IMG/VR virus record: IMGVR_UViG_3300031813_000003
Coordinates: 1-64,000 of that record
Direction: 5' to 3' (one strand)
From: a virus
Lineage: Duplodnaviria; Caudoviricetes
DNA: 64,000 nucleotides
This document shows positions 1 to 64,000 of this stretch, piece by piece. The notes beneath the pieces were generated by a model. It was not told the origin of the DNA, searched no databases, and saw only the letters and a program-made list of their open reading frames with translations. Numbering within the stretch: position 1 is the stretch's first letter; the number at the start of each line of letters is the position of its first letter. A program made the position numbers and the translations under genes.

Positions 1-44
1 TTGATAAAGTATATAATTTGATAAAGTATATAATTTGATAAAGT
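1..44. repeat. 17-bp tandem repeat TTGATAAAGTATATAAT (2 full copies plus a partial; may continue left of the window)
   Basis: Identical units at 1-17 and 18-34, partial at 35-44. Confidence 0.9.
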
Positions 45-72
45 GGGCTAGAAATATCTAGCCCACTTTTAT
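40..72 (+). terminator. Rho-independent terminator
   Basis: AAAGTGGGCTAGA-aata-TCTAGCCCACTTT stem with T tract. Confidence 0.8.
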
Positions 73-122
73 TTTATATAAAGTATAACTGCAGTAATAA
101 AACTTATATAAAGGAAATTATA

Positions 123-1651
123 ATGACATTATCAGAATTTATAACAAAAAATGCAATTGATAGTAAACAACGTATCATTTCAAATTTAGTAAGAGGGGGG
201 AAAGAATGGTTTGAATCTAAAGGATATGAAAAATATTATGATATGTTATTAGACGCCACATCTTTTTTAAATACAGATGCGTCTATTACACTGAGGATTT
301 TTGCATTCAAAATAATATTAATGAATACCCAACATGTAATGTATGTGGTAAAAACATATTAAATTTTAAAGAAAAAAGAAAAATAAGAAAGGTATGTTCT
401 TCTATATGTAGTGCAAAATCAATTAATAGAATACAAAAGTCTATAAAAACAAAATTGAAAAAATATGGTTACCAATATAACAATATGGAAAAAACTAAAG
501 AAACAAAATTGTTAAGATATGGTGATGAAAAATATAACAATATGAGCAAAAACAAAGAAACTATGTTAAAAACATATGGGGTAGAATCTATTTTTAATAA
601 AAAAGAAAATAGAGAAAAAGCAACACAAACAAAAAAAAGCAATAAATTAAAAAATTTGCTTACTAAATTTTCTGATAGATATATATGTGTTGATAATGAT
701 AATTTTATATTCAAGTGTAAAAAATGTAAAGAAGAAATAAAATTGGATACAACTAGGTACTGGACTAATGTTGTAAGATGCTATACATGTTTTCCACATA
801 ATATTTCATTATCAGAATCAGAATTACAATCATGGTTATCTACATTGATTAAGTTTGAAAGTAATACAAAAATATTATCAAAAAATTTTGAAATTGATAT
901 ACTTATTAAAGAAAAACAGTTAGCAATAGAGTTTGATGGTATATACTGGCACTCTGAAGATATTAGACCAGATAAACACTATCATCTTAATAAAACTAAT
1001 GAATGTAAAGAACTAGGGTATAATCTTTTACATATATTTGAAAATGAATGGATAAATCCTATTAAAAAGGAAATATGGAAGTCGTTGATAACATCTAAAC
1101 TTGGAATGAACCAAACTATATGGGCTAGAAAATGTGTTATTAAAAAGGTAAACAAAAATGATACAACTGATTTTTTAATCCATAATCATCTCCAGGGGAA
1201 TTGTCAATCAAGTATTAATATAGGACTATATAATAATGATAATCTTGTGTGCTTATTAACTTTATCAAAATCTAGATTCAACAAAAATTATGATTGGGAG
1301 ATAACAAGATATTGTAACAAATTAGGATATAACATTGTAGGAGGATTTTCTAAACTGTTATCTAGTTTTAAAAAAGAATATACCGGTTCTATTATAACAT
1401 ATGCAGATAAACGATATTCATCCGGTGATATGTATAGTAAAGCTGGATTTCTAGAATTAGAAGATAGTACTCCTAACTATTGGTATTGGAAAACACCAGA
1501 TCATCTATTTTCAAGAATTGAATTTCAAAAACATAAACTGACATATAAATTAAACAAATTTGATCCATCTATCACTGAAGCAGAAAACATGCGCAACAAT
1601 GGATATAAAAGAATTTGGGATTGTGGAAACAAAGTATTTATAATGAATTGA
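123..1651 (+). pseudogene. Hef-like PD-(D/E)XK homing endonuclease with N-terminal Zn motif and KYG repeats; frameshifted near 298-302
   Basis: ORFs 123..362 and 455..1651 join if one T is added to the T5 run (LRIF-CIQNNINEYPTCNVCGK...); EIDI..LAIEFDGIYWHS and WARKC..FL..NHLQG motifs. Confidence 0.75.
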
Positions 1652-1654
1652 ACA

Positions 1655-1690
1655 AAAAAGAGGGTTATATTGAATTATAACCCTCTTTTT
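1655..1690. terminator. Bidirectional terminator hairpin
   Basis: AAAAAGAGGGTTATA-ttgaat-TATAACCCTCTTTTT. Confidence 0.8.
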
Positions 1691-1710
1691 CTTTTATTTC
1701 AATACCTTGA

Positions 1711-1794
1711 AATTTATTTTGAATTAAACTTGACAAAACCCTAAAAGTGGGTGTATAATGAAAAACGCCCCTCTGGAGCAGGGTAAGATTTATC
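1711..1794 (+). repeat. 84-bp repeat copy 1 (inverted copy at 58958-59041) containing a consensus sigma70 promoter
   Basis: 82/84 identity to the reverse complement of 58958-59041; TTGACA 1730-1735, 18 bp, TATAAT 1754-1759. Confidence 0.92.
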
Positions 1795-1840
1795 ACCGGA
1801 GGTGTATGTTTACCCTCCTTCAGGATAGCAAGGAGCGATA
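1765..1840 (+). ncRNA. Putative structured small RNA or leader
   Basis: GC-rich non-coding stretch after the promoter; nested pairings CTGGAG/CTTCAG, AGGGTAA/TTACCCT, CACC/GGTG. Confidence 0.4.
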
Positions 1841-1842
1841 AC

Positions 1843-1920
1843 AAATAAATTGACAATTAAATGATCTAGGGTTATATTGAATTACATGGTGAGCAAATCA
1901 AACCACAAAGGAGATTTAAA
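1843..1920 (+). promoter_or_regulatory. Early sigma70 promoter plus RBS cassette
   Basis: TTGACA 1850, 17 bp, TATATT 1873; leader AAATCAAACCACAAAGGAGATTT; near copy at 62710-62782. Confidence 0.85.
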
Positions 1921-2130
1921 ATGGGAATTTACAATGTACTGGAAGTTCAGATTCCTGCTGTTGATCCTTTCATTCTCCCTAAAGGTACTGATTCTCGTAT
2001 AGGCGTCCTTTGCCGTGAAGGTAAGCCTGTTTACTATGCTCACGCATTCGGTGGGGTGTATTACGAAAGGTACACCATAGAAGATATCGAAATGGTTCTG
2101 GAACTTTCTGATGAAGAGGATGCACGATAA
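1921..2130 (+). CDS. Hypothetical early protein
   Basis: ORF directly after promoter and AAGGAG RBS. Confidence 0.75.
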   Translation: MGIYNVLEVQIPAVDPFILPKGTDSRIGVLCREGKPVYYAHAFGGVYYERYTIEDIEMVLELSDEEDAR

Positions 2131-2246
2131 TACTAATGAATTGGCCTCCCAATCCCAAACCTGTATATTATTTCATTCATCCCTGTCAACCTAGGATAGA
2201 TGAAATTATGAAAGACAAATCATTAAAATCTGAAATGGAGATATAA

Positions 2247-2468
2247 ATGAAATATAGGATTGTAGAACATAGAACAAATGGTGTTGTAAAATTTTATGTC
2301 CCTCAATACAAAAAGTTTTTGTTTTGGATGAATTGGGATGAATGTACTTGTATGGATTGTTATGGGCGTGTGTCTAGACGAAAATATGAAGACGCATTAG
2401 CATACATTAATAAACATATTGAAAGTAGAGCTTCTAGGTCTTCATGTATAATTCATAACATTGTATAA
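2247..2468 (+). CDS. Hypothetical protein
   Basis: GGAG RBS; coupled to next ORF. Confidence 0.7.
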   Translation: MKYRIVEHRTNGVVKFYVPQYKKFLFWMNWDECTCMDCYGRVSRRKYEDALAYINKHIESRASRSSCIIHNIV

Positions 2469-2875
2469 TGAAAGAACTTAGAATTGGTATCGTGGGTTCA
2501 CGTAGAAGGAACTCTGAAGACGATTTGAAAATACTTGCGGATTTCTTATCAAAAATATTGACATTTTATTCAGATGAGTATAAGGTAGTTCTTGTATCAG
2601 GGGGATGTAAGAAAGGTGGAGATTACTTTGCTGAAATTTTGAATAGGGCATGGCAACTTCCTCCAATGATCATTCACTATCCTGATAAAAGTAAATTACC
2701 GAATAATCCTCAGAGATATGATTTTGCCAAGATAAACTTTGCAAGGAACACTCTGATTGCTAGAGATTCAGATATATTGATTGCCCTTGTTGCGGAAGAT
2801 AGAACAGGAGGAAGTGAAGATACCGTTAAAAAGTTTAAAAAACTTCACCCTAAAGGAAAACTATATCTCATATGA
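2468..2875 (+). CDS. SLOG/DprA-like nucleotide-binding protein
   Basis: IGIVGSR, VSGGC..GGD, ARNTLIARDSD.LIA, GGSEDT motifs. Confidence 0.75.
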   Translation: MKELRIGIVGSRRRNSEDDLKILADFLSKILTFYSDEYKVVLVSGGCKKGGDYFAEILNRAWQLPPMIIHYPDKSKLPNNPQRYDFAKINFARNTLIARDSDILIALVAEDRTGGSEDTVKKFKKLHPKGKLYLI

Positions 2876-3063
2876 TAGATTTAAATGAATATATTTTTAT
2901 CCAATGCCCTAAATGCACAAAGTTGGATATCATCGATAGGATAAAAGATGACCCCTATGATGCAGTTACAGTTGGAATTATTTGCCCTAACTGTGATGAT
3001 GGGGATTTTCATGAACCAGTTTATTACAACAATGATGGGGAGGTAATCAATGCGGAAGGTTGA
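2872..3063 (+). CDS. Small zinc-ribbon protein
   Basis: CPKC...CPNC. Confidence 0.6.
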   Translation: MIDLNEYIFIQCPKCTKLDIIDRIKDDPYDAVTVGIICPNCDDGDFHEPVYYNNDGEVINAEG

Positions 3064-3231
3064 AGAAGTTCTACAAAATCTCTGGAAGAAACTTGAAATT
3101 CGTCCTACCAATAAAGATGGTAAAAAGGATAGTAACTTCAACTATGTTCATCAACTTTATGTTTCTGAAGCAGTGGTTGTCCTTGATAATCATTACCAGG
3201 AGATACTTGTTGGTGAGGAGGAACATTTCTA

Positions 3232-3582
3232 ATGAGTAGCTATAAAATAATTAAATCTGGAGTCACCCAAGAGGGTGATGAGGTATATCGTATATACCAG
3301 AATAAAATGGAATGGGTTAAATTATTATCATCTGATCATAACAAACAGATTATTGCGGATTGCTTTGAATTTCGCAGACCATCTAAACTCACTTCAGATT
3401 TTATTCTAGATATCATCAATACCCTTCGTAGGGAGTATAAACTTTATGAAGTATTGGAATTTTTTGAAACTGCTACCTTTAATGATTATGATGACAGGAT
3501 AGAAGTTGTTTATGATAATGGAGTGATAGACTTGTTTTACAAGATGCCCTCCATTACTCTTGTTCATGAATCAGACTGCTAA
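3232..3582 (+). CDS. Hypothetical protein
   Basis: ORF coupled within the early operon. Confidence 0.65.
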   Translation: MSSYKIIKSGVTQEGDEVYRIYQNKMEWVKLLSSDHNKQIIADCFEFRRPSKLTSDFILDIINTLRREYKLYEVLEFFETATFNDYDDRIEVVYDNGVIDLFYKMPSITLVHESDC

Positions 3583-3599
3583 TACAAAGGAGATTTACC

Positions 3600-3944
3600 A
3601 TGAGAATCTGGCTTGATGATATTCGTCCTATGCCTAACTGGTTTGATGTTCATTGCAAGACTGCAACTGAAGCAGCTGATTACATCAGAACTGGTAAAGT
3701 TACCTTCATCAGTTTTGATCATGATCTAGGCCCTGCGAAAGCTGGTACTGGATACCATGTTGCTGTTCTGATTGAAGACTATGCAAAGGCTGGAGCAATT
3801 CCAGCAATCAGATATGCAATTCACTCTGCTAACCCTGTTGGCAGGGTCAACATCGAAGCAGCAATGCGCAATGCAATCAAATTCTGGACTGAAGATGGTT
3901 TCCTTTCGAAGTATATGGGAAATGGTAAACTAATTAAACTATAG
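3600..3944 (+). CDS. Cyclic-phosphate-processing receiver-domain protein
   Basis: IWLDDIR, ISFDHDLG, TGY, IHSANPVG signature. Confidence 0.85.
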   Translation: MRIWLDDIRPMPNWFDVHCKTATEAADYIRTGKVTFISFDHDLGPAKAGTGYHVAVLIEDYAKAGAIPAIRYAIHSANPVGRVNIEAAMRNAIKFWTEDGFLSKYMGNGKLIKL

Positions 3945-3952
3945 AGGGTGAA

Positions 3953-4276
3953 GTGAGTATTACTGAAAATGAGTTAAAAGAATTAATGTTCAATCAAATG
4001 ATGAGAACTAGAAATGAAGTTGCAAATTTTTGTGCTAATATTTGTGATACTAATAGAGGTTATCTATCTTTGGGAGATTCTATTAGGAAACAATTCTCAA
4101 TTGCCCCTAAAGTAGTTGATGATACGGTTGTGTTCAGCACAACTCCTTCAGGGGCAAATCCTTTTTATGAAGTATATAAAGCATCTAAACCAACATTTAC
4201 TTTTATTAAAGGTAAAGGAAATAAGAATAATAGTATAGAAAGACCAATATTAACTTTAGTAAGGGGAAATAAATGA
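3953..4276 (+). CDS. Hypothetical protein
   Basis: GAGG RBS, GTG start. Confidence 0.6.
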   Translation: MSITENELKELMFNQMMRTRNEVANFCANICDTNRGYLSLGDSIRKQFSIAPKVVDDTVVFSTTPSGANPFYEVYKASKPTFTFIKGKGNKNNSIERPILTLVRGNK

Positions 4277-4485
4277 TTATTATAACTATGCTTATTGGAT
4301 TTGGTGCTTTGGTATCAATTACCACTTTTTTAGGAGTGTGTGGGTTTCTATGGGACACTTACAAAGATAAGTTTCAGGATATCATCTACGTCCTTTGCGG
4401 GTTAATCTCTTTGGTATTCTGCGGGATAGGGCTATACGCAATCGGAGATTTTGTGATTTCGGTTTACAATGGTCTTCATTTATGA
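4273..4485 (+). CDS. Small two-TM membrane protein
   Basis: Two hydrophobic segments. Confidence 0.6.
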   Translation: MIIITMLIGFGALVSITTFLGVCGFLWDTYKDKFQDIIYVLCGLISLVFCGIGLYAIGDFVISVYNGLHL

Positions 4486-4580
4486 GCATTTTGACTTCAA
4501 TGTTAGCTGCTGATATGATTCATGCATTTTGTACCCAAGGGGATATCACCTGTGTAATTTCTATTTTGTCTAGTTTTTAA

Positions 4581-4641
4581 TTGACAGATAAATGATCTTC
4601 TGGTAGATTAGATTTATATTCTACTACAAAGGAGATTTAAC
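4581..4641 (+). promoter_or_regulatory. Early sigma70 promoter plus RBS
   Basis: TTGACA 4581, 17 bp, TAGATT; ACAAAGGAGATTT. Confidence 0.8.
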
Positions 4642-5166
4642 GTGATCTGTTACGATATCAAATTTGAGGAAGATTTTCACCGTACCGTTAAAACTGATTG
4701 GAATACTAATGGTATTTTCGATCCTGAATTCATGAACAAGAAAATGAAATACTGCTCCAAAGATACAATCTTTGGTCATGGGTGGGGTCAGCCTAACCGT
4801 CATTTCATCTATGCATATGAAGGTACTAAAATAGTAGGTGTTCTGAAGATCAAAATTAAAGGTGAAGACTCTTGCGGAAATCCTGGATTCTGTAATTGGG
4901 TTGACTACATCACTGTAGACCCTGATTACAAAAATAAGGGTATCGCAACAACTCTAATCAAGATGATGTTCGAATATCTTAAAGAGAAAGGTGAAACTCA
5001 TATGCTTGCTTCTGGTTATAGCACGTTTGGATTTCATTTTCTTCGTAACAAGTTGAATACACTTGCGAAAGAGTATTCGATTAATTTCAAAGACGAAGAT
5101 ACCATAGGGTTTCCTGATAGAGATCAGGAAAAGGTTATCGAAGAACTTTTCGGCAAAGCTGCATAA
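4642..5166 (+). CDS. GNAT acetyltransferase
   Basis: ITVDPDYKNKGIATTL acetyl-CoA-binding motif A. Confidence 0.8.
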   Translation: MICYDIKFEEDFHRTVKTDWNTNGIFDPEFMNKKMKYCSKDTIFGHGWGQPNRHFIYAYEGTKIVGVLKIKIKGEDSCGNPGFCNWVDYITVDPDYKNKGIATTLIKMMFEYLKEKGETHMLASGYSTFGFHFLRNKLNTLAKEYSINFKDEDTIGFPDRDQEKVIEELFGKAA

Positions 5167-5171
5167 TTAAA

Positions 5172-5243
5172 TTGACATATAAATGATCTTCTGGTAAATT
5201 GAATTTACGAATTACGAAATCAAACCACAAAGGAGATTACAAC
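5172..5243 (+). promoter_or_regulatory. Early sigma70 promoter plus RBS
   Basis: TTGACA 5172, 17 bp, TAAATT; spacer nearly identical to the 4581 promoter; AAATCAAACCACAAAGGAG. Confidence 0.8.
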
Positions 5244-5594
5244 ATGAAAAAATTCCACGTAGTATACAACATGAGAAGCAATCGTTTCTTTGCCCCTACC
5301 ATCATTTCTGTAAAAGAATTCCTCAACTCTGATGATTTTATTTCGGTTGGGAGTGTGACTGCAAATTCTCTAGATGAAGTTTATCACATCCTGAACTACG
5401 TCACTGAAACTCCTACGGATGAAGCAGCTGAAGTTGCTGCTTATGTTCATAAGTTAGCAGAGTCTGATCCCTTCCACACCACTTATCCTTCTCTTCATAC
5501 TTCCATGTCCTGTGGAGATATTCTTGTGGAGTATTCTCCTGAAGGTAAAGTATACCATATGTGTGATTCCTGCGGTTGGGTGGTAATGAAATGA
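5244..5594 (+). CDS. YodL-like domain protein
   Basis: LDEVY..LN ... SMSCGDILV ... CDSCGW; start taken from the RBS. Confidence 0.6.
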   Translation: MKKFHVVYNMRSNRFFAPTIISVKEFLNSDDFISVGSVTANSLDEVYHILNYVTETPTDEAAEVAAYVHKLAESDPFHTTYPSLHTSMSCGDILVEYSPEGKVYHMCDSCGWVVMK

Positions 5595-5730
5595 GAAAGA
5601 CTTTAGTGTGGGTAGGATTCGGACCTTTCGCCCTCTTCTGGATCATGAAGATGATGGGAAGTGTTGATTGGTCTGGTTGGTGGTGTTTGTTGTTCATTCC
5701 AATGTGTTATATTAAAAGGAGACAGTAGTA

Positions 5731-5910
5731 AATGGACAAGTATACTTATCAGGAAGCTGTACAGAAAGCGTATAACCACGGTGAAGTAAGACACCCGTTT
5801 CAGAGGGTGCAGAATGCCCTTAAGGAGCAGTTTGGTAATGACTTGATGCCCCCTGAAGGGTATGATGGGGAAACCATCTTTGATGCCTATATGATGGGGT
5901 ATTACAAATA
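5731..5910 (+). CDS. Hypothetical 59-aa protein (not in ORF track)
   Basis: AAGGAG RBS; MDKYTYQEAVQKAYNHG... Confidence 0.55.
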
Positions 5911-5932
5911 AATTTGGTTCAAAAGATAATAA

Positions 5933-6637
5933 ATGAATTATATTAACCTACATGCACATTCCACACACTCTGATGGGAGAAACACTCTAGAGGAACATGT
6001 GTTTGCCCAAAAAAAACTAGGGATGACTGTATGTGTACTAACAGATCATGTCTACCCTGAAGGATATCAATTCTCCCTCAACACTTCAAAATTTTTGAAA
6101 CAAGTGGAAGAAGCTGAACGGTTGATGGATTCTCTAGGGGTTCCTATCATCCTTGGTATTGAATGCTCTGTCATGAGAATGGAAGAAGTCAATATATTTG
6201 GCAGGGATGCTATTTTAGAAATTCTTAAAATTAAATCAAAAGGCATGATTACCTATGATGATCTAGTTGCCCTCAAGAACAACTACAACTGTATCATCAA
6301 TTATAATCATCCTATGAACCCTCCTAGATTCGTTAAAGCAGGGTGTATGGATTTTATTGATGGGTATGAACATATCCATCAATGCTCATATACATTCGAT
6401 GAGGATTCACCAAATGTTAAACAGTTCACTTGTCCTCCTGAGTTTGCTTCCCTAGTGAAGCTGTGTAATTCTGATGCACATCATGTCGATGCCCTTGAAT
6501 GGTGTTTCAATGAGACTGAGACTCCAATCACAACTGAAGATGAATTAATCTCTTACATTAAAGAACGTAAACCAATGAAGCATATTGTTTGGGGAAAGAA
6601 GGAAACACTTAGTGCTGGTGGAATTATTTTACCATAA
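5933..6637 (+). CDS. PHP-domain phosphoesterase
   Basis: NLHAHSTHSDG, TDH, GIE, NHP, NSDAH. Confidence 0.85.
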   Translation: MNYINLHAHSTHSDGRNTLEEHVFAQKKLGMTVCVLTDHVYPEGYQFSLNTSKFLKQVEEAERLMDSLGVPIILGIECSVMRMEEVNIFGRDAILEILKIKSKGMITYDDLVALKNNYNCIINYNHPMNPPRFVKAGCMDFIDGYEHIHQCSYTFDEDSPNVKQFTCPPEFASLVKLCNSDAHHVDALEWCFNETETPITTEDELISYIKERKPMKHIVWGKKETLSAGGIILP

Positions 6638-6646
6638 TTTTTTAAT

Positions 6647-6675
6647 TTGACTTTAAATCTTTTCTCCTGTATAGT
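6647..6675 (+). promoter_or_regulatory. sigma70 promoter of the ligase N-terminal half
   Basis: TTGACT, 17 bp, TATAGT. Confidence 0.75.
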
Positions 6676-6706
6676 TATTTTACACCACATAACAAAGGAA
6701 TCATAA

Positions 6707-7759
6707 ATGAACGTATTGAAAGATCAAATCAAAAAAGCCAATGATGCCTACCGTGTAGGTAGCCCTATCATGTCTGATGCAGAATATGATATTTTGCTTT
6801 CTAAACTGGAAGACAAAATGGGCTTTATTGAATTTGAAGATTTCAAACAGACCCTTACTGAATCCAACGGAACAATCAAACTGGATTACGTCCTTGGTTC
6901 CCTCACCAAATTCAAATACGAAGAAGCTGACCTTCTCTACAAATGGATTGCTAAAATGAAGATCAAATCCATTTTTGCTTCCTTGAAGATCGATGGTTGC
7001 TCCTTTAATGCCTCTTGGAGGAAAGGAATTCTTACTATGTGTTCCTCCAGAGGGGATGGCGATTCTGGTACTGATTGGACTGCTAAAGCAATGTACATTC
7101 TCCCTACCACAATTCCATATCTGGATGATCTGGATATCAGGGGAGAGTTCACCCTCTGTGACGATTCACATATTGAACTTGGATATAAGAACCGGAGAAA
7201 CGGTACTGTTGGTATCATGAACAAAGATATCATCGAACCTGATAAGCTTAAACATGTGAAAGCAATCTGCTATGAGGTTCTCTCTGGTGAAATGAACATC
7301 TATGAACAGTTCAGGTTTCTTCACAAAGAAGGGTTTATCACTCCCCCTAGGGCAATCTATGATAATCCTGTTGACCTGTATGTTATCCATGAAATCCTGA
7401 AAGAATTCTATTTGGATAGAAAGAAAAAAGCACCTTACGATATCGATGGTATCGTGATCTCTTCTCCGCACTATAAGAGGGAGAATGTATTCTTCCCTGA
7501 AGGAAAAGTAGCATTCAAGATCAATTCTGAAGGTATATGGACTACTGTTATTGGTATTGAGTGGAATATTTCAAAAGGGGGTCTACTTAAACCCACGATT
7601 CTTCTTAAACCGATTGAATTTGGTGGATCAACTGTTCAAAGAGTTACTGGTAACAATGCAAAGTATATTCTTGATAACGGAATTAAGAATGGAACTAAAG
7701 TGTCAGTTATTTTGAGTGGAGAAGTAATTCCAAAAATAGTAAATATAATCAACACTTAG
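6707..7759 (+). CDS. ligA: NAD-dependent DNA ligase, N-terminal half (Ia, adenylation and OB domains)
   Basis: MSDAEYD, KIDG active-site Lys, SRGDG, RGE, YDIDGIV, AFK, SGEVIP motif VI then stop. Confidence 0.92.
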   Translation: MNVLKDQIKKANDAYRVGSPIMSDAEYDILLSKLEDKMGFIEFEDFKQTLTESNGTIKLDYVLGSLTKFKYEEADLLYKWIAKMKIKSIFASLKIDGCSFNASWRKGILTMCSSRGDGDSGTDWTAKAMYILPTTIPYLDDLDIRGEFTLCDDSHIELGYKNRRNGTVGIMNKDIIEPDKLKHVKAICYEVLSGEMNIYEQFRFLHKEGFITPPRAIYDNPVDLYVIHEILKEFYLDRKKKAPYDIDGIVISSPHYKRENVFFPEGKVAFKINSEGIWTTVIGIEWNISKGGLLKPTILLKPIEFGGSTVQRVTGNNAKYILDNGIKNGTKVSVILSGEVIPKIVNIINT

Positions 7760-8412
7760 CAATTCCTCTAGCTATAAACTTACATTTAAATCTTTTATGA
7801 TGGTTTCTATCACCAGATGCAACACTACTCATTTTTGATTGTTGTAACTTATGGTCTTTACAAAATTTATTTAATCCTATTATGATTTCAATATGTCCGT
7901 CAGGAAATGTTATTTCGTATGTTGATTTTTGCTTTTGGTCACCTATGCTCTTAGCTTTGATCCACTCTGGATTTTTAGCTAATAGTTCAATTGCATCTTG
8001 GTGTTTCTGTTTCACTTCTGGTCTTTTCATGACATTGTTGTCACCACAGAAAGATTTCATTGCTGTTTTTAAACTTTCGTCATGTCTTCTTTTTATATTG
8101 GGGTCAGACATTGGATGAAAATCACCACCTTTAGTTAAATTATATCCTTTACCAGAACTAACGTGGCAATCATATTCAACTATAAATTCAATTTCTTTTT
8201 CATCAAGTTCTTCTTTAGAAGAACAATAGCATTCAACTTCCCATATAAAGGAATCCCAACCATATTTTCGTATTGCTTTATGAAAATATGATTTTGATTG
8301 AGTTGTCAAGGCAGCATATTTGTGTGCTGTTTTTTCTCATATGTAATGTATTTTTACTTTGTCCAATATAAATTTTATTGTTAATTATATTAGTAGCTTT
8401 ATATATTATCAT
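7749..8412 (-). mobile_element. Free-standing GIY-YIG homing endonuclease gene, antisense within the ligase locus; frameshift at 8330-8335
   Basis: MIIYKATN..NKIYIGQS, then in another frame FHKAIRKYG..F..E..LDEKE..GYNLTKGG; frames join by removing one base from the A6 run; AAGGA RBS. Confidence 0.85.
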
Positions 8413-8465
8413 AAATATTCCTTTCATCTGGTGATGTGATTCCAATAGTATTTGTGTAAAACAAA

Positions 8466-8525
8466 TTGACATTGAAATCATCGTATGGTAAGATAATTTA
8501 TAAATCAATCATCGGAGGATATACG
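8466..8525 (+). promoter_or_regulatory. sigma70 promoter and RBS for the ligase C-terminal half
   Basis: TTGACA 8466, 17 bp, TAAGAT 8489; GGAGG before GTG 8526. Confidence 0.8.
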
Positions 8526-9341
8526 GTGCATATCGAATTAAAAATGAAAGAATTGGGAATGCCAGTTGAATGCCCATCCTGTGGTTCTAAGCTTATATGG
8601 AAGTCTGTTGACCTTGCTTGCGTCAACCCTGATTGTGAAACCAAACAGGTTAAAGAAGTTGCATCATTCATCGTTAAATGTGGGGTGGAGAATGCAACTG
8701 AGAAATCTTTAACCAATTGGGGAATCACTAACTTTACTAATCTTTTTACTTTCAGACCTGATCCTACTTCCAAGTCTGCTACCAATTTTGAAGACGAACT
8801 GAAAAAGAATGTTTTCAGCAAGTCGATGGAAGAATTGTTTGCTTGCCTCTCTTTCGATGGTGCTGGTTCTACCAACATTAATAAGATCATCGACTTCTAC
8901 GGTGAAGGTAGTCTCATTATTGCTACCAAAGTGTTGAGAGCAGCAAATGAACTCTTTTTCGAAATGAATGGTTACCCTGAAGGTATTGGGCAGAAGGTGA
9001 TCGATAAAATCAAGGATGATTGGAACAAGAACCTTTACGTTGTCAAGATGGTTCTGAATGATAGTAGATACAATCCGAAACCTAAAGCAGCTGTTGCAAC
9101 AGGGAAACTCACTGGTGCATCTTTTGTCCTTACAGGATCGTTCCCTGATGGGAAAAAAGAACTGGAGAAGATGATCGTTGCAGCTGGTGGAACTATCGCT
9201 TCAAGTGTCTCTAAAACGCTCAAATTCCTCGTTTGCGCCCCTGACAGTTGGGGAAGCAGTAGCAAGTACACCAAAGCAGAAAAACTGGCTAAAGACGGCG
9301 TTAAGATCGTTACAGAGGCACAATTGAGAGAAATGCTGTGA
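8526..9341 (+). CDS. ligA: NAD-dependent DNA ligase, C-terminal half (Zn finger, HhH, BRCT)
   Basis: PVECPSCGS...CVNPDC, GIG HhH motif, FVLTGS...GG..SSVSK..FLV...SSKY.KA BRCT. Confidence 0.9.
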   Translation: MHIELKMKELGMPVECPSCGSKLIWKSVDLACVNPDCETKQVKEVASFIVKCGVENATEKSLTNWGITNFTNLFTFRPDPTSKSATNFEDELKKNVFSKSMEELFACLSFDGAGSTNINKIIDFYGEGSLIIATKVLRAANELFFEMNGYPEGIGQKVIDKIKDDWNKNLYVVKMVLNDSRYNPKPKAAVATGKLTGASFVLTGSFPDGKKELEKMIVAAGGTIASSVSKTLKFLVCAPDSWGSSSKYTKAEKLAKDGVKIVTEAQLREML

Positions 9342-9512
9342 GTGATGTTAAAGTTTACCGTGACCTAATTGATGGTGATAAGATTCAAGTAGGTGATGAA
9401 GCATACACTTGGGTAGATGATTGTACTAGACTTGGATGGTATACAATATTGGAAGGGGATCATTGCAATACAGTATTCTGGATGGAGTTAATAACATGTC
9501 AAGACTAACTAC

Positions 9513-9810
9513 AATGGAAGATATTACTGCTGTGGTTTCTCACACAGTTAAACGTGCAGTTATAATTGAGGAAGTTGGAAAGCTAACCATAAAAGTAGCT
9601 AGAAAATATGTCCCACTGTTTGATGAACTGAAACATTTTCTTCCTGCTGGTATCTCATATCAGGTTGAGTATCTTCCATTTTGGGAGTGTAGATTAAAAA
9701 GAATCAAAATCATAAGTAACAATTTTGTGTATGAAGGTAAACCTGTATCTGATGGTTATTGGTGGGGCGACTGTTATTACGCTTCAAGGAAAGGTGAGTT
9801 GTGCAAATAA
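9513..9810 (+). CDS. Hypothetical protein (start uncertain)
   Basis: Part of ORF 9436..9810. Confidence 0.5.
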
Positions 9811-10052
9811 ATCAATACCCAATGAGAAAGGGATTCAGGAGAATCCATTTAGACAATATGATATGGCAGTACAAGATACTAAGATCAACCGTTATTATAT
9901 ATTCTCCTGTTGGTGTAAAGCATGTCACTGATGAATCGGTTGTCACTGGTATGTCTTGAAATGATATTGAACGTGGGTATTGGAAAGGTTGGGGGTACAT
10001 GTATGGGAATTAAACCAAGTCAAATAAAAGAATTCATTCAAGGAATTAAAAA

Positions 10053-10373
10053 ATGAGACTAACTGAAGAAAGAGCTAATCAATCCGAGAATCTAATATCA
10101 CGATATCTGGTAAAATGTCATACAGACAAAGATGAAAACTCCTTATTTGTGCGGTTCTCTGAGCTTATGATTGATAGAGAAGAACTTCAACAAGAGATTA
10201 GAAGTTTGAATTCTGTATTGAGGATTATATCTGAGTGTAATATTAAAAAAGAACTAGATGAGTGTAAACATGAATTCTTCTGCATCTATCGTCACCCAGG
10301 ATCAGATTTAAGATGTGTGAAATGTGGCAAAATAATTACACATGATGAATATATAAAAGGGAATTATAAATGA
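10053..10373 (+). CDS. Hypothetical protein with C-terminal Zn motif
   Basis: AAGGA RBS; CKHEF...CVKCG. Confidence 0.65.
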   Translation: MRLTEERANQSENLISRYLVKCHTDKDENSLFVRFSELMIDREELQQEIRSLNSVLRIISECNIKKELDECKHEFFCIYRHPGSDLRCVKCGKIITHDEYIKGNYK

Positions 10374-10570
10374 GCAACCCAGGAAACATAGTAGAAACCG
10401 CATTACAAATTGCACGATTAAAAGCTAATGGATGTTTATTACAAAATGGAAGTATTGTACAATATTGTAAATCTGATGTTGATACTTTGCTTAAATATTA
10501 TCGTGATACATTAGAAGCAGATGCAATGAAACTTCTTATGAACATGACAAGGAATGGTTATGACAAATAA
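10370..10570 (+). CDS. Hypothetical protein
   Basis: ATGA overlap with previous gene. Confidence 0.6.
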   Translation: MSNPGNIVETALQIARLKANGCLLQNGSIVQYCKSDVDTLLKYYRDTLEADAMKLLMNMTRNGYDK

Positions 10571-10808
10571 TATTAATGGCCCAATCAGGGTAGGAAGTAT
10601 TATCAAGATTAAAGAATTCTATCCTACATCACATAAATGGAAATACTTCACACTTTACAGAAAGGTGATTGGTGTTGGTAATCCACATAACATAGAATTG
10701 TTGCAGTGGCAGTATGCCGGTGGTACAATGAAAACCCAAAATAGAGATATGATTTGTATTTGCTCTCATTGCAGCTACAGAGATAAGTATATTGTGGTGA
10801 AATACTAA
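10554..10808 (+). CDS. Hypothetical protein
   Basis: ORF within operon. Confidence 0.55.
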   Translation: MVMTNNINGPIRVGSIIKIKEFYPTSHKWKYFTLYRKVIGVGNPHNIELLQWQYAGGTMKTQNRDMICICSHCSYRDKYIVVKY

Positions 10809-10809
10809 T

Positions 10810-10995
10810 ATGTCAAATGATATAATTTGGGTTATTGGTGTGTTGTTCACCCTAGGGATACTCCCTAAAAGAGATTGCGATTCATTTTGGATGTGGCTGG
10901 GTCATGTTTTATCATTATCATTTTGTTTAATATTATTTTGGCCTTTGTTGTTAGGAATAACGATTAGAAAACTTATAAAGGAAAATAATGAGTAA
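10810..10995 (+). CDS. Small membrane protein
   Basis: Hydrophobic, FWP motif. Confidence 0.6.
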   Translation: MSNDIIWVIGVLFTLGILPKRDCDSFWMWLGHVLSLSFCLILFWPLLLGITIRKLIKENNE

Positions 10996-11290
10996 ATTTC
11001 AAAAATTACAAAATGAACTAGGGGAATGGGCTGATACTACTTTCGGCCCAAGGACTGTTGAAAGTCTTTTAAATCATTTGAGAGAAGAACTTGATGAAGT
11101 CATTGCTGATCCAATAGATGAACATGAATGGGCGGATTGTCTTCAGCTACTGATTGATGCTTATCGCCTTGCCACAGGGAATACCACTGAACACCTTCTT
11201 GATGCTTGTTTTGAGAAGCTGGAAATCAACAAGAACAGGACTTGGAATGCACCTGATGAAAATGGTATCTTCAAGCATGTGAAGGATTAA
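10988..11290 (+). CDS. DUF550 dATP/dGTP pyrophosphohydrolase (MazG fold)
   Basis: WADTTFG..LNHLREE..E..P.D..EWAD...KLEINKNRTW. Confidence 0.85.
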   Translation: MSKFQKLQNELGEWADTTFGPRTVESLLNHLREELDEVIADPIDEHEWADCLQLLIDAYRLATGNTTEHLLDACFEKLEINKNRTWNAPDENGIFKHVKD

Positions 11291-11293
11291 CTT

Positions 11294-11545
11294 GTGAATG
11301 AATTCTGTTTTAATAAAGAATGTGGTTGGCAGGATGGTATAAAGATACGTGATCTAGCAAATTCCCATGCCCAATCAAAACTTTGGATATCTGCAAAGGA
11401 AGATGCGGTACATAAAATTGTATCAGAATATAAACTCTGTTATGCCTTGTTGGTTGAAATGAATGAATATCTCAATATTAACAAAATGACCAACATAGCG
11501 AGTGATAGTGGGTTTCATAGGATGATTAAAGAGAGGGTGGAATGA
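11294..11545 (+). CDS. Hypothetical protein
   Basis: AAGGA RBS, GTG start. Confidence 0.55.
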   Translation: MNEFCFNKECGWQDGIKIRDLANSHAQSKLWISAKEDAVHKIVSEYKLCYALLVEMNEYLNINKMTNIASDSGFHRMIKERVE

Positions 11546-11880
11546 TACATATTTCTGAAGATGAAGAATATTGTTCGTGTGGTTGTAATGCTCATGAGCA
11601 TTGTCATAAGAAGGGTTGCCCTCATTGTGACCTTAAAGAAAATACTCATATTAGAATTGAGGTAACAAATGAGTAAGACATTTATAGCATTTGCTATGTC
11701 TTACTATGAAGCATCATGTGGATGCGATTACACTAGATTTTATGAGTGTTATGAAAGAAACGTAAATATAATAAAAAGATTTGATACATATGAAGAAGCA
11801 AACAAGCTGCAATAGATAAAATGAAAGAATTTAATGCGGATATCTGGAATGTAGTATAACTTTAAAAATAACAAAGAAAT

Positions 11881-11918
11881 AAAAGACCCTAGTTCTTAAC
11901 TGAGCTAGGGTCTTTTTT
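11881..11918 (+). terminator. Terminator closing the early region
   Basis: AAAAGACCCTAG...CTAGGGTCTTTTTT. Confidence 0.85.
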
Positions 11919-11958
11919 GTTTTAATAAATAAAGATAAATGTTTAAAGGAGAATCATA

Positions 11959-12186
11959 ATGGATTTTGATAATACATTAGTAAAACTTCAAGAAGGTAAA
12001 AAGACCCAAATGATTGAATTAGCATGTGGGTGTAATTTTAACATTCCTTCTAATATAAAAGAAGGATTAAATGAGTATGAAGAATATCTTGAAGATAAAG
12101 GTATCGTAGAAAGAAAAAGAGTTGGTGTATCACAAGAGAATTTGATTTGTTCTAAATGTGGTAAGACTATTGCTAAGGACGTATAA
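11959..12186 (+). CDS. Small Cys-containing late protein, possible internal head protein
   Basis: AATAAATA at 11924, AAGGAG RBS, N-terminal LQE. Confidence 0.6.
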   Translation: MDFDNTLVKLQEGKKTQMIELACGCNFNIPSNIKEGLNEYEEYLEDKGIVERKRVGVSQENLICSKCGKTIAKDV

Positions 12187-12188
12187 AT

Positions 12189-12374
12189 ATGAGTAGATTT
12201 ATTACCATATTACAAGAAACTTTAGAAGATTCAGATCAGATAGACCCTGATATATCAAAAGCATATCGTACAATGGAATACCCTGAACTCATCAGGTTCA
12301 TTCAAAAAGTTCAGGGTTGTGATGAAGAATCTGCAATTTCATATTATTTAAAATTAAAGAGATCAAAGGAATAA
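12189..12374 (+). CDS. Small protein, possible internal head protein
   Basis: MSRFITILQE N-terminus. Confidence 0.55.
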   Translation: MSRFITILQETLEDSDQIDPDISKAYRTMEYPELIRFIQKVQGCDEESAISYYLKLKRSKE

Positions 12375-12377
12375 GTT

Positions 12378-15300
12378 ATGCCAATTGGTAGAATAACAAA
12401 AATAGCACCAATGACCCTAGATGATTCAATTGTTCAGAGTATTATAAGCTCTGTATCTATTGATCAGTCAAAATATATAGACCCAAGTTTTTTCGGTATT
12501 CATTACTGTAAAGCTATCGCAGGGGATACACCACAAACTCCATATCAACCCCTAGGATTCGGTACTCTTAGACTTTGGGATACTGGAACTAACTGGTGTT
12601 CTATAAACCCAAGTAACGGTACCTTCAACTGGACTAGACTTGATGCTTATGTAAATTTTGCCCAAACTAATGGTATGGAAATTCTAATGACATTAGGGCA
12701 AGCACCATCCTGGGCAAATGGATTAACTGCTGTTGGTACTAGTGGAACTAATTCCATTACTATTAATAAATCTGATCTTATCTATGTAGGTCAAAAAATT
12801 ATTTTAGCTTCTGATCCAACTTCATATACTGTAACTACTAGGGTTAACTCAACATCTTTCACTGTTAGTCCAAATTTAACAATGAATATTAATGGTGGAG
12901 TTACTGATAATACAAATGGATCAGGATATTCTAATATTCCTCCTGATTCAAATCACCCTGAATATTGGACAAATTATGTCTCTGCTGTTGCAACTAGATA
13001 TAAAGGAATAATTACTCATTATGAAATATGGAATGAAGCTAACTCATATACATTCTTCACAGGGACTGTATCACAATTAGCAACACTTACACAGCTAGCT
13101 CATGATACATTAAAAACAATTGACCCTAATATTCAAGTTATTAGTGCATGTTGTTATGGTGGAAGTGGTGTTTCTTATATGGATTCTTACTTGGCATTAG
13201 CTTCGCAGTATGTCGATATTGTAGGATGTCACTTATATGTAAGCCCTCTTCAACCAGAATCAATGATTGATTTAGCTCAACAATTCAGAGCAGTAATGTA
13301 TAAACATGGTATTGGTAATTTACCATTGTGGAATACTGAATCAACATGGTTATCATATAATAATGGCTCTACTTTTGTAACTGAGAGTAGTAGTGGGATA
13401 ACTCCAATGCCAGATGCTATGCAAGCTGCATATGCATTGCGTATGTTCATCTCAAATTGGGTTGCAGGACTAGATAGATGCTATCTATATGGTATGGATT
13501 ATACTGCTTCTGCTATTGCTCCTGTTAATAGAACTACACCAGCACAAATTACTCCTACTGGATATGCAATTCAAAGATTTATATCCTGGGCAGTAGGAAA
13601 GAAATTAAGAGATTATAAATATGATTCAACTATAGGATTATATCAAGTAACTGCAACCGATAGTAATGGAGTATCTTCAAGTTATATTTGGACTGATGAT
13701 ACAAAATCTGTATCACTTTCATTAGGAACTTATGCAGAAATTGGATCAATTGTGGCTTGGGATGGCACAACTACATATAATACTATTAATAATAATCTAA
13801 CAGTGAATCTATCTCCTATATTGATTAATAGATTTAATTCTATGTTAGATTATAAAAATATGAATTATACAACTAATATTGTGCCATTAACTAACGCTTC
13901 TCCTTTTGACCAATATCAATCATGGGTGGCAAGTGGAGGAATTCTTTATACTAACCCTGCATCCAGTATTGTTAGTTCAGAATTAAATAGTGATCCCAAC
14001 TTTGCATCTTCATCAATTAGTAATGGTGGTGTATGGTCTGCAAACTCTCCTTGGGTTGTTATTGGTAATGGTAGGGCTGATGTAAATAACTCATCAGGGG
14101 TGGCAGCATTATATAATAATACTTACCCATTGGCTATAGTTGGTACCACATATCAAATAACATTTACCGTGGCAAATTATGTATCAGGTGCAGTATGTTT
14201 TAGTAATAATGGTGATCCTTTAGGAAATCAGTCAGGAACATACCATTATGGTGCTGGAACATTCACAGATACATTTGTTGCTACTAGAGCAGGAACAATT
14301 TGTTTACAGCCTGGGGCACCTTCTAATTTATCAATAACATATTTTTCTATTAAAACTGTTTCAGTGACTGCAGGATCAATAATTCAAAATCCATTACTAA
14401 ATTATAATAATGGTGTGTTAGCAGCACCTAAATTTAGTGGTGATGGTTCTCTATTAACAAATATTACTAATGTTGCTCCATTAGATTTAATTAATACTTG
14501 GGGAACCAGTGGATTATTATTTACTCCTGCACCAGTAGTAACAATTGGTCCTGAATTGTTACTAGACACTAATTTTACTAGTACAAGTTTTTGGGGTAAT
14601 GTTGGTGGATCACCTAACTGGTCTATTTCAGGTGGTATAGCATCTTCTAATGGTGGTGCTTCTTCCATGTATGCTATTAACCCACGTTCTGTTGGAGGAA
14701 CAACATATCAAATAACTTTAACAATTAGTAACATCACAACATCAGGTGGTGCGGTAGCAGTTGGAATTGTTGGTGGTTCAAACAATCAATATGGTCCTTA
14801 TTGGAATACTACTGGTACACATATAACAACTATAACTTGTTCTGCTGTAAATGATGGGATGCAATTCGCAATTCAACAAGGAAGTTCTGCACTTTGTTCT
14901 GTTAGTTATTTCTCTATTAAAAAAGTAACAACTACAAATGGAAGTGTTACTCAAGATAGTACTTTAACATTTAACCAAGCTACAAAAACTTTATCTGTAA
15001 AAGATTTTATAACATCAGGGCCATATATTGATGTAAGAGCTTATGGTGCTGTAGGTGATGGTGTTACTGATGATACAGCTGCACTACAAGCTGCATTAAA
15101 TGCAGCTATCGGAAAAACAGTTTTATTCCAACCATTAACATATAAAATTACTAGTAAGTTAACAGTGTCACTATCAGGGTCAAAATTAATAGGTGTTAAA
15201 GGTGCAACTCAAATCACAGGAGCATTCAATTATTACTTGATGCAACTTCTTGAAGTAAAAGATAGTGTTATTGATGGTATATTTTTTAATAATACTTATG

Positions 15301-16853
15301 TAAATGCAACTTTAGACCCAGGATATGCGGTATTATATTCTCTTCAAAATAATATTGATGGACTAGATATTACCAATTGTAAATTTTCTGTTCCTAACGC
15401 ATTTACTTCTGGTTTCTGTGCTTACACCAGAACTACAAGTGGCGATAATGGTCATGTTGTTAAGAATCTAAGAATTAGACATAATGAATTTGTCAATATT
15501 GGTTGTATTGCGATGACCATTATGAATAGAGCTACTAGTTCTGATCAATATGAAGCTGCTAGAGATATAGCAGTTACCGATAACTATGCTTATAATTTAG
15601 GTACATTAGCTACTTCAGGGAACCCATTTGGATTTTTTATTAGTTTAGATGGTTATGGGAGCAAGACTGATGTATCAAGAAATACAATTAGGAAAGCTGC
15701 TGGAATTGGTATTGAAAATACAGGGTGGATTAATAGTAGTTTTAATAATAATAGGTTTGGTGATTTTACTGCATCCCAATCTTGTGCCCCTATGAGTTGG
15801 ACTCCAAATATATATGTGACCCAACCAATTTCAAATTGTCAATCAATTGGTAATATAGTTGAAAGTTTAGCCAATAATAGATGTAATTTTAAAAATATTC
15901 AAAATTGTTTATTCATGGGTAATCTATGGCAAGGAGACGTTACTACTGCTTCTTCTGCATTACAAGTATGGGGAAGTAATAATAGATTTATTGGAGAATC
16001 ATTTGTATCTAACGCATACTATGCAGTAACAGTTGGTAGTGGTTTAAATATCACAACCAATAATATTTTTGATTGTTGTACATTTTCCACATCAGGATCA
16101 ACTATAGACATTGGTACTGTAAACTTTTCAGGGGCTGGATCAACTGGAAATATTGTTAAAGGTTCTAAAATAACACATGGAACTGGCAGTGTGTTGTTAT
16201 TGTCCCAGGATACTAGTGCTACAAATAATAAATTACTTGATAATGGATTTGACCAATATTATTTCTCTTCTATAGCATGTAATGGTGGAGTTGATGCTTC
16301 TACTGTACATCAAACTTACCAAGCAGGAGTAACTGCGGATCAAAATAGTTATATTTCTTGGCTTGATCATACAGGAGCAACACAATATAGAATAGGAAGA
16401 ATTTCTGACGGAACATTCCAAATTCTTGATTCTTACTCAGGATCAGGGGCAGGACTTTCTAGAATGTTATTCTCTCCTAGTGATGCTAGAATATTCTTAC
16501 CAACTAATGGCACATTTACATTAAGAAATAGTGGTAATACTATACTATTTAAAATGAGTGATAATGGTAATACAGTGTTTAATGGTTATACTACATCATT
16601 ATCTGGTGCTGCTGTAAGTTCAGCTGGAACTATTACACCAACAGGTCAATTCTTCCATGTTACAGGAACTACACAAATTAATACTATAAGTGTTCCTTTT
16701 ACTGGATTTATAGGTTCAATTAGAATTATCCCTGATGGAGTATTTACTACAGGAACATCAGGTAATATTGCACTAGCATCTACAGCTGTTGTGGGTAAAG
16801 TTCTAGAGATGACTTATGATGGGTCAATACAAAAATGGTATCCTAGTTACTAA
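12378..16853 (+). CDS. Multidomain tailspike/depolymerase: clan GH-A (GH39-like) hydrolase, two CBM-like repeats, pectate-lyase-like beta-helix
   Basis: LRLWD..W...P..G.FNW..LD, YEIWNEAN, LWNTE; IDVRAYGAVGDGVTDDTAALQAA. Confidence 0.8.
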   Translation: MPIGRITKIAPMTLDDSIVQSIISSVSIDQSKYIDPSFFGIHYCKAIAGDTPQTPYQPLGFGTLRLWDTGTNWCSINPSNGTFNWTRLDAYVNFAQTNGMEILMTLGQAPSWANGLTAVGTSGTNSITINKSDLIYVGQKIILASDPTSYTVTTRVNSTSFTVSPNLTMNINGGVTDNTNGSGYSNIPPDSNHPEYWTNYVSAVATRYKGIITHYEIWNEANSYTFFTGTVSQLATLTQLAHDTLKTIDPNIQVISACCYGGSGVSYMDSYLALASQYVDIVGCHLYVSPLQPESMIDLAQQFRAVMYKHGIGNLPLWNTESTWLSYNNGSTFVTESSSGITPMPDAMQAAYALRMFISNWVAGLDRCYLYGMDYTASAIAPVNRTTPAQITPTGYAIQRFISWAVGKKLRDYKYDSTIGLYQVTATDSNGVSSSYIWTDDTKSVSLSLGTYAEIGSIVAWDGTTTYNTINNNLTVNLSPILINRFNSMLDYKNMNYTTNIVPLTNASPFDQYQSWVASGGILYTNPASSIVSSELNSDPNFASSSISNGGVWSANSPWVVIGNGRADVNNSSGVAALYNNTYPLAIVGTTYQITFTVANYVSGAVCFSNNGDPLGNQSGTYHYGAGTFTDTFVATRAGTICLQPGAPSNLSITYFSIKTVSVTAGSIIQNPLLNYNNGVLAAPKFSGDGSLLTNITNVAPLDLINTWGTSGLLFTPAPVVTIGPELLLDTNFTSTSFWGNVGGSPNWSISGGIASSNGGASSMYAINPRSVGGTTYQITLTISNITTSGGAVAVGIVGGSNNQYGPYWNTTGTHITTITCSAVNDGMQFAIQQGSSALCSVSYFSIKKVTTTNGSVTQDSTLTFNQATKTLSVKDFITSGPYIDVRAYGAVGDGVTDDTAALQAALNAAIGKTVLFQPLTYKITSKLTVSLSGSKLIGVKGATQITGAFNYYLMQLLEVKDSVIDGIFFNNTYVNATLDPGYAVLYSLQNNIDGLDITNCKFSVPNAFTSGFCAYTRTTSGDNGHVVKNLRIRHNEFVNIGCIAMTIMNRATSSDQYEAARDIAVTDNYAYNLGTLATSGNPFGFFISLDGYGSKTDVSRNTIRKAAGIGIENTGWINSSFNNNRFGDFTASQSCAPMSWTPNIYVTQPISNCQSIGNIVESLANNRCNFKNIQNCLFMGNLWQGDVTTASSALQVWGSNNRFIGESFVSNAYYAVTVGSGLNITTNNIFDCCTFSTSGSTIDIGTVNFSGAGSTGNIVKGSKITHGTGSVLLLSQDTSATNNKLLDNGFDQYYFSSIACNGGVDASTVHQTYQAGVTADQNSYISWLDHTGATQYRIGRISDGTFQILDSYSGSGAGLSRMLFSPSDARIFLPTNGTFTLRNSGNTILFKMSDNGNTVFNGYTTSLSGAAVSSAGTITPTGQFFHVTGTTQINTISVPFTGFIGSIRIIPDGVFTTGTSGNIALASTAVVGKVLEMTYDGSIQKWYPSY

Positions 16854-16876
16854 AATAAAATATTAAAGGAAATATT

Positions 16877-19474
16877 ATGGCAGAAGGTGATAAAACAAAA
16901 ATTGGACCTCTTAATATAACTGATCCAGTTGTATCAAGTATGATTAGCACAATTGAAAGTGTTGTTGTATCTGGTATGACATACCCAGGAACACTATATT
17001 TAAATGATATTATTACCAAAAGCCCTTTTGTAGATATTAGGGCTTTTGGTGCAGCAACTACAAATTCTGACAATAGTACTGCTATAACAAATGCAATTAA
17101 TTACATTGTTGCAACTTATGGTGGTGGAGTCGTTAGAATTCCGATGGGAACATGGAATATATCATCCACAATTAATATCCCTGCATTTGTCTATTTAACA
17201 GGGGAAGGGTTACGTGGAACTTATTTAAACATGACTAACAGTTCAAATAATGTAATAAACTTCTTAACAGATGGATATGGAAATAATTGGGGTGGATTGC
17301 TAAAGCTCATCATTACCAACGGAAACACAGGGGTAGTTGCTAATAATAATGGGCATATATTAATACAAGAAGTATATTGCCAATATTGTACTACTGGATT
17401 TCATCTCACTCAAGTTATTAACAGTACCTATGTTGATGTAGAGGCTAGAAACTGTGTTACAGGAGCTTTGGTAGATTATAATGGGGCTTCTTTCTCAGAT
17501 CAATCAGTTTGGATTAGACCTATATTTAATTTTAACACTGGTAATGGTATGATAAAAAAGAAAGGTCAAGGTAATACTTTCATATCATTCCAGGCATGTG
17601 GTAATACTCTTGCTGGATTACATTTAGAAGGTGATTTAAGTATAGCTACAACAATTCCATTAATTCCAGCTGGAAGATATGATAATGATACATTCATTAG
17701 TCCTTATATTGAGGGTGTGTATAATCATCCTGAATTAGATACAGGCCCATCATTAATTGAAATTATTGGTACATTGAACACCAAACTAGATAATCTAGTT
17801 CTAGTAAACTATGTCACCAAGTCTGGTGGTATTATAAACATAAAGCAGTCTATGGATACTCACATTAATGGAACATTGATGGATTTTGGTGCAACATCAA
17901 ATCCTGTTGTTATTGATAACTTAACTTCAAACCCAATTATAGATATTAAAGGTTCTACTATTCCAAGTATCCCATCTTCTGTATTTGGCGCAAAGGTAGC
18001 AACTGGTAATATTTTAAATCCATCAAGTAATAATGTATTGTCAAACTCTACTTTTGCAACCTCTGGTACTAGTGGATCAGATATATTTTCTAACTGGATT
18101 GAAAGTGGAAATACATCAGGTCAAATAATTAGAGATACTACAGATTTACTTTTACAAGGTACTATTGCTTCTTGTAAAGTTGTTCAAGGTGTTTCTGCAG
18201 TAAATATGGAAATGGATCAAAATACAAGCATTCTTACACCAAATACACAATATTATATAAACATTACTTATAAAAATGATAATGGATATACACATTCAAA
18301 CTCCCCTATCAAGATAGGGGTATCTAGTGCCAGTGGATCATACCCAGGGTATGATTTTATATCACAAACTTATGCTGCTTCTGGTCTTACTCAATTAGAA
18401 TTACCAGTATCAACATCACCATATTCAATGTCAATCCCATTTATTTCACCATCAAGTGCTTTAGGGGTTATGGCAAGATTAATATTTACTAATTACGGTA
18501 CAGATACTCCAAATTCAATTTATCATATATATGAATTTGCAATATCACAAACACCTAATTTACAAATACCTAAAATTCCAGCAGTGGCACAAACACCAAC
18601 ACCGTATGTAAGTTATAGTATGCCTGATGCAGATTATACATTCGGAACAAATTCTGAAAATGTTTTGATATTATATAATGGTAGTGTTACAGGGAGTAGA
18701 AATATAACAGTCCCTGCTCCAACTATATCAGGGCAAGACATACAATTAATAAATCAAACATTAGTGCCACAAAATGTAACAATATATGGAAGTAATATAT
18801 ATGTAATGTTAGGGCAAATAAGAACTAATTATTCTGCTTCTTATGCATTTACTTTAGCCCCTCAAACAGCAAGAACATTTAGGGCATCTAATACATCTTG
18901 GTTTGAGAATTCAGTTGAACTTCCGTCTAGACATTATCTATGGAATAGTAATACATCATATCAAGCAGGAACTTATGGTGAAACGTTTATAGAATGTAAT
19001 AATGCTGGTGTTGCTACACTATCATTACCAACTGGTAACTCAAATAATGCTGGTAAAAAATATATTATTAGTAATAAAAGTTTTACTAATAATGTTAACT
19101 TATATTTTACAACATCAGATACAGTATACTATAAAGATATTTCAGGTACATTAAATTCTATACCAGCATCTTCATATTCAGGAGTAGTGCTTCCTGGAGG
19201 CCAGAGATCATTTTATACGGATGGAAATAGCAGCTGGATAGAATATGGTACTATAACAGGATATGAAGCATCAGCAATGCCAACAACTGGAACATATAAT
19301 TCAGGAGATTATGTCAGAAATAAAGCAGCATTAACTATTCTTTCATGGTCTGGTGGATTTGCTGGATTATCTGGCGCTAAGTATGTATTAAAAGGATGGA
19401 CGAGGATAACAACAGGATCAGCTAATGTTCTTAATACAGATTGGGTGGAAGATAGAGCATTAACAGGACAATAA
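16877..19474 (+). CDS. Tailspike/fibre with pectate-lyase-like beta-helix
   Basis: VDIRAFGA...DNSTAITNAI...GGVVRIP.G; N-terminus resembles 12378. Confidence 0.75.
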   Translation: MAEGDKTKIGPLNITDPVVSSMISTIESVVVSGMTYPGTLYLNDIITKSPFVDIRAFGAATTNSDNSTAITNAINYIVATYGGGVVRIPMGTWNISSTINIPAFVYLTGEGLRGTYLNMTNSSNNVINFLTDGYGNNWGGLLKLIITNGNTGVVANNNGHILIQEVYCQYCTTGFHLTQVINSTYVDVEARNCVTGALVDYNGASFSDQSVWIRPIFNFNTGNGMIKKKGQGNTFISFQACGNTLAGLHLEGDLSIATTIPLIPAGRYDNDTFISPYIEGVYNHPELDTGPSLIEIIGTLNTKLDNLVLVNYVTKSGGIINIKQSMDTHINGTLMDFGATSNPVVIDNLTSNPIIDIKGSTIPSIPSSVFGAKVATGNILNPSSNNVLSNSTFATSGTSGSDIFSNWIESGNTSGQIIRDTTDLLLQGTIASCKVVQGVSAVNMEMDQNTSILTPNTQYYINITYKNDNGYTHSNSPIKIGVSSASGSYPGYDFISQTYAASGLTQLELPVSTSPYSMSIPFISPSSALGVMARLIFTNYGTDTPNSIYHIYEFAISQTPNLQIPKIPAVAQTPTPYVSYSMPDADYTFGTNSENVLILYNGSVTGSRNITVPAPTISGQDIQLINQTLVPQNVTIYGSNIYVMLGQIRTNYSASYAFTLAPQTARTFRASNTSWFENSVELPSRHYLWNSNTSYQAGTYGETFIECNNAGVATLSLPTGNSNNAGKKYIISNKSFTNNVNLYFTTSDTVYYKDISGTLNSIPASSYSGVVLPGGQRSFYTDGNSSWIEYGTITGYEASAMPTTGTYNSGDYVRNKAALTILSWSGGFAGLSGAKYVLKGWTRITTGSANVLNTDWVEDRALTGQ

Positions 19475-19508
19475 AAATTCCTCTTTCTCTCTATATAGAC
19501 AAAAAAGG

Positions 19509-19546
19509 AAAACAAACACCCTTTATATATGAGGGTGTTTGTTTTT
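19509..19546 (+). terminator. Terminator followed by late promoter CATAAATA (19547)
   Basis: AAAACAAACACCCT...AGGGTGTTTGTTTTT. Confidence 0.8.
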
Positions 19547-19583
19547 CATAAATAATATAAAAACTTATAATTAGGATCAAAAT

Positions 19584-19934
19584 ATGATAATGTCATTCAA
19601 AACATTTTTAAAAGAAGGACAATCTTTAACTGAAATCAATCAGAAGTTAGATAGATACACATCTGGTGCGGCTGAAGAATATGACAACACAGGGGCATTT
19701 GAAGGTTTGTTTGATCCTAATGGAGAAGGGTTGCCAAAGATTCTATCTCAGTTTGGATATGATATTATTGGTCCTGATGGTGATATATTCAAAGGTAAAG
19801 GTGTTGTCATCTCCCCTACTATGTCTTTTAAATTAGCCAGGACAAACGAATTTAATCCAGTTAATACTTTAACTGTTGAAATTTCTAAAGTTACTAATGG
19901 CGATTATATTATTAAATCTGCGAAGGTATCCTAA
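19584..19934 (+). CDS. Putative internal head protein
   Basis: MSFKTFLKE tag. Confidence 0.65.
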   Translation: MIMSFKTFLKEGQSLTEINQKLDRYTSGAAEEYDNTGAFEGLFDPNGEGLPKILSQFGYDIIGPDGDIFKGKGVVISPTMSFKLARTNEFNPVNTLTVEISKVTNGDYIIKSAKVS

Positions 19935-19935
19935 C

Positions 19936-20748
19936 ATGAAACTATTATCATTCACTCAATTTTTAAATGAAATGCCTTTACCAATTGGAACTGATCCTAA
20001 ATCTCTTGATCCTAAGCCTGGAAAGTATACATTTGCAGGCACTGGAAAAATATTTAAAGAACTAGGAACACAAATCGGAAAAGGTTCTTCAAGAATTGCA
20101 TTCAAAGTAGAGGTAGAAGCTTCACAATTCAACCCTAACATTCTAAAAAAATATGGTCTTCCTGCTTCTGGTAAAGTAACTACCGTATTCAAATTAGCTA
20201 TAAATTCAAAAGGTGTTACACAAAATGCATCTGAAATTCAACACCATAAAAATGTCGGTGATAATCCTTTCCTATTACCTATACTAGATACAAGTCAATG
20301 GAATAAAGGTATTACATTTGATAATGAAGAATTATCAAACTGGATTCAAATGCCACTAGCTCCCCCTCCTTCACAAAAACAATTCAAACAATTTTGGTAT
20401 AAGATGTTTGGTAATACATTAGACTATGTAAAATATGCACACGATATTCAAATTCTTAGGAATCTAGATAATAAAGGTGTATTCGATACTGAAGAACAAA
20501 TGGAAAGATTTGAAGATTTCCTTAATCTATGTGAAGAATTAGGGTTAGGTATTGCTGATCTAGTTCGCCCTGCCAATTGGGGTGTTTGGAACAACAAAAT
20601 GTATGTAATAGACTATGGATTTGATAGTAATACTTCTAGTCTATATTCTTGGGGTGCTGCTGCACAAACTGCTCATGCTTATGTAGATAGTAATGGTAAT
20701 CTTTCCTTAGAATATAGAAAGAAACAATCACCCTCACTAAATTGGTAA
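19936..20748 (+). CDS. Protein-kinase-fold enzyme with capsid-targeting-like tag
   Basis: IGKGSSRIAF Gly loop, VFKLA, QNASE, ADL..ANWG, VIDYGF; MKLLSFTQFLNE. Confidence 0.75.
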   Translation: MKLLSFTQFLNEMPLPIGTDPKSLDPKPGKYTFAGTGKIFKELGTQIGKGSSRIAFKVEVEASQFNPNILKKYGLPASGKVTTVFKLAINSKGVTQNASEIQHHKNVGDNPFLLPILDTSQWNKGITFDNEELSNWIQMPLAPPPSQKQFKQFWYKMFGNTLDYVKYAHDIQILRNLDNKGVFDTEEQMERFEDFLNLCEELGLGIADLVRPANWGVWNNKMYVIDYGFDSNTSSLYSWGAAAQTAHAYVDSNGNLSLEYRKKQSPSLNW

Positions 20749-20750
20749 TT

Positions 20751-21401
20751 ATGAAATTAAAATCATTTAGACAACATTTAATAGAAATGGCAGCAGCTAG
20801 GGCTGAAGATCATGGTAAGAAATACTATCATGGATTTCCTTCAGAGAAGTCACTTCAGAGTATTAAAGATACTGGATTACAACCACCAGACCTAGCAGGA
20901 AAGAAAGGTAACCTAACACCTGTAGCTGGTAAAGTATATTGTACACCTGATTTGAGATATGCAATCATATATTGTCTTGGTGCAGCAATGATAGGACAAA
21001 AAATGTCTGATATAGCTATTGGTAGTTTTGGTCAATATGGTTTCCTCGCTGTAATATATGGGAATCAAATGACCGATGTTCAACCTGATGAAGATAGTGT
21101 TGGTGAAATGATTTATGATAGAAAATTTCCTTGGTTGAATAGATTAGCAGATCAATATATTGCAGCTAGTAGTATTAGAAGAATTATGGATGGAGAATAT
21201 AGTTATTGGGCCAAAGCAGGAAAGACATTAATGAAGCGAATGACTGATGCACAGAAACATGAACTCATTGATGCAGGAGCGCATGTTGCTCACGGCGGAG
21301 CATTACAACCAGATGAAATTTGGAAGTTTGATAAGAAACGTAGTCAAGAACTAGAAAAAGATGGATCAAACTTTTTTGATATTGCAGAGAGGATAAAATA
21401 A
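20751..21401 (+). CDS. Putative ADP-ribosyltransferase (H-Y type) with capsid-targeting-like tag
   Basis: YYHG....LQSI...GLQP...VYCTPD..YA; MKLKSFRQHLIE. Confidence 0.6.
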   Translation: MKLKSFRQHLIEMAAARAEDHGKKYYHGFPSEKSLQSIKDTGLQPPDLAGKKGNLTPVAGKVYCTPDLRYAIIYCLGAAMIGQKMSDIAIGSFGQYGFLAVIYGNQMTDVQPDEDSVGEMIYDRKFPWLNRLADQYIAASSIRRIMDGEYSYWAKAGKTLMKRMTDAQKHELIDAGAHVAHGGALQPDEIWKFDKKRSQELEKDGSNFFDIAERIK

Positions 21402-21403
21402 GT

Positions 21404-21499
21404 ATGAAATTAAAATCATTTAGACAAATGTTATCGGAACTTTATCCTGATAATAAAGAATATCAAAAAGCAATTAAGGATTATACAAATGAAGCTTAA
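21404..21499 (+). CDS. 31-aa tag-bearing micro-ORF (not in track)
   Basis: MKLKSFRQMLSELYPDNKEYQKAIKDYTNEA; first 24 nt identical to the start of 20751; GAGGA RBS. Confidence 0.6.
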   Translation: MKLKSFRQMLSELYPDNKEYQKAIKDYTNEA

Positions 21500-22157
21500 A
21501 TCATTCAAACGATTTCTAACAGAAGAAGATGATAAGAATGCAATCAATGCTTTCATTGAAAATACCTTCCAGGGTAATTGGAATAAAACTAAAGCTGATT
21601 TCGGAAACTTTATTGAAAAATATTCTTGTAAAGATGGAAGACCTCTATACAGAATTATATTTTTACTAAAATCAGAAGTTGCACAGTTAACAAGACTATC
21701 TGATTTAAAACAAAAGATAGCAGGAATTCTAACAACAGAGAATCAAGGGCATCCTAGATTTTATACTAAAGCAGATTATCATGATATCCCTGATCAATTA
21801 TCATTCTTAGCTAGTATAGGAGAAAAGATTCATGGGTATACTGATGATAACTCTGAAACATCTTTTATGGGTGTAATCATTTCCAAAGATTCAAATGCAG
21901 ATGATAATGTAGATTTCTCTAATTATGATAAATCAGGTAATAAACAAATACTAGATAGAATTGAAAGAACACAACCAGTACTTTCTGTTAACTCTGAAAC
22001 TGTTAAGATTGTGGCAGGGTTCGAATTTGAACAAAATGGTGGTTGGCAATTGAATGATTTAAATAAAGACCTTGAGGACAATATTGGCAATACACCGGCA
22101 GAAGAACCTGAAGCAGAAACTTCTAATCCTGAAGATCAAGAACAGGTACAAAAATGA
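21489..22157 (+). CDS. Putative internal head protein, possibly ART-like fold
   Basis: MKLKSFKRFLTEE tag; LYRII motif; acidic tail. Confidence 0.55.
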   Translation: MKLKSFKRFLTEEDDKNAINAFIENTFQGNWNKTKADFGNFIEKYSCKDGRPLYRIIFLLKSEVAQLTRLSDLKQKIAGILTTENQGHPRFYTKADYHDIPDQLSFLASIGEKIHGYTDDNSETSFMGVIISKDSNADDNVDFSNYDKSGNKQILDRIERTQPVLSVNSETVKIVAGFEFEQNGGWQLNDLNKDLEDNIGNTPAEEPEAETSNPEDQEQVQK

Positions 22158-22633
22158 AATTAAATGAGTTAACTGATATACCTATAAAAGATCGTTCATA
22201 TAATCCTAGCACTGAAAAAGAGTATGATGATACTAGTAAATTCTACCCTAGTGATTATACTTTGAAACATGGTAAGATTCATGCATCTTCTGATGAAGAA
22301 TTAGACTCAATGATTGAAAAGTTTGAAAAAGATTATATTGATAGAATGGGAATTGTTTATAACTATGGAACAGAGGGTACTGATAAAGTTGCCCATGTAG
22401 TTTTCTATGATAAATCAGTCTCTTCACTTGCTCCTAATGACAAAAAGATGTTACAAAATAAAATAGATGCTTGGGCGAAAGAAAATTCTAAAGAAGAAAA
22501 AGTAGTTATCAATAAAACAAAAGATCGTAGAAGTAATATTGAAAAAGCTTTGGCTACATTATCAGATAAGTCTTTAGATGATCTTGAAAGATATATTACA
22601 GTTTTAAAAACGAGGGACAAGTATGATAAATGA
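22154..22633 (+). CDS. Putative internal head protein (paralog of the next gene)
   Basis: MKLNE; C-terminal DR..NIEKAL..LSDK.L. Confidence 0.55.
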   Translation: MKLNELTDIPIKDRSYNPSTEKEYDDTSKFYPSDYTLKHGKIHASSDEELDSMIEKFEKDYIDRMGIVYNYGTEGTDKVAHVVFYDKSVSSLAPNDKKMLQNKIDAWAKENSKEEKVVINKTKDRRSNIEKALATLSDKSLDDLERYITVLKTRDKYDK

Positions 22634-23186
22634 AGGATTACTTAGGGCAGATAGATATACTAAAAAGATTTACGGTGATACTCCTGAAGAATTAGAGCAG
22701 AAAATATCTGGATATCTAGAGAGGGACAAAAAGTTTAGCCCTAAAGCGTCTGCTGTTATGAAAGATAAAGTAGGTAGATTCTATGTTGATTATTCTTACA
22801 CTAGAAATGATAAAGATCATAGCGAAACTGCTTTCAGTAAAATTGCTAGGGGATTGGGTGCTGCTAAGGAAACTATCACAAAAGGCGCAGATAAGGCTAG
22901 AGCGGTAGTTAAGAAGGTAAGTGATAGTATCCCTAGGCAAGGAACCTTAACAGGGGCTACAGGGTTCATTTTGGGGCAAGATCAAGCAAAGTTTGTTAAA
23001 GCACACCCTGATGTTGTTTTTGGTAGGAAAGAAAGGAACCAAGATGGGACTTGGAGTATCTCTTATTCAGCATTAAAAAATTCTCCTGAAAAGACTACAT
23101 CTCAAGATCGTATAAATAATATACAGAAAGCTCTAACAAAACTTTCTGATGACAAGTTAAAGAAAATTGAAGATTTCATTAAATAA
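22623..23186 (+). CDS. Putative internal head protein
   Basis: MINE; C-terminal DR..NIQKAL..LSDDKL. Confidence 0.55.
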   Translation: MINEGLLRADRYTKKIYGDTPEELEQKISGYLERDKKFSPKASAVMKDKVGRFYVDYSYTRNDKDHSETAFSKIARGLGAAKETITKGADKARAVVKKVSDSIPRQGTLTGATGFILGQDQAKFVKAHPDVVFGRKERNQDGTWSISYSALKNSPEKTTSQDRINNIQKALTKLSDDKLKKIEDFIK

Positions 23187-23201
23187 AGGAGTAACAAAAC
23201 A

Positions 23202-23768
23202 ATGCCAGATTTAAGCTTATCACAATTCAGGGCTAATGTAACAGACTTTGCAAGACCAAATCGTTTTTGGGTATCCATTGGTGATCCAAGCAATGATATC
23301 ACAACAGGAGGAAATGATAATGGTGTAGTAATGACTAATTGGCAACAAAATCATGAATTCCTTGTTAAAAGTACTTCTCTACCTGGACGTACAATTGGAA
23401 ATGTACAATTGAAATGGCAAGGAATGGATTATAATATTGCTGGTGATCCTACATTCGAAGACATTACATTTACTTTCCATAATAACTACGAATTCGATCT
23501 ACGTGAGTTTTTCGAAGGTTGGATGGAATCAATGGCTGAAATGCAAACCAACGAGAGAAGTCAACCTGGGAAATACAAATCAGATGTTGTTACCATGCAA
23601 CAACTAGGTAGAACTCAGAATGATATTCTTGCTACATACAAACTAATTGGTGCATACCCTACTAATGTATCCGCTATTGAACTATCAATGGATAGTTCTG
23701 ACCAAGTAGAAGAAGTTACAGTTACTTTAAAGTTTGACTACTTTGAAGTTTCAATGGCTCCGTCCTAA
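23202..23768 (+). CDS. gp19: Tail tube protein, T4 gp19 family
   Basis: ARPNRF, SLPGRT, GDPTFE, GAYPTNVSAIELS. Confidence 0.85.
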   Translation: MPDLSLSQFRANVTDFARPNRFWVSIGDPSNDITTGGNDNGVVMTNWQQNHEFLVKSTSLPGRTIGNVQLKWQGMDYNIAGDPTFEDITFTFHNNYEFDLREFFEGWMESMAEMQTNERSQPGKYKSDVVTMQQLGRTQNDILATYKLIGAYPTNVSAIELSMDSSDQVEEVTVTLKFDYFEVSMAPS

Positions 23769-23794
23769 CAATAAAATATAAATTTGATGTTATC

Positions 23795-23841
23795 AAGAGT
23801 TGCTCTATAGTTAAAAATAGGGCAACTCTTTTTTATAAATA
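23795..23841 (+). terminator. Terminator plus late promoter TATAAATA (23834)
   Basis: AAGAGTTGCTCTAT...ATAGGGCAACTCTTTTTT. Confidence 0.8.
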
Positions 23842-23875
23842 CTATTGTAAAATATTTCATTAGGAAGGTGACTGT

Positions 23876-24202
23876 ATGAGTGATGAATTCTCTGACATAG
23901 GATCAGTAAAGGCTTTGTTAACTGATGCCAGGGAACGAATTAAAGAATCAGAAGATAGAAGTAAAGATGCTATTGATAGGCTAGACAAAAGACTTGTAGT
24001 TCGTCTGGACGAACAAGAGGATCATATTTCTGCATTGATTCTTGATCTCAATAAATGGACACCTTTATTGACAAATCTACAAAAAGCTGACGAAAACAAA
24101 AAGACCCTAACAATCCTAGTAGTAGCATCCTTCATAACCAATATTGCAACCGTCATTGTAAGCATTTTCATTTGGTTCTTGAAAAGTGGGGCGATTAAAT
24201 AA
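23876..24202 (+). CDS. Coiled-coil protein with C-terminal TM (holin/XhlA-like)
   Basis: Charged coiled coil then one TM helix. Confidence 0.45.
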   Translation: MSDEFSDIGSVKALLTDARERIKESEDRSKDAIDRLDKRLVVRLDEQEDHISALILDLNKWTPLLTNLQKADENKKTLTILVVASFITNIATVIVSIFIWFLKSGAIK

Positions 24203-24221
24203 TGAGTAAGGGAGGATTAAA

Positions 24222-25103
24222 GTGATAAACGAAACAATCAATAATTATATCCAAGGGGATGTACCAACTATCCTAGGTAAAATTGTTAAAGGTGCCTGGA
24301 GTGCATTTTCATGTATCAATGGAAATCCAATATTAGATAATCTAGGAATAAAACTTAGTATTATGCTATTTTTTGCTGTATTTCTCTTAACCATTCTACA
24401 AATGAGAACCAAAATTGTATTTGATAAAAAACACATCGTTGCATTTATAGGTGCTGTCATTTTATTAATAAGAGTAATTACAATGCTCGGATTTGAGTGG
24501 GGATGGCAAATAGGTTTATATGATGATTGGATTCTTCACCTACTATCACCACCACTAGAACACTTTTGGAATTTGCTATTCTTTGGTTGTTTTGGGTATT
24601 ATACTCTTAATGTATATGATTATTATCCAGGTATTCTAAAAAAAATTCTATGGTATATCCCTGTTACTATGTTAGGATTCTTTGTATATTCATCAATTCA
24701 ATGGAAAATATTCTTCTTATCAAATCTGCCTACAATTTCGTCTTATGAAACATGTATGTCAGATTGGCAGAATCATTTGATCATTTCAGTCATTTGCTTA
24801 TATATTATAACAATAGGAATTCTTAGATATAAAAAATATCATTGTTATTTGTCTGCATTTTGGACTGTAACACTCATTGAACATTTTTCTAGGTTCGTTT
24901 GCTCATACAATCAATGGAATACTAATTTTGTAGTGACAATTATGAATTCTTTAGAGACTTGGGCGTTACCTTTGTTGATTCTCCATTTCATTAATGCTTA
25001 TGCTAATAGATTTGAATTTCCAAAAGAAAGAAGATTAATGAATAATAATAAACTTAAATTGATAACTAACTGTGATGATTGTACACCAGTAAAGGGAATA
25101 TAA
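24222..25103 (+). CDS. Polytopic membrane protein (about 7 TM), sensor-domain-like
   Basis: Multiple TM segments, PPLEH motif. Confidence 0.6.
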   Translation: MINETINNYIQGDVPTILGKIVKGAWSAFSCINGNPILDNLGIKLSIMLFFAVFLLTILQMRTKIVFDKKHIVAFIGAVILLIRVITMLGFEWGWQIGLYDDWILHLLSPPLEHFWNLLFFGCFGYYTLNVYDYYPGILKKILWYIPVTMLGFFVYSSIQWKIFFLSNLPTISSYETCMSDWQNHLIISVICLYIITIGILRYKKYHCYLSAFWTVTLIEHFSRFVCSYNQWNTNFVVTIMNSLETWALPLLILHFINAYANRFEFPKERRLMNNNKLKLITNCDDCTPVKGI

Positions 25104-25568
25104 ATGTCAGCTACAAATTTATTTAAAGTAAGTAGTTTTAACTTAAATCTTAAAGATCAAACAAATATAGAACTTGCTACAGTCGATGTTAATATCCCTG
25201 GACTAACATTAGGTGAATTAGTTATATCCCGCCCTGTTATAAGGGATTTAAGAAATGGAGATTCATTGACATATGAAGATTTAGTTGTTACTTGTCTATG
25301 TGATGAAGACTTAATGGCATACTCAGAAGTATATAACTACATAGTAAAATCTGCTGATCCATTAACAGGGAACATAAATGTAACTTACCCTGTATTCGAT
25401 TCAACCTTGTTACTAACTACAAATAAAAATAACATACAACATAAGATTACTTTCTATAACTGTTTCTTTAAAAGTATAGGGGGAATACAAATGACCTCAC
25501 AATCTTCAGCAGAAGAAGAACTCACATTCGCATTAACCCTAGGTTATAGTTACTATATCTTTAGCTAA
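25104..25568 (+). CDS. gp3: Tail completion/sheath stabiliser, T4 gp3 family
   Basis: VNIPGLTLG, GDSLTYEDL.V....DEDL..Y.EVYN. Confidence 0.75.
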   Translation: MSATNLFKVSSFNLNLKDQTNIELATVDVNIPGLTLGELVISRPVIRDLRNGDSLTYEDLVVTCLCDEDLMAYSEVYNYIVKSADPLTGNINVTYPVFDSTLLLTTNKNNIQHKITFYNCFFKSIGGIQMTSQSSAEEELTFALTLGYSYYIFS

Positions 25569-25578
25569 AGGAATATAA

Positions 25579-25941
25579 ATGAAAAAATTAATTTTGTTTT
25601 TAATCGTTATGATATTATCAAGCGTAAACTGTTATGCATTTGATATGACTATATCTACAGAAGTAGATGGTGCTATGGGAAGTACATATGATAACCCTAG
25701 ATATGAACCAGATATTCAACTTAATATAGGGCAAACCTTTGGGATGTATCGTATATATGTAAATGCTGAACGCACAAAAGAAGATTCTCTCTTTCCTAAT
25801 AGTGATAAAAATTATCGTGTTGGTATTGAAAACAACTACTTCTCTTGGATAAAATTTGAAACTGGAATTGCTAGATATAAATCTTCTGGTTTTATATTTG
25901 GTAAAGCTACAGTGAGTTATGATACTAATGAAAGGAAATAA
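25579..25941 (+). CDS. Signal-peptide-bearing beta-strand-rich protein
   Basis: MKKLILFLIV...CYA signal; alternating beta pattern. Confidence 0.6.
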   Translation: MKKLILFLIVMILSSVNCYAFDMTISTEVDGAMGSTYDNPRYEPDIQLNIGQTFGMYRIYVNAERTKEDSLFPNSDKNYRVGIENNYFSWIKFETGIARYKSSGFIFGKATVSYDTNERK

Positions 25942-25944
25942 GAA

Positions 25945-26064
25945 ATGGAATGTAAAATTTGTAATAAAGATTGTAAATCAATTCAAGTTCTGACTAAACA
26001 TATAACTATACATCCTAGTAAATTTTTAAGACTAAATGATACACTAGGAATATCAAATGAATAA
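25945..26064 (+). pseudogene. 39-aa remnant with C2H2 zinc finger (possible decayed homing endonuclease)
   Basis: MECKICNKDCKSIQVLTKHITIH...; AAGGA RBS. Confidence 0.4.
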
Positions 26065-26539
26065 CTCTAGATATCATCAAATAACAGATATATATCCATT
26101 ATTAAAGAATCCACAAAAATATAATGGAACTAGACCGATAACAACTAGAAGCTCTTGGGAAGCATCGTTTATTTTCAAATGGTTAGATGTAAATGATATT
26201 ATTATATCGTGGAAATCTGAATCAACTATCATTAGTTATGTTTCTCCTATCGATAACAAGAAACACAGATACTATATGGATTTTACAATTGTTGCTAAAA
26301 CTCCTTCAGGGCAAACAAAAGAACTATGGATCGAAATAAAACCTTGGCAGCAGACACAATTACCCAAAGAACCTAAAAGAAAAACTAACAGTTATATATA
26401 TCAACTTAGAACGTTTTTAGTAAATCAAGCCAAGTGGGAAACTACACGTAAAATAATAGAAGAAAAAAAGACCCAAGGTAAAAATATTGATTTCGTTGTA
26501 ATCACAGAAAGGGAATGCCCATTCTTTCTAAAAGGTTAA
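26057..26539 (+). CDS. gp4: Head completion nuclease, T4 gp4 family
   Basis: KNPQKY.G..I..RSSWE, W.SE, HRYYMDF, IEIKP, VNQAKW, ITE. Confidence 0.9.
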   Translation: MNNSRYHQITDIYPLLKNPQKYNGTRPITTRSSWEASFIFKWLDVNDIIISWKSESTIISYVSPIDNKKHRYYMDFTIVAKTPSGQTKELWIEIKPWQQTQLPKEPKRKTNSYIYQLRTFLVNQAKWETTRKIIEEKKTQGKNIDFVVITERECPFFLKG

Positions 26540-26542
26540 ACA

Positions 26543-26977
26543 ATGTTCCTATATAATAATATATACTATTATAGATATACACCAGTTACAATTGGAGAGA
26601 TTCATATCTATGATCAGTACCCATTGATGCTGCCATTAGAGATTAGGGGGCAAATTTGTTTGGGTGTAAATTTGCACTGGATTCCTGGGGCATTACGTAG
26701 ACAGTTTATCCAAGTGATTGTTGAAATGAAAAGAAAATGTATCAATGAAAGTTTATTCCATATGTGGTATAGGACTATCAAATATCAACCTCCGCTTCAT
26801 TTTGCATTGTGTGCTATCAGAAAATACTATATGTCACATTGTACCAATATAAGAATTATAAATCAAGATCATTGGGATATGCTTCCTGTTGTATCTGCCT
26901 CTTTATACAAAGCTAGGTATTTACAACGTAGTAAGCATACTCCAACTAGACACATCCTTAGAGACAATAGGAGATAA
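26543..26977 (+). CDS. gp2: DNA end protector, T4 gp2 family
   Basis: YDQYPL, GVNLHWIP..LR, AIRKY. Confidence 0.75.
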   Translation: MFLYNNIYYYRYTPVTIGEIHIYDQYPLMLPLEIRGQICLGVNLHWIPGALRRQFIQVIVEMKRKCINESLFHMWYRTIKYQPPLHFALCAIRKYYMSHCTNIRIINQDHWDMLPVVSASLYKARYLQRSKHTPTRHILRDNRR

Positions 26978-26981
26978 ACGA

Positions 26982-27227
26982 ATGATAGAACGAAAGAAGT
27001 GGGAAGAATTTAAAAATAGCAAACTACTTTGGTGGACTAACAGAATGTTACACACATTTGGTTGGGCAATTGTATTTGAAGAATTAGAGGGCAAAGTAAT
27101 TGATGTATTCCCCGCTAGGGTTAAATTTAGAGGATTTGATGAACAGTCAGAAGAAGCTGGATTTATTGGATTAACTCAATATCTAAAAGATAATGTGGAT
27201 TCACTAGTTGAAGAAACTAAATCATAA
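26982..27227 (+). CDS. Conserved phage hypothetical protein
   Basis: WEEF..S.LLWW.N..LH.FGWAI...FPARVKFRGF; AGGAG RBS. Confidence 0.65.
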   Translation: MIERKKWEEFKNSKLLWWTNRMLHTFGWAIVFEELEGKVIDVFPARVKFRGFDEQSEEAGFIGLTQYLKDNVDSLVEETKS

Positions 27228-27258
27228 ATAAAGAAAAAGAAGTATAAGGATATAACTT

Positions 27259-28947
27259 ATGAATTTAAGAGAAGGTATTAGTAATCTTTGGGAAGAATTG
27301 AATAGAACCTTCTATTCTGATAGGGAAGCTTTCAAAGATAGACATAAGAACTCTTCACAAATCACAAAAGAAGTAGACACAGAAAACCCATATATAACAT
27401 ATGACCCATTTTCAATGTATACAAATAGTTTTGCTTTGGGTGGATCAAACTCAATGCCTGTTAATACAACCGACATGATCCGCAAATGGAGGGACTCTGC
27501 AATTCTACCTGAAGTTGACGAAGCACTAAATGAAATATCTTCTGAAGCTATAGTATTTGATGAAATCGATCCAGTAGTTGATTTAAATATGGATGATATT
27601 GAACTAACAGAAAATATTAAATCAAAGATCAGAGAGTCCTGGGATAAAATTATATATCTATTAGATTTCAACGAAAAGGGTGAAGAACTATTTCGTCAAT
27701 GGTATATAGATTCTGTTCTTAGTTTCGAAGTTGTTTATAATAATAGAAAACCAAAAGATGGTATTCAGAAACTAATTCTACTTCCTCCTTATGATTTAGT
27801 TAAATATAAAAATGAAAGTGATTCAACTATTAGATGGTTCATAAACAAACATCAAACATATAATCCTATCAAAGATTTAGAGAATGCTGAGATAACATAT
27901 TATGATGAACAGATAACACAAATCAATTCAGGGATACTTTCTCCTGATAAGAAATGCTATTATAGTCCAATTCAAAAAGCAATGAAATCTATCAATCAGT
28001 TATATCTACTAGAAGATACTTTGATCATTTATAGAATCACAAGATCAACTGAAAAAAGAATTTTCAAAATTGATACAGGAAATCTTCCTAAAACAAAAGC
28101 TGAAGAATATATGAAAGGGTTGATCAATAAGTATCGTCAGAAAAAAGTTTACAATACTGATACTGGAACGTTGGATAATGCTTCAAAATCAATTTCTGTA
28201 TTAGAAGACTTTTGGTTTCCTACTAACTCTACCACAGGGAAAGGAACTTCAGTTGAAACCCTAGCTGGATCAACTTCTAATTTTGGTGGATTTGATGATA
28301 TTGAATATTTCCTTAACAAAGTATATTCTTCTCTATGTGTCCCTAATAGTAGAAGAAACAAAGAAGATAGAATAACAATTAACCCAACAATTGACATTGA
28401 AAAGGAGGAAATGAAATTCTTTAAATACATTCAGAAACTAAGAAGAAAGTTTAACAATCTGTTTGTAGATTTATTAAAGAAAGATTTAATTTCCAGACAA
28501 GTAATGTCCCTTGATGATTGGAATAAAATTCAGGAAAAGCTTAAATTTAATTATGCTTCTTCAAATGAAATTTCTATGATCAAGAAAGCTCAGATCAATG
28601 AAGTAAAAGTGAATGGTGCAAATGCTGCCCTAGGATTGATTGATACAGGTATTCTTTCTGTTGAATGGATTCAAAAAAATATCCTTAGACTATCAACAGA
28701 AGAAATTGCTGAGATTGCTGAACAAAGAATGGCTTCTGGCGCAAATCAACCTGACGCATTAGGTAATGATCCTGCAGCTGGTGAAGGTGGATCAGGAGGT
28801 GGAGGAGAAGATATCCCAGGATATACCGAAGTTGGAGGCCCTGCACAACCAAACAATCAACCAATTCCGCCTGAACCTGGGACCGAAACACAAGAAGCAC
28901 CAACACCAACTGCAGCAAGTAGTAGATTTCAACAAAGAGTAAAATAA
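27259..28947 (+). CDS. gp20: Portal vertex protein
   Basis: PEVDEA..EI, FRQWYID, NQL..LED...IYRITR..E.RIF.IDTGNLP..KAE.Y, EDFWFP; late promoter at 27223. Confidence 0.95.
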   Translation: MNLREGISNLWEELNRTFYSDREAFKDRHKNSSQITKEVDTENPYITYDPFSMYTNSFALGGSNSMPVNTTDMIRKWRDSAILPEVDEALNEISSEAIVFDEIDPVVDLNMDDIELTENIKSKIRESWDKIIYLLDFNEKGEELFRQWYIDSVLSFEVVYNNRKPKDGIQKLILLPPYDLVKYKNESDSTIRWFINKHQTYNPIKDLENAEITYYDEQITQINSGILSPDKKCYYSPIQKAMKSINQLYLLEDTLIIYRITRSTEKRIFKIDTGNLPKTKAEEYMKGLINKYRQKKVYNTDTGTLDNASKSISVLEDFWFPTNSTTGKGTSVETLAGSTSNFGGFDDIEYFLNKVYSSLCVPNSRRNKEDRITINPTIDIEKEEMKFFKYIQKLRRKFNNLFVDLLKKDLISRQVMSLDDWNKIQEKLKFNYASSNEISMIKKAQINEVKVNGANAALGLIDTGILSVEWIQKNILRLSTEEIAEIAEQRMASGANQPDALGNDPAAGEGGSGGGGEDIPGYTEVGGPAQPNNQPIPPEPGTETQEAPTPTAASSRFQQRVK

Positions 28948-28962
28948 AAAGGAAACTAATAA

Positions 28963-29400
28963 ATGGAAAGAATAGATGCATGTAACAAATTACATTCAAT
29001 TGCTTTTAAGGAATTAGGAGTATCCGCAGTACCTGGGCCTAATTCTAATCCTCGTATTATTGAATATGACAAACATACAACATTAAAAGCAACTTCAGAT
29101 GAAGTTGCTTGGTGTGCTGCTTTTGCAAACTTTGTAACTGACACTGCTGGATACCCAGGAACACACGAAGCAAATGCTCGTTCTTTCCTTAATTGGGGTG
29201 TTTCTATAGATAAGCCTATCCTTGGATGTATTGTGGTCTTAAAACGAGGCTCAGACCCATTACAAGGGCATGTTACTTTCTGTGATCACCCTGATATCTC
29301 TAATGGTATCATAAGGTGTTTAGGTGGAAATCAAAGTAATGAAGTTAAGATTTCTAGATTCTCTGTTTCAGATGTTTTGGGATACAGAAGCCCATGCTAA
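28963..29400 (+). CDS. TIGR02594-family NlpC/CHAP-like peptidoglycan peptidase
   Basis: NPRI.EY, DEVAWCAAF, ARSFL.WG, GHV.F, LGGNQ. Confidence 0.85.
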   Translation: MERIDACNKLHSIAFKELGVSAVPGPNSNPRIIEYDKHTTLKATSDEVAWCAAFANFVTDTAGYPGTHEANARSFLNWGVSIDKPILGCIVVLKRGSDPLQGHVTFCDHPDISNGIIRCLGGNQSNEVKISRFSVSDVLGYRSPC

Positions 29401-29987
29401 GTATTGACTTAAGCCTTAGAAGTACTGGCATGGTTTATAGAAATGGAGACACTATAAAATATAAACTTATAAACCCTCCAAAAGAATATAACGATGAGAG
29501 TTTACTTGTTTATATTAAAACTCATATTTCATTATTCATTCAAGAATGTAAACCTACATTAATAGGGTTAGAAGGATTATCCTTTGGTTCTGTGTCTAGT
29601 TCAAAGGATATTATAGCAGGTAACTTCTGGTGTGTTAGAGAAATGTTATTCACTGACTACCCTAGTATTCTAGTTGAGATTATCCCTGTGCTTACATGGC
29701 GTAGTCCACTCTTTAATAAAGATGAAAGAAAAAAGTTAAAGGAAATTGTATTACAAGTTAAGTTACTAAAGAAAGAAATGGAAACACTTTCTAAAGTAGA
29801 TAAGAAAGCATTAGCACTTGAAAATGAAGAACTCATTAGACTTTCAGATATTAAGTATCAAACTTGGTTGAAAGTCCCTGAACCATATAAGACTGAATTT
29901 GAAACTTATGGAGGGAGTAAGGGTAAGTTTGATCTATCTGACGCATACTTCATTTGTGAATATTTAGATAGTCTTTATGAAAATTAA
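29394..29987 (+). CDS. RuvC-like Holliday junction resolvase
   Basis: SIDLSL.STG, LEGLSFG, DLSDAY. Confidence 0.75.
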   Translation: MLSIDLSLRSTGMVYRNGDTIKYKLINPPKEYNDESLLVYIKTHISLFIQECKPTLIGLEGLSFGSVSSSKDIIAGNFWCVREMLFTDYPSILVEIIPVLTWRSPLFNKDERKKLKEIVLQVKLLKKEMETLSKVDKKALALENEELIRLSDIKYQTWLKVPEPYKTEFETYGGSKGKFDLSDAYFICEYLDSLYEN

Positions 29988-30124
29988 TAAATAAAGGAAT
30001 AAAGCTATGGGAGTATATCTTTGTAAATCATGCGGTTCTTCATGGAACGCTAAAAACTATGTCACTTGCCCATTTTGTGGAAGTATCCACGTTGAGGGCT
30101 AAACTTTAAAAAGGAAACCAAATT

Positions 30125-30277
30125 ATGTTAGATGCAAGTTTTTTGACCCAGGTAGCAAAGAAAGAATATAAAGCAGTTGAGAAAATTATTAACAAAGAAG
30201 TAGAACAAAAGATGAAAACTCATCTTGCAGGATTTACTGAATATATAGAAAAGACTGCTTTTTCTAAAGAGGTATAA
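30125..30277 (+). CDS. Small protein, possible prohead core (gp67/68 position; not in track)
   Basis: AAGGA RBS; 50-aa charged helix between portal and protease. Confidence 0.4.
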   Translation: MLDASFLTQVAKKEYKAVEKIINKEVEQKMKTHLAGFTEYIEKTAFSKEV

Positions 30278-30464
30278 TAAAATGGCAGCTGGAAATATAA
30301 CAAAATTAGAGAATGTAAATACTACATTAACTACAATAGCATCATCTGCTACTGGTAGTATAGGTACTATTATATTTGATAGTTCTTATCTTTATGTTTG
30401 TATAGGGACTAATAGTTGGAAAAGAATACCATTATCATCTTTTTAAAATATAAGGAGCAACAAC

Positions 30465-31154
30465 ATGGAATCAAACATATTAATTGAAGAAGTAGATTTT
30501 TCTTCAATTGAAACACACATCATCGAAGAGGAAAGCCTAGAAGAAGGTAAAGCTCCTACTAGAAGTATCTACATCACAGGGCCAATGGTTGTGGCGGAAG
30601 CTATGAATGGAAATAAGAGGATTTATCCACGCCCTGTAATTGAAGGTCAAGTTAACAAATACCAAGATATTATCAAAGATAGAAGGTCTGTTGGTGAATG
30701 TGAGCATCCTACTTCTTCTTCAATTAATATGGAACGTATCTCTCATCTTGTAACAGAACTAAAGATGGATGGTAATGTTGCTATTGGTAAAGCTAAAGTT
30801 CTTGAAAAAATGCCTTTAGGTAATGTTCTAAAGAACCTTATTGAATCTGGTGTTAAGGTTGGTGTTAGTACTAGGGGAACAGGTTCTCTTAAAAATGGTA
30901 TAGTACAGAATGATTATAATATGATTTGTATTGATACTGTATTTAATCCTAGTGGCCCTGGATGTTTTATGCAATCTATTACTGAAGGGAAAGAATGGAT
31001 TCTTGAAAATGGAGTTCTTACTGAACAGGAAATTAAAGCAGTAAAAGAAGAAATGGATGAGATAGTAATAGTTAATCCTTTTTCAATTCAAGATAGGCAA
31101 GCGGCATTTATGAAGTTATTTCAAGATACTTTAACTAAAATATCTAAGAGATAA
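30465..31154 (+). CDS. gp21: Prohead protease
   Basis: NGNKRIYP, GECEHP, ISH, GKAKVL, GVSTRGTGS, D.V.NPS. Confidence 0.95.
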   Translation: MESNILIEEVDFSSIETHIIEEESLEEGKAPTRSIYITGPMVVAEAMNGNKRIYPRPVIEGQVNKYQDIIKDRRSVGECEHPTSSSINMERISHLVTELKMDGNVAIGKAKVLEKMPLGNVLKNLIESGVKVGVSTRGTGSLKNGIVQNDYNMICIDTVFNPSGPGCFMQSITEGKEWILENGVLTEQEIKAVKEEMDEIVIVNPFSIQDRQAAFMKLFQDTLTKISKR

Positions 31155-31220
31155 ATCTAAAAAAATAATTAATGATATTAAATAGTTAAAGGTATATTCT
31201 TTTAAGGATATACTTTTTTC

Positions 31221-31228
31221 TATAAATA
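31221..31228 (+). promoter_or_regulatory. T4-type late promoter TATAAATA
   Basis: Exact consensus upstream of scaffold/capsid; also at 12182, 23834, 33561, 35239, 44041 and 37441-37448 (minus); C/A variants at 11924, 19547, 27223, 29986, 47614. Confidence 0.85.
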
Positions 31229-31307
31229 CTAGTAAGTTATAATTTTGATTAAAATTTTAGGTCAATAAATTTGTATAAAATCTTATAAAGGAAAAGGAAA
31301 ATAAACA

Positions 31308-32003
31308 ATGGCAGATGCAAAAGATTCACTTCAAGAGCTATTTGAGGGAATTCAATCAGAAATCTTGACAGAAGAAGTAAAGCTACAAATTGCAACTCTT
31401 TTTGAAGCAGCTATCAATGAAGCTATTGAAGCTAAAGAAAAAGAACTTGTAGAAGCTAACAAGGCTGAGATTGCTGAATTTAAAGAAGACCTAGTTGCTC
31501 AAACAGATGCTTATCTTGAGTATTTCACTAAAGAGTACATTAAAGAAAATGAGCAGATTGTTGAAGACTTCACCAAAGTTCGCCTTGCTGAAAAAGTTCT
31601 AAGAAATTTTCAACAAATGGTAGAAGCATTTAATGTTTCTTTATCTGACGAATCTGTTTCTTCTGAAGATGAAATTGCGGAACTTCAGAGTGAGAACACT
31701 AAACTAGTTAACCAGTTAATTGAATCTCGTAAAGAAACTGAAACTGTTAAGAAAGCAACTATGATCAGCGAAGCTTCTATTAAATTAGAAACTGATGTTC
31801 AACGTGATAAACTAGTCGAAATGGCAAAGAAACTAGAATTTGATGAAGAACTATTCTCTGAAAAACTTGAAGTTCTAGTAAACAAAATTTTAGGAGAAAA
31901 AGTATCAGAAGAAGCTCCTGAGAAACTTGTAGAAAAAACTGAAACTACAGAACCAGTAAAACAAAAATCATCTATGATGAGTAGTTACCTTAACAACATT
32001 TAA
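31308..32003 (+). CDS. gp22: Prohead core scaffold protein
   Basis: LFEAAI, DAYLEY, C-terminal MSSYL; Glu-rich; position. Confidence 0.9.
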   Translation: MADAKDSLQELFEGIQSEILTEEVKLQIATLFEAAINEAIEAKEKELVEANKAEIAEFKEDLVAQTDAYLEYFTKEYIKENEQIVEDFTKVRLAEKVLRNFQQMVEAFNVSLSDESVSSEDEIAELQSENTKLVNQLIESRKETETVKKATMISEASIKLETDVQRDKLVEMAKKLEFDEELFSEKLEVLVNKILGEKVSEEAPEKLVEKTETTEPVKQKSSMMSSYLNNI

Positions 32004-32035
32004 CAATAAAAATTTATAAAGGAGAAAAAATTAAA

Positions 32036-33451
32036 ATGGCCGATTCAGTATTACTTGAAAAATGGACTGAACTAATTGACACAGATAAAGCACCTGCTGT
32101 TCAATCCAGAGAAAACATGGCACAACTTCTTGAGAACCAAGAAGGGTATCTAAATGAAACAGCTACTGCACAAGCTGACGTTGCTCAGTATACACCAATT
32201 TTGGTTCCAGCAGTTCGCCGTATCTTCCCTAACCTACTAGCAAATGAGATCGTAGGTGTACAACCTCTTAAACAACCTACTGGTTATGTATATGCACTAC
32301 GTTACCTATATGGTGATGGCGCAGGTATCAACGCAGTTGACCGTGGAACCTTTAACCGTGACTTGACCGGTGCCCCTGCTGTATTCATGACTGTTGGTGT
32401 TCTTTTTGCCGACATTACTCAAACTCCAACCGTATCTGGTTCAGTTGTGTTCACTTCTGGCGCACCTTCTGCTACTGGTACTGTTAACTACACTGAAGCA
32501 GGACGTTGCTTAGTAACTTTTGCATCTGCTTCTGGCGCACAACTAGCAGTTACTCCAGGTGTTTCCGCAATCGGAGCAGGTATTAATACTACTGTTGTTG
32601 CTGGTTTCGCAAACGAAGTTGGATACTCTCTAATCTTCAAAAACTGGACCGGTCCAATGACCACAGCAGTTGGTGAAACACTTGGTGCTTCAATCAAGAA
32701 TATGCAGCTAAAGATTGAACGTGCTCAAGTACAAGTTCAGACCAGACGTTTGAAAGCTGAGTACACCCTTGAAATGGCGCAAGACTTAAAGAACATTCAT
32801 GGACTAGATGCTGAGAAAGAACTTATCAACATCATGGAATATGAAATTGGTGCAGAACTTGACCGTGAATTAGTTGACCTAATTAACGCAAAAGCAACTG
32901 TAACACCAGCATGGAACTACGGTTCTGTGAACGTTGCTAACGGAACAGCTGACGGTCGTTGGGAAGCTGAAAAAATCCGTACCCTCTACAATCGTCTTCT
33001 TCGTGAAGCAAATCAAGTAGCTCTAACTACTCGTAGAGGTTCCGCTAACTTCATTATTGCATCTTCTAACGTATGTGCTGCACTTGAAACTCTTTCTGGT
33101 TTCCTTTACGCAGCTGTGCCAGGAACTGTAAAACCAACCATTGGTGTTGCTAAAGTTGGCACTCTAGATGCTCGTTTCACTGTATACATGGATACATTTG
33201 CATACACTGACTACATCACACTTGGATACAAAGGCGCAGGATACGACAACGGTATCATCTACTGCCCATATATTCCACTACAAATGCAGAAAGTTATTGA
33301 CCCTGTTACTTTCCAGCCTAAGATTGGTTTCATGACTCGTGATGCAATTGCTGGAACTCTATATGGAACTCAGAACTACTACAGAACTTTTGCAGTTAAC
33401 TTCGGTTCCTCTTCCTTCGGTGGTGGTTATACCCTTGGAGTAACTTGGTAA
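32036..33451 (+). CDS. gp23: Major capsid protein
   Basis: LLENQE, RRIFPNL.A.EI.GVQP, LKAEYTLEMAQDLK.IHGLDAE.EL, YCPYIPL, FQPKIGF.TR. Confidence 0.97.
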   Translation: MADSVLLEKWTELIDTDKAPAVQSRENMAQLLENQEGYLNETATAQADVAQYTPILVPAVRRIFPNLLANEIVGVQPLKQPTGYVYALRYLYGDGAGINAVDRGTFNRDLTGAPAVFMTVGVLFADITQTPTVSGSVVFTSGAPSATGTVNYTEAGRCLVTFASASGAQLAVTPGVSAIGAGINTTVVAGFANEVGYSLIFKNWTGPMTTAVGETLGASIKNMQLKIERAQVQVQTRRLKAEYTLEMAQDLKNIHGLDAEKELINIMEYEIGAELDRELVDLINAKATVTPAWNYGSVNVANGTADGRWEAEKIRTLYNRLLREANQVALTTRRGSANFIIASSNVCAALETLSGFLYAAVPGTVKPTIGVAKVGTLDARFTVYMDTFAYTDYITLGYKGAGYDNGIIYCPYIPLQMQKVIDPVTFQPKIGFMTRDAIAGTLYGTQNYYRTFAVNFGSSSFGGGYTLGVTW

Positions 33452-33492
33452 TCCAATAACAACTTGATAAGATAATTATCAATACAAATGAG

Positions 33493-33522
33493 AGGGAGTT
33501 AGAGAAATCTAACTCCCTTTTT
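33493..33522 (+). terminator. Terminator after the capsid gene
   Basis: AGGGAGTTAGA-gaaa-TCTAACTCCCTTTTT. Confidence 0.9.
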
Positions 33523-33599
33523 AATTGACAAATATAAATACCCGTAGTAAAATGTTTTTTTATAAATAGAAGTGTGTAGGAATTACAAAAGAGGATAAT

Positions 33600-33791
33600 A
33601 TGAATTTAAACAAAAAAAGTGATGTATTCAAGAAGTTAGCTAAAATGAAAGGCAACGCAGATGGTGGTGAGCGTTTACCTTCCATTCCCCTTGGTAGAAC
33701 CTTCAAAGGTACTATAAAGGATAAACGTGACAATCCTAAACATAAAAAAGGATTATCGAAGATTAAACGAACTAATGAACTAACAAACTAA
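33600..33791 (+). CDS. Small basic protein
   Basis: GAGGA RBS; Lys/Arg rich; sigma70 (33525) and late (33561) promoters upstream. Confidence 0.6.
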   Translation: MNLNKKSDVFKKLAKMKGNADGGERLPSIPLGRTFKGTIKDKRDNPKHKKGLSKIKRTNELTN

Positions 33792-33796
33792 TAAAT

Positions 33797-34279
33797 TTGT
33801 TTGGAGGTTCATATATGAATTGTGATACATGTGTTAAAGACATCGTGGAATGCCATGAATGTGAAGAATTTGAGATGTATGTTGAAAATAATACAGATTC
33901 AAAAAAATTAAAAGAAATTAGAAGATTTCTTATAAAAGAAAAAATCCCTACTGATAATTCTATATCAGGTAAAATTGCTGACTTCTTGGTATCAAAAGTT
34001 GGTACAATGTCTTGTTTTTACTTTTTTATGCTATTATCAACTATCCCTGTTATATTCCCCGAAACAATGACGGTAATTGGTTATATATCATCAGGGTATC
34101 TACAATTAATTTTATTACCATTGATTATGGTTTCAACCAATAGAACTGATATGATCAGGGTACAAAAAGCTGAACGTGAATGGAAGATTCATCTTGTCAC
34201 TGATAGAATTGAAGAATTGGCAGAAGAAAGATTTGAAATGCTCTTTACCCAAGTAATGGGGTTGAAGAATATAAATTGA
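33797..34279 (+). CDS. DUF1003-like membrane protein
   Basis: KIAD.....VGTM..FY...SSGYLQLILLPLIMV..NR. Confidence 0.6.
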   Translation: MFGGSYMNCDTCVKDIVECHECEEFEMYVENNTDSKKLKEIRRFLIKEKIPTDNSISGKIADFLVSKVGTMSCFYFFMLLSTIPVIFPETMTVIGYISSGYLQLILLPLIMVSTNRTDMIRVQKAEREWKIHLVTDRIEELAEERFEMLFTQVMGLKNIN

Positions 34280-34349
34280 CTTTCAATTCATTTTAAGGTA
34301 CAATGAAAATAACCTTAAATTTGTAATTAACTAACTAAAGGAAATCATT

Positions 34350-34616
34350 ATGAAATCAACGATTGAAGATATTGCAAAGCAGTTCAATATTACTAAAAAA
34401 CTAGCGAAAGCTGTTGTACATTCGGTTGTACATTCTTTTGCGGTAACCTTGGTAACCGAGGGCGAATTGAAGCTTGCTGAGATTGGAACTATACGTGTAG
34501 AAACTAAACAAGAACGTAATGGAAGCAATCCTAGGACAGGATTACCAATCGTAATCAAAGAACATAAAGTTTTGAAACTTATCCCTACTGCTGCAATAAA
34601 AAACGCAATTCAGTAA
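34350..34616 (+). CDS. HU/IHF-family DNA-binding protein
   Basis: IGT.......R.G.NPRTG.PI.I; sigma70 promoter at 34276. Confidence 0.85.
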   Translation: MKSTIEDIAKQFNITKKLAKAVVHSVVHSFAVTLVTEGELKLAEIGTIRVETKQERNGSNPRTGLPIVIKEHKVLKLIPTAAIKNAIQ

Positions 34617-34626
34617 TAACGAGGAA

Positions 34627-34815
34627 TTGATGAAAGTGAAAATTGTGTATGATCCATTTGAATGTGAGTACATAGCTTTTATAGAGAGTCTAGCTTCCTT
34701 CTCAGGATATGGTAAAACTGAGAAGGAAGCTATTATTGACTTTTTACATCAATGTGAAAATAACCCAAATTTCAATAAACCTATCATTAAATCACTTCTA
34801 AATAACATCCAATGA
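34627..34815 (+). CDS. HicB-like small protein
   Basis: YIA....L...SGYGKT.KEAI. Confidence 0.55.
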   Translation: MMKVKIVYDPFECEYIAFIESLASFSGYGKTEKEAIIDFLHQCENNPNFNKPIIKSLLNNIQ

Positions 34816-35231
34816 TATTAGACTACAATAAACTATACCATTTTAGATATAAAGCTACACTTGAAGGGAAAATTCATGTATATGATAAAGTTCCAATCAT
34901 ATTCATATTAGACATTAGACCTACAAATATCTTAGCAGTTAACTTTCACTGGATTCCTTATAGGGTTAGACGTAAATTTTTTGATGATGTTAGAAATATA
35001 ATGTCAAACACTGAAAAAATTCATAAAAGAATTGAACGTGTAAGACTGACATATAAATTACTCCAACAACCTGAATACCGTATTGGTTTGCAAGGTATAA
35101 GAATGTACTATACAAAGAATATGACTTCAGTTAAAGTTATCCCTGAAGCAAGCTGGAATCTTGTATTTGGTTATGGTATCAAAGAATTTAGAATGCGTAA
35201 AGTTTATAAGTACCGAGATTATAAAGATTAA
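34812..35231 (+). CDS. Second DNA end protector (gp2-like) paralog
   Basis: YDKVPII, AVNFHWIP..R, GIRMY. Confidence 0.7.
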   Translation: MILDYNKLYHFRYKATLEGKIHVYDKVPIIFILDIRPTNILAVNFHWIPYRVRRKFFDDVRNIMSNTEKIHKRIERVRLTYKLLQQPEYRIGLQGIRMYYTKNMTSVKVIPEASWNLVFGYGIKEFRMRKVYKYRDYKD

Positions 35232-35725
35232 TTATCCTTATAAATACAAATAAAAGGATAATTTTAGTCATGGATGATATATATACAAGTTGTGGTATAA
35301 AAGCGTTACTAGTTGTATGTACATATGCGGATAAAGATGGATTTTGTTTTTATCCAAGCGGTCCTTGTAAAATAGGCAAAGAACGTAGAATAGTTGCTGA
35401 AATTTGGGAAACAGATGAAGATAAAATAGTTGAGTGTATTGGAACATCACAATATGCTAATTCTAAAAAGGAATAAATTAATGGAAGAGTTAGTATTTGA
35501 GCCTGGATGGTTACAGCGTCAAGTAGAAGCAGCATCTAAAGAAGTTGATTCGTGGACTAATAAACAAAGAGAAAGAATCTTCTGTTATAATGAACATACA
35601 TGGATGCATCCTACATATCCAAAAGAGAATATGCAAGTATTAACTTGTAAGTATTGTGAGAGGGAAATGATTCGTTTCTCTTGGGGCGAATCTTTTGTAA
35701 TGGTCAAACGAGGGAGGGAAGGACA

Positions 35726-36180
35726 ATGGATGTAGGATCAAAAGCAAGTTACCCTGCTGGAGCGTTATCCAACTTTACCGCAAACACATTTGTATTTGAT
35801 AATGTGTTATGTAAATCTATGGAGGGTCTACTTCAGTCATGGAAGTTTAAATCTCCTGAAATGCAAGCAGAGATTTGTACCTACATTGGATTTGGTGCAA
35901 AGAAAGCAGGAGCTAAGAAAAACTGGCAAGAGAGTCAAACTCTCTGGTGGAAAGGGGTAGGTATACCTAGAAAGTCTGATGCCTACCAGAAGCTAATTAC
36001 AGCTGCTTATGATGCTATGTTTGAGCAATCTGCTGGATTAGGAATGCATTAAGAGCCGCAGGTAAAGATGCAGTCTTTACACATTCAATAGGGCGTAGCA
36101 AAGAAGCTGAAACAGTTTTAACTGAAAGGGAATTCTGTTCACAGCTAATGAGACTAAAAAGGAAATTATATGAAAGTTAA
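35726..36180 (+). pseudogene. NADAR/T4 gp30.3-like protein, frameshifted near 36038
   Basis: YPAGALSNF, SMEGLLQS.KF, QTLWW.G; continues RNAL...FTHSIG...ETVLTEREFC in another frame. Confidence 0.8.
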
Positions 36181-36443
36181 AGATATGATAAACTCTTTTA
36201 AAGATTTGGTGGTAAACATTAAATTAGCATTTCAACTAGTTAAACCTAGGAAGAAACCTCCCGTTGGACATTAAATGAAGTATAGCGTATATGATAAGTT
36301 ACCTCCGCAGGGTATTCCTGTCTATGTGTGGGATATATTCCACACCAAACCATATTCAGCATATAGAAAGGGAGACTTCTGGTTTACAGAAGCACCCGAA
36401 AATAGACTAGTAGAATGTATATCACATTGGGAACCATTAGAAA

Positions 36444-36899
36444 ATGAAAATTAAATTATTAGTTATACTATGTTTTATATTATTCATAGTACAATCAGCG
36501 TTGGGTGATACAATCCCAAATCAAATCACAACTTCTCCTACAGATGTAATAACAACTGAAGGATTCTCTCCTGCTATAGTTGGTTCCCTAGGAGCATTTT
36601 ATCCTAATGGAAAATATAAACTATTCAGTGCGGGTATTAATTTTGGAACCAATTATACATTTAAAGCAGATAAAAATGCGAATGTGAATTCTTTAGGATT
36701 ACTTATTGGCCCTCAATCAAGTTTAGTGAATGGCAATTCAGAAACAGTACTTAATGTAATGTTGTATTTAGATTTATTCAAAACAGCAAAGGCAGGATCA
36801 TGGGGAGTTGGCATCGGGGATGAATTTTGGAAATCAGCTGTTGGCTTTCAAAAACCAACAGCTGATACAGTATTCATATTACTTGGGTACAAGTTCTGA
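36444..36899 (+). CDS. Putative small outer-membrane beta-barrel protein
   Basis: Signal peptide, amphipathic strands, C-terminal LGYKF. Confidence 0.5.
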   Translation: MKIKLLVILCFILFIVQSALGDTIPNQITTSPTDVITTEGFSPAIVGSLGAFYPNGKYKLFSAGINFGTNYTFKADKNANVNSLGLLIGPQSSLVNGNSETVLNVMLYLDLFKTAKAGSWGVGIGDEFWKSAVGFQKPTADTVFILLGYKF

Positions 36900-37403
36900 T
36901 TTCTCTTCTACAAGTTCTCTTGCTAAATCATCGGACATATCTTTAGTATCATCAGGGATGGGACTTTCTCCCTGCTTGGATAATTTTTGTGATATCCAAG
37001 CAGGAAAAGTTATATTATGAATACCATTAGCAACACCATCAGTCATTCCCCCTGTATGATATTTTTGTGATAGAACCAGACAATTTCTGATATCATCTAC
37101 ACTTGTTATTGGTGTGTTTGTTAGTAACTTTCCATAACCATATGGATCAAATGTTTCACAGAATTCTTTCAGCTTATCAAAATCAACATCATCTGCCAAA
37201 CACCACTCTGCACCAAAGTGGTGTACCTGAAGGTCTTCTGTACTACCATCAACCCAACATTTATAATGACCATCTTTTTTCAGTCTAGCAATAGATCGTT
37301 GAAATTCTCTGGATGCTTTTCTTTCTTCATGCCCAGGAACAACTACAATCTCTGTTAGTGTTCGTTTCATAACATGCGCTTCTACTTCAGTTTCATCATT
37401 CAT
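36879..37403 (-). CDS. HNH-like protein under a minus-strand late promoter
   Basis: CWV.G..EDLQVHH...RNCLVL...HT...GIH; TATAAATA at 37448-37441; AGGAG RBS. Confidence 0.6.
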   Translation of the reverse strand: MNDETEVEAHVMKRTLTEIVVVPGHEERKASREFQRSIARLKKDGHYKCWVDGSTEDLQVHHFGAEWCLADDVDFDKLKEFCETFDPYGYGKLLTNTPITSVDDIRNCLVLSQKYHTGGMTDGVANGIHNITFPAWISQKLSKQGESPIPDDTKDMSDDLARELVEEKSELVPK

Positions 37404-37478
37404 ATAAAATACTCCTATAAATATCGTTGTATCTATTGAGTATTTATAAACATTGGAATAAACTAATAAAGGAACATA

Positions 37479-37733
37479 ATGGCAAAGATAATTAACAATC
37501 TAAATATTGAGTTTGAAACAACATTAGGATTAAATGAAGCAGAAATGAGAGCATTGAATGCTCTCACTGTATATGGTGATGAAGAATTCCTCAAATTCTT
37601 TTATACTCACTTAGGAAAATACTATCTTCAAAAACATGAAACTGGATTGAAGCAATTATTCGATTCAATACGAAAAATCATACCACAAGAACTTTCAAAA
37701 ATAGATACTATAAGGAAGACATTGAGTAAATGA
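37479..37733 (+). CDS. Hypothetical protein
   Basis: AAGGA RBS. Confidence 0.65.
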   Translation: MAKIINNLNIEFETTLGLNEAEMRALNALTVYGDEEFLKFFYTHLGKYYLQKHETGLKQLFDSIRKIIPQELSKIDTIRKTLSK

Positions 37734-38239
37734 ACAATATAAAATATATGAAGTATATTTTCAAACACAAGTATCATGTAGCAAAGGAATGTTTTAAACT
37801 AGGGATGTACTGGCGAGGACTAACCCACGATCTATCAAAATTCTTACCTTTTGAATGGAATGCATATAAGAATTTTTTCTACGGTGAGTATAGAGCATAT
37901 TCAGAATTCGGGGCAGGGATCAAATATGAATTTGATTGTTGGTCTATTTCAAAAGAAGGTGTGAAAGAATCTTTCGACTATGCTTGGCTAAATCATATTC
38001 ATAAAAACAAACACCATTGGCAATATTGGGTTTTAAGATATGATGACGGTTCCAAAATTCCCCTATCTATGCCCGATAAATATATTAAAGAAATGGTTTG
38101 TGATTGGGTAGGTGCTGGAATTGCTATCACAGGGAAACGTGAAGCTGATAAATGGTATGAAACTAATAAAGACAAGATGCAATTACATGATACAACCAGA
38201 GTGAAAGTAGAAACTTTACTAAAGAAATTGTTTAAATAA
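37730..38239 (+). CDS. DUF5662-family HD-domain-like protein
   Basis: HK..V, HDLSKF, AWLNH...NKHHWQYW, EMVCDW. Confidence 0.8.
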   Translation: MNNIKYMKYIFKHKYHVAKECFKLGMYWRGLTHDLSKFLPFEWNAYKNFFYGEYRAYSEFGAGIKYEFDCWSISKEGVKESFDYAWLNHIHKNKHHWQYWVLRYDDGSKIPLSMPDKYIKEMVCDWVGAGIAITGKREADKWYETNKDKMQLHDTTRVKVETLLKKLFK

Positions 38240-38253
38240 GGAAATAATAACGA

Positions 38254-39000
38254 ATGAAAATAATTCCATATGTTTTTGTACATGATCAAAATATTGTATT
38301 AGCCTATGAAAGAACTAGAAAACTTTCTAAAATATTTAATGAATACTACTATGTTTTTCTTGGTAATAATCCAGTATATGAAATAAAAAATAAAAAGAAT
38401 GTTATTGTAGCTAGACAACTAGAATACAATATTGAAGAATATCCCAAACTTGTCACCTTCACAGGGTGGTATGCTCTCCATATGAATAAACTATTAAAAT
38501 CAGATTACTCTATGTTTCTTGAATATGATGTTGTATTACATCCTAGATTTAGTTCAATAGTACTAGATTCTATTAAACATTCAAAAGAAAAAGATGTGTT
38601 CTCATTTATCCCTGTAGCAAAAGACTTCCTATTCTATGAGTACCTTCTTCCTATTATAGATAATAAAGAAAATTTTTCATCTGATAGAGAAATCTATATA
38701 GATAATGGGGGTAAAGAACAATGGATGGGAAGCTCAAATTCAATTTGGAAAACTGAAGTTGTTATAGATTTTATAGAATGGTTTATGTTGCGTTGTGGAG
38801 CTATACTAAACTATGACACTATTGGTCATATAGTTGAACGTGCATTAACAATGTATTGTATTGAAAATAGGATCAATTATAGATTTATATCTGGAGTTCT
38901 TCAGCATGAATATCTTGATTCTCATCAGACACAATCTGTTTATAATGGTGGGATTCAAAAAAACTATAAAGACCATATTAATAGGTTGGCACAGTCATGA
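38254..39000 (+). CDS. Putative glycosyltransferase (GT-A like)
   Basis: FLEYDV, GH.VER, H...DSH motifs. Confidence 0.55.
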   Translation: MKIIPYVFVHDQNIVLAYERTRKLSKIFNEYYYVFLGNNPVYEIKNKKNVIVARQLEYNIEEYPKLVTFTGWYALHMNKLLKSDYSMFLEYDVVLHPRFSSIVLDSIKHSKEKDVFSFIPVAKDFLFYEYLLPIIDNKENFSSDREIYIDNGGKEQWMGSSNSIWKTEVVIDFIEWFMLRCGAILNYDTIGHIVERALTMYCIENRINYRFISGVLQHEYLDSHQTQSVYNGGIQKNYKDHINRLAQS

Positions 39001-39740
39001 TATATAATAGTTATAATAAATTTCACCTAGGAGATAACACATACCATTTGCATCTTCTTAGAAAATTATGTGATGTAAATGGAGGAATATATAATCATTA
39101 TGTACTTGATCAGTATATTCCAGAACTAAGGCAACAGATCATAGGATATGAAAATAAGATCAATTTGTATGGAATTGATAGTTGCCCTATATTTGCACAA
39201 AATAGTTGGATAGCAACTGATGGATTTTTTTATAATGACCCTGAGTTCTTTAATTATAACGAAATGTATATCAGATTTTTTGATTACTACTGTTCACGAA
39301 TAGGAGTACCAAATCCTTGTACAGATGTAGTATTTGAATATGAAGAAATAAAACTAAGAAATGATCTCATGAGTGGTGGGTATGACATTTTACTAGTAAA
39401 CTCCATTGCACATTCAGGACAATTTGATTGCGGAGATCATGAAATGTTGAATTTGGCAAATCAACTATCAAGTAAATATTCAATAATTACCACACAAAAA
39501 TTGGGTGATTATCCTTGTACTAGAGATTTGAAATATAGTCTAGTTGATATTGCTGCATTGGCAATAAATTGTAAATATCTAGTTTCTATATTTACCTCAC
39601 CTTTTGTTATGTCTATCAATAAATGGAGCAATTTTGAAAAAGTATTTACACTAGATAAATTTAATTCATATAGACTACCAAACTTTTTTAGAGTACAATC
39701 TCCACAGAATTTTGATATTATAACTAGGGAACTTTTATGA
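38997..39740 (+). CDS. Putative glycosyltransferase (GT-B like)
   Basis: HLGDN, LLVNS...SGQ, SL.DIA.LA, TSP. Confidence 0.55.
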   Translation: MIYNSYNKFHLGDNTYHLHLLRKLCDVNGGIYNHYVLDQYIPELRQQIIGYENKINLYGIDSCPIFAQNSWIATDGFFYNDPEFFNYNEMYIRFFDYYCSRIGVPNPCTDVVFEYEEIKLRNDLMSGGYDILLVNSIAHSGQFDCGDHEMLNLANQLSSKYSIITTQKLGDYPCTRDLKYSLVDIAALAINCKYLVSIFTSPFVMSINKWSNFEKVFTLDKFNSYRLPNFFRVQSPQNFDIITRELL

Positions 39741-40525
39741 CATTCAAATTGAATATAGAAAATCAACATAGAGGATTTTTCTCTCTTATGTCTGATGTAT
39801 ATTATTTCGAAAAGAAACATCTCAAACCGGAAGATGAAATATATGTTAGTGTAACTGGATCATTATACCATCAACATAATATGTTTGATTTATATTTTGA
39901 TCAAACACCAATACAACACTATAACCAGATTCATACTGTAAGGAATCCTGGAGAATGTGGAATTGAATATCTTGTCACTTCAAGTAACTATTATACAGAA
40001 GAAGGAGCAAATATTTTACGTGAATTAGTTCCTATTATACAGCATAGATTTATAGTCAAGAAACACATTCAAGAAAAGATTGATGATTTTAAAATCACTA
40101 ACTTCAAAGGAAATATATTTGGTATTCAGAAACGTGGGACTGATATGTATACAATAGGACATGGACAAACAGCAAGTGAAATGAGATCACTTGACACTTA
40201 TAAAAGAATCATAGAAGACAATTTGACTAAATATGATAAATGTTTTCTTATGACTGATGAACAGTTTACAGTTGATATTTTAAAGAATACTTTTGGTGAT
40301 AAAATTTGTAGCTATGATTCTTTGAGAAGTCATACTGATAGAAGTGTACATTTTCAGTTTCAACATAATCCTAGGATAGGAGAAGATGTTTTAATTGAGA
40401 CAATACTTTTAGGTAGTTGTGATAAATTATTCGCAACATTATCTAATATACCTGTATTTGCAATAGCATACAATAATAATTTTAACTATGAATTTATTGA
40501 CATAGGAAGGAAGTATATACATTGA
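39737..40525 (+). CDS. NodZ/O-fucosyltransferase-like protein
   Basis: GFFS, GIQKRGTD, FLMTDE, GEDVLIE..LL..CD.L..T.SN. Confidence 0.75.
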   Translation: MTFKLNIENQHRGFFSLMSDVYYFEKKHLKPEDEIYVSVTGSLYHQHNMFDLYFDQTPIQHYNQIHTVRNPGECGIEYLVTSSNYYTEEGANILRELVPIIQHRFIVKKHIQEKIDDFKITNFKGNIFGIQKRGTDMYTIGHGQTASEMRSLDTYKRIIEDNLTKYDKCFLMTDEQFTVDILKNTFGDKICSYDSLRSHTDRSVHFQFQHNPRIGEDVLIETILLGSCDKLFATLSNIPVFAIAYNNNFNYEFIDIGRKYIH

Positions 40526-41175
40526 TACCAAATCACCACTTAACCGAAGATGGACACATTCAACAAACTGTGATTGACTACGAAGCACAATCAAAAATAT
40601 ACGGAGTTGAATACAATGGAAAATATAATGCGCCTATGTATGATAATAATCTATCTCTATTGAGGTTAGGGTTTGTTGCTGGAGTCTTGGGTAGATATCC
40701 AAAATCTATACTTGATATTGGATATGGAAACGGAGATTTTTTATTTCAATGCGCCAAGAAGATTGATCTTTGTTTTGGATATGATATTTCAGAATATCCT
40801 ACACCTAAAGGAGTTACTAAAATAACTTCAATTGATTCTTGTAAAGCTGAAGTTGTTACCTTTTGGGATTCATTGGAACATATAGAAGACCTTTCATTTG
40901 TTAAAGATTTAAAATGTGAGTATGTAATTATTTCATGCCCTATGAGTCATTGGAATTTTTTTGATACAACAGAGAAAGCAGATAATTGGCTTTTAAATCA
41001 TAGACATTATAGACCCAATGAACATCTACATTACTTTGATGATATGTCATTAACTATATTCATGAATATGAATGGATTCGATTATATTTGTGATAATAAT
41101 TTAGAGGATTTAATTCGTATCCCAGGTGATGATAGACAAAACATCTTAACAGCTGCATTTAAAAAAAGAAAATAA
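40522..41175 (+). CDS. Class I SAM-dependent methyltransferase
   Basis: ILDIGYGNGDF, FWDSLEHI, P.EHLHYF. Confidence 0.85.
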   Translation: MIPNHHLTEDGHIQQTVIDYEAQSKIYGVEYNGKYNAPMYDNNLSLLRLGFVAGVLGRYPKSILDIGYGNGDFLFQCAKKIDLCFGYDISEYPTPKGVTKITSIDSCKAEVVTFWDSLEHIEDLSFVKDLKCEYVIISCPMSHWNFFDTTEKADNWLLNHRHYRPNEHLHYFDDMSLTIFMNMNGFDYICDNNLEDLIRIPGDDRQNILTAAFKKRK

Positions 41176-41176
41176 A

Positions 41177-41244
41177 TTGACATTAAATCTCCTCTGTGGT
41201 AAGGTTAATCATAATCTAAACCAACCCACAAAGGAGATTTCAAA
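41177..41244 (+). promoter_or_regulatory. Early sigma70 promoter plus RBS
   Basis: TTGACA 41177, 17 bp, TAAGGT; CCACAAAGGAGATTT. Confidence 0.75.
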
Positions 41245-41418
41245 ATGACCGTGTACCTCAAGTTTGACACTTCCAAAGAATCCGAAAAATCCGCCAAACA
41301 GTTCTACTTCACTGACGGTGCTGATTGTATGTCCAAGAAGAACTTTACATACAAGCAAGCTCTTGAGCAAGAAAAATTCCTCAAGTCCCTTGGGTTCACC
41401 ATTGAAGACCACTCCTAA
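41245..41418 (+). CDS. 57-aa early protein (not in track)
   Basis: MTVYLKFDTSKESEK...; directly after cassette RBS. Confidence 0.7.
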   Translation: MTVYLKFDTSKESEKSAKQFYFTDGADCMSKKNFTYKQALEQEKFLKSLGFTIEDHS

Positions 41419-41519
41419 TGTACTACGTTCATCTTCATGGTTACCTCTATCTGGTATATAAACAATACTGTATAGATGTGACCTCACTGGAATTCAACTA
41501 AACTATAACGGAGCTTGAC

Positions 41520-41747
41520 ATGACTAAACAACAAATGGCTGATGTTGAACGGTGTATAGTTGAAAACTTCAAAGAAGGAATACTTTCCAAAAACGAACTT
41601 CATGCTTACATATTGGGTATGCGGTCATTCGCACATGCAACAACTGGCAACATGAGTGAAATATATGGTATACTTCAACACTACCTGAACAACTTCGATG
41701 AACTGTACCGATTCTATACTACTTATTCATTCCCGAAGGAGAGATAA
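41520..41747 (+). CDS. Hypothetical protein
   Basis: GGAG RBS. Confidence 0.65.
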   Translation: MTKQQMADVERCIVENFKEGILSKNELHAYILGMRSFAHATTGNMSEIYGILQHYLNNFDELYRFYTTYSFPKER

Positions 41748-42014
41748 ATGGAACCATATCAGACTAAATTCTCCTATGATGAAAAAGTTTACTATGCCCT
41801 GAAGGATAAAAATTCCAATGAATATCTTCAAGATTTTTATAGGGATGGGGTATGGATTCCATATAATACACATACTCTGGTTTATGCATGGAAAGAAGAA
41901 TCGAAGGAAAAACTATTCAAGAGAGAATTGATCACAGAAGAAGTTATGAAAAATTACATCGTAGTCAAGGTTGTAGAGAGGAAAGTAATAGAATACAACT
42001 TTAGTGAAGCATAA
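41748..42014 (+). CDS. Hypothetical protein
   Basis: AAGGAG RBS. Confidence 0.65.
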   Translation: MEPYQTKFSYDEKVYYALKDKNSNEYLQDFYRDGVWIPYNTHTLVYAWKEESKEKLFKRELITEEVMKNYIVVKVVERKVIEYNFSEA

Positions 42015-42102
42015 CATACACCATACAAAGGAGATTTAAAGTTGACTTTGAAAGGTTTTTGTGTTATCTTTTAATTAACATTATTGAAAAGGATTTACTT
42101 AA

Positions 42103-42366
42103 ATGCAAGTAAAAATATCAACGATAATTGATATTCCTGATGGAATGCTGTTACCAGGGTATGAGTATGGTTCAGCATGTGAATATATACATGATAATCT
42201 CACCAATTATGTTACCTGCGCTCATTTTAAAGATGCAATGAAATGGCGTGTAAAAGCTATGGGCGTAGAATCTTCGACTGAATACCTCATCTATAAATCA
42301 CATCATGATTTTGGTGAAATAAGTAAAAAATTAAAATGGTCATATGAACAACTGGAGAATGAATGA
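42103..42366 (+). CDS. Hypothetical protein
   Basis: Promoter TTGACT 42042, 17 bp, TATCTT; AAGGA RBS. Confidence 0.65.
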   Translation: MQVKISTIIDIPDGMLLPGYEYGSACEYIHDNLTNYVTCAHFKDAMKWRVKAMGVESSTEYLIYKSHHDFGEISKKLKWSYEQLENE

Positions 42367-42668
42367 AACAAATTAAAATTGAAAGAATTAAAAAAGAAAA
42401 CGTAAAAACCATCATCAATGAAATTCCATTTACTGCATTTTGGGGGTGTACTTTTAGAAAAGCAGATGGAACTATCCGTAGAATTAACTGTAACAAATCA
42501 ATTTCAAAAGGTCTTAAGAATCCTAGGGTTCCAAAAGTTCTAACGGATAATAACTTCATCAATGTTTATGATGTAAATGCTGCAAATGGAAAGGGTGGTT
42601 ACCGTATGGTAAACATTAATACCATAGCTGATATTCGTAGCAATGGTAAATTATACATTGTTGTCTAA
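42363..42668 (+). CDS. SH3/WYL-like beta-barrel phage protein
   Basis: F.K.DGT.R.INC...VYDV.....GYRMVN..TI. Confidence 0.6.
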   Translation: MKQIKIERIKKENVKTIINEIPFTAFWGCTFRKADGTIRRINCNKSISKGLKNPRVPKVLTDNNFINVYDVNAANGKGGYRMVNINTIADIRSNGKLYIVV

Positions 42669-42684
42669 GTAAAAATTGAATCAA

Positions 42685-42721
42685 ACAGAGAGGGCAATGG
42701 ATTGTCTATTGCCCTCTCTGT
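42685..42721. terminator. GC-rich hairpin without a U tract (terminator or processing site)
   Basis: ACAGAGAGGGCAAT...ATTGCCCTCTCTGT. Confidence 0.55.
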
Positions 42722-42736
42722 GCTAGGAGAAAAATA

Positions 42737-43720
42737 TTGATTTCTTACTCAAAAACAGAACTACTTAACATTTTAGAAGCACACGAAAAGATAAACGGAA
42801 CCTTACCAACAAGAAGAGTACTAAGAAAATCTGGTCTGTCTGAAGGACCATTTATAAGAGTATTCGGAAGCTTTAGTGCAGCAAAAGAGTATTATAACCA
42901 AAGCAAACTAAGTGTTCAGCTTGATGATATCTGGATTAAAAAATCAGACATAGTTCAATTCTATCCTACCACTCTTGTCATACCTGATGCCCACGTATCT
43001 CCTGATCAAGATAACTCCAGATTTGTCATACTAAATAAACTAATTCTGGATAGAAAGCCTGATTATATCATCTTCATGGGTGACTTCGTTACCTTGGAAA
43101 GTCTGTCTAATTGGGACTTGAATAAAGCTGGTGTAATGGAAGGACGTAGATATCAAATGGATATCGAAGCAGGGCAACAAGCTCTGGAACTTACATTAAA
43201 AAATGTTAAACAAACTTATAGTCCTACTATCATCTACCTCCACGGTAATCATGAGACAAGGCTAGATCGTTATGTTGAAAGTAAACCAGAACTGAAAGAT
43301 CATCTTGACCTTAACAAAGATTTAAACCTGAAAGGTTATGGCGTTGATGTTATTGTGCAGTATCGTGAATACTACACCATTGAAGGAACACAGTTTACCC
43401 ACTCACCTATGAATGCAGCAAACCAAGCACTGTCTGGAAAGTTTGCAATTCATAGAGCATCAGAAATGACACAGAACAGTTTAGTATTTGCCCACTCACA
43501 TAGAAAAGAATATGTTAACTTCTATCGTCATGGGTCTGATGATATCGTTCAGGTTATGATGTGTGGGGCTTTCTTCGAACATACTGACTCCTACGCACAC
43601 GGCGGGCTTAATGCCTACTGGAGGGGCTGTATGCTCCTTAATCACTGGAAAAAAGGAAGGTTCGATGCTGAAGAATTCTCCCTTGAGAGGATGAAACAAA
43701 TATATGGATTATCATTATAA
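42737..43720 (+). CDS. Calcineurin-like metallophosphoesterase with N-terminal HTH-like domain
   Basis: IPDAH, MGDF, GNHE, AHSH; FGSFSAA. Confidence 0.85.
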   Translation: MISYSKTELLNILEAHEKINGTLPTRRVLRKSGLSEGPFIRVFGSFSAAKEYYNQSKLSVQLDDIWIKKSDIVQFYPTTLVIPDAHVSPDQDNSRFVILNKLILDRKPDYIIFMGDFVTLESLSNWDLNKAGVMEGRRYQMDIEAGQQALELTLKNVKQTYSPTIIYLHGNHETRLDRYVESKPELKDHLDLNKDLNLKGYGVDVIVQYREYYTIEGTQFTHSPMNAANQALSGKFAIHRASEMTQNSLVFAHSHRKEYVNFYRHGSDDIVQVMMCGAFFEHTDSYAHGGLNAYWRGCMLLNHWKKGRFDAEEFSLERMKQIYGLSL

Positions 43721-43994
43721 TAAACTAACACCAGCTGAAGCTGAACGTTTAGCAATTCTATCAGAAGAGTGTGGGGAAGTTATTCAAATAATTGGTAAAA
43801 TACTTCGTCATGGATACAAAAGCTCACACCCTGAGGGTGGACCTACAAATAGGAAATTACTTGCTTTTGAAATTGGTGATGTAATAACGGCTGTATTAAT
43901 GATGACCGAAATAGAAGATATTAATAATAATATTATAGATGAACGTGTGGAGTATAAATTAGAAAAAATAAAAAAATATTTACACCATCAATAG
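43704..43994 (+). CDS. MazG-like nucleotide pyrophosphohydrolase
   Basis: EECGEVIQ..GKILRHG...EIGDV. Confidence 0.8.
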   Translation: MDYHYNKLTPAEAERLAILSEECGEVIQIIGKILRHGYKSSHPEGGPTNRKLLAFEIGDVITAVLMMTEIEDINNNIIDERVEYKLEKIKKYLHHQ

Positions 43995-43998
43995 ATAC

Positions 43999-44048
43999 AA
44001 AGAGGGTAATCATTCAATTGGTTACCCTCTTTTCGTTTCATATAAATA
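43999..44048 (+). terminator. Terminator plus late promoter TATAAATA (44041)
   Basis: AAAGAGGGTAA...TTACCCTCTTTT. Confidence 0.75.
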
Positions 44049-44075
44049 ACTATAAAATAATAAAAGGAATTTATA

Positions 44076-44375
44076 ATGAATCTATTAACATTTTTCAAAA
44101 AGTATGGTGTATTGCTTGCTAGTTGTGGTCTTGGGTTGTTCTTCGTTCCTGATATTGAAACACTCCAAGTGACTCTATTTAGATTTGGTATTATTTCAGC
44201 AATTATGCTTCTTTGGTTGAATATCATTGGTCTAAATAAAGATACTGGTATATTTCCAGATGTTGATCTAAAAGAACTTTTTGACAAAGCTTGTGAATCT
44301 GGTATAGGGGCTGGAATTGCACTATTCGGATTATTAATTATGTTATCAACAATAATTTTCTGTATATCAAAGTAA
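44076..44375 (+). CDS. Putative holin
   Basis: Three TM segments, FPDVDL.EL..KA...IGAG; upstream of endolysin. Confidence 0.6.
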   Translation: MNLLTFFKKYGVLLASCGLGLFFVPDIETLQVTLFRFGIISAIMLLWLNIIGLNKDTGIFPDVDLKELFDKACESGIGAGIALFGLLIMLSTIIFCISK

Positions 44376-44377
44376 GT

Positions 44378-45016
44378 ATGAAAATTTTAGTAATATTGAT
44401 CTTACTATTACTAATCCCATTTTCTGTTCCTGGGGATGATATGTTAGTACGATCCAAACCTTACATAGTTATTCTAAAATCAATTTTCAATCAATATTGG
44501 CCTAATGTAGATTGTAAGTATATAGCAGCTGGTCAGGTTGAACAGGAGTCTGATTGGAATCCCAAAGCACATCTTCATACTAAGAGAGAAGATGGTTATG
44601 GGTTGACACAGATAACAGTTACTCCTAGGTTCAATAACTTCAAAAATGCTGTTGATCTAAAACCACTGAAGTCATGGCACTGGAAGAATGATAAGTATAA
44701 TCCAACATATCAATTGACTTTTCTTGTCCTAGAAGACCGATCAAATTTCAATATGGTAGGGCATCTTCTGAAAGGTGATGCAGAGATATGGAAAGGTGTT
44801 CTTGTATCATATAACGCAGGATATGGAAGGCTGGAACGTAGGCATCAATACGCAGTTGCAAAAGGATTACCTCATGACTGCTGGACAGGTGGATTAGAAC
44901 TAGCACATGGAAGAACTGAAGATACAAAACTTTATGGGGAAACTCTCTGGAAGACAGTGAATGCTTACCCTGTATTAATATTCAAGAAAGCTGAAAAATA
45001 CAAAGGTGAATTATGA
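44378..45016 (+). CDS. Lytic transglycosylase (SLT) endolysin with signal sequence
   Basis: GQVEQES.WNP.A, E.GYGL.QIT, SYNAG.G. Confidence 0.8.
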   Translation: MKILVILILLLLIPFSVPGDDMLVRSKPYIVILKSIFNQYWPNVDCKYIAAGQVEQESDWNPKAHLHTKREDGYGLTQITVTPRFNNFKNAVDLKPLKSWHWKNDKYNPTYQLTFLVLEDRSNFNMVGHLLKGDAEIWKGVLVSYNAGYGRLERRHQYAVAKGLPHDCWTGGLELAHGRTEDTKLYGETLWKTVNAYPVLIFKKAEKYKGEL

Positions 45017-45369
45017 GATACATGTCATTCAATCAATATCTAACAGAAATGTCAACACATATTGGAGATGTTGAATTTAGATTCTCTAATCACTTTTCTG
45101 ATAGGGTGAAAGAACGCTCAGTCATTACCCCTGATGATTTGAATACTTTATTAGCTAATATTAGAAAGAAGTTAACTGATCTACCGGCTGTTGGTGAATT
45201 CCTTTTCTATTCTAAGAGACTTGCCCAAGGGGTTATTGCAGCATGGGACTCATTTAGAAATCGAATAAGTCTCATTACTTTCCTGCCAAAAAATAAACAT
45301 TTCGCAAAGCCTGGGACTGAAACTGTGGTTCTTGAATCTATTACATATCAAATAATCTATATAGACTAA
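45013..45369 (+). CDS. Putative RelE/Barnase-fold RNase with capsid-targeting-like tag
   Basis: MSFNQYLTE; FS.HF.DRV.ER ... LIT. Confidence 0.45.
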   Translation: MRYMSFNQYLTEMSTHIGDVEFRFSNHFSDRVKERSVITPDDLNTLLANIRKKLTDLPAVGEFLFYSKRLAQGVIAAWDSFRNRISLITFLPKNKHFAKPGTETVVLESITYQIIYID

Positions 45370-45377
45370 GGACTCCA

Positions 45378-45923
45378 ATGTTATCCTTTAAACAGTTTAT
45401 AACTGAAGATGCTGATGTAGATACTCAACTCAAAAAACTAGGGCTTAGAAGGGGTGGTATGGGGTTTCCAGTGGGTAAAGTGATTGGTGGTTGTGTGTAC
45501 CTTCACAAACAATATGAGAATGAACTTCCACAAGATTTCTTAGCCAATGCCAAATCAAAACTCCCTAAAGGATTTCACTACGACACATTGAAGTTCGATC
45601 CTAAATCAAAGTCAATCACATTCTTCAGGGTAGATGATTTCGATACTAATCATGAACCAATCATTGATGAATATGTTACTGTTAAGCCTAATTCTGACGG
45701 TGTTAAAGTTGTTACTGATGGAAACACAGTTTATCACCATAAATGGCAATGGGTAGGCCCTGACTATAAAGGGTTTGATGTTGAGAAGAACAAAGCTAGA
45801 AGTGCAAAATGGTATGGGTTGACGGATGCTGATATCGGCCAGGAGAAATATAAATGTAAGATTGGTAAGAATAGTTTCTGGCAACAGCATGTTGTTGATA
45901 AATTTCTAAAGGATGATGAATGA
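45378..45923 (+). CDS. Tag-bearing protein resembling the non-MTase domain of phosphorothioation-associated methyltransferases (TIGR04096)
   Basis: MLSFKQFITE; GK.....YLH, TLKF.....ITF....DFD...EP, YHHK..V.PDY. Confidence 0.55.
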   Translation: MLSFKQFITEDADVDTQLKKLGLRRGGMGFPVGKVIGGCVYLHKQYENELPQDFLANAKSKLPKGFHYDTLKFDPKSKSITFFRVDDFDTNHEPIIDEYVTVKPNSDGVKVVTDGNTVYHHKWQWVGPDYKGFDVEKNKARSAKWYGLTDADIGQEKYKCKIGKNSFWQQHVVDKFLKDDE

Positions 45924-46600
45924 AACTAAAATCATTTACACAATTCATAACTGAGGCTATAACATCACCTACTGACAACCCAAAATTCACAAAATGGTTT
46001 GGTAGTTCTAAAGTTGTAGATGATCAGGGCAATCCATTGGTTGTATATCATGGGACTGCTAAAGAGTTTACTGCTTTTATGTCAGATGATAATCAGAAAA
46101 CTTTTGGTTCTAGATATAGTGGAATGAAAGGATCATTCTTTACAAGTCGCCCAGGTGAAGCAAATCACTATGCAGAACAATCAAGAATCTGGAAAGGTGG
46201 AAATGAACAAGTTCTCCCTGTGTTTCTTAAAATAGAAAATCCTTATATCAGAAAAGGTGGTAAATTCCCAACTCAATGGTTTGATAGTAATTGGGAAGAT
46301 ATTCAAAGAAAGTGTGAATCAAGAGGATATGATGGAATTATTATAACAGGCGGAACTCCTGAGATACCTAGGACTATTTACATCACATTTGAACCTATCC
46401 AAGTGAAATCTGCTATTGGTAATAATGGAAACTTTGATCCATCTAATCCACATATTACCGAAGATAAAAAGATAAATACTATTAATGAATCTTCTAACGA
46501 TTGTAAATATTTTCGTAAAGATACAGAAACCTGTTCTATCAAGAAAAACAAGACATGTAAATATATAGATGACCAAGGAGATTGTAAAGACTATGAGTAA
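45920..46600 (+). CDS. ADP-ribosyltransferase of polyvalent-protein type, with tag
   Basis: MKLKSFTQFITE; F.KWFG.SKVVD..G.PLVVYHGT, FFT, VLPVFLKIENP, GYDGII, QVKSA.GN.G.F. Confidence 0.75.
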   Translation: MKLKSFTQFITEAITSPTDNPKFTKWFGSSKVVDDQGNPLVVYHGTAKEFTAFMSDDNQKTFGSRYSGMKGSFFTSRPGEANHYAEQSRIWKGGNEQVLPVFLKIENPYIRKGGKFPTQWFDSNWEDIQRKCESRGYDGIIITGGTPEIPRTIYITFEPIQVKSAIGNNGNFDPSNPHITEDKKINTINESSNDCKYFRKDTETCSIKKNKTCKYIDDQGDCKDYE

Positions 46601-47135
46601 GTTTGAAAAATATCTATTAAGTGAAATGGCAACTCCAGATGAACAAGCAATTGCCCAAGCAACTTCAAGAAATACAGGTGCAGTTGGAGCCAAAGCTATT
46701 GTTCCTAGGATGGTAAGACAATATGCAAATAAGAATAAAGATGTAATCCTAGACTTTGGTGCAGGAAAAGCAGCTGCACATACATTGGCTCTTAGAGAAG
46801 AAGGATATAATGTTACAGCATATGACTTTTCACAATCAGAGTTTCATGATCCTACTGCGTTGAATAAGAAATACACTCTAGTATTTGCTTCTAATGTACT
46901 AAACGTCCAAGGGTCAGAAGATATGCTTATGAATGATACTTTAAGACCTATATATAAGGTTCTTCGTCCAGGTGGTAGATTCATTGGTAATCTTCCTTCT
47001 AGCCCTCTTAAAGGTATGTATAAGGGTCTTACTTATAAAGAGTGTGTTGCTCTATTACAGAGTAAACTTGAAGAAGTATTCTCAAGTGTAAAGAGATTAG
47101 AAGGATCAACTCCTGTATGGATGTGTATCAAATGA
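46593..47135 (+). CDS. Class I SAM methyltransferase (TIGR04096 MTase-like), with tag
   Basis: MSKFEKYLLSE; ILDFGAGK, TAYD, SNVLNV, LRPGG; AAGGAG RBS. Confidence 0.75.
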   Translation: MSKFEKYLLSEMATPDEQAIAQATSRNTGAVGAKAIVPRMVRQYANKNKDVILDFGAGKAAAHTLALREEGYNVTAYDFSQSEFHDPTALNKKYTLVFASNVLNVQGSEDMLMNDTLRPIYKVLRPGGRFIGNLPSSPLKGMYKGLTYKECVALLQSKLEEVFSSVKRLEGSTPVWMCIK

Positions 47136-47279
47136 GATGCCCAACATGTGGATATAAGAAAACTTCAGTTAGAATGTCTCCTGGGTTCACTCATTTAGTA
47201 ATAGAAGAATGCCCTGATTGTGATACTGTGTATATGATGGATAAAAACATAACAAAAATTTTATTTCAAAGGGATGATC

Positions 47280-47540
47280 ATGACAAATATTCTAAACACA
47301 ATTGAAAAACTATCAGAAGCATATGAAACTTTTGATATTGAAGTTAATGGGAAACTGAAACAGGGTGTTCATAAGAACTATCTTAAAGTTCTAGATGAAA
47401 AAGGTGTTAAATATAAAATTATACCTAAAGATGCCTCTATTCCCAAATCAAAAACTCAACCAGTATCTTCAAAAACTTGGAAATGTAGACGTTGCGGTAA
47501 AATGGTTTCTGATAAAAATCCATGTAGATGTTATGATTAG
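47280..47540 (+). CDS. Small protein with C-terminal Zn knuckle, possible head protein
   Basis: LSE near N-terminus; WKCRRCG...PC.C. Confidence 0.55.
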   Translation: MTNILNTIEKLSEAYETFDIEVNGKLKQGVHKNYLKVLDEKGVKYKIIPKDASIPKSKTQPVSSKTWKCRRCGKMVSDKNPCRCYD

Positions 47541-47576
47541 TTCGTATAGTACGCACTATAACAATCATAAAATACA

Positions 47577-47621
47577 AAATGCACCAGACCAAAATCTGGT
47601 GCATTTTTTGTGTCATAAATA
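47577..47621 (+). terminator. Terminator plus late promoter CATAAATA (47614)
   Basis: AAAATGCACCAGA...TCTGGTGCATTTTTT. Confidence 0.8.
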
Positions 47622-47851
47622 AATATAAAAACTAACAGGAGAAACGAAATGGCAATAGAATTTTTAGAAGTAGATATCAATTATAAAACTCTATCTGATG
47701 CTTTGAATAAAAGTAAAGCTAATGAAATTGTTATAATTACATCTGATAATAAATGTTTACTGATCAATGGAACTGCAAAACCATATTCAGGTATCACAGC
47801 ACAAATGGCTAGGAAACTAGCTAAATAAAATACTACAACTGGAGAAGTAAA

Positions 47852-48037
47852 ATGGCATACACTGAATATCTAACAAAATACAAAACTAAAAGAACTGAGG
47901 TTAATGTTTTTTTGTCAGGAAAGAATACAATGTTAACAGGCAAGATATCAGATTTTGATGATACTTGCATTATACTAGATGAATGTTTAATTTTTAGAAT
48001 AAATATAATTTCTATTACACCACAAAAGAAAAGCTAA
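47852..48037 (+). CDS. Hfq/Sm-like protein
   Basis: YL......TEVNVFL....LTGKISDFD..CIIL...LIFR.NI.SITP matches Sm1/Sm2 spacing; GGAG RBS. Confidence 0.7.
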   Translation: MAYTEYLTKYKTKRTEVNVFLSGKNTMLTGKISDFDDTCIILDECLIFRINIISITPQKKS

Positions 48038-48039
48038 TT

Positions 48040-48591
48040 ATGATTACAACTGGACTATCACTATCAGAGTTTAGAAAGAATGTTTCAGACTTGGCTAGAC
48101 CAAATAGATTTGAGGTTCAAATTACTCCTCCATCTGCGTTTGACTCATATACTGATGGTCAATTCAAGATGTTATCTTGGCTTGCAGAATCAGCACAAAT
48201 TCCTTCTAGGACACAAGGTGAAATTCCAATTAAATTTCATGGAATGGAATTAAAACTCCCAGGAGACTATGCTAAAGAAAATCTTACTATTGGATTTATA
48301 AATTCATATGGTTGGGAAGGAAGATCATTCTTCGATTCATGGATGGAATATATTCAATATATCAATGACGATAACTCAAGAAATTCTGCATATGATATGA
48401 TAGTAGATTCACAAATTGTTATTAATCAACTAGGAAGAACCATGAATGATATATTAGCTTCATATATATACTATAATGTGTTTCCTACTAGTTTATCAGC
48501 AATAGATTTGAACATGTCTGAAAACGATTCTATTGAAAAATTTACAGTAACTTTTTCATATTCTCATGTAGTACCATATGAGGCTACCTAA
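48040..48591 (+). CDS. Tail tube-like protein (gp19/gp54 family)
   Basis: DLARPNRFEV, IPSR, VFPTSLSAIDL. Confidence 0.8.
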   Translation: MITTGLSLSEFRKNVSDLARPNRFEVQITPPSAFDSYTDGQFKMLSWLAESAQIPSRTQGEIPIKFHGMELKLPGDYAKENLTIGFINSYGWEGRSFFDSWMEYIQYINDDNSRNSAYDMIVDSQIVINQLGRTMNDILASYIYYNVFPTSLSAIDLNMSENDSIEKFTVTFSYSHVVPYEAT

Positions 48592-49271
48592 TGGCTAGAC
48601 GATCATTGATAGTTCCACATAAATCAACATTTAATCCATTGACAAATGTTTTGAATGACTCTGAGGATAATGGGGTATTTCCATATAATCTTCAGGATGA
48701 ACCAAATCCAATAGATTCATCTACAATGTTTCATGTCAATTATTTGAAACAACAGTTCAGTGATCTTGCTAGACCAAATCAATTTAAGATTATGATTGTT
48801 CCCCCTGAACCACTCAAATCAGATTGGGATATGACTAATGGAAACTTGATGGTATTGGCTAAATCAACTAAAATCCCTAGTATGACTGTTAAAGATTATA
48901 TGTATCAAAGAGCAGGGCAGAAATTATATATACCTACAGGTGAAGTTGAACACGGAGATGCTTCAATAACATTCTATAATGATTCCGATTTTAGTCTTAG
49001 AACTATGTTCAATCGTTGGATGAGATTGGGATTACATAATTGGGAATATAATATAGGATCAATCCCTAAATTGGCATTGGATGGGATGGTTATGATTTAC
49101 CATTATGACTATAGTTTAAAACCAGTATATGCGGTTAAGCTTATGAATGCTTGGCCCAAGCATGTATCTGAAATTGAGTTAAGCCAGGATACAGAAAATA
49201 CAGCTGAAGAATTTACTGTTGAGTTTAACTATAGTTATCAGGAAATTTATAAAAATATAGGGGATCAGTGA
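48591..49271 (+). CDS. Tail tube-like protein (gp19/gp54 family)
   Basis: DLARPNQF, NAWP..VSEIELS, EFTVEF.Y. Confidence 0.8.
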   Translation: MARRSLIVPHKSTFNPLTNVLNDSEDNGVFPYNLQDEPNPIDSSTMFHVNYLKQQFSDLARPNQFKIMIVPPEPLKSDWDMTNGNLMVLAKSTKIPSMTVKDYMYQRAGQKLYIPTGEVEHGDASITFYNDSDFSLRTMFNRWMRLGLHNWEYNIGSIPKLALDGMVMIYHYDYSLKPVYAVKLMNAWPKHVSEIELSQDTENTAEEFTVEFNYSYQEIYKNIGDQ

Positions 49272-49888
49272 TGAGTGATACAACTTCATATCTACATTGG
49301 TTAAATGCAGATTGGATAAAAGAGAATTCATCCATTGGTGATAATCAGGGTCTTCCATTTACAGATAGATTTGTGTGTTTACTAAATGCACCTAAAGGAA
49401 ATCTAAGAAAAAATGGTTGGCTTGAGCTTCAGGTAATGTCGGTTGAATTGCCAAGTTTCAACATTGAACCATCAGAATTAGAATTAAATGGTGCCAGGAG
49501 ATTCTATTTTACTAAGAGGGGTGATACAGAACTTAGTATTACCTTCCTAGAAACGCCAGATTTGCTTCTCAGGAGGTTTTTTTACTCATGGATGCAGTTG
49601 GCTATTGATGTGAGTGATAATGGCGTTACAAGAGGGTATATGAGCGATTATATGCCTATTCCTTCTGAGTTTGTAATCTTCCCTGTTGACTTCAACGGAA
49701 CCGCTAGATATGCAGACCGATTTGTTAACGTATTTCCATATGATATATCAAGCATCAGTTATAATTTCGCCCAGGCTGGAGAATTATTAAAGACTACAGT
49801 TAAGTTTAAATATATGTATCACTACTTAACATCTATAATGGATTCTACACCATATCATGATTCAGAAACCCCAGGAATGGGAAACTAA
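49268..49888 (+). CDS. Tail tube-like/baseplate initiator protein
   Basis: SVELPS, LSITFLE, NVFPY.IS...Y, VKFKY. Confidence 0.65.
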   Translation: MMSDTTSYLHWLNADWIKENSSIGDNQGLPFTDRFVCLLNAPKGNLRKNGWLELQVMSVELPSFNIEPSELELNGARRFYFTKRGDTELSITFLETPDLLLRRFFYSWMQLAIDVSDNGVTRGYMSDYMPIPSEFVIFPVDFNGTARYADRFVNVFPYDISSISYNFAQAGELLKTTVKFKYMYHYLTSIMDSTPYHDSETPGMGN

Positions 49889-49906
49889 CCAATAAAGGAA
49901 AATAAA

Positions 49907-50617
49907 ATGCTACCAGATATCAGTTCAGAAAACTCTTTCATCAAAACTAAATTACCTTCTACCAAATCAATTGGAGTTTGTGGATGGTTTGTTAAAGAAG
50001 AAAAAGACCTTCTATTTGCACTTGAAGTTGATGAAAACTCAGAAAATACAAAAATTACACATATCATAAATCTTCTAAGAGAATGTGTAGATGATAAGAA
50101 TAAATTTAAAACTTTATCAGAAAATGATTTAATCAAAGTTGCAATTGAAGCTAGAAAATTATCAAAGGGTGATACTATAGAATATAATTATACTTGCCCT
50201 AAATGTGGCAACAAATTCTTTGATGAAGTGAATATAACCAAAGAACAAGTTGTTAAATTCTTTGATGTTACTCCTTTAGTTGTAAATGATAAAATGACGG
50301 TAACATTTAAAGATTTAGATTGGGTAAGAGTTGAGGAACTTTATAAAACAGCTGATAGTGAATCAAAATTTGCTTTCAAATTAATCATCAATTCTATTGA
50401 TTCGATCACATATAAGGGAACAACTCATACAGAATTTACCCCTGATGAAGTTGAGGTATTTATTGGTCAACTAAAATCAAATGATATGAAAATTATAACT
50501 GATGGTTATGAACAAAGACTTTCATCTTGTAGCCTAGAAAGAAAAGTTAAATGTGTAAAATGTAAAGAAGAAATTGATATCAATTTCGGAGATTTTCTAA
50601 GTTTTTTAGTTTTATAA
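49907..50617 (+). CDS. gp26: Baseplate hub assembly protein
   Basis: LPST.....F.VKEEK.LL, R.LSKG..I.....CPKC, C-terminal CVKC. Confidence 0.85.
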   Translation: MLPDISSENSFIKTKLPSTKSIGVCGWFVKEEKDLLFALEVDENSENTKITHIINLLRECVDDKNKFKTLSENDLIKVAIEARKLSKGDTIEYNYTCPKCGNKFFDEVNITKEQVVKFFDVTPLVVNDKMTVTFKDLDWVRVEELYKTADSESKFAFKLIINSIDSITYKGTTHTEFTPDEVEVFIGQLKSNDMKIITDGYEQRLSSCSLERKVKCVKCKEEIDINFGDFLSFLVL

Positions 50618-50649
50618 TCTTTGATCAAAGCATATCTACTATCTACACA

Positions 50650-50796
50650 ATGATTCATACAATGAAGAAAGAGGGTGGATATGATATAGATGAAATTTAT
50701 AAAATGTATCCCTTTGAGATGGATATATTCCATTCATTATGTATCAAAGATATAAAAGATAGAATAGAAGCTAAAAAAGCAGCAGCAAGAGGATAA
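50650..50796 (+). CDS. gp51: Baseplate hub assembly catalyst, gp51-like (not in track)
   Basis: Y.IDEI..M.PFE.DI motif; frame open back to 50602. Confidence 0.7.
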   Translation: MIHTMKKEGGYDIDEIYKMYPFEMDIFHSLCIKDIKDRIEAKKAAARG

Positions 50797-50798
50797 CA

Positions 50799-53486
50799 AT
50801 GGCTATTAAAACACCGGCAGAAAAATATAAGCAATTAGTCAAGATATTCATAAGAAGAATGTCTAAAGACGTTGATAACATTAAACACAGTGTTGCTGGT
50901 GTATATGCTAGGTCTGCTATATCTATTCTCATGGCATCTGATTTAGAAACAATCAAAGACACAAAGAAAAATATGGACCTGATAGTTTCTGAGTACAAAA
51001 GATATAAATCTTCTGAAGTAACATCAACTAAAGATATTGTTAATAACTCAAAATATCTAAATCAAGAATATAAAAGAATAAATCTTGAGCTATCTGCTAC
51101 TAAAGCTAAAAGAAGAAAAATAAGATTGAAAGCTGAACTAGCTGATATAAAACAAAAGAGAATTGATAATGTAAATTCAATAAGGGATATTAAAAATAAA
51201 TTTAAAATATCAGATGATATTATCAATAAAGTATCAGGATTTTTAAAATCACAAAATGGTGTTAAGATAAATGATAATTATATTAGACTAACTGATATTC
51301 AAAATATTGACTCTGTATCAAGAAGAAAAGATTTACTAAAAAAAGGAGCTTTGGGTGGATTAGCAGCATTAACAAAAAGCTCTATTCCTTTGTTAATACC
51401 AAGAGGAATTAAAGGTATTAAAGAAGGATGGAAAAATTTTAATAACAATAGTAAATCAGGGAAAGCATCTTTACTCGGTGCTGGTTTATTAGGAGGACTA
51501 GGAATTTTAGCAGGAAGCCCTGCTGCTATGATGGGGGCTGCATATCTAAAAGGTAAATCAAATGAGCATCTTCAAAAGAAAAATGATTTTTCTGAACAGA
51601 TAAAAAGAATAAATTCTAACATTTTAAGGGAACAGTTAAATCACAAACGTGATCCTTCAAGGACTGCTAGTAAAACAAATTCATTTGAAGAAGCTTTAAT
51701 TCAATCTCTTGAGAAATCACATCCAGGGATCAGAAAAGAATTACGTCCAGCACTTCGTGGTCATAAACATGGAGGAACATTTCAAACAATTGGGCCTACT
51801 AGAATAGGAAATCATGATATAGCTGGAGAAGCAGGACCAGAAACTATAAAGATTATACCAAAAGGAAAAGACCCTGTAGTTACTAGCATTGAGAAGACAA
51901 ATAGTATTCTTAATGATATGAGACATTCACAAGAAGAATCAGCTATTAAGGTAGGTCTTGCTAATAAAGATAAAAACGAAAAGTTAGATGTAAAAGCTAC
52001 ATCAAATGTTTTTGGTTCTGCTATCACTAAAAATACAAAAGGCGAGACTGGTCTTTTAACTACACTTCTTGAAGCTGAATTTTTAACACCAATATTGGCA
52101 CCGTTAATTACTAGTGTAGCAAATGTAGCAAAACCATTATTATTAAAAAGTGTTAGTATGGCAGGGCGAGGATTACTTAGAGGAGCAGGTATTGGTGCTG
52201 CTGGATCAGCCGCTTATTTTGGAGTTACTGATGCTATTAAAGCGGTTAAAACAGGTAAATCAACATCAAATGATTATGCTAGAAAATTAGGATTTGTTAA
52301 ATCTAAAGAAGATATTGATAGTGGTACTGATTCAAGATCAAAATGGAATCCTTTATCCTGGGCTGGAAGAGGTATAGATACTTTGGCGGAAGGTGCTGCT
52401 AAATTATCTGTTATTATCACTGAAGATAAATCAAAAACAACTGCTGATTTATTAACAAAGGCTGATGAAAATAAAACTCTAATGGAGAAGATGAATTCCA
52501 TTTGGAGTGATCCAAGCAAATCACCACTTCAAAAATTAGGTGGAATGTTTTCATCAACAATGAATTCTATTGGTAGTGGAATTAAAAATATATTTCCACA
52601 TAAACCAGCAGAATTTGATGTATCAAAACTAAAGAATGGTGTAGGTTCTGTTGCGGAAAAATATGAATCAGGTGGAAGAGGAGCAGGAACTATATCATCA
52701 GGGTCAGGAGATTTTGGAGGTAAGTCATATGGAACTTTTCAATTATCATCAAAATCAGGAACTCTAAATTCATTTTTAAAACAATCACCATATGCTAAAG
52801 AATTTAATGGACTTCAGCCAGGATCAACTGAATTTGATTCTAAATGGAAAGATTTAGCTAAGAATGATCCTGGATTTGGCAAAGCTCAACACGATTATAT
52901 AGCACAAACTCATGCTGCGCCACAGATGGATAAGTTAAAAAAATTAGGTTTAGATACTAATAGTAAAGCATTACAAGAAATGGCTTTCTCTACTGGAACT
53001 CAATATGGTCCTGATTCTAACATTATTGAAGAAGCTATCAAAGCATCAGGGAAAGACCCATCCAAACTATCAACTAAAGAAGTTATTGATATAGTTCAGG
53101 ATTACAAAGCATCTACTGTTGGTAGTAAGTTTAAATCATCTAGCCCTAGTGTTCAAGCAGGAGTTGCACGTAGACATGGTGTTGATGAAAAATCTGACTT
53201 AATGCAGATAGCAGATTATGAAGCTAAAGTTAAACCAAAAAATGTACAAGAAGGATCAATTAAAAATATTAAAGGTAATGCTACTAATGGATCAGAAGGT
53301 AGTAATCTTACAAACAAAGAGACTGCAACTGATGCTTTTGCTAATGCTAATGCAGCTAAAGGAACTCAGGCAGCTATAAATAATACCGTTCTAGGAGGGT
53401 CAACACCCACTCCTCCATCACCAACACCTAATATTTTTACAGGAGATCAAATAAGTTATGCTACTAGATTAGCAAAATCTTATTAA
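50799..53486 (+). CDS. Tape-measure-like tail protein with C-terminal lysozyme-like domain
   Basis: Helical/Gly-Ala-rich body, GEAGPE; KYESGG.G.G.ISSG.GD.GGKSYG.FQL. Confidence 0.7.
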   Translation: MAIKTPAEKYKQLVKIFIRRMSKDVDNIKHSVAGVYARSAISILMASDLETIKDTKKNMDLIVSEYKRYKSSEVTSTKDIVNNSKYLNQEYKRINLELSATKAKRRKIRLKAELADIKQKRIDNVNSIRDIKNKFKISDDIINKVSGFLKSQNGVKINDNYIRLTDIQNIDSVSRRKDLLKKGALGGLAALTKSSIPLLIPRGIKGIKEGWKNFNNNSKSGKASLLGAGLLGGLGILAGSPAAMMGAAYLKGKSNEHLQKKNDFSEQIKRINSNILREQLNHKRDPSRTASKTNSFEEALIQSLEKSHPGIRKELRPALRGHKHGGTFQTIGPTRIGNHDIAGEAGPETIKIIPKGKDPVVTSIEKTNSILNDMRHSQEESAIKVGLANKDKNEKLDVKATSNVFGSAITKNTKGETGLLTTLLEAEFLTPILAPLITSVANVAKPLLLKSVSMAGRGLLRGAGIGAAGSAAYFGVTDAIKAVKTGKSTSNDYARKLGFVKSKEDIDSGTDSRSKWNPLSWAGRGIDTLAEGAAKLSVIITEDKSKTTADLLTKADENKTLMEKMNSIWSDPSKSPLQKLGGMFSSTMNSIGSGIKNIFPHKPAEFDVSKLKNGVGSVAEKYESGGRGAGTISSGSGDFGGKSYGTFQLSSKSGTLNSFLKQSPYAKEFNGLQPGSTEFDSKWKDLAKNDPGFGKAQHDYIAQTHAAPQMDKLKKLGLDTNSKALQEMAFSTGTQYGPDSNIIEEAIKASGKDPSKLSTKEVIDIVQDYKASTVGSKFKSSSPSVQAGVARRHGVDEKSDLMQIADYEAKVKPKNVQEGSIKNIKGNATNGSEGSNLTNKETATDAFANANAAKGTQAAINNTVLGGSTPTPPSPTPNIFTGDQISYATRLAKSY

Positions 53487-53495
53487 GATATAATT

Positions 53496-54200
53496 ATGGG
53501 TATACTTCAATTTCCATCAAAATTTGCTAATAATATGCCTTGGGTACATTTGCAAGCATTTACATATGCATTCCCAACTCCTGATACTACTATTTTAAGT
53601 AAGATAAATCCTAAAACAGCAACAGGGGATATTATTGCTCTATATATGCCTGGGGAATTTACTGAATCTGCTGAAGCTTCCTGGGGATTAGAAGAAACAA
53701 TGAGATCAAGTGGGAATTGGGGAGCATGGGCAACAGCAAATGCAGCTGCTGCTCTTGATGCTACCGGTGCTGGTGCTAAAGTACTTGCTACAGCAAAAGC
53801 AACTGCAGGTAGATTGCCATTTCCAACAGATGTTGCAATATTTCAGTATATAAGTCCTTTAAGTTTTTCTTTGAACTTTAATATGATTCCTTTTGATAAA
53901 GAAGAAGGTGATGCTATTGTATCTATATGTCAAACATTTAAGAAATTACAAGCACCTAAAGTAGATGGTTCACTTGAGAATGTTTTATTAAAATTTCCAG
54001 CAATATGGGATATACAATTTGTTGGTATTAATGGTGTAGCATATAATATAGATAGCAAATATGAAAATATGGCATTAACTCATTGCTCAGTATCTTATAT
54101 ATCAGGGACTGAAGGTGCATCAGTGTATGCAGATAAAAATCCTACCCAGGTTAAGTTAAGTTTAACTTTTCAAGGTATACAAAAATTCTTTTTACAGTAA
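53496..54200 (+). CDS. gp48: Baseplate tail-tube cap
   Basis: IALYMP, FSLNF.M.P....E...I..I...FK, L..C.VSY, P.Q..L.L.F. Confidence 0.75.
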   Translation: MGILQFPSKFANNMPWVHLQAFTYAFPTPDTTILSKINPKTATGDIIALYMPGEFTESAEASWGLEETMRSSGNWGAWATANAAAALDATGAGAKVLATAKATAGRLPFPTDVAIFQYISPLSFSLNFNMIPFDKEEGDAIVSICQTFKKLQAPKVDGSLENVLLKFPAIWDIQFVGINGVAYNIDSKYENMALTHCSVSYISGTEGASVYADKNPTQVKLSLTFQGIQKFFLQ

Positions 54201-54212
54201 TAGGATCATATC

Positions 54213-54716
54213 ATGGCAGATTTTTCTTATTTTGATCAGTTCCCTGATATGGAGATTGATTTAACAGCGTATTTACAATCAATAACTTTATCAGGGTCTG
54301 TATATACATTTAGTAACTTACAACCAGTTGTTACAACTATTAGTAATATGTTCACAAAATTGGATATAGTATTTGACTATCAAAAGAATGTTGACCTTAT
54401 TCTTAACTATCAGATAGCTGATGATGAATTTATTGAGACTGTATCTTATAATACATATGGATCAACTGATTATTGGTGGATAATAGCATTATTCAATAAC
54501 ATTAAAGAACCATTTAATGATTGGCCGTTATCACATTCAGAAGTAGTACAAGTTGCAACAAATATGTTTAACAACGAAAGAAAATATAGTTATAATACTT
54601 ATCTTGATTTAGTATCAGCAAACAATGAATTAAAAAGAAATATTATACTTCCAAAAAATGATGTTGTTAGTGATATCATTTGGGATTATCGTCAAGCTAT
54701 TCTAGGTAACCAATGA
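54213..54716 (+). CDS. gp53: Baseplate wedge protein
   Basis: YF..FP, E.VSY..YGS.DYWWII...N.I..PF.DWP. Confidence 0.85.
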   Translation: MADFSYFDQFPDMEIDLTAYLQSITLSGSVYTFSNLQPVVTTISNMFTKLDIVFDYQKNVDLILNYQIADDEFIETVSYNTYGSTDYWWIIALFNNIKEPFNDWPLSHSEVVQVATNMFNNERKYSYNTYLDLVSANNELKRNIILPKNDVVSDIIWDYRQAILGNQ

Positions 54717-55960
54717 GCAATAATAAAACAGTTGAAATAGTCAAAATTAGAAAAGTTACAATCAAAGGATATAAGATTGAAACTTCCTTTATTACAAATA
54801 TAGAAATATACGAGTCAATAACTCAACCTGGGATAACAGGATTTATTGATATCAAAGACTATCAAGCTTTACAGGAAGTAGGAAATATTTTTGCTGATGA
54901 TGATATCATTATCACTATTGGAGTTGATGGTGATGAAACTAATGAGTTAAATCTAAAATTTAAAATATTCACAAATGAAGGGTCAAGACAATTAGCACTA
55001 AACACATATGACTTTTTAAGATTAGGATTTTGTTCCCCCTGGTTGATTGATGGTCTAACTGTATTAATGTCTAAACCATATGAGAATAAATTTGTATCAG
55101 AAATCGTCCAAGATTTGCTTGTATCCTGTGGTGCAACTATAGGGTATATAGAACCTACCAAAACTAAATTGGAGAACTTTGTAAGCCCTCTATGGACTCC
55201 ATATCATACAATAAAACATCTACTAGGATACGCAATCAACAATTCTAAAGTTGGAGGGTATCTTTGTTGGACTGATTTAAAAACTGGAAAGGTAAATGTA
55301 ACTACATTAGATTATATGTTAAAAGGTACGTTAGGTAAGTATGTTGATCCTTATGGATTCCAAGTTAACCCAGGAAATATGAGATATAGTGGTAGAGTTA
55401 AAAGTATGTCTATTGAAAATTCATATGACACAATTCGTATGATCAATACTGGTATACCAACAACCAAGTATTATGCTTTTAATTATGATACTTCTAAAGT
55501 CATATCATCTAAAAACACAATGAGTGATGATAAACAAACTAGATTAGGGGCAAAATTTCCTATAACATCAAAATATAAAGATAAAAAATATATAACCACA
55601 AAATTTACTTCTCTTTTTCCTGAAACTGCCGAATCGATAGCATCAGATGATACAAAACTTACTGATTTAATTGAAGGTATTGAAAGTAATAAATATTCAA
55701 TGTTAATGACAGATGCTATTAAGATCAATATTGAATCCCTAGGTGAAACAAATAGAAGAGTTGGATGGTTAGCTCAATTATCATATCCTTCTGTTGGTGT
55801 TAATTCAGGGGATAAATCAGGAAACAAACAGTTAAAAGGATTATATCTTATAAGAGAAATAAAACATACATTCTCTTTATATAATGATTATAATCAATAC
55901 ATCACTTTGGTATCTGATGGTTATAAAGATTCACCTCTAGACCTCATACCATTAAAATAA
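54713..55960 (+). CDS. Baseplate hub/tail protein (gp27-like)
   Basis: IEIYESI, P.WTP...I, G.YLI..IKH; position. Confidence 0.6.
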   Translation: MSNNKTVEIVKIRKVTIKGYKIETSFITNIEIYESITQPGITGFIDIKDYQALQEVGNIFADDDIIITIGVDGDETNELNLKFKIFTNEGSRQLALNTYDFLRLGFCSPWLIDGLTVLMSKPYENKFVSEIVQDLLVSCGATIGYIEPTKTKLENFVSPLWTPYHTIKHLLGYAINNSKVGGYLCWTDLKTGKVNVTTLDYMLKGTLGKYVDPYGFQVNPGNMRYSGRVKSMSIENSYDTIRMINTGIPTTKYYAFNYDTSKVISSKNTMSDDKQTRLGAKFPITSKYKDKKYITTKFTSLFPETAESIASDDTKLTDLIEGIESNKYSMLMTDAIKINIESLGETNRRVGWLAQLSYPSVGVNSGDKSGNKQLKGLYLIREIKHTFSLYNDYNQYITLVSDGYKDSPLDLIPLK

Positions 55961-55970
55961 GGAAATATTA

Positions 55971-56264
55971 ATGCAAGGGCATGAACTTGGTTTAAATACA
56001 GAAACTTCACTAGATGGAATTTTTATTGCCCAAGTGATAGATAATAATGATCCTAAAGCACTAGAGCGTGTTAGGGTAAGGGTAATCGGTGTTCACAATA
56101 TGGAGAATGAAGATATTAAAAATTCTGTATGGTCAAATCATATAGCCGCATCCAAAAGTAACTCAGGTGAAATTCCTGATGTAAATGATTTTCTTTATGT
56201 TACTTTTATTCAGGGTAATCCTGGGCATTGCTGTTGGTTAGGATGGTGTAGGAGTATTAAATAA
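55971..56264 (+). CDS. gp5: gp5 N-terminal OB-fold domain
   Basis: V.DNNDP..L.RVRVRV.GVH, P.V.D...V.F..G. Confidence 0.8.
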   Translation: MQGHELGLNTETSLDGIFIAQVIDNNDPKALERVRVRVIGVHNMENEDIKNSVWSNHIAASKSNSGEIPDVNDFLYVTFIQGNPGHCCWLGWCRSIK

Positions 56265-57193
56265 TGGCAGATACATTTTATGATAGAATACCTGGGCAAT
56301 CATCAACATCTAAGTATATTCAGGTAAACAAAACTAACACTGATGGTTCATATAAAACAGATAATTCTGTTCTTTCAGGAACACCTTCAGATAAAATAAT
56401 CACACCAAATCTAAAATCAGATACACAAACTACAGTATCATTTGTAACAAATCCATTAGCTAAACTATTGGGATTTGTTTCTTCTTTGATACCTTCAAAA
56501 AATAGTACTAAAGTTTCTGAACCTGCTCCAACAGATAACAAAGCACAATATGGAAAAATTCAAGTAAAAGAAAGTAAAGCAGGATTTGTTACTATTACAG
56601 ATGATACTCCTGGGAATGTAAGATATATAAATCTTCATCCTAGTGGTACATATAATTCAATGTTAAATAATGGCGATTATCAAACAAAGACAACTGGTGA
56701 TAAACAGGAGATTACTGATGGTAATTGGAATATAATTACCAGTAAAGACAAAGTTGAAATTGTGGTAGGGGAATCTAAAATTGAAATACGAAAAAACTTA
56801 CAATCAAACATTAATGGTGATTCTAACTTTAATACCAATGGAGTACAAAACTCTGTTGTATATGGTGATGTATCCAACGATTACAAGAGTTCATATAATG
56901 GAAAGATTTCAAATGACTACAATGAAAGTGTTGGAGGCAACAAAACTGAAAAAACTTCAGGGAATTTAATAGAAACTATAAATGGTAATCACAAAGAAAC
57001 TATATCAGGATCATTAACATTAACTGTAGTTGGTAATATAAACATTGTGTGCGGAGGCAACGCACATATAATGTCATCAGGGGATACAAATATTAGTTCT
57101 AATGGAAGTATTAATGTATCAAGTACTGGAATTTGTAAATTAGAATCAGCAAGTAGTGTAGTATTATCAGCACCCTCAATTCAACTAGGATAA
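56264..57193 (+). CDS. gp5: gp5 C-terminal beta-helix spike
   Basis: ES.AG....DDTPG......HPSGT; V.G repeats. Confidence 0.8.
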   Translation: MADTFYDRIPGQSSTSKYIQVNKTNTDGSYKTDNSVLSGTPSDKIITPNLKSDTQTTVSFVTNPLAKLLGFVSSLIPSKNSTKVSEPAPTDNKAQYGKIQVKESKAGFVTITDDTPGNVRYINLHPSGTYNSMLNNGDYQTKTTGDKQEITDGNWNIITSKDKVEIVVGESKIEIRKNLQSNINGDSNFNTNGVQNSVVYGDVSNDYKSSYNGKISNDYNESVGGNKTEKTSGNLIETINGNHKETISGSLTLTVVGNINIVCGGNAHIMSSGDTNISSNGSINVSSTGICKLESASSVVLSAPSIQLG

Positions 57194-57196
57194 AGA

Positions 57197-57982
57197 ATGA
57201 ATACAGATATTTTTAAGTCAAATATTAACATTATACCAAAAAGCTCTTCTGATATTAATATAATATTTTCTATAGCTTATTCTGAGTATCAAGCAGATGT
57301 TGTAATATTAAATACATTAAGTATTGGTAGTGTTATCCTTCAGAATGCTATATCTTCTGCTATATTAATGTTAAATGATGAAGTGTATGGGACTATTATC
57401 AAAGGATTGAGTGCTTTAAATGCAATAAAGAAACTTATACCAAATCCAGTGGTATCCAAAATGGATAAAGAAATTGGTATTGTAGGTGATATACTAGCAG
57501 CACAATGTACTGATTATATGAATTCACTTCCCGAAGAACTATTCAATATACTCCAAGATATACAATATCTACTTGAAACTGATATAACTATAAATTTAGG
57601 TGGCTTAACTGATAAGATTGTAAAAAGTATCATTGCAATGAAAAATGATGCCTTAATAGAGGTACTTGGAAGTGATACTTTTAATACTATAATTTCACCA
57701 TTAATTGTTTATAATGATTTTTTGATAGATAATGATATAATGGTATTAGTAAATAGATTAGATAGACTAGAAAGATGTATGACGAAGCCTGGGATTGCTA
57801 ATGTTCCTAAATCATATTTTATTGAACCCACAAGTAAGAAATTGTATTCTGTATATTTTAGGAATCTTTTTATGATGGATTACTCTGGAGGAATTGATAT
57901 TAGAGATTTGGGATCAACTTCAAAAAGTAAATCACAAATCTCTAATCTAATAAGTTCTCTTAACAATTTTAGATTGACTTAA
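57197..57982 (+). CDS. Hypothetical protein
   Basis: 261-aa ORF ending the tail operon. Confidence 0.65.
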   Translation: MNTDIFKSNINIIPKSSSDINIIFSIAYSEYQADVVILNTLSIGSVILQNAISSAILMLNDEVYGTIIKGLSALNAIKKLIPNPVVSKMDKEIGIVGDILAAQCTDYMNSLPEELFNILQDIQYLLETDITINLGGLTDKIVKSIIAMKNDALIEVLGSDTFNTIISPLIVYNDFLIDNDIMVLVNRLDRLERCMTKPGIANVPKSYFIEPTSKKLYSVYFRNLFMMDYSGGIDIRDLGSTSKSKSQISNLISSLNNFRLT

Positions 57983-58419
57983 CGCCCATTAATGAATTTT
58001 AGATATTCTATATAAGTTTTAACTTCCCATTTCTTTTCAGTTAGTGCGGCAATAACTGATTTTATATAGTTAACTACTTCCTGAACTGTACAGGTTAAAT
58101 TATATATATCCACATACCCAGGATCACTAGTAATGAATAGATCATATTCAGTTTTAGTAGTCAATTTCCTAGGAGATTCTATATCATAAAATTCATATAA
58201 TTCTCTATAATGTTTAATTCTCTTTGCTTCATATCCTCGCAATAGCGTATCCCATTCACATTTGATATTGATCCATTTTGAAAGACTCATGGTTATGTTG
58301 AAAGCTGAATCAAGTTTTTGTTTATCCCAAAAACAATCTGCCTTTGATTCCGCTTTCAACATATTATATCTTTCATATATAATCTCAAGTTTTGCTTTAC
58401 TATCAATCTTTTCTGCCAT
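57979..58419 (-). CDS. uvsY: Recombination mediator UvsY
   Basis: Helical protein ending WEVK..IEY.KF..G; near uvsW; AAGGAG RBS. Confidence 0.75.
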   Translation of the reverse strand: MAEKIDSKAKLEIIYERYNMLKAESKADCFWDKQKLDSAFNITMSLSKWINIKCEWDTLLRGYEAKRIKHYRELYEFYDIESPRKLTTKTEYDLFITSDPGYVDIYNLTCTVQEVVNYIKSVIAALTEKKWEVKTYIEYLKFINGR

Positions 58420-58428
58420 ATATCTCCT

Positions 58429-58650
58429 TTATCTTTTTACTTCTATTTTCTTATCAGCTGGTGCAAAAATTCCTTTTACTATTGCTCCCGCAAGGATAAC
58501 TGCTGGAATAAGTTGTGTTGCGATAATCAAACTTAAGATACCAAATGCACCATAAGTGATTAGATTCTCATTACCCTGATATTCAACAGCAAACATAACC
58601 ATAAGTGCTAAGGTTGCAATAATTCCGATTACATAAAAATTGATTTTCAT
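58429..58650 (-). CDS. Small two-TM membrane protein, probably host-derived
   Basis: FG...LII..QLIP...L......KGIF pattern. Confidence 0.65.
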   Translation of the reverse strand: MKINFYVIGIIATLALMVMFAVEYQGNENLITYGAFGILSLIIATQLIPAVILAGAIVKGIFAPADKKIEVKR

Positions 58651-58698
58651 TTTGCTACCATCCTTTTAAACTTCATTTAACTTCTATACCAAGGATGT

Positions 58699-58744
58699 AG
58701 CATTTTATATGCCAATTTATTATATATGTATTTTCAACTACTTA
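58699..58744 (-). promoter_or_regulatory. Putative sigma54 promoter with adjacent IHF-like site
   Basis: Minus strand TGGCATATAAAATGCT (58714-58699); TTTCAACTACTTA (58732-58744), one mismatch to WATCAANNNNTTR. Confidence 0.55.
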
Positions 58745-58792
58745 TACACAAAATATTTTAACTTGATGATTTGATTATACATACATGTATAT

Positions 58793-58858
58793 TTAATCCA
58801 TACATGCAATAATAACGATAACTATCATGACAAACCAAAAAAGTTTATCATCATTCAT
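58793..58858 (-). CDS. 21-aa hydrophobic micro-peptide MNDDKLFWFVMIVIVIIACMD
   Basis: GGAGG SD upstream; lies downstream of the repeat promoter. Confidence 0.5.
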   Translation of the reverse strand: MNDDKLFWFVMIVIVIIACMD

Positions 58859-58890
58859 ATTTTTACCCTCCATTATTTTTTGATTTCATG

Positions 58891-58931
58891 ATATCCATAT
58901 TTAGCTCAATTTCTCAGATAAATATGGATAT
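58891..58931. repeat. Perfect 13-bp inverted repeat with 15-nt loop
   Basis: ATATCCATATTTA...TAAATATGGATAT. Confidence 0.85.
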
Positions 58932-58957
58932 GATCCAGAGGACTCAAATACATCCAG

Positions 58958-59041
58958 GATAAATCTTACCCTGCTCCAGAGGGGCGTTTTTCATTATACA
59001 CCCGCTTTTGGGGTTTTGTCAAGTTTAATTCAAAATAAATT
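58958..59041 (-). repeat. 84-bp repeat copy 2 with sigma70 promoter facing uvsY
   Basis: Reverse complement of 1711-1794; TTGACA 59022-59017, TATAAT 58998-58993. Confidence 0.92.
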
Positions 59042-59053
59042 AAGGAACGAATC

Positions 59054-61615
59054 ATGGAAAGACCTAAAGACATAATAATACACAGAAAAGACCATGCAAC
59101 AGTTACAATAGAATGTAATCATATCATTACAGGGGAGCTAAGTCAATTTTTCTCATCTTTTGCCCTCAACTATAAATTCTCCCCTATGTATAAAAATAAA
59201 TTGTGGGATGGCAAGATTCGATTCTTTTCAGCTGCTACCAATGAGTTACCTATTGGCCTAGTGGAAAAACTTTACGAATTCTCTAGGCTAGGGAATTATA
59301 CAATCCAGTGTAACTACAAACGATTCAATGAAGTAACCAGAGAAGATTTTAAAAAGTTTGTGGATTCCCTTGGGATTCCATTCCCCCTCAGGGATTACCA
59401 ACTGGAAGCAGCATATCAATGTGTCTGTAAAAAGAACCTGAACGTCCATGCTGCTACCTCCTGTCATAAAGCAGGAGATACTGTTATGATGTCTACTGGT
59501 ATTTGGAAAAATATTGAAGATATTAAAATTGGAGAGTATGTCATAGGTATGGATGGTACTCCTAAAATGGTTTTAAAAATATTTTCAGGTAAAGACGATC
59601 TTTATTCAATAAAACCAAAAAACAATAGACCTGAAATAACAGTAACAAAAGAGCATATACTTCCAATAAAAAGATCAGATTATAATAAAAAATATAGTAA
59701 AACAAAAGGAAATAAAGACTACATAGAATATATTTCAGTTGATGATTATATTAAAAAAGATAACTATTATAAACATATATCTAATATTTTTTATAATAAA
59801 AATGTTATTGAGTTTGGTGATGATCCAAATACAAAGTTAACACCATATTTTATTGGTTTATATCTAGGAGATGGTAGCACTCATTCTTGTCAGATAACAA
59901 ACAAGGATAAAGAATGTGTACAGGAAATATACTATCAAGCTTCATTGGTGAATTGTGAAGTAAAAACTGATGATAATCTTCATTATGATATTTTAGGATG
60001 TTCTGGTGTTAAAGGAGTTGTAAGTAGCAATAGAAATATAATTTTTAGAGAATTTGATATACTAGGTATATGTTTTTCTAGTAATAAAGATAAACATATA
60101 AAATACGTAGATAGGTTCATACCAGAGTGTATTTTTAATTCATCTATTGACTTTAGACTAGAAGTTTTATCAGGATTGATAGATAGTGATGGTCATTTGG
60201 CTAATGGTTCTGGTTATGAATTAACATTTAAATCCAAACAGTTAAGAGATGACATTCAAAGATTAGCAATATCATTAGGATTTGTATGTTCTACTAATAC
60301 AAAACATAATAAAAAATATAATAGAGATTACTATAAAGTTTTAATAATGGGAGATGTATATAAAATACCAGTCAGGATAGAAAGAAAAAAAGCAAAAAAT
60401 ATAGTAAGAGTAAGAGATCAGTATAGAAGTAATTTTGATGTGGAATATAAAGGGTATGATAATTTTTATGGTATGGAAGTAGAAGATCATCATTATATTA
60501 CTAATGGTGGAATGATAACACATAATAGCGGTAAATCTTTGATTATATATGTAGTGGTACGCTTCATGGTTTATATGAAGCTTAAAACCGTTATTATATG
60601 CCCTGCGACACAATTAGTGGAACAGATGTTTGGTGACTTCATTTCATATGGTTGGCAAGCTGAAAGATTCTGTCATAGGGTATACGGCGATCAGGAAAAA
60701 TTCTTTGATGCCCCTGTCACCATAGCATGTTGGCAATCTCTGATCTCAACCAAGGTACGAAAGAAGAACCCATACGAGAGTTTCGACTGCATCCTAGTAG
60801 ATGAGGCACACAATGCTAAAGCTAAATCCATATCTGATCTTAGTAAGGTATGTATCAATGCTCAATATCGTTTCGGATTCTCAGGAACATACCCTGAAGC
60901 ATCTGTTGCCGATTGGTATTCAATAGTGGGAAGCTTTGGCCCAATCCAAACTTTCACTACTTATAAAAAACTTGAAGAAGAAGGACACATCACACCACTA
61001 AAAATATACAATGTAATTTTAAAATATGATAGAGAATTCAAATTAGCTTTATATAACGAATGTTCTAAAGACTATAATGCGCAAAATGATAAGATTCATA
61101 ATCATGAAAGTAGGAATAGATTCATTCTTAAAATGGTTCAAAATCTAAAAGAAAATTGTCTAATATTATTTACAAAGAAAGAAGCCCACGGTTATGGTAT
61201 ATTTGAACTATTCGATAATGAATTAAAAGACAAAACTATCATATATATTGATGGTGATGTTAGTGTTGAGGATCGTGAGAAAGCTAGAAAACTTATGGGA
61301 GAAAAAAATAATGTAGTAATGTTGGCAACCTATGCCCTCATGTCAACAGGGATCAATATCCCAAATCTTCATTCTATCATTTTTGCATCATCTTATAAGA
61401 GTAAAACAAAAGTTCTTCAATCAATTGGGAGGTCTTTGAGACTACATTCCAGCAAGAAATATGCAAAACTATTTGATATTGTTGATGATTGTTCATTTCA
61501 AGACAGGGTAAACAAAATAAAGTTCATAAATTACTCTATGGAACATTATAAGGAGCGTAGTCAATTTTACTCAGATGAAGGTTGGGATGTTAAAACCATC
61601 AAGTATGATATCTAA
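59054..61615 (+). CDS. uvsW: UvsW SF2 helicase (intein-containing)
   Basis: WDGKIR, RDYQ, ATS-SGKS, DEAH, TGINIP.L, QSIGR.LR. Confidence 0.93.
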   Translation: MERPKDIIIHRKDHATVTIECNHIITGELSQFFSSFALNYKFSPMYKNKLWDGKIRFFSAATNELPIGLVEKLYEFSRLGNYTIQCNYKRFNEVTREDFKKFVDSLGIPFPLRDYQLEAAYQCVCKKNLNVHAATSCHKAGDTVMMSTGIWKNIEDIKIGEYVIGMDGTPKMVLKIFSGKDDLYSIKPKNNRPEITVTKEHILPIKRSDYNKKYSKTKGNKDYIEYISVDDYIKKDNYYKHISNIFYNKNVIEFGDDPNTKLTPYFIGLYLGDGSTHSCQITNKDKECVQEIYYQASLVNCEVKTDDNLHYDILGCSGVKGVVSSNRNIIFREFDILGICFSSNKDKHIKYVDRFIPECIFNSSIDFRLEVLSGLIDSDGHLANGSGYELTFKSKQLRDDIQRLAISLGFVCSTNTKHNKKYNRDYYKVLIMGDVYKIPVRIERKKAKNIVRVRDQYRSNFDVEYKGYDNFYGMEVEDHHYITNGGMITHNSGKSLIIYVVVRFMVYMKLKTVIICPATQLVEQMFGDFISYGWQAERFCHRVYGDQEKFFDAPVTIACWQSLISTKVRKKNPYESFDCILVDEAHNAKAKSISDLSKVCINAQYRFGFSGTYPEASVADWYSIVGSFGPIQTFTTYKKLEEEGHITPLKIYNVILKYDREFKLALYNECSKDYNAQNDKIHNHESRNRFILKMVQNLKENCLILFTKKEAHGYGIFELFDNELKDKTIIYIDGDVSVEDREKARKLMGEKNNVVMLATYALMSTGINIPNLHSIIFASSYKSKTKVLQSIGRSLRLHSSKKYAKLFDIVDDCSFQDRVNKIKFINYSMEHYKERSQFYSDEGWDVKTIKYDI
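59462..60526 (+). mobile_element. Intein (355 aa) with LAGLIDADG endonuclease, inserted in Walker A
   Basis: Starts CHKAGD, block B VTKEH, GLYLGDG and GLIDSDG, ends THN before Ser. Confidence 0.93.
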
Positions 61616-61635
61616 CTGAAATCATATGAATTTTG

Positions 61636-61672
61636 AAATGGGAGAGTAATTAAATTTTGCTCTCCCATTTTT
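61636..61672 (+). terminator. Terminator
   Basis: AAATGGGAGAG...CTCTCCCATTTTTT. Confidence 0.8.
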
Positions 61673-61740
61673 ATATTGACAATAAAATCAAAGCTGTGGT
61701 ATATTCAAATCCGTAGTGACCATCAAAGGGGGAAATCCAG

Positions 61741-62058
61741 ATGAAAATATTAAATATCGAATTCAAAGCATCTGCTAAAAAATCCTCAAATGAATACAAA
61801 CCTGTTGTTGTTAAAATTACCACATATCTGAACGAATGGGTTCCAACTGAACCTATCATCAAAAAAGAAACTACGATCATTGGTCAAACATCTGATCCTT
61901 ACGAATATGCGAAGGATATAAATTCTCCTACACATGGTAAATTTGGTAAATACCGTGGACTGGTATTTACCAATAAAGAAGATGCAATTGTACATGCAAC
62001 ACCATTTGCTGAAGAACAAGAGTTACATTATAAAAAAATATATAGCAAAGGAGTTTAA
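61741..62058 (+). CDS. Hypothetical early protein
   Basis: TTGACA 61676, 18 bp, TATATT promoter; RBS. Confidence 0.7.
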   Translation: MKILNIEFKASAKKSSNEYKPVVVKITTYLNEWVPTEPIIKKETTIIGQTSDPYEYAKDINSPTHGKFGKYRGLVFTNKEDAIVHATPFAEEQELHYKKIYSKGV

Positions 62059-62222
62059 AATGTCAGTTCAGTCTGTGATCAGTGAGTGGGTCAAGAGTAA
62101 CAGCAAACGTGATCTTTGTAACATAGTGAGGGCGAATCGGGCCAAACTTCGTTGGGTTGCCCTTGTTTTAGGTGTACTTTACATTTTCCTGCGTTAACAA
62201 CTAAATCACAAAGGAGAAGATT

Positions 62223-62429
62223 ATGAACCAGGAACTGAAATTACAGGTACATACTTTTTACAGAGCAAGAAATGGTAAAGAAGTATATATTCATATGTAC
62301 AATGACACTGCATTCTTAGGTAGATTATTTTATGACAAGAATGGTAAGATATACCGTGAAAACGGAATGATTGTAAGAGGAACTAATCCTATGGTAGAAG
62401 ACCTTGTTGCTGAAATATCTTACTGGTAA
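62223..62429 (+). CDS. Hypothetical early protein
   Basis: CACAAAGGAG RBS; YR.RNG...DLV.E motif. Confidence 0.7.
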   Translation: MNQELKLQVHTFYRARNGKEVYIHMYNDTAFLGRLFYDKNGKIYRENGMIVRGTNPMVEDLVAEISYW

Positions 62430-62709
62430 TTAACAATAAAGGAGAAGATTAAAATAAGAAAATGTCCATACTGTGGTTCTAAGAACCACAATGAAATGAT
62501 AGAGCATCCATATCCCTACATCAAACTAACCAATCATTCAGGATATCAGGAAGCTGATGTGTGAGTGTGGTTAATACTTCTTCTATGAATTACGATCCAC
62601 TAAAGATATCGGATTGGGTGATACCTGTATATTATACTGCCAGAGCTACAAACAGGGACATTATCATTACAGATTTTCAGATCATCAAATTATTTTGAAA
62701 AAGATTTGA

Positions 62710-62788
62710 AAATAAATTGACAATTAAATCAGGGTGAGGTATATTGAATTACAAGTTGAGCACAAATCAAAACACAAAGGAGCTAAAC
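62710..62788 (+). promoter_or_regulatory. Early sigma70 promoter plus RBS cassette (near copy of 1843-1920)
   Basis: TTGACA 62717, 17 bp, TATATT; AAATCAAAACACAAAGGAG. Confidence 0.85.
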
Positions 62789-64000
62789 ATGTCGAAATCA
62801 ACCTTCAAACCTTCTCCCCAACAGCAAGCCCTCTTCAACTGGATTCTTACTGGCAAGGGTTCCTGTGTTCTGGAAGCGGTTGCAGGTTCTGGCAAAACTA
62901 CCACTCTGGTAGAAGCTCTGAAGCTGATGGAAGGTACGATCTTTTTCGGTGCATACAACAAGAAGATTGCTGAAGAGATTAAAGAGAGAGCAGGGGAGAA
63001 AGCGGGTCTGAATGCCTCTACCTTTCATGCAGCTGGGTTGAATGCTTGGAAAAAGATTGCACGTAGCTGCCAGATTGATGCTAATAAATGCCGCAACATC
63101 TATCGTGAAAACTACGCCGATCCTAACTTCTTCAAACTTGAGACTCCGGTACTCAACCTCGTTTCCTACGCTAAACAGGCAGCTATTGGTGCAGTATGCT
63201 CTGCTGCTGATGATTCTGTCTGGTATGATCTGGTTGAACATTTTAACATCGATTGCCTTGGAAGGGATGAAGAAGTTGTCGATATCGCCAAAAAGATTCT
63301 TGGGCTTTCTGTAGCTTTGGATACCAAGATCATCGATTTCGATGACATGATCTATTGCCCCTTGGTTCACAAGGTGAAAGTAACTGAGTACGATTGGGTC
63401 TTGATTGACGAGGCTCAGGATACCAACGCAAGCCGCAGGGCATTAGCACTGCTGATGCTGAAGAGGGGTGGACGCTTAATCGCAGTAGGTGATAGAAAAC
63501 AGATGATCTATGGTTTCACTGGTTGCGACTCAGATTCTATGGATCAGATCAAAAACGCAGTCAATGCAATTGAACTACCTTTAACTGTTACCTACCGTTG
63601 CCCGAAAGCAGTAGTAAAGGAAGCACAGAAGTATGTATCCCATATCACTGCACACGAATCTGCCCCTGAAGGAACAGTAACTACCTTGGTTGGTGAAATC
63701 ACCAAGAGTGCAAAGCCTGGGGATGCTATTCTTTGCCGCTTCAATGCTCCTTTGATCGAAATGGTATATTCCTTTATCGCTGATGGTATCCCTGCAAAGG
63801 TTGAAGGAAGGGAAATTGGTTCTTCCATGAAAACCCTTCTTCGTAGGTATAAATCCAAAACCTTTTCGGTTCTCATTGATCGTCTGAATGAGTACCGTGA
63901 TCGTGAGTCTGCAAAACTTCGCATCAAAGAAAAAGAGTCTCAGGCAGTTGCAATTGAAGACAAGGTTAACTGCCTTAAAGTTATCATTACAAGGGTAGAG
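62789..64000 (+). CDS. UvrD/Rep-family SF1 helicase, runs off the window (not in track)
   Basis: EAVAGSGKTTT, AYNKKIA, STFH, IDFDDMI, LIDEAQD, VGD..Q.IYGF.G, TYRCP. Confidence 0.92.
   Translation, partial: MSKSTFKPSPQQQALFNWILTGKGSCVLEAVAGSGKTTTLVEALKLMEGTIFFGAYNKKIAEEIKERAGEKAGLNASTFHAAGLNAWKKIARSCQIDANKCRNIYRENYADPNFFKLETPVLNLVSYAKQAAIGAVCSAADDSVWYDLVEHFNIDCLGRDEEVVDIAKKILGLSVALDTKIIDFDDMIYCPLVHKVKVTEYDWVLIDEAQDTNASRRALALLMLKRGGRLIAVGDRKQMIYGFTGCDSDSMDQIKNAVNAIELPLTVTYRCPKAVVKEAQKYVSHITAHESAPEGTVTTLVGEITKSAKPGDAILCRFNAPLIEMVYSFIADGIPAKVEGREIGSSMKTLLRRYKSKTFSVLIDRLNEYRDRESAKLRIKEKESQAVAIEDKVNCLKVIITRVE

Follow-up and report, generated by a model that had tools for sequence, protein, structure and literature searches.

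The single DNA ligase of this 216-kb T4-like phage is encoded by two separately translated genes, between which an endonuclease gene lies antisense. Coordinates refer to the window, the whole stretch of 64,000 nucleotides that was analysed. The upstream gene, ligN (6707..7759, plus strand), encodes an N-terminal ligase subunit of 350 aa comprising a probable domain Ia, the adenylation domain and the OB fold that bears motif VI. It is preceded by AAGGA (6695-6699, plus strand) and by a promoter-like element, TTGACT-17-TATAGT (6647..6675, plus strand), which is a consensus match only, with identical hexamers at the same relative position in L004, the closest relative. A free-standing, frameshifted GIY-YIG homing endonuclease gene occupies 7749..8412 on the minus strand; its two frames match different parts of the L004 orthologue, and it is assigned to PHROG homing-endonuclease families. 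The downstream gene, ligC (8526..9341, plus strand), encodes a C-terminal ligase subunit of 271 aa. The promoter and ribosome-binding site that the earlier note had assigned to this half are present: the candidate promoter (8466..8494, plus strand) consists of TTGACA (8466-8471), a 17-nt spacer and a TG-extended TAAGAT (8489-8494), with TTGACT-17-(TG)TAAGAT at the same place in L004, and the Shine-Dalgarno sequence GGAGG (8514..8518, plus strand), also conserved in L004, is read 7 nt ahead of the GTG start codon at 8526. The IMG/VR gene call gives the identical 271-aa protein.

The full record of 215,974 bp, of which the window is part, has a CheckV completeness of 100%. PF01653 and BRCT are each matched once in it, and a profile search of the entire record found no ATP-ligase domain; ligN and ligC are therefore the only ligase of the genome. 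A megablast search with positions 6400-9600 returned no match among 50,697 phage records, so that no named close relative exists among those records.

The ligase had been described as stopping just after motif VI, at the OB/zinc-finger linker, and the open reading frame and Pfam matches agree with this. ligN matches the adenylation and OB profiles above their cut-offs (PF01653, 48.1 bits; PF03120, 59.3 bits), carries GEVIPK near its C-terminal end and terminates in SGEVIPKIVNIINT, followed by the stop codon at 7757-7759, 8 codons past motif VI. Residues 2-348 align with residues 11-389 of the Thermus filiformis ligase (1dgs), and within this stretch the putative domain Ia, the domain that confers NAD+ specificity, is placed by alignment (ligN 2-88, 1dgs 11-112). 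In the two-chain ligase 9hu3, ligN reaches residue 336 of the 339 of chain A, the aligned part being the OB fold only (ligN 262-347). The catalytic residues are well preserved: in motif I (K94-I-D96-G97, where K94 is the KIDG lysine), K94, D96 and G97 do not vary among 33 relatives. In the domain Ia region, Y15, Y27 and D28 (within YRVGSPIMSDAEYD) are invariant among the relatives compared.

The ligC protein begins with a 12-aa leader, followed by a Cys4 zinc finger, a middle domain of about 150 aa in the HhH position, and a BRCT domain. The BRCT match is clear (PF00533, 35 bits, cut-off 21.3), whereas the zinc-finger match is weak (PF03119, 20.5 bits, below the cut-off of 25.8); the four cysteines (C16, C19, C32 and C37) nonetheless line up with the zinc finger of 1dgs and of 9hu3 chain B, and they do not vary among 19 stand-alone C halves with identities as low as about 30%. 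No HhH match was obtained with Pfam in ligC or its close relatives, so the DNA-clamp domain is divergent, although the middle of about 150 residues is collinear with the HhH region of 1dgs. Overall, ligC 9-266 aligns with 1dgs 399-653, and ligC aligns with residues 3-234 of 9hu3 chain B. Mapping against intact ligases, as the earlier note had proposed, thus places the break in the OB/zinc-finger linker, with both halves collinear with 1dgs.

The antisense endonuclease gene and transcription signals

The minus-strand GIY-YIG gene lies where the earlier note had put it, and its stop codon (7749-7751) does overlap the end of the ligase half, the last codons of the two genes sharing 11 nt. As a correction to that note, the gene is not a single open reading frame. 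The gene starts with ATG at 8412, with AAAGGA upstream, and consists of two frames, 8412-8278 (44 aa, with the GIY...YIG motif) and 8309-7749 (186 aa). Compared with the intact orthologue (221/232 aa) of L004, an 82%-identical relative, one extra base in a T run at 8330-8335 (T6, which is A6 on the coding strand) causes a +1 frameshift. The gene belongs to the GIY-YIG family: the L004 orthologue matches PF01541 with 26.7 bits (cut-off 22.6) and has an I-HmuI NUMOD-like tail, phrog_314 is matched at 1e-27, and the window gene carries IYKATN...KIYIGQS and GYNLTKGG. The GIY-YIG catalytic domain and the NUMOD-like DNA-binding tail are features shared with the Seg family of T4-like phages; unlike Seg genes, which stand between genes, the one here interrupts a coding region and is frameshifted.

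With about 75% nucleotide identity to the L004 copy, against 79-84% for the flanks, the endonuclease gene has diverged on a par with its surroundings, which points to long vertical residence and not to recent arrival. The extra base would be a recent insertion that inactivates the gene in the window phage, and the split would then be a fixed feature of the ligase, independent of the element that originated it. An unlikely alternative, although one that keeps some weight, is that the endonuclease is still made, either because the assembly is in error at the extra base or because slippage on the A6 run restores the frame. The shift does sit in a homopolymer, and the downstream frame of 186 codons remains open, with a dN/dS of 0.22 over the 190 codons past the frameshift. 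However, a run of six A's is short for transcriptional slippage to be efficient, and rescue would require a +1 (or -2) shift, while the A_AAA_AAC heptamer favours -1, which leads to a stop after 7 codons. A 57-kb contig from Logan (SRR11607848), possibly not independent of the window record, shows no difference over 7,053 bases that take in the T run, which argues against an assembly error.

Four other paralogue matches were detected in the genome, three of them antisense with ends overlapping the upstream gene and one on the plus strand. A second split gene, a UvrD-like helicase near 62744-64273 beside another antisense GIY-YIG gene, was considered and rejected: the helicase frame is continuous, and the minus-strand ORF at 62798-63370 is a shadow of it.

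Sigma-70-like sites in the region occur at chance level (16 observed, 13.2 +/- 3.8 in shuffled sequences), and those upstream of ligN and of ligC are both conserved in position in L004. The absence of a terminator between ligN and ligC means that ligC may also be expressed from the ligN transcript; with promoter matches at chance level, independent transcription of the halves is a possibility. For the endonuclease gene the search revealed no promoter, and the T4-type late-promoter motif TATAAATA is absent from both strands of 6000-10000. Convergent antisense transcription at the ligase locus is a conjecture.

Split and intact ligases among relatives

The two states of the ligase gene interchange repeatedly among related phages. 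In a tree of 56 relatives, at least nine changes between split and intact were counted, all at the OB/zinc-finger linker. Intact ligases occur in close relatives at 50-67% identity, and split alleles have been retained across relatives of 45-87% identity. The gap varies in content: it may hold a GIY-YIG gene, a different antisense ORF or small ORFs, or be reduced to about 60 nt; in two relatives (L009 and L010) the gap measures 64 and 59 nt, respectively, and holds a Shine-Dalgarno sequence and no endonuclease gene. Such a sequence precedes the C half in all split loci examined, and in seven of seven the halves are adjacent and in unchanged order. The start codon of ligC has itself turned over while the Shine-Dalgarno sequence was kept (GGAGG...ACG GTG in the window, GGAGG...ATG ACG in L004).

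Insertion of a cassette can be seen directly in another pair than the window. The split locus L007 and the intact locus L008 have flanks that are 95-97% identical, and 1063 nt in the former stand in place of 20 nt of linker in the latter. Directly upstream of the L007 C half an apparent EVIPK remnant is seen; the resemblance in the window (SYGKIIYK) is weaker and, in an AT-rich genome, not beyond chance. An EVIPK-like remnant of this kind could be a remodelled target duplication.

Both halves are under comparable purifying selection. Against L004 (dS about 0.8-1.0), dN/dS is 0.096 for ligC and 0.115 for ligN. Judged from its sequence, the C half is not decaying: besides the low ratio, its zinc cysteines are invariant and it belongs to the sole ligase of the genome, which speaks against the decay that the earlier note had named as a contrary outcome.

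A two-subunit ligase and the alternatives

The locus is very probably that of a two-subunit ligase, produced by insertion of an endonuclease gene at the OB/zinc-finger linker, the halves of which reassemble without splicing; assembly, activity and insertion by homing are the parts of this reading that we infer. The core of the earlier note, a gene in pieces yielding two polypeptides without splicing, is in this way supported by equal purifying selection on the halves, a break at the T5-type site, gaps of 59-64 nt in relatives, and the lack of an intron or intein. In the proposed mechanism, a free-standing GIY-YIG cassette on the opposite strand would have inserted in the flexible linker and cut the single NAD+-dependent ligase gene. 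The cassette would have given the upstream half its last codons and stop, and the downstream half its ribosome-binding site, start codon and short leader, and probably its promoter. The separately translated subunits would then divide the work, with ligN performing the chemistry (NAD+ binding, adenylation and OB fold) and ligC providing the DNA clamp and BRCT domain. Reassembly would be non-covalent, chiefly through the OB fold set against the zinc finger and leader, and would give a nick-sealing enzyme like the T5-type LigA/LigB. The insertion may have occurred by homing of the GIY-YIG element now found in the window, whose flank-like divergence from L004 counts against a recent arrival.

Structural modelling is consistent with such an arrangement. 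The predicted ligN-ligC complex scored 0.61, while the best of three controls scored 0.00; 58 of 80 solved complexes score this high, as do 2 of 110 mismatched pairs. Contacts agreed between runs to at least 98%, the pLDDT of the partner was at least 82, and the modelled interface lies between two OB segments, residues 286-295 and 317-327, and residues 3-47 of the C half. Since full-length LigA and 9HU3 have been solved, the pass may reflect memory, and the model shows likeness to solved ligases rather than binding.

A rather improbable alternative is that ligN alone is a working ligase and ligC a separate DNA-binding or BRCT accessory protein, kept for another role, that forms no stable enzyme with it. 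Isolated adenylation-OB fragments of bacterial LigA can self-adenylate, and the variable gene set in the gap indicates that tight coupling of expression is not conserved. Nick sealing by E. coli LigA, however, requires the zinc and HhH domains; in addition, the fixed adjacency and order of the halves in the seven split loci examined, the invariant zinc cysteines, the equal dN/dS and the modelled contact of the OB fold with zinc finger and leader all favour one enzyme over two proteins.

It is very unlikely that the insertion ruined the ligase, leaving one or both halves as dead remnants and the phage reliant on host LigA. The broken endonuclease gene demonstrates that decay does occur at the locus, but a dN/dS of about 0.1 in both halves at dS of about 0.8-1.0, the invariant catalytic and zinc residues, the keeping of split alleles in relatives of 45-87% identity, and the replacement of a lost start codon by an adjacent GTG argue against it.

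Least probable is removal of the interruption by splicing (a group I intron with an antisense ORF, an intein or split inteins) to give a single-chain ligase: the same genome does carry an intein with Hint and LAGLIDADG domains in its UvsW helicase (59054-61615), but at the ligase the N half ends in a stop of its own, the Shine-Dalgarno sequence and start that belong to the C half are conserved across relatives, and gaps of just 59-64 nt occur in some of these. The absence of a group I intron or intein, already stated in the earlier note, was corroborated by a cmscan search of 6000-10000 on both strands, which gave no Rfam match even at E<=1, and by the lack of a Hint domain in ligN or ligC in Pfam. 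The non-coding part of the gap amounts to 113 nt. Since the N half corresponds to 1dgs 11-389 and the C half to 399-653, the halves total one ligase with about one residue extra, and their ends are flush with uninterrupted homologues, leaving no surplus residues at either end.

Comparison with known split genes

The precedents cited earlier, T5 and Aeh1, are both real (PMC3632103, PMC3045599). T5 ligA and ligB are annotated as subunits (PMC3632103), and the two-chain ligase solved as 9hu3/9i5i, with chains A and B of 339 and 248 aa, is known from its PDB entry, no publication on 9HU3 having been found in the literature searched; PMC6207643 deals with an intact ligase. Because LigB of Proteus phage Stubb matches 9hu3 chain B at 4e-93, 9HU3/9I5I is a T5-like enzyme. 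The T5-type ligases (Demerecviridae ligA/ligB) are broken at the same OB/zinc-finger linker, ligN ending 3 residues before the end of chain A, and are likewise encoded by two neighbouring genes on the same strand, the second with its own Shine-Dalgarno sequence and often with a promoter in the gap. The gap itself differs, holding the antisense GIY-YIG gene here, a NADAR gene in Stubb and just 189 nt in DU_PP_V, and the ligase halves are only about 25-30% identical (ligC about 25% to the T5-like LigB). Intact ligases lie between the groups, and together with the interchange of split and intact states this argues against common descent of the split with T5. The ligase described here probably works like the T5 enzyme but is not a member of that group by descent.

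In Aeh1, nrdA is split by mobE into "genes in pieces" (Crona et al. 2011, PMC3045599), so that there, too, a T4-like phage has an essential gene of DNA metabolism interrupted by a homing endonuclease gene of the free-standing type; splicing plays no part, and new C- and N-terminal tails arose from the insertion. The cases differ in the enzyme (ligase, not ribonucleotide reductase), in the endonuclease family (GIY-YIG, not HNH) and in its antisense orientation here. The Aeh1 tails are needed for activity, whereas the 12-aa leader of ligC touches the OB fold in the model only. The fractured genes of Dassa et al. 2009 (PMC2677866), which carry split inteins, likewise consist of two ORFs flanking a free-standing endonuclease gene, but here neither end bears an intein half. 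The principle is already established by T5 ligA/ligB, the 9HU3 structure and Aeh1 nrdA/mobE, and no new category is involved.

A more tentative proposal, which is possible but has somewhat less than even chances, is that the split allele is portable: a cassette of stop codon, antisense nuclease, promoter, Shine-Dalgarno sequence and leader may home among freshwater T4-like phages and turn intact ligases into two-subunit ones, with the leader HIELKMKELGM acting as an assembly tag like the Aeh1 NrdA tails. If true, this would account for the nine or more state changes at one linker and for the several unrelated nuclease genes found at one site. The ligase family lends itself to tests of split-allele spread and of how the two halves meet, and the locus offers a clean natural example of the tolerance of the LigA architecture for a cut at the OB/zinc-finger linker. 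It also illustrates that selfish endonuclease genes can make a one-chain enzyme heritably two-subunit. Across relatives of 45-87% identity, intact alleles, occupied splits, a broken endonuclease and empty scars of about 60 nt together represent all stages of the endonuclease life cycle at a single site.

Organization of the ligase locus

The window forms the first 64 kb of a single contig of 215,974 bp (34% GC, CheckV 100% complete), on which genes lie on the plus strand nearly throughout. The phage is distantly T4-like: its genome encodes a UvsW helicase, and in relatives a tail sheath gene is located close to the ligase. One NAD-ligase adenylation domain and one BRCT domain occur in the genome, and no ATP-dependent ligase domain was found in all 215,974 bp.

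The N-terminal ligase gene, ligN (6707-7759, plus strand; 350 aa), encodes the adenylation domain and the OB fold (Pfam) and ends in ...SGEVIPKIVNIINT, with its stop eight residues past motif VI. The C-terminal gene, ligC (ORF 8466-9341, plus strand), encodes a Cys4 zinc finger (weak Pfam match), a middle region of ~150 aa, and a BRCT domain (Pfam). Its start is likely GTG 8526, 7 nt beyond a GGAGG (8514-8518), and the protein collection's gene call is the identical 271-aa protein. Between the halves, on the minus strand, a GIY-YIG endonuclease gene (start ATG 8412, stop 7749-7751) overlaps the end of ligN by 11 nt. The arrangement described in the earlier note, with a ligN end, an antisense GIY-YIG gene, and a C half with its own ribosome-binding site, is thus present. 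A PHP-domain phosphoesterase gene (5933-6637, plus strand) lies immediately 5' of ligN; this position is kept in the closest relative (ERZ1426827 contig), and other relatives have different genes there.

The endonuclease gene had been taken as one gene and is actually broken into two reading frames. The motif-bearing start (ATG 8412, MIIYKATNIINNKIYIGQS...) meets a stop after 44 codons, and the remaining 186 codons, to 7749, lie in a different frame. Alignment with the intact orthologue of L004, an 82%-identical relative with a split ligase (221 aa counted from the same methionine; the gene call gives 232 aa), locates a single surplus base within a coding-strand A6 run (plus-strand T run 8330-8335). 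An assembly error is unlikely, since Logan run SRR11607848 yielded a 57-kb contig that matches without a difference over 7,053 bases, this T run among them; the two assemblies may not be independent. The part 3' of the frameshift has a dN/dS of 0.22 at dS 0.92 against L004, and nucleotide identity in the endonuclease gene (~75%) is similar to that of the flanks (79-84%). Hence the element already existed, under selection, in the ancestor shared with L004, and it broke recently in the window's lineage.

Promoter-like sites precede both ligN (6647-6675, plus strand; TTGACT-17-TATAGT) and ligC (8466-8494, plus strand; TTGACA-17-(TG)TAAGAT), at positions kept in L004. However, the number of promoter-like matches across the whole region is at chance level, and no terminator was found between the genes. 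Of the proposed independent expression of the halves, separate translation is well supported and separate transcription is not. Convergent antisense transcription is likewise not well supported; no endonuclease promoter was found in the region searched.

Splicing and selection at the two halves

The ligase pair is a two-subunit NAD+ ligase that involves no splicing, is real and looks functional. A cmscan with all Rfam families over 6000-10000 at E<=1 gave no match, and Pfam detected no Hint domain in either half. Aligned with the single-chain T. filiformis ligase (1dgs), the N half (residues 2-348) corresponds to 11-389 and the C half (residues 9-266) to 399-653; together the halves thus make up a single uninterrupted ligase, about one residue being left over, and there is no room for intein halves at the junction. 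Alignment with intact relatives, which the earlier note had called for, gave the same collinearity and no intein-sized surplus, and its reading of a splicing-free split is upheld.

The absence of an intein at the ligase is no blind spot of the method, because one was detected in the UvsW-type helicase (UvsW_N, ResIII, Helicase_C; 59054-61615, plus strand). This intein carries Hint and LAGLIDADG homing-endonuclease domains and is placed within the helicase P-loop (...AATS/C...HN/SGKS...). Of two replication genes in one genome, one therefore relies on protein splicing, and the other is split without any splicing.

Both halves are maintained. Against L004 (dS about 0.8-1.0), the N half has a dN/dS of 0.115 and the C half one of 0.096, and the halves also behave alike in more distant pairs. 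Across 33 relatives the N half never varies at K94, D96, or G97, and all four zinc cysteines are invariant across 19 stand-alone C halves. Decay of the C half, named earlier as evidence against a functional pair, is not borne out by its low dN/dS and invariant cysteines. Behind the same GGAGG, L004 reads ATG ACG (4217-4222) where the window reads ACG GTG (8523-8528), so that the start has moved by one codon; such turnover is as expected if selection acts on C-half translation.

Split and intact ligases among relatives

ligN matches a phage ligase family at 45-82% identity, in which forms of 343-373 aa, all stopping within ten residues beyond the IPK motif, are mixed with intact forms of 596-613 aa. 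On a quick IQ-TREE tree of 56 N-terminal regions, 11 changes between split and intact states are needed, at least nine of them forced by well-supported branches. The gap holds the antisense GIY-YIG gene in the window and L004, three small plus-strand ORFs in each of L005 and L006, and only 64 nt and 59 nt in L009 and L010, respectively. In L007 it holds an antisense 354-aa ORF (5449-6513, minus strand) unrelated to the GIY-YIG gene. A good Shine-Dalgarno sequence precedes every C half at the split loci examined, and the L009 spacer contains a TTGACA-17-TATATT site.

The split L007 and the intact L008 share flanks of 95-97% identity; in the former, 1,063 nt stand in place of 20 nt of linker in the latter. 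This pair gives a direct picture of cassette arrival at, or departure from, the ligase linker. The 354-aa ORF, missing from the intact allele, has no Pfam or PHROG family and is a candidate new homing nuclease. In the window, a homing-endonuclease cassette that is now decaying probably made the two-subunit ligase. L007 also has an in-frame ...REVIPK just 5' of its C half, resembling a motif VI remnant.

The genome search reported four further GIY-YIG matches, at genome positions 64242-64943, 89630-90343 (with internal stops), and 178675-179292 on the minus strand, and 160348-160953 on the plus strand. Three of the four are antisense, their 3' ends overlapping the upstream gene's stop by 9-32 nt, as at the ligase. 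No recognisable split gene was seen at any of them; a UvrD-like helicase (62744-64273) upstream of one copy, considered as a second split gene, is complete.

Comparison with known two-subunit enzymes

A two-subunit ligase split at this linker is of a kind already known. T5-like phages have annotated ligase subunits A and B (PMC3632103), and the solved T5-type enzyme (9hu3/9i5i) comprises two chains, A with 339 aa and B ('DNA ligase subunit B') with 248 aa; chain B is close to LigB of the T5-like Proteus phage Stubb (4e-93). The window's N half ends where chain A ends, and its C half aligns from chain B residue 3. However, identity to the T5 type is only about 25-30%, and intact ligases occur among the close relatives. 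Judged from these comparisons, the window's ligase probably works like the T5 enzyme but did not inherit its split from it. In Aeh1, nrdA split by mobE also works as two polypeptides, and insertion-derived tails are required for activity (PMC3045599).

Prediction of the ligN-ligC complex from alignments built for this analysis scored 0.61 (best control, 0.00), a value that 58 of 80 solved complexes attained, as did 2 of 110 mismatched pairs. Between runs, contacts agree to at least 98%, partner pLDDT is at least 82, and the predicted interface joins ligN OB residues 286-295 and 317-327 to ligC residues 3-47 (leader and zinc finger). Because structures of full-length LigA and 9HU3 exist, the high score may reflect ligases already known to the predictor, and the model shows likeness to solved ligases, not binding.

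In Stubb, the gene between the T5-like ligA and ligB (2701-3318), annotated 'hypothetical protein', encodes a NADAR domain (1.6e-31), so that an NAD/ADP-ribose-related enzyme is flanked by the halves of an NAD-dependent ligase.

Follow-up and report, generated by a model that had tools for sequence, protein, structure and literature searches.

Two leader-tagged proteins of a T4-like phage resemble separately encoded halves of a recurrent methyltransferase module

Two small genes in a T4-like phage genome raise the question of whether their products are parts of one enzyme and, if so, where and on what that enzyme might act. The initial annotation of the locus had described them as the two domains of TIGR04096, a family annotated as 'DNA phosphorothioation-associated putative methyltransferase', encoded as separate proteins with an ADP-ribosyltransferase (ART) gene inserted between the halves and injected by the phage. 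We analyzed the window, that is, the whole stretch of 64,000 nucleotides from the virus record IMGVR_UViG_3300031813_000003 (Caudoviricetes). Both reading frames are present on the + strand, as had been proposed, and the gene between them does encode an ART. We refer to the product of the first frame as the acc protein, after its companion domain (acc), and to that of the second as the MTase. The four genes of this run and the leader of the acc protein are as follows.

45013..45369, + strand: first gene of the tagged run; 118 aa (115 aa from the ATG at 45022), leader-tagged
45378..45923, + strand: acc-protein gene; 181 aa, with a 10-aa capsid-targeting-like leader and then the acc domain at about residues 17-180
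45378..45407, + strand: acc-protein leader; 10 codons, ends I-T-E, T4 CTS-like in a genome-wide leader scan
45920..46600, + strand: ADP-ribosyltransferase (ART-PolyVal) gene; 226 aa, leader of the same kind, PF18760 with E 2.2e-26
46593..47135, + strand: MTase gene; 180 aa, class I SAM-dependent, 11-aa leader ending L-S-E

The MTase start at 46593 is preferred over an upstream ATG at 46569, because homologues start at the same leader and AAGGAG is found 13 nt upstream. Family searches gave no significant match for the 118-aa protein, and a blastn comparison of the locus with 50,697 phage records gave no match. All six motifs originally reported for the two frames are present, although two spacers, both in the acc protein, had been given one residue too short: GK..YLH begins at residue 33 and has a spacing of 6 residues instead of 5, and TLKF..ITF..DFD begins at residue 70 and has a first spacer of 6 residues instead of 5. 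The third acc motif, YHHK-x3-V-x-PDY, begins at residue 119. Taking the ATG at 46593 as its start, the MTase has LDFGAGK at residue 53, AYD at 76 and NVLNV at 101. Alignments show that the motifs of both proteins are invariant columns of two large families, and their presence is thus far beyond chance.

The MTase matches the Pfam model Methyltransf_23 with 29.2 bits (cut-off 27), and its AF2 model has a pLDDT of 87 with a disordered leader. When compared by phmmer with the methyltransferase segments of acc-fused proteins that had been retrieved through their acc domain alone (P0055, P0076, P0051, P0044, P0036, P0096, P0132 and P0161), it matched with E-values from 5.8e-39 to 6e-28. Judged by sequence, the window MTase belongs with the methyltransferases that occur in fusion with acc. 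The catalytic motifs (D/N/S)PP(Y/F/W/H) and PCQ, which DNA base methyltransferases (N6A/N4C/C5) have after strand 4, occur neither in this protein nor in any of the 31 family members. The structures closest to it belong to methyltransferases of small molecules, proteins and tRNA, and a sequence search of the PDB returned generic methyltransferases only. Because the catalytic motifs are absent and the structural neighbors are non-DNA enzymes, a DNA substrate is without direct support.

The association of the two domains recurs widely. Among 165 acc proteins examined, 70 have an MTase directly beside acc, with acc preceding the MTase in 37 and following it in 33; this corresponds to 65% of the multi-domain acc proteins (70/108). 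The linker has a median length of 34 aa and is 65 aa or shorter in 62 of the 70, and the adjacency is kept even inside polyvalent proteins of 2000-5500 aa. Mid-size acc proteins match Methyltransf_23 in 22 of 60 cases and TIGR04096 in 40 of 60. One protein (P0020) combines leader, acc and methyltransferase in a single chain. As separate genes, acc and MTase are adjacent or share an array in four other phage contigs, and each is also found alone. In one of these contigs (L008) acc is followed by the MTase with a 4-nt overlap and both genes are tagged; in a non-T4 phage (L015) acc is followed by the MTase without tags; and in the remaining two (L007 and a related 147-kb contig) both genes lie within one cassette array. 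The fusions in both orders and the adjacency in phages and bacteria bear out the view of the two frames as two parts of one recurrent module. The role originally given to the ART gene, an insertion splitting one gene, has to be abandoned. The 147-kb contig has the order acc-ART-x-MTase, as in the window; since other tagged genes take the place of ART between acc and MTase in L007, ART is a separate cassette of the array, one of several that are interchangeable.

We therefore hold, with moderate confidence, that the two frames encode, as separate proteins, the halves of a conserved enzyme made of two parts, and that these proteins are packaged, injected and act together. One half would be a small class I SAM methyltransferase and the other its obligatory-looking companion, acc. 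Through their own CTS-type leaders, both proteins would be built into the prohead core, where a gp21-type protease would trim the leaders after the (L/I)-x-E site, and they would be ejected with the DNA, accompanied by two further array products, namely the ART and the 118-aa protein. Inside the cell, the two separate parts may cooperate as they would when fused, with acc recognizing a conserved substrate, probably nucleic-acid or nucleotide-like, and the Rossmann domain transferring the methyl group. Such action would precede any phage gene expression and would most likely be an early counter-defence or take-over step. A prediction of the complex of mature MTase, SAM and acc scored 0.00 in two runs without controls, which is neutral on binding.

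Cooperation would be unnecessary if the two proteins were independent injected effectors that share a hypervariable internal-protein locus, acc being self-sufficient and the MTase an interchangeable cargo with its own target. This is suggested by the proteins in which acc stands alone (<=215 aa, 57 of 165) or is joined to GNAT, ART-PolyVal, NlpC/P60, NFACT-R or YunG-like domains, and by loci that have acc with other C-terminal extensions and without MTase (L011, L012) or an MTase with no acc within 8 kb (L013, L014). It also fits that tagged genes between acc and MTase differ by phage and that the similarities of acc and MTase domains to the window copies do not co-vary (mirror-similarity test, Spearman rho -0.03). 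However, most multi-domain acc proteins have the MTase as immediate neighbor, on either side of acc and across a short linker, which speaks against independence; translationally coupled acc-MTase pairs are found repeatedly, in bacteria as well as in unrelated phages, and the window MTase subtype itself occurs fused to acc. Taken together, these observations make independent action unlikely.

A different arrangement is seen in Schizotequatrovirus vibriophages, where KVP40.0371 and its relatives (PHROG 16075) carry an acc with 32-35% identity to that of the window. In KVP40 and F86, the C-terminal domain joined to acc is another one, for which a weak DUF6934 match was the only hit, and there is no linked MTase, only a weak, distant MTase match elsewhere in the genome. 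The acc of F86 in addition gives a match at TIGR04096 positions 322-465.

The window proteins are not members of TIGR04096: the acc protein reached 17.6 bits, below the cut-off of 150, the MTase gave no match at E<=10, and a six-frame search of the phage genome found one place, at 15.7 bits. The only NCBIfam match of the acc protein is to TIGR04096 positions 322-440 (E 1.3e-3). Matches to the C-terminal region of the model (320-470) were likewise obtained with F86 (9.3e-3) and P0020 (1.9e-9), hhalign aligned acc with this region at E 3e-4, and the acc profile matches the 320-470 region of genuine TIGR04096 members. By these profile comparisons, acc is a distant but consistent homologue of the TIGR04096 C-terminal region. 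To this extent the proposed equivalence of the acc protein with the accessory domain of TIGR04096 stands; its nearer equivalent, however, is the canonical acc that accompanies the family, not the family's own domain. Genuine TIGR04096 proteins end in a divergent acc-like domain that has lost the HHKW motif; canonical acc is fused to TIGR04096 in P0048 (568 bits) and P0159 (452 bits), and in Planctomycetota genuine TIGR04096 genes directly adjoin stand-alone acc genes.

For the methyltransferase, hhalign of the window MTase family with four genuine TIGR04096 members gave a probability of 62% (E 7.5e-5) in an alignment covering the SAM-binding motifs, direct profile comparison of the window MTase with the TIGR04096 MTase gave E 1.5e-3 only, and a joint acc-linked MTase profile, trained on both, scores both. 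The GxG, acidic and (N/Y)V(L/I)NV motifs of the N-terminal class I MTase of TIGR04096 are common to the window MTase. The phage proteins thus compare as homologues of TIGR04096 parts, not as members of the family. TIGR04096 is a single chain of ~480 aa, whereas the phage has two genes 670 nt apart with ART between them; its helical middle of ~170 aa (positions about 155-320) has no counterpart in the phage proteins; and it is bacterial and without a packaging leader, whereas the phage proteins are leader-tagged.

The genomic context of TIGR04096 at the loci seen includes a cysteine desulfurase, a PP-loop protein or large ATPases. At one locus, the immediate neighbors include a desulfurase resembling DndA/IscS and a PP-loop protein. 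A 1746-aa FtsK-like protein, which we do not equate with DndH, was also seen beside TIGR04096. No DndC-like gene was found in the phage genome, and DndC, DndD and dnd_restrict_1 gave nothing above cut-off in two Planctomycetota genomes that encode genuine TIGR04096 proteins. The models dnd_assoc_1 and dnd_assoc_2 matched neither in these two genomes nor in any control genome, and are hence uninformative. Our literature search found no paper using TIGR04096 or giving its function, and the searched text of a reappraisal of Dnd systems does not mention the acc-MTase dyad.

The acc domain itself is abundant and unusual. A profile search retrieved 1230 protein clusters, clustered at 50% identity; a scan of genome contigs with the acc profile relied on two very strict peptide patterns and yielded 3 loci only, which is no census. 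Family alignments show Y41, H43, Y46, D87, F88, E93, P94, H120, H121 and W123 to be invariant, and the window acc protein retains every invariant column, including H/DFD/EP/HHKW. Its AF2 model has a pLDDT of 91.8 and, in structure comparison, no match to any solved fold; there is no Pfam model for acc, and a PDB sequence search was also empty. From the predicted structure, acc would be a basic domain with a new fold and no detectable solved counterpart. The basic character (median pI 9.0, n=165 domains) and a conservation far exceeding that of the MTase partner are the points that suggest a nucleic-acid or nucleotide-like substrate; against acc as the recognition domain, invariance of its His, Asp and Glu residues would also suit an enzyme.

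Accordingly, acc could itself be catalytic, probably metal-dependent, in which case the pair would carry out two successive steps on one substrate, e.g. cut or activate, then methylate. Besides the invariant H43, D87, E93, H120 and H121, the residues D89 and K122 are nearly so, a GK-x-IGG loop lies upstream of the invariant residues, and conservation is very strong relative to the MTase. Moreover, the acc-like domain of TIGR04096 has lost HHKW, yet genuine members of the family still recruit canonical acc, as would follow if activity resided in the canonical copy alone. On the other hand, ligand-binding pockets also have conserved polar residues, and acc resembles no known enzyme fold or family in Pfam, structure and PDB sequence searches. 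On balance we regard catalysis by acc as quite improbable, and retain a methyltransferase with a recognizing companion as the preferred reading.

The first phage molecules to reach the cell are internal proteins of the T4 type, only a few of which have known activities, e.g. the ART Alt and the restriction inhibitor IPI. The gp21 protease prefers (L/I)-x-E sites. In the window, each of the four consecutive reading frames from 45013 to 47135 starts with a T4 CTS-like leader of ~10 aa ending in (L/I)-x-E. The genome-wide scan showed such leaders to cluster at three loci of the phage genome, and homologues in many T4-like contigs keep the leader while the cargo varies. Two further features bear on packaging.

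30543..30992, + strand: gp21-type prohead protease (Peptidase_S77); PF03420, 82.8 bits against a cut-off of 27
44041..44048, + strand: T4 late-promoter-like octamer TATAAATA, at the head of a dense run of + strand genes in which the cassette lies

Given the T4-like leaders and the gp21-type protease gene, packaging and injection of the acc protein and the MTase are likely, and the earlier suggestion of injection by the phage becomes plausible. The octamer, which is not enriched across the window (13 observed against 15 expected), is weak evidence for a late promoter at the head of the gene run. The CTS sequence and its single cleavage have been described in T4 (PMC8442874), and T4 IPI, IPII, IPIII and Alt have a CTS leader, which the ~10-aa leaders with (L/I)-x-E in the phage resemble (PMC3012670, PMC8442874). 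As with the T4 internal proteins, the tagged genes lie in a variable array, here in a T4-like genome with a gp21-type protease. Alt is an ART and the phage array also has one, but of the ART-PolyVal type and not of the Alt clade. The described T4 internal proteins have neither an MTase nor an acc domain, so that the putative cargo of this phage is new.

A second comparison is with polyvalent proteins, which occur in phages and conjugative elements. Giant multidomain chains of 1200-5600 aa contain the adjacent acc-MTase dyad together with ART-PolyVal. The window shares this domain content, but polyvalent proteins join many domains in one large chain, whereas those of the window are separate chains of 118-226 aa, each with its own leader. 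The methylase-helicase dyad of P1 DarB is a known polyvalent example, and the window MTase is not of the EcoKI/TaqI-like N6-adenine type with NPP(Y/F). Within the searched text of their survey, polyvalent proteins are described as delivered early-phase effectors, and no class I MTase with such a companion domain is reported (PMC5512222).

That the proteins are not packaged at all, the leader being a leftover of cassette recombination or serving another purpose and the enzymes acting late, e.g. on progeny DNA or virion components, would agree with the lack of octamer enrichment and with the leaderless pair in L015, but is very improbable given leaders that closely resemble the experimentally defined T4 CTS, end in a protease site and are kept on homologues with varying cargo, a gp21-type protease gene, and the same domains in proteins portrayed, in that part of the survey, as delivered early effectors.

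The acc-MTase pairing links phage internal proteins, giant polyvalent effectors and the phosphorothioation-annotated bacterial family TIGR04096 (dnd_rel_methyl). Their companion domain is very widespread and strongly conserved, yet absent from Pfam and without a recognizable solved fold. As a speculation that we consider decidedly unlikely, acc could be a new-fold reader or metal-dependent enzyme that steers a minimal MTase to a nucleic-acid backbone or thio-modified site, e.g. the sulfur of phosphorothioate DNA. If so, this would be a new kind of nucleic-acid methylation, which bacteria would use, as TIGR04096 with acc, in sulfur-modification and defence islands, and phages and conjugative elements as a pre-loaded, injected counter-defence. 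The phage version, a tractable one consisting of two small soluble proteins of ~19 kDa each, could make the biochemical function of all three groups directly testable, and a modification serving early counter-defence or host take-over might thereby come to light as something new.

The acc and MTase ORFs form a real feature: an acc-methyltransferase module that is widespread and occurs here in split form with leader tags. Both sit inside a tightly packed run of plus-strand genes in the window, which comprises the initial 64 kb of a virus record that is complete at 216 kb, has a G+C content of ~33% and carries T4-like structural genes.

Genes of the plus-strand run
44076-44375, +, unnamed ORF at the start of the run
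44378-45016, +, SLT-like lysozyme, 212 aa, just upstream of the tagged cassette
45013-45369, +, 118-aa ORF, leader-tagged
45378-45923, +, acc protein, 181 aa
45920-46600, +, ART, 226 aa (PF18760, E 2.2e-26)
46569/46593-47135, +, MTase ORF with two candidate starts
Following the MTase, +, small zinc-ribbon-like ORFs, an Hfq-like ORF, tube and baseplate genes

All six motifs that the initial annotation reported in 45378-45923 and 46593-47135 were found, with two spacers being one residue longer than recorded. Its MTase start, 46593, is preferred over 46569, because homologues start with the same leader and AAGGAG lies 13 nt upstream. The product of 44378-45016 combines an N-terminal hydrophobic segment with an SLT lytic transglycosylase domain (Pfam E 8e-5; PHROG 669 endolysin, E 1e-11). 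Directly after the MTase gene, and overlapping its end, is a gene for a 62-aa CxxC..CxxC protein (47117-47305), found in the same position in contig L007 (38% identity). The 61-aa ORF 47852-48037, whose counterparts in related contigs match Pfam Hfq weakly, immediately precedes the tube-protein genes. Upstream of the cassette array, 42737-43720 encodes a 327-aa metallophosphatase-like protein with 74-76% identity to counterparts in phage contigs L011 and L012 that match Pfam Metallophos; this gene delimits the variable locus on its conserved left side.

A Pfam search with the 181-aa protein gave no match even at E<=10, and PHROG 16075, to which it belongs, is annotated as unknown function. The acc profile, built from 16 domains (alignment A2) and searched against 1.84 billion representatives, matched 1230 clusters at E<=1e-3, of which 910 also passed E<=1e-10; they range from stand-alone and two-domain proteins to giants as long as 5587 aa. 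The AF2 model of acc is confident (pLDDT 91.8, pTM 0.85); no solved structure matched it by predicted fold or sequence, and its sole match in a viral structure library was a homologous segment. Invariant residues in the family alignments include H43, D87, F88, E93, P94, H120, H121 and W123.

A class I methyltransferase directly adjoins acc in 70 of the 165 acc proteins examined, giant ones included, in either order (acc-MTase 37, MTase-acc 33; median linker 34 aa). Among mid-size acc proteins, 22/60 match Methyltransf_23 and 40/60 match TIGR04096, the bacterial dnd_rel_methyl family annotated as phosphorothioation-associated. The window MTase matches the MTase segments of acc fusions, gathered through the acc domain alone, with E values of 5.8e-39 to 6e-28. 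Protein P0020 joins leader, acc and methyltransferase in a single 359-aa chain, and in P0021, a polyvalent-type protein of 1391 aa, MTase precedes acc. Split pairs recur: a T4-like 191-kb contig (L008) encodes tagged acc and tagged methyltransferase with a 4-nt overlap, another phage type without tags (L015) has the methyltransferase immediately downstream of acc, and a 147-kb contig shares the window gene order, acc-ART-x-MTase. In the closest relative (L007; 71% and 70% identity) three other tagged cassettes lie between the two genes. The fusions, segment matches and recurring split pairs, as separate lines of evidence, thus show that both ORFs belong to a single unit. Counter-evidence to this single-module reading is that either gene also occurs alone in other phages: acc without this methyltransferase in L011, L012 and the vibriophages KVP40 and F86, and, in L013 and L014, the methyltransferase with no acc less than 8 kb away. 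A tagged 140-aa protein between the L007 pair (2610-3032) has an N-terminal region that is ASCH/PUA-like by eye. In KVP40-like vibriophages (L001 3929-4891, KVP40.0371; L002 3929-4903), acc forms the N-terminal half of a protein of 320 aa whose C-terminal half matches DUF6934 weakly; these genes belong to a series of small genes close to inh (prohead protease inhibitor).

The initial annotation mapped the two ORFs onto the domains of TIGR04096. Membership was not borne out by profile search: the sole NCBIfam match of the 181-aa protein is to TIGR04096 positions 322-440 (E 1.3e-3) at 17.6 bits, against a cut-off of 150, and the MTase has no direct match. Relatives of acc give the same placement (F86, E 9.3e-3; P0020, E 1.9e-9). 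As a statement of distant homology the mapping is nevertheless correct, because the C-terminal region of TIGR04096 is a divergent acc-like domain that has lost HHKW while retaining H-K, DFD and P. Genuine TIGR04096 members among the acc-profile matches (P0048, 568 bits; P0159, 452 bits) carry a canonical acc N-terminal to the full TIGR04096 match. TIGR04096 is present in 6/401 sampled Planctomycetota genomes, and in two of this phylum (L004 and L005) a stand-alone canonical acc gene directly adjoins a genuine TIGR04096 gene, 2 nt downstream in L005 and divergently in L004. Of seven complete TIGR04096 loci examined, from metagenome contigs and Planctomycetota genomes, five include an additional canonical acc that is either fused or encoded alongside. 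This canonical partner is the nearer counterpart of the phage acc protein. The window MTase is a different subtype from that of TIGR04096, to which hhalign aligns it over the SAM motifs (E 7.5e-5, probability 62%). By sequence comparison, then, the window module appears homologous to TIGR04096 and is not a member by the curated cut-off. No functional work on this family was found in the literature searched, and term searches within the polyvalent-protein survey and the Dnd reappraisal found no description of the acc-MTase dyad.

With Pfam Methyltransf_23 the MTase scores 29.2 bits, above the threshold of 27, and it is predicted to adopt a Rossmann methyltransferase fold (pLDDT 87) with a disordered leader. 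Invariant features specific to its family are T-S-R..GAVG..VP, which precedes the fold, the stretch SNVLNVQ and N-x-P-x-x-P. Its likeness is limited to generic class I enzymes acting on small molecules, proteins or tRNA, and neither it nor its 30 aligned relatives contain DNA amino-methyltransferase or C5 catalytic motifs; a classical DNA base methyltransferase is an unlikely fit.

Four ORFs from 45013 to 47135 carry leaders, F-x-Q-(F/Y)-(I/L)-x-E, or F-x-x-Y-L-L-x-E on the MTase, closely resembling the T4 capsid targeting sequence (PMC8442874), which undergoes a single cleavage and targets both internal proteins and foreign cargo to the head (PMC3012670). A whole-genome scan placed such leaders at three loci only, and homologues in other phage contigs keep them while the cargo varies. 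The octamer TATAAATA stands at the head of the gene run, a weak piece of evidence. The proposal that the phage injects the pair is favored by the leaders and a gp21-type protease gene (30543-30992). Because the leaders are T4-like, clustered and conserved and this protease is encoded, we infer on good grounds, rather than observe, that the acc and MTase proteins would be packaged, cleaved and ejected; injection of the pair with the phage DNA is likely. Four consecutive ORFs (114, 270, 216 and 222 aa) at 19584-22157 (+) have the same leader type, and a lone tagged 184-aa ORF lies at genome positions 105741-105187 (-); this brings the apparent total for the phage to about nine tagged cargo proteins, spread over three loci. 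In the corresponding cassette array of L011 (7807-8571) and L012 (4113-4877), 1-3 genes downstream of acc, a 254-aa protein has a leader nearly identical to that of the window MTase and an unrelated body, which suggests that cargo is exchanged through recombination at the leader sequence.

The acc domain is basic (median pI 9.0, n=165 copies) and far more conserved than its methyltransferase partners, and its similarity does not track theirs; it is occasionally linked to further group-transfer enzymes, GNAT and ART among them. Its invariant His, Asp and Glu residues allow that acc could be catalytic. Conservation uncoupled from the partner, basic character and the company of group-transfer enzymes fit better with a module recognizing an invariant ligand, nucleic acid or nucleotide-like, than with one recognizing a fast-evolving host protein.

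As for Dnd itself, no canonical Dnd gene scored above cut-off in the two Planctomycetota genomes with genuine TIGR04096, DndC and DndD are absent from the L005 genome, and DndC was not found in the phage genome. Genes next to TIGR04096-acc in L005 (5617-8320) encode a cysteine desulfurase resembling IscS/DndA (E 1e-92; DndA 3e-72) as well as a PP-loop protein, with a YprA-like helicase also in the neighborhood; the same desulfurase type lies beside genuine TIGR04096 on an unrelated contig (L017 2287-2841). The PP-loop protein is similar to 'PptA', crystallized with IscS (PDB 21fy). In L004 (2705-7945), the TIGR04096 and acc pair adjoins the gene for a 1746-aa protein whose C-terminal region is an FtsK/HerA-type translocase ATPase (FtsK E 1.5e-34); this protein did not match dnd_assoc_2, but the search likewise gave no match in the control genomes. 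These desulfurase, PP-loop, ATPase and helicase neighbors suggest sulfur-modification or defence-island contexts for TIGR04096-acc in bacteria, which points in the same direction as recognition by acc of an invariant nucleic-acid or nucleotide-like ligand.
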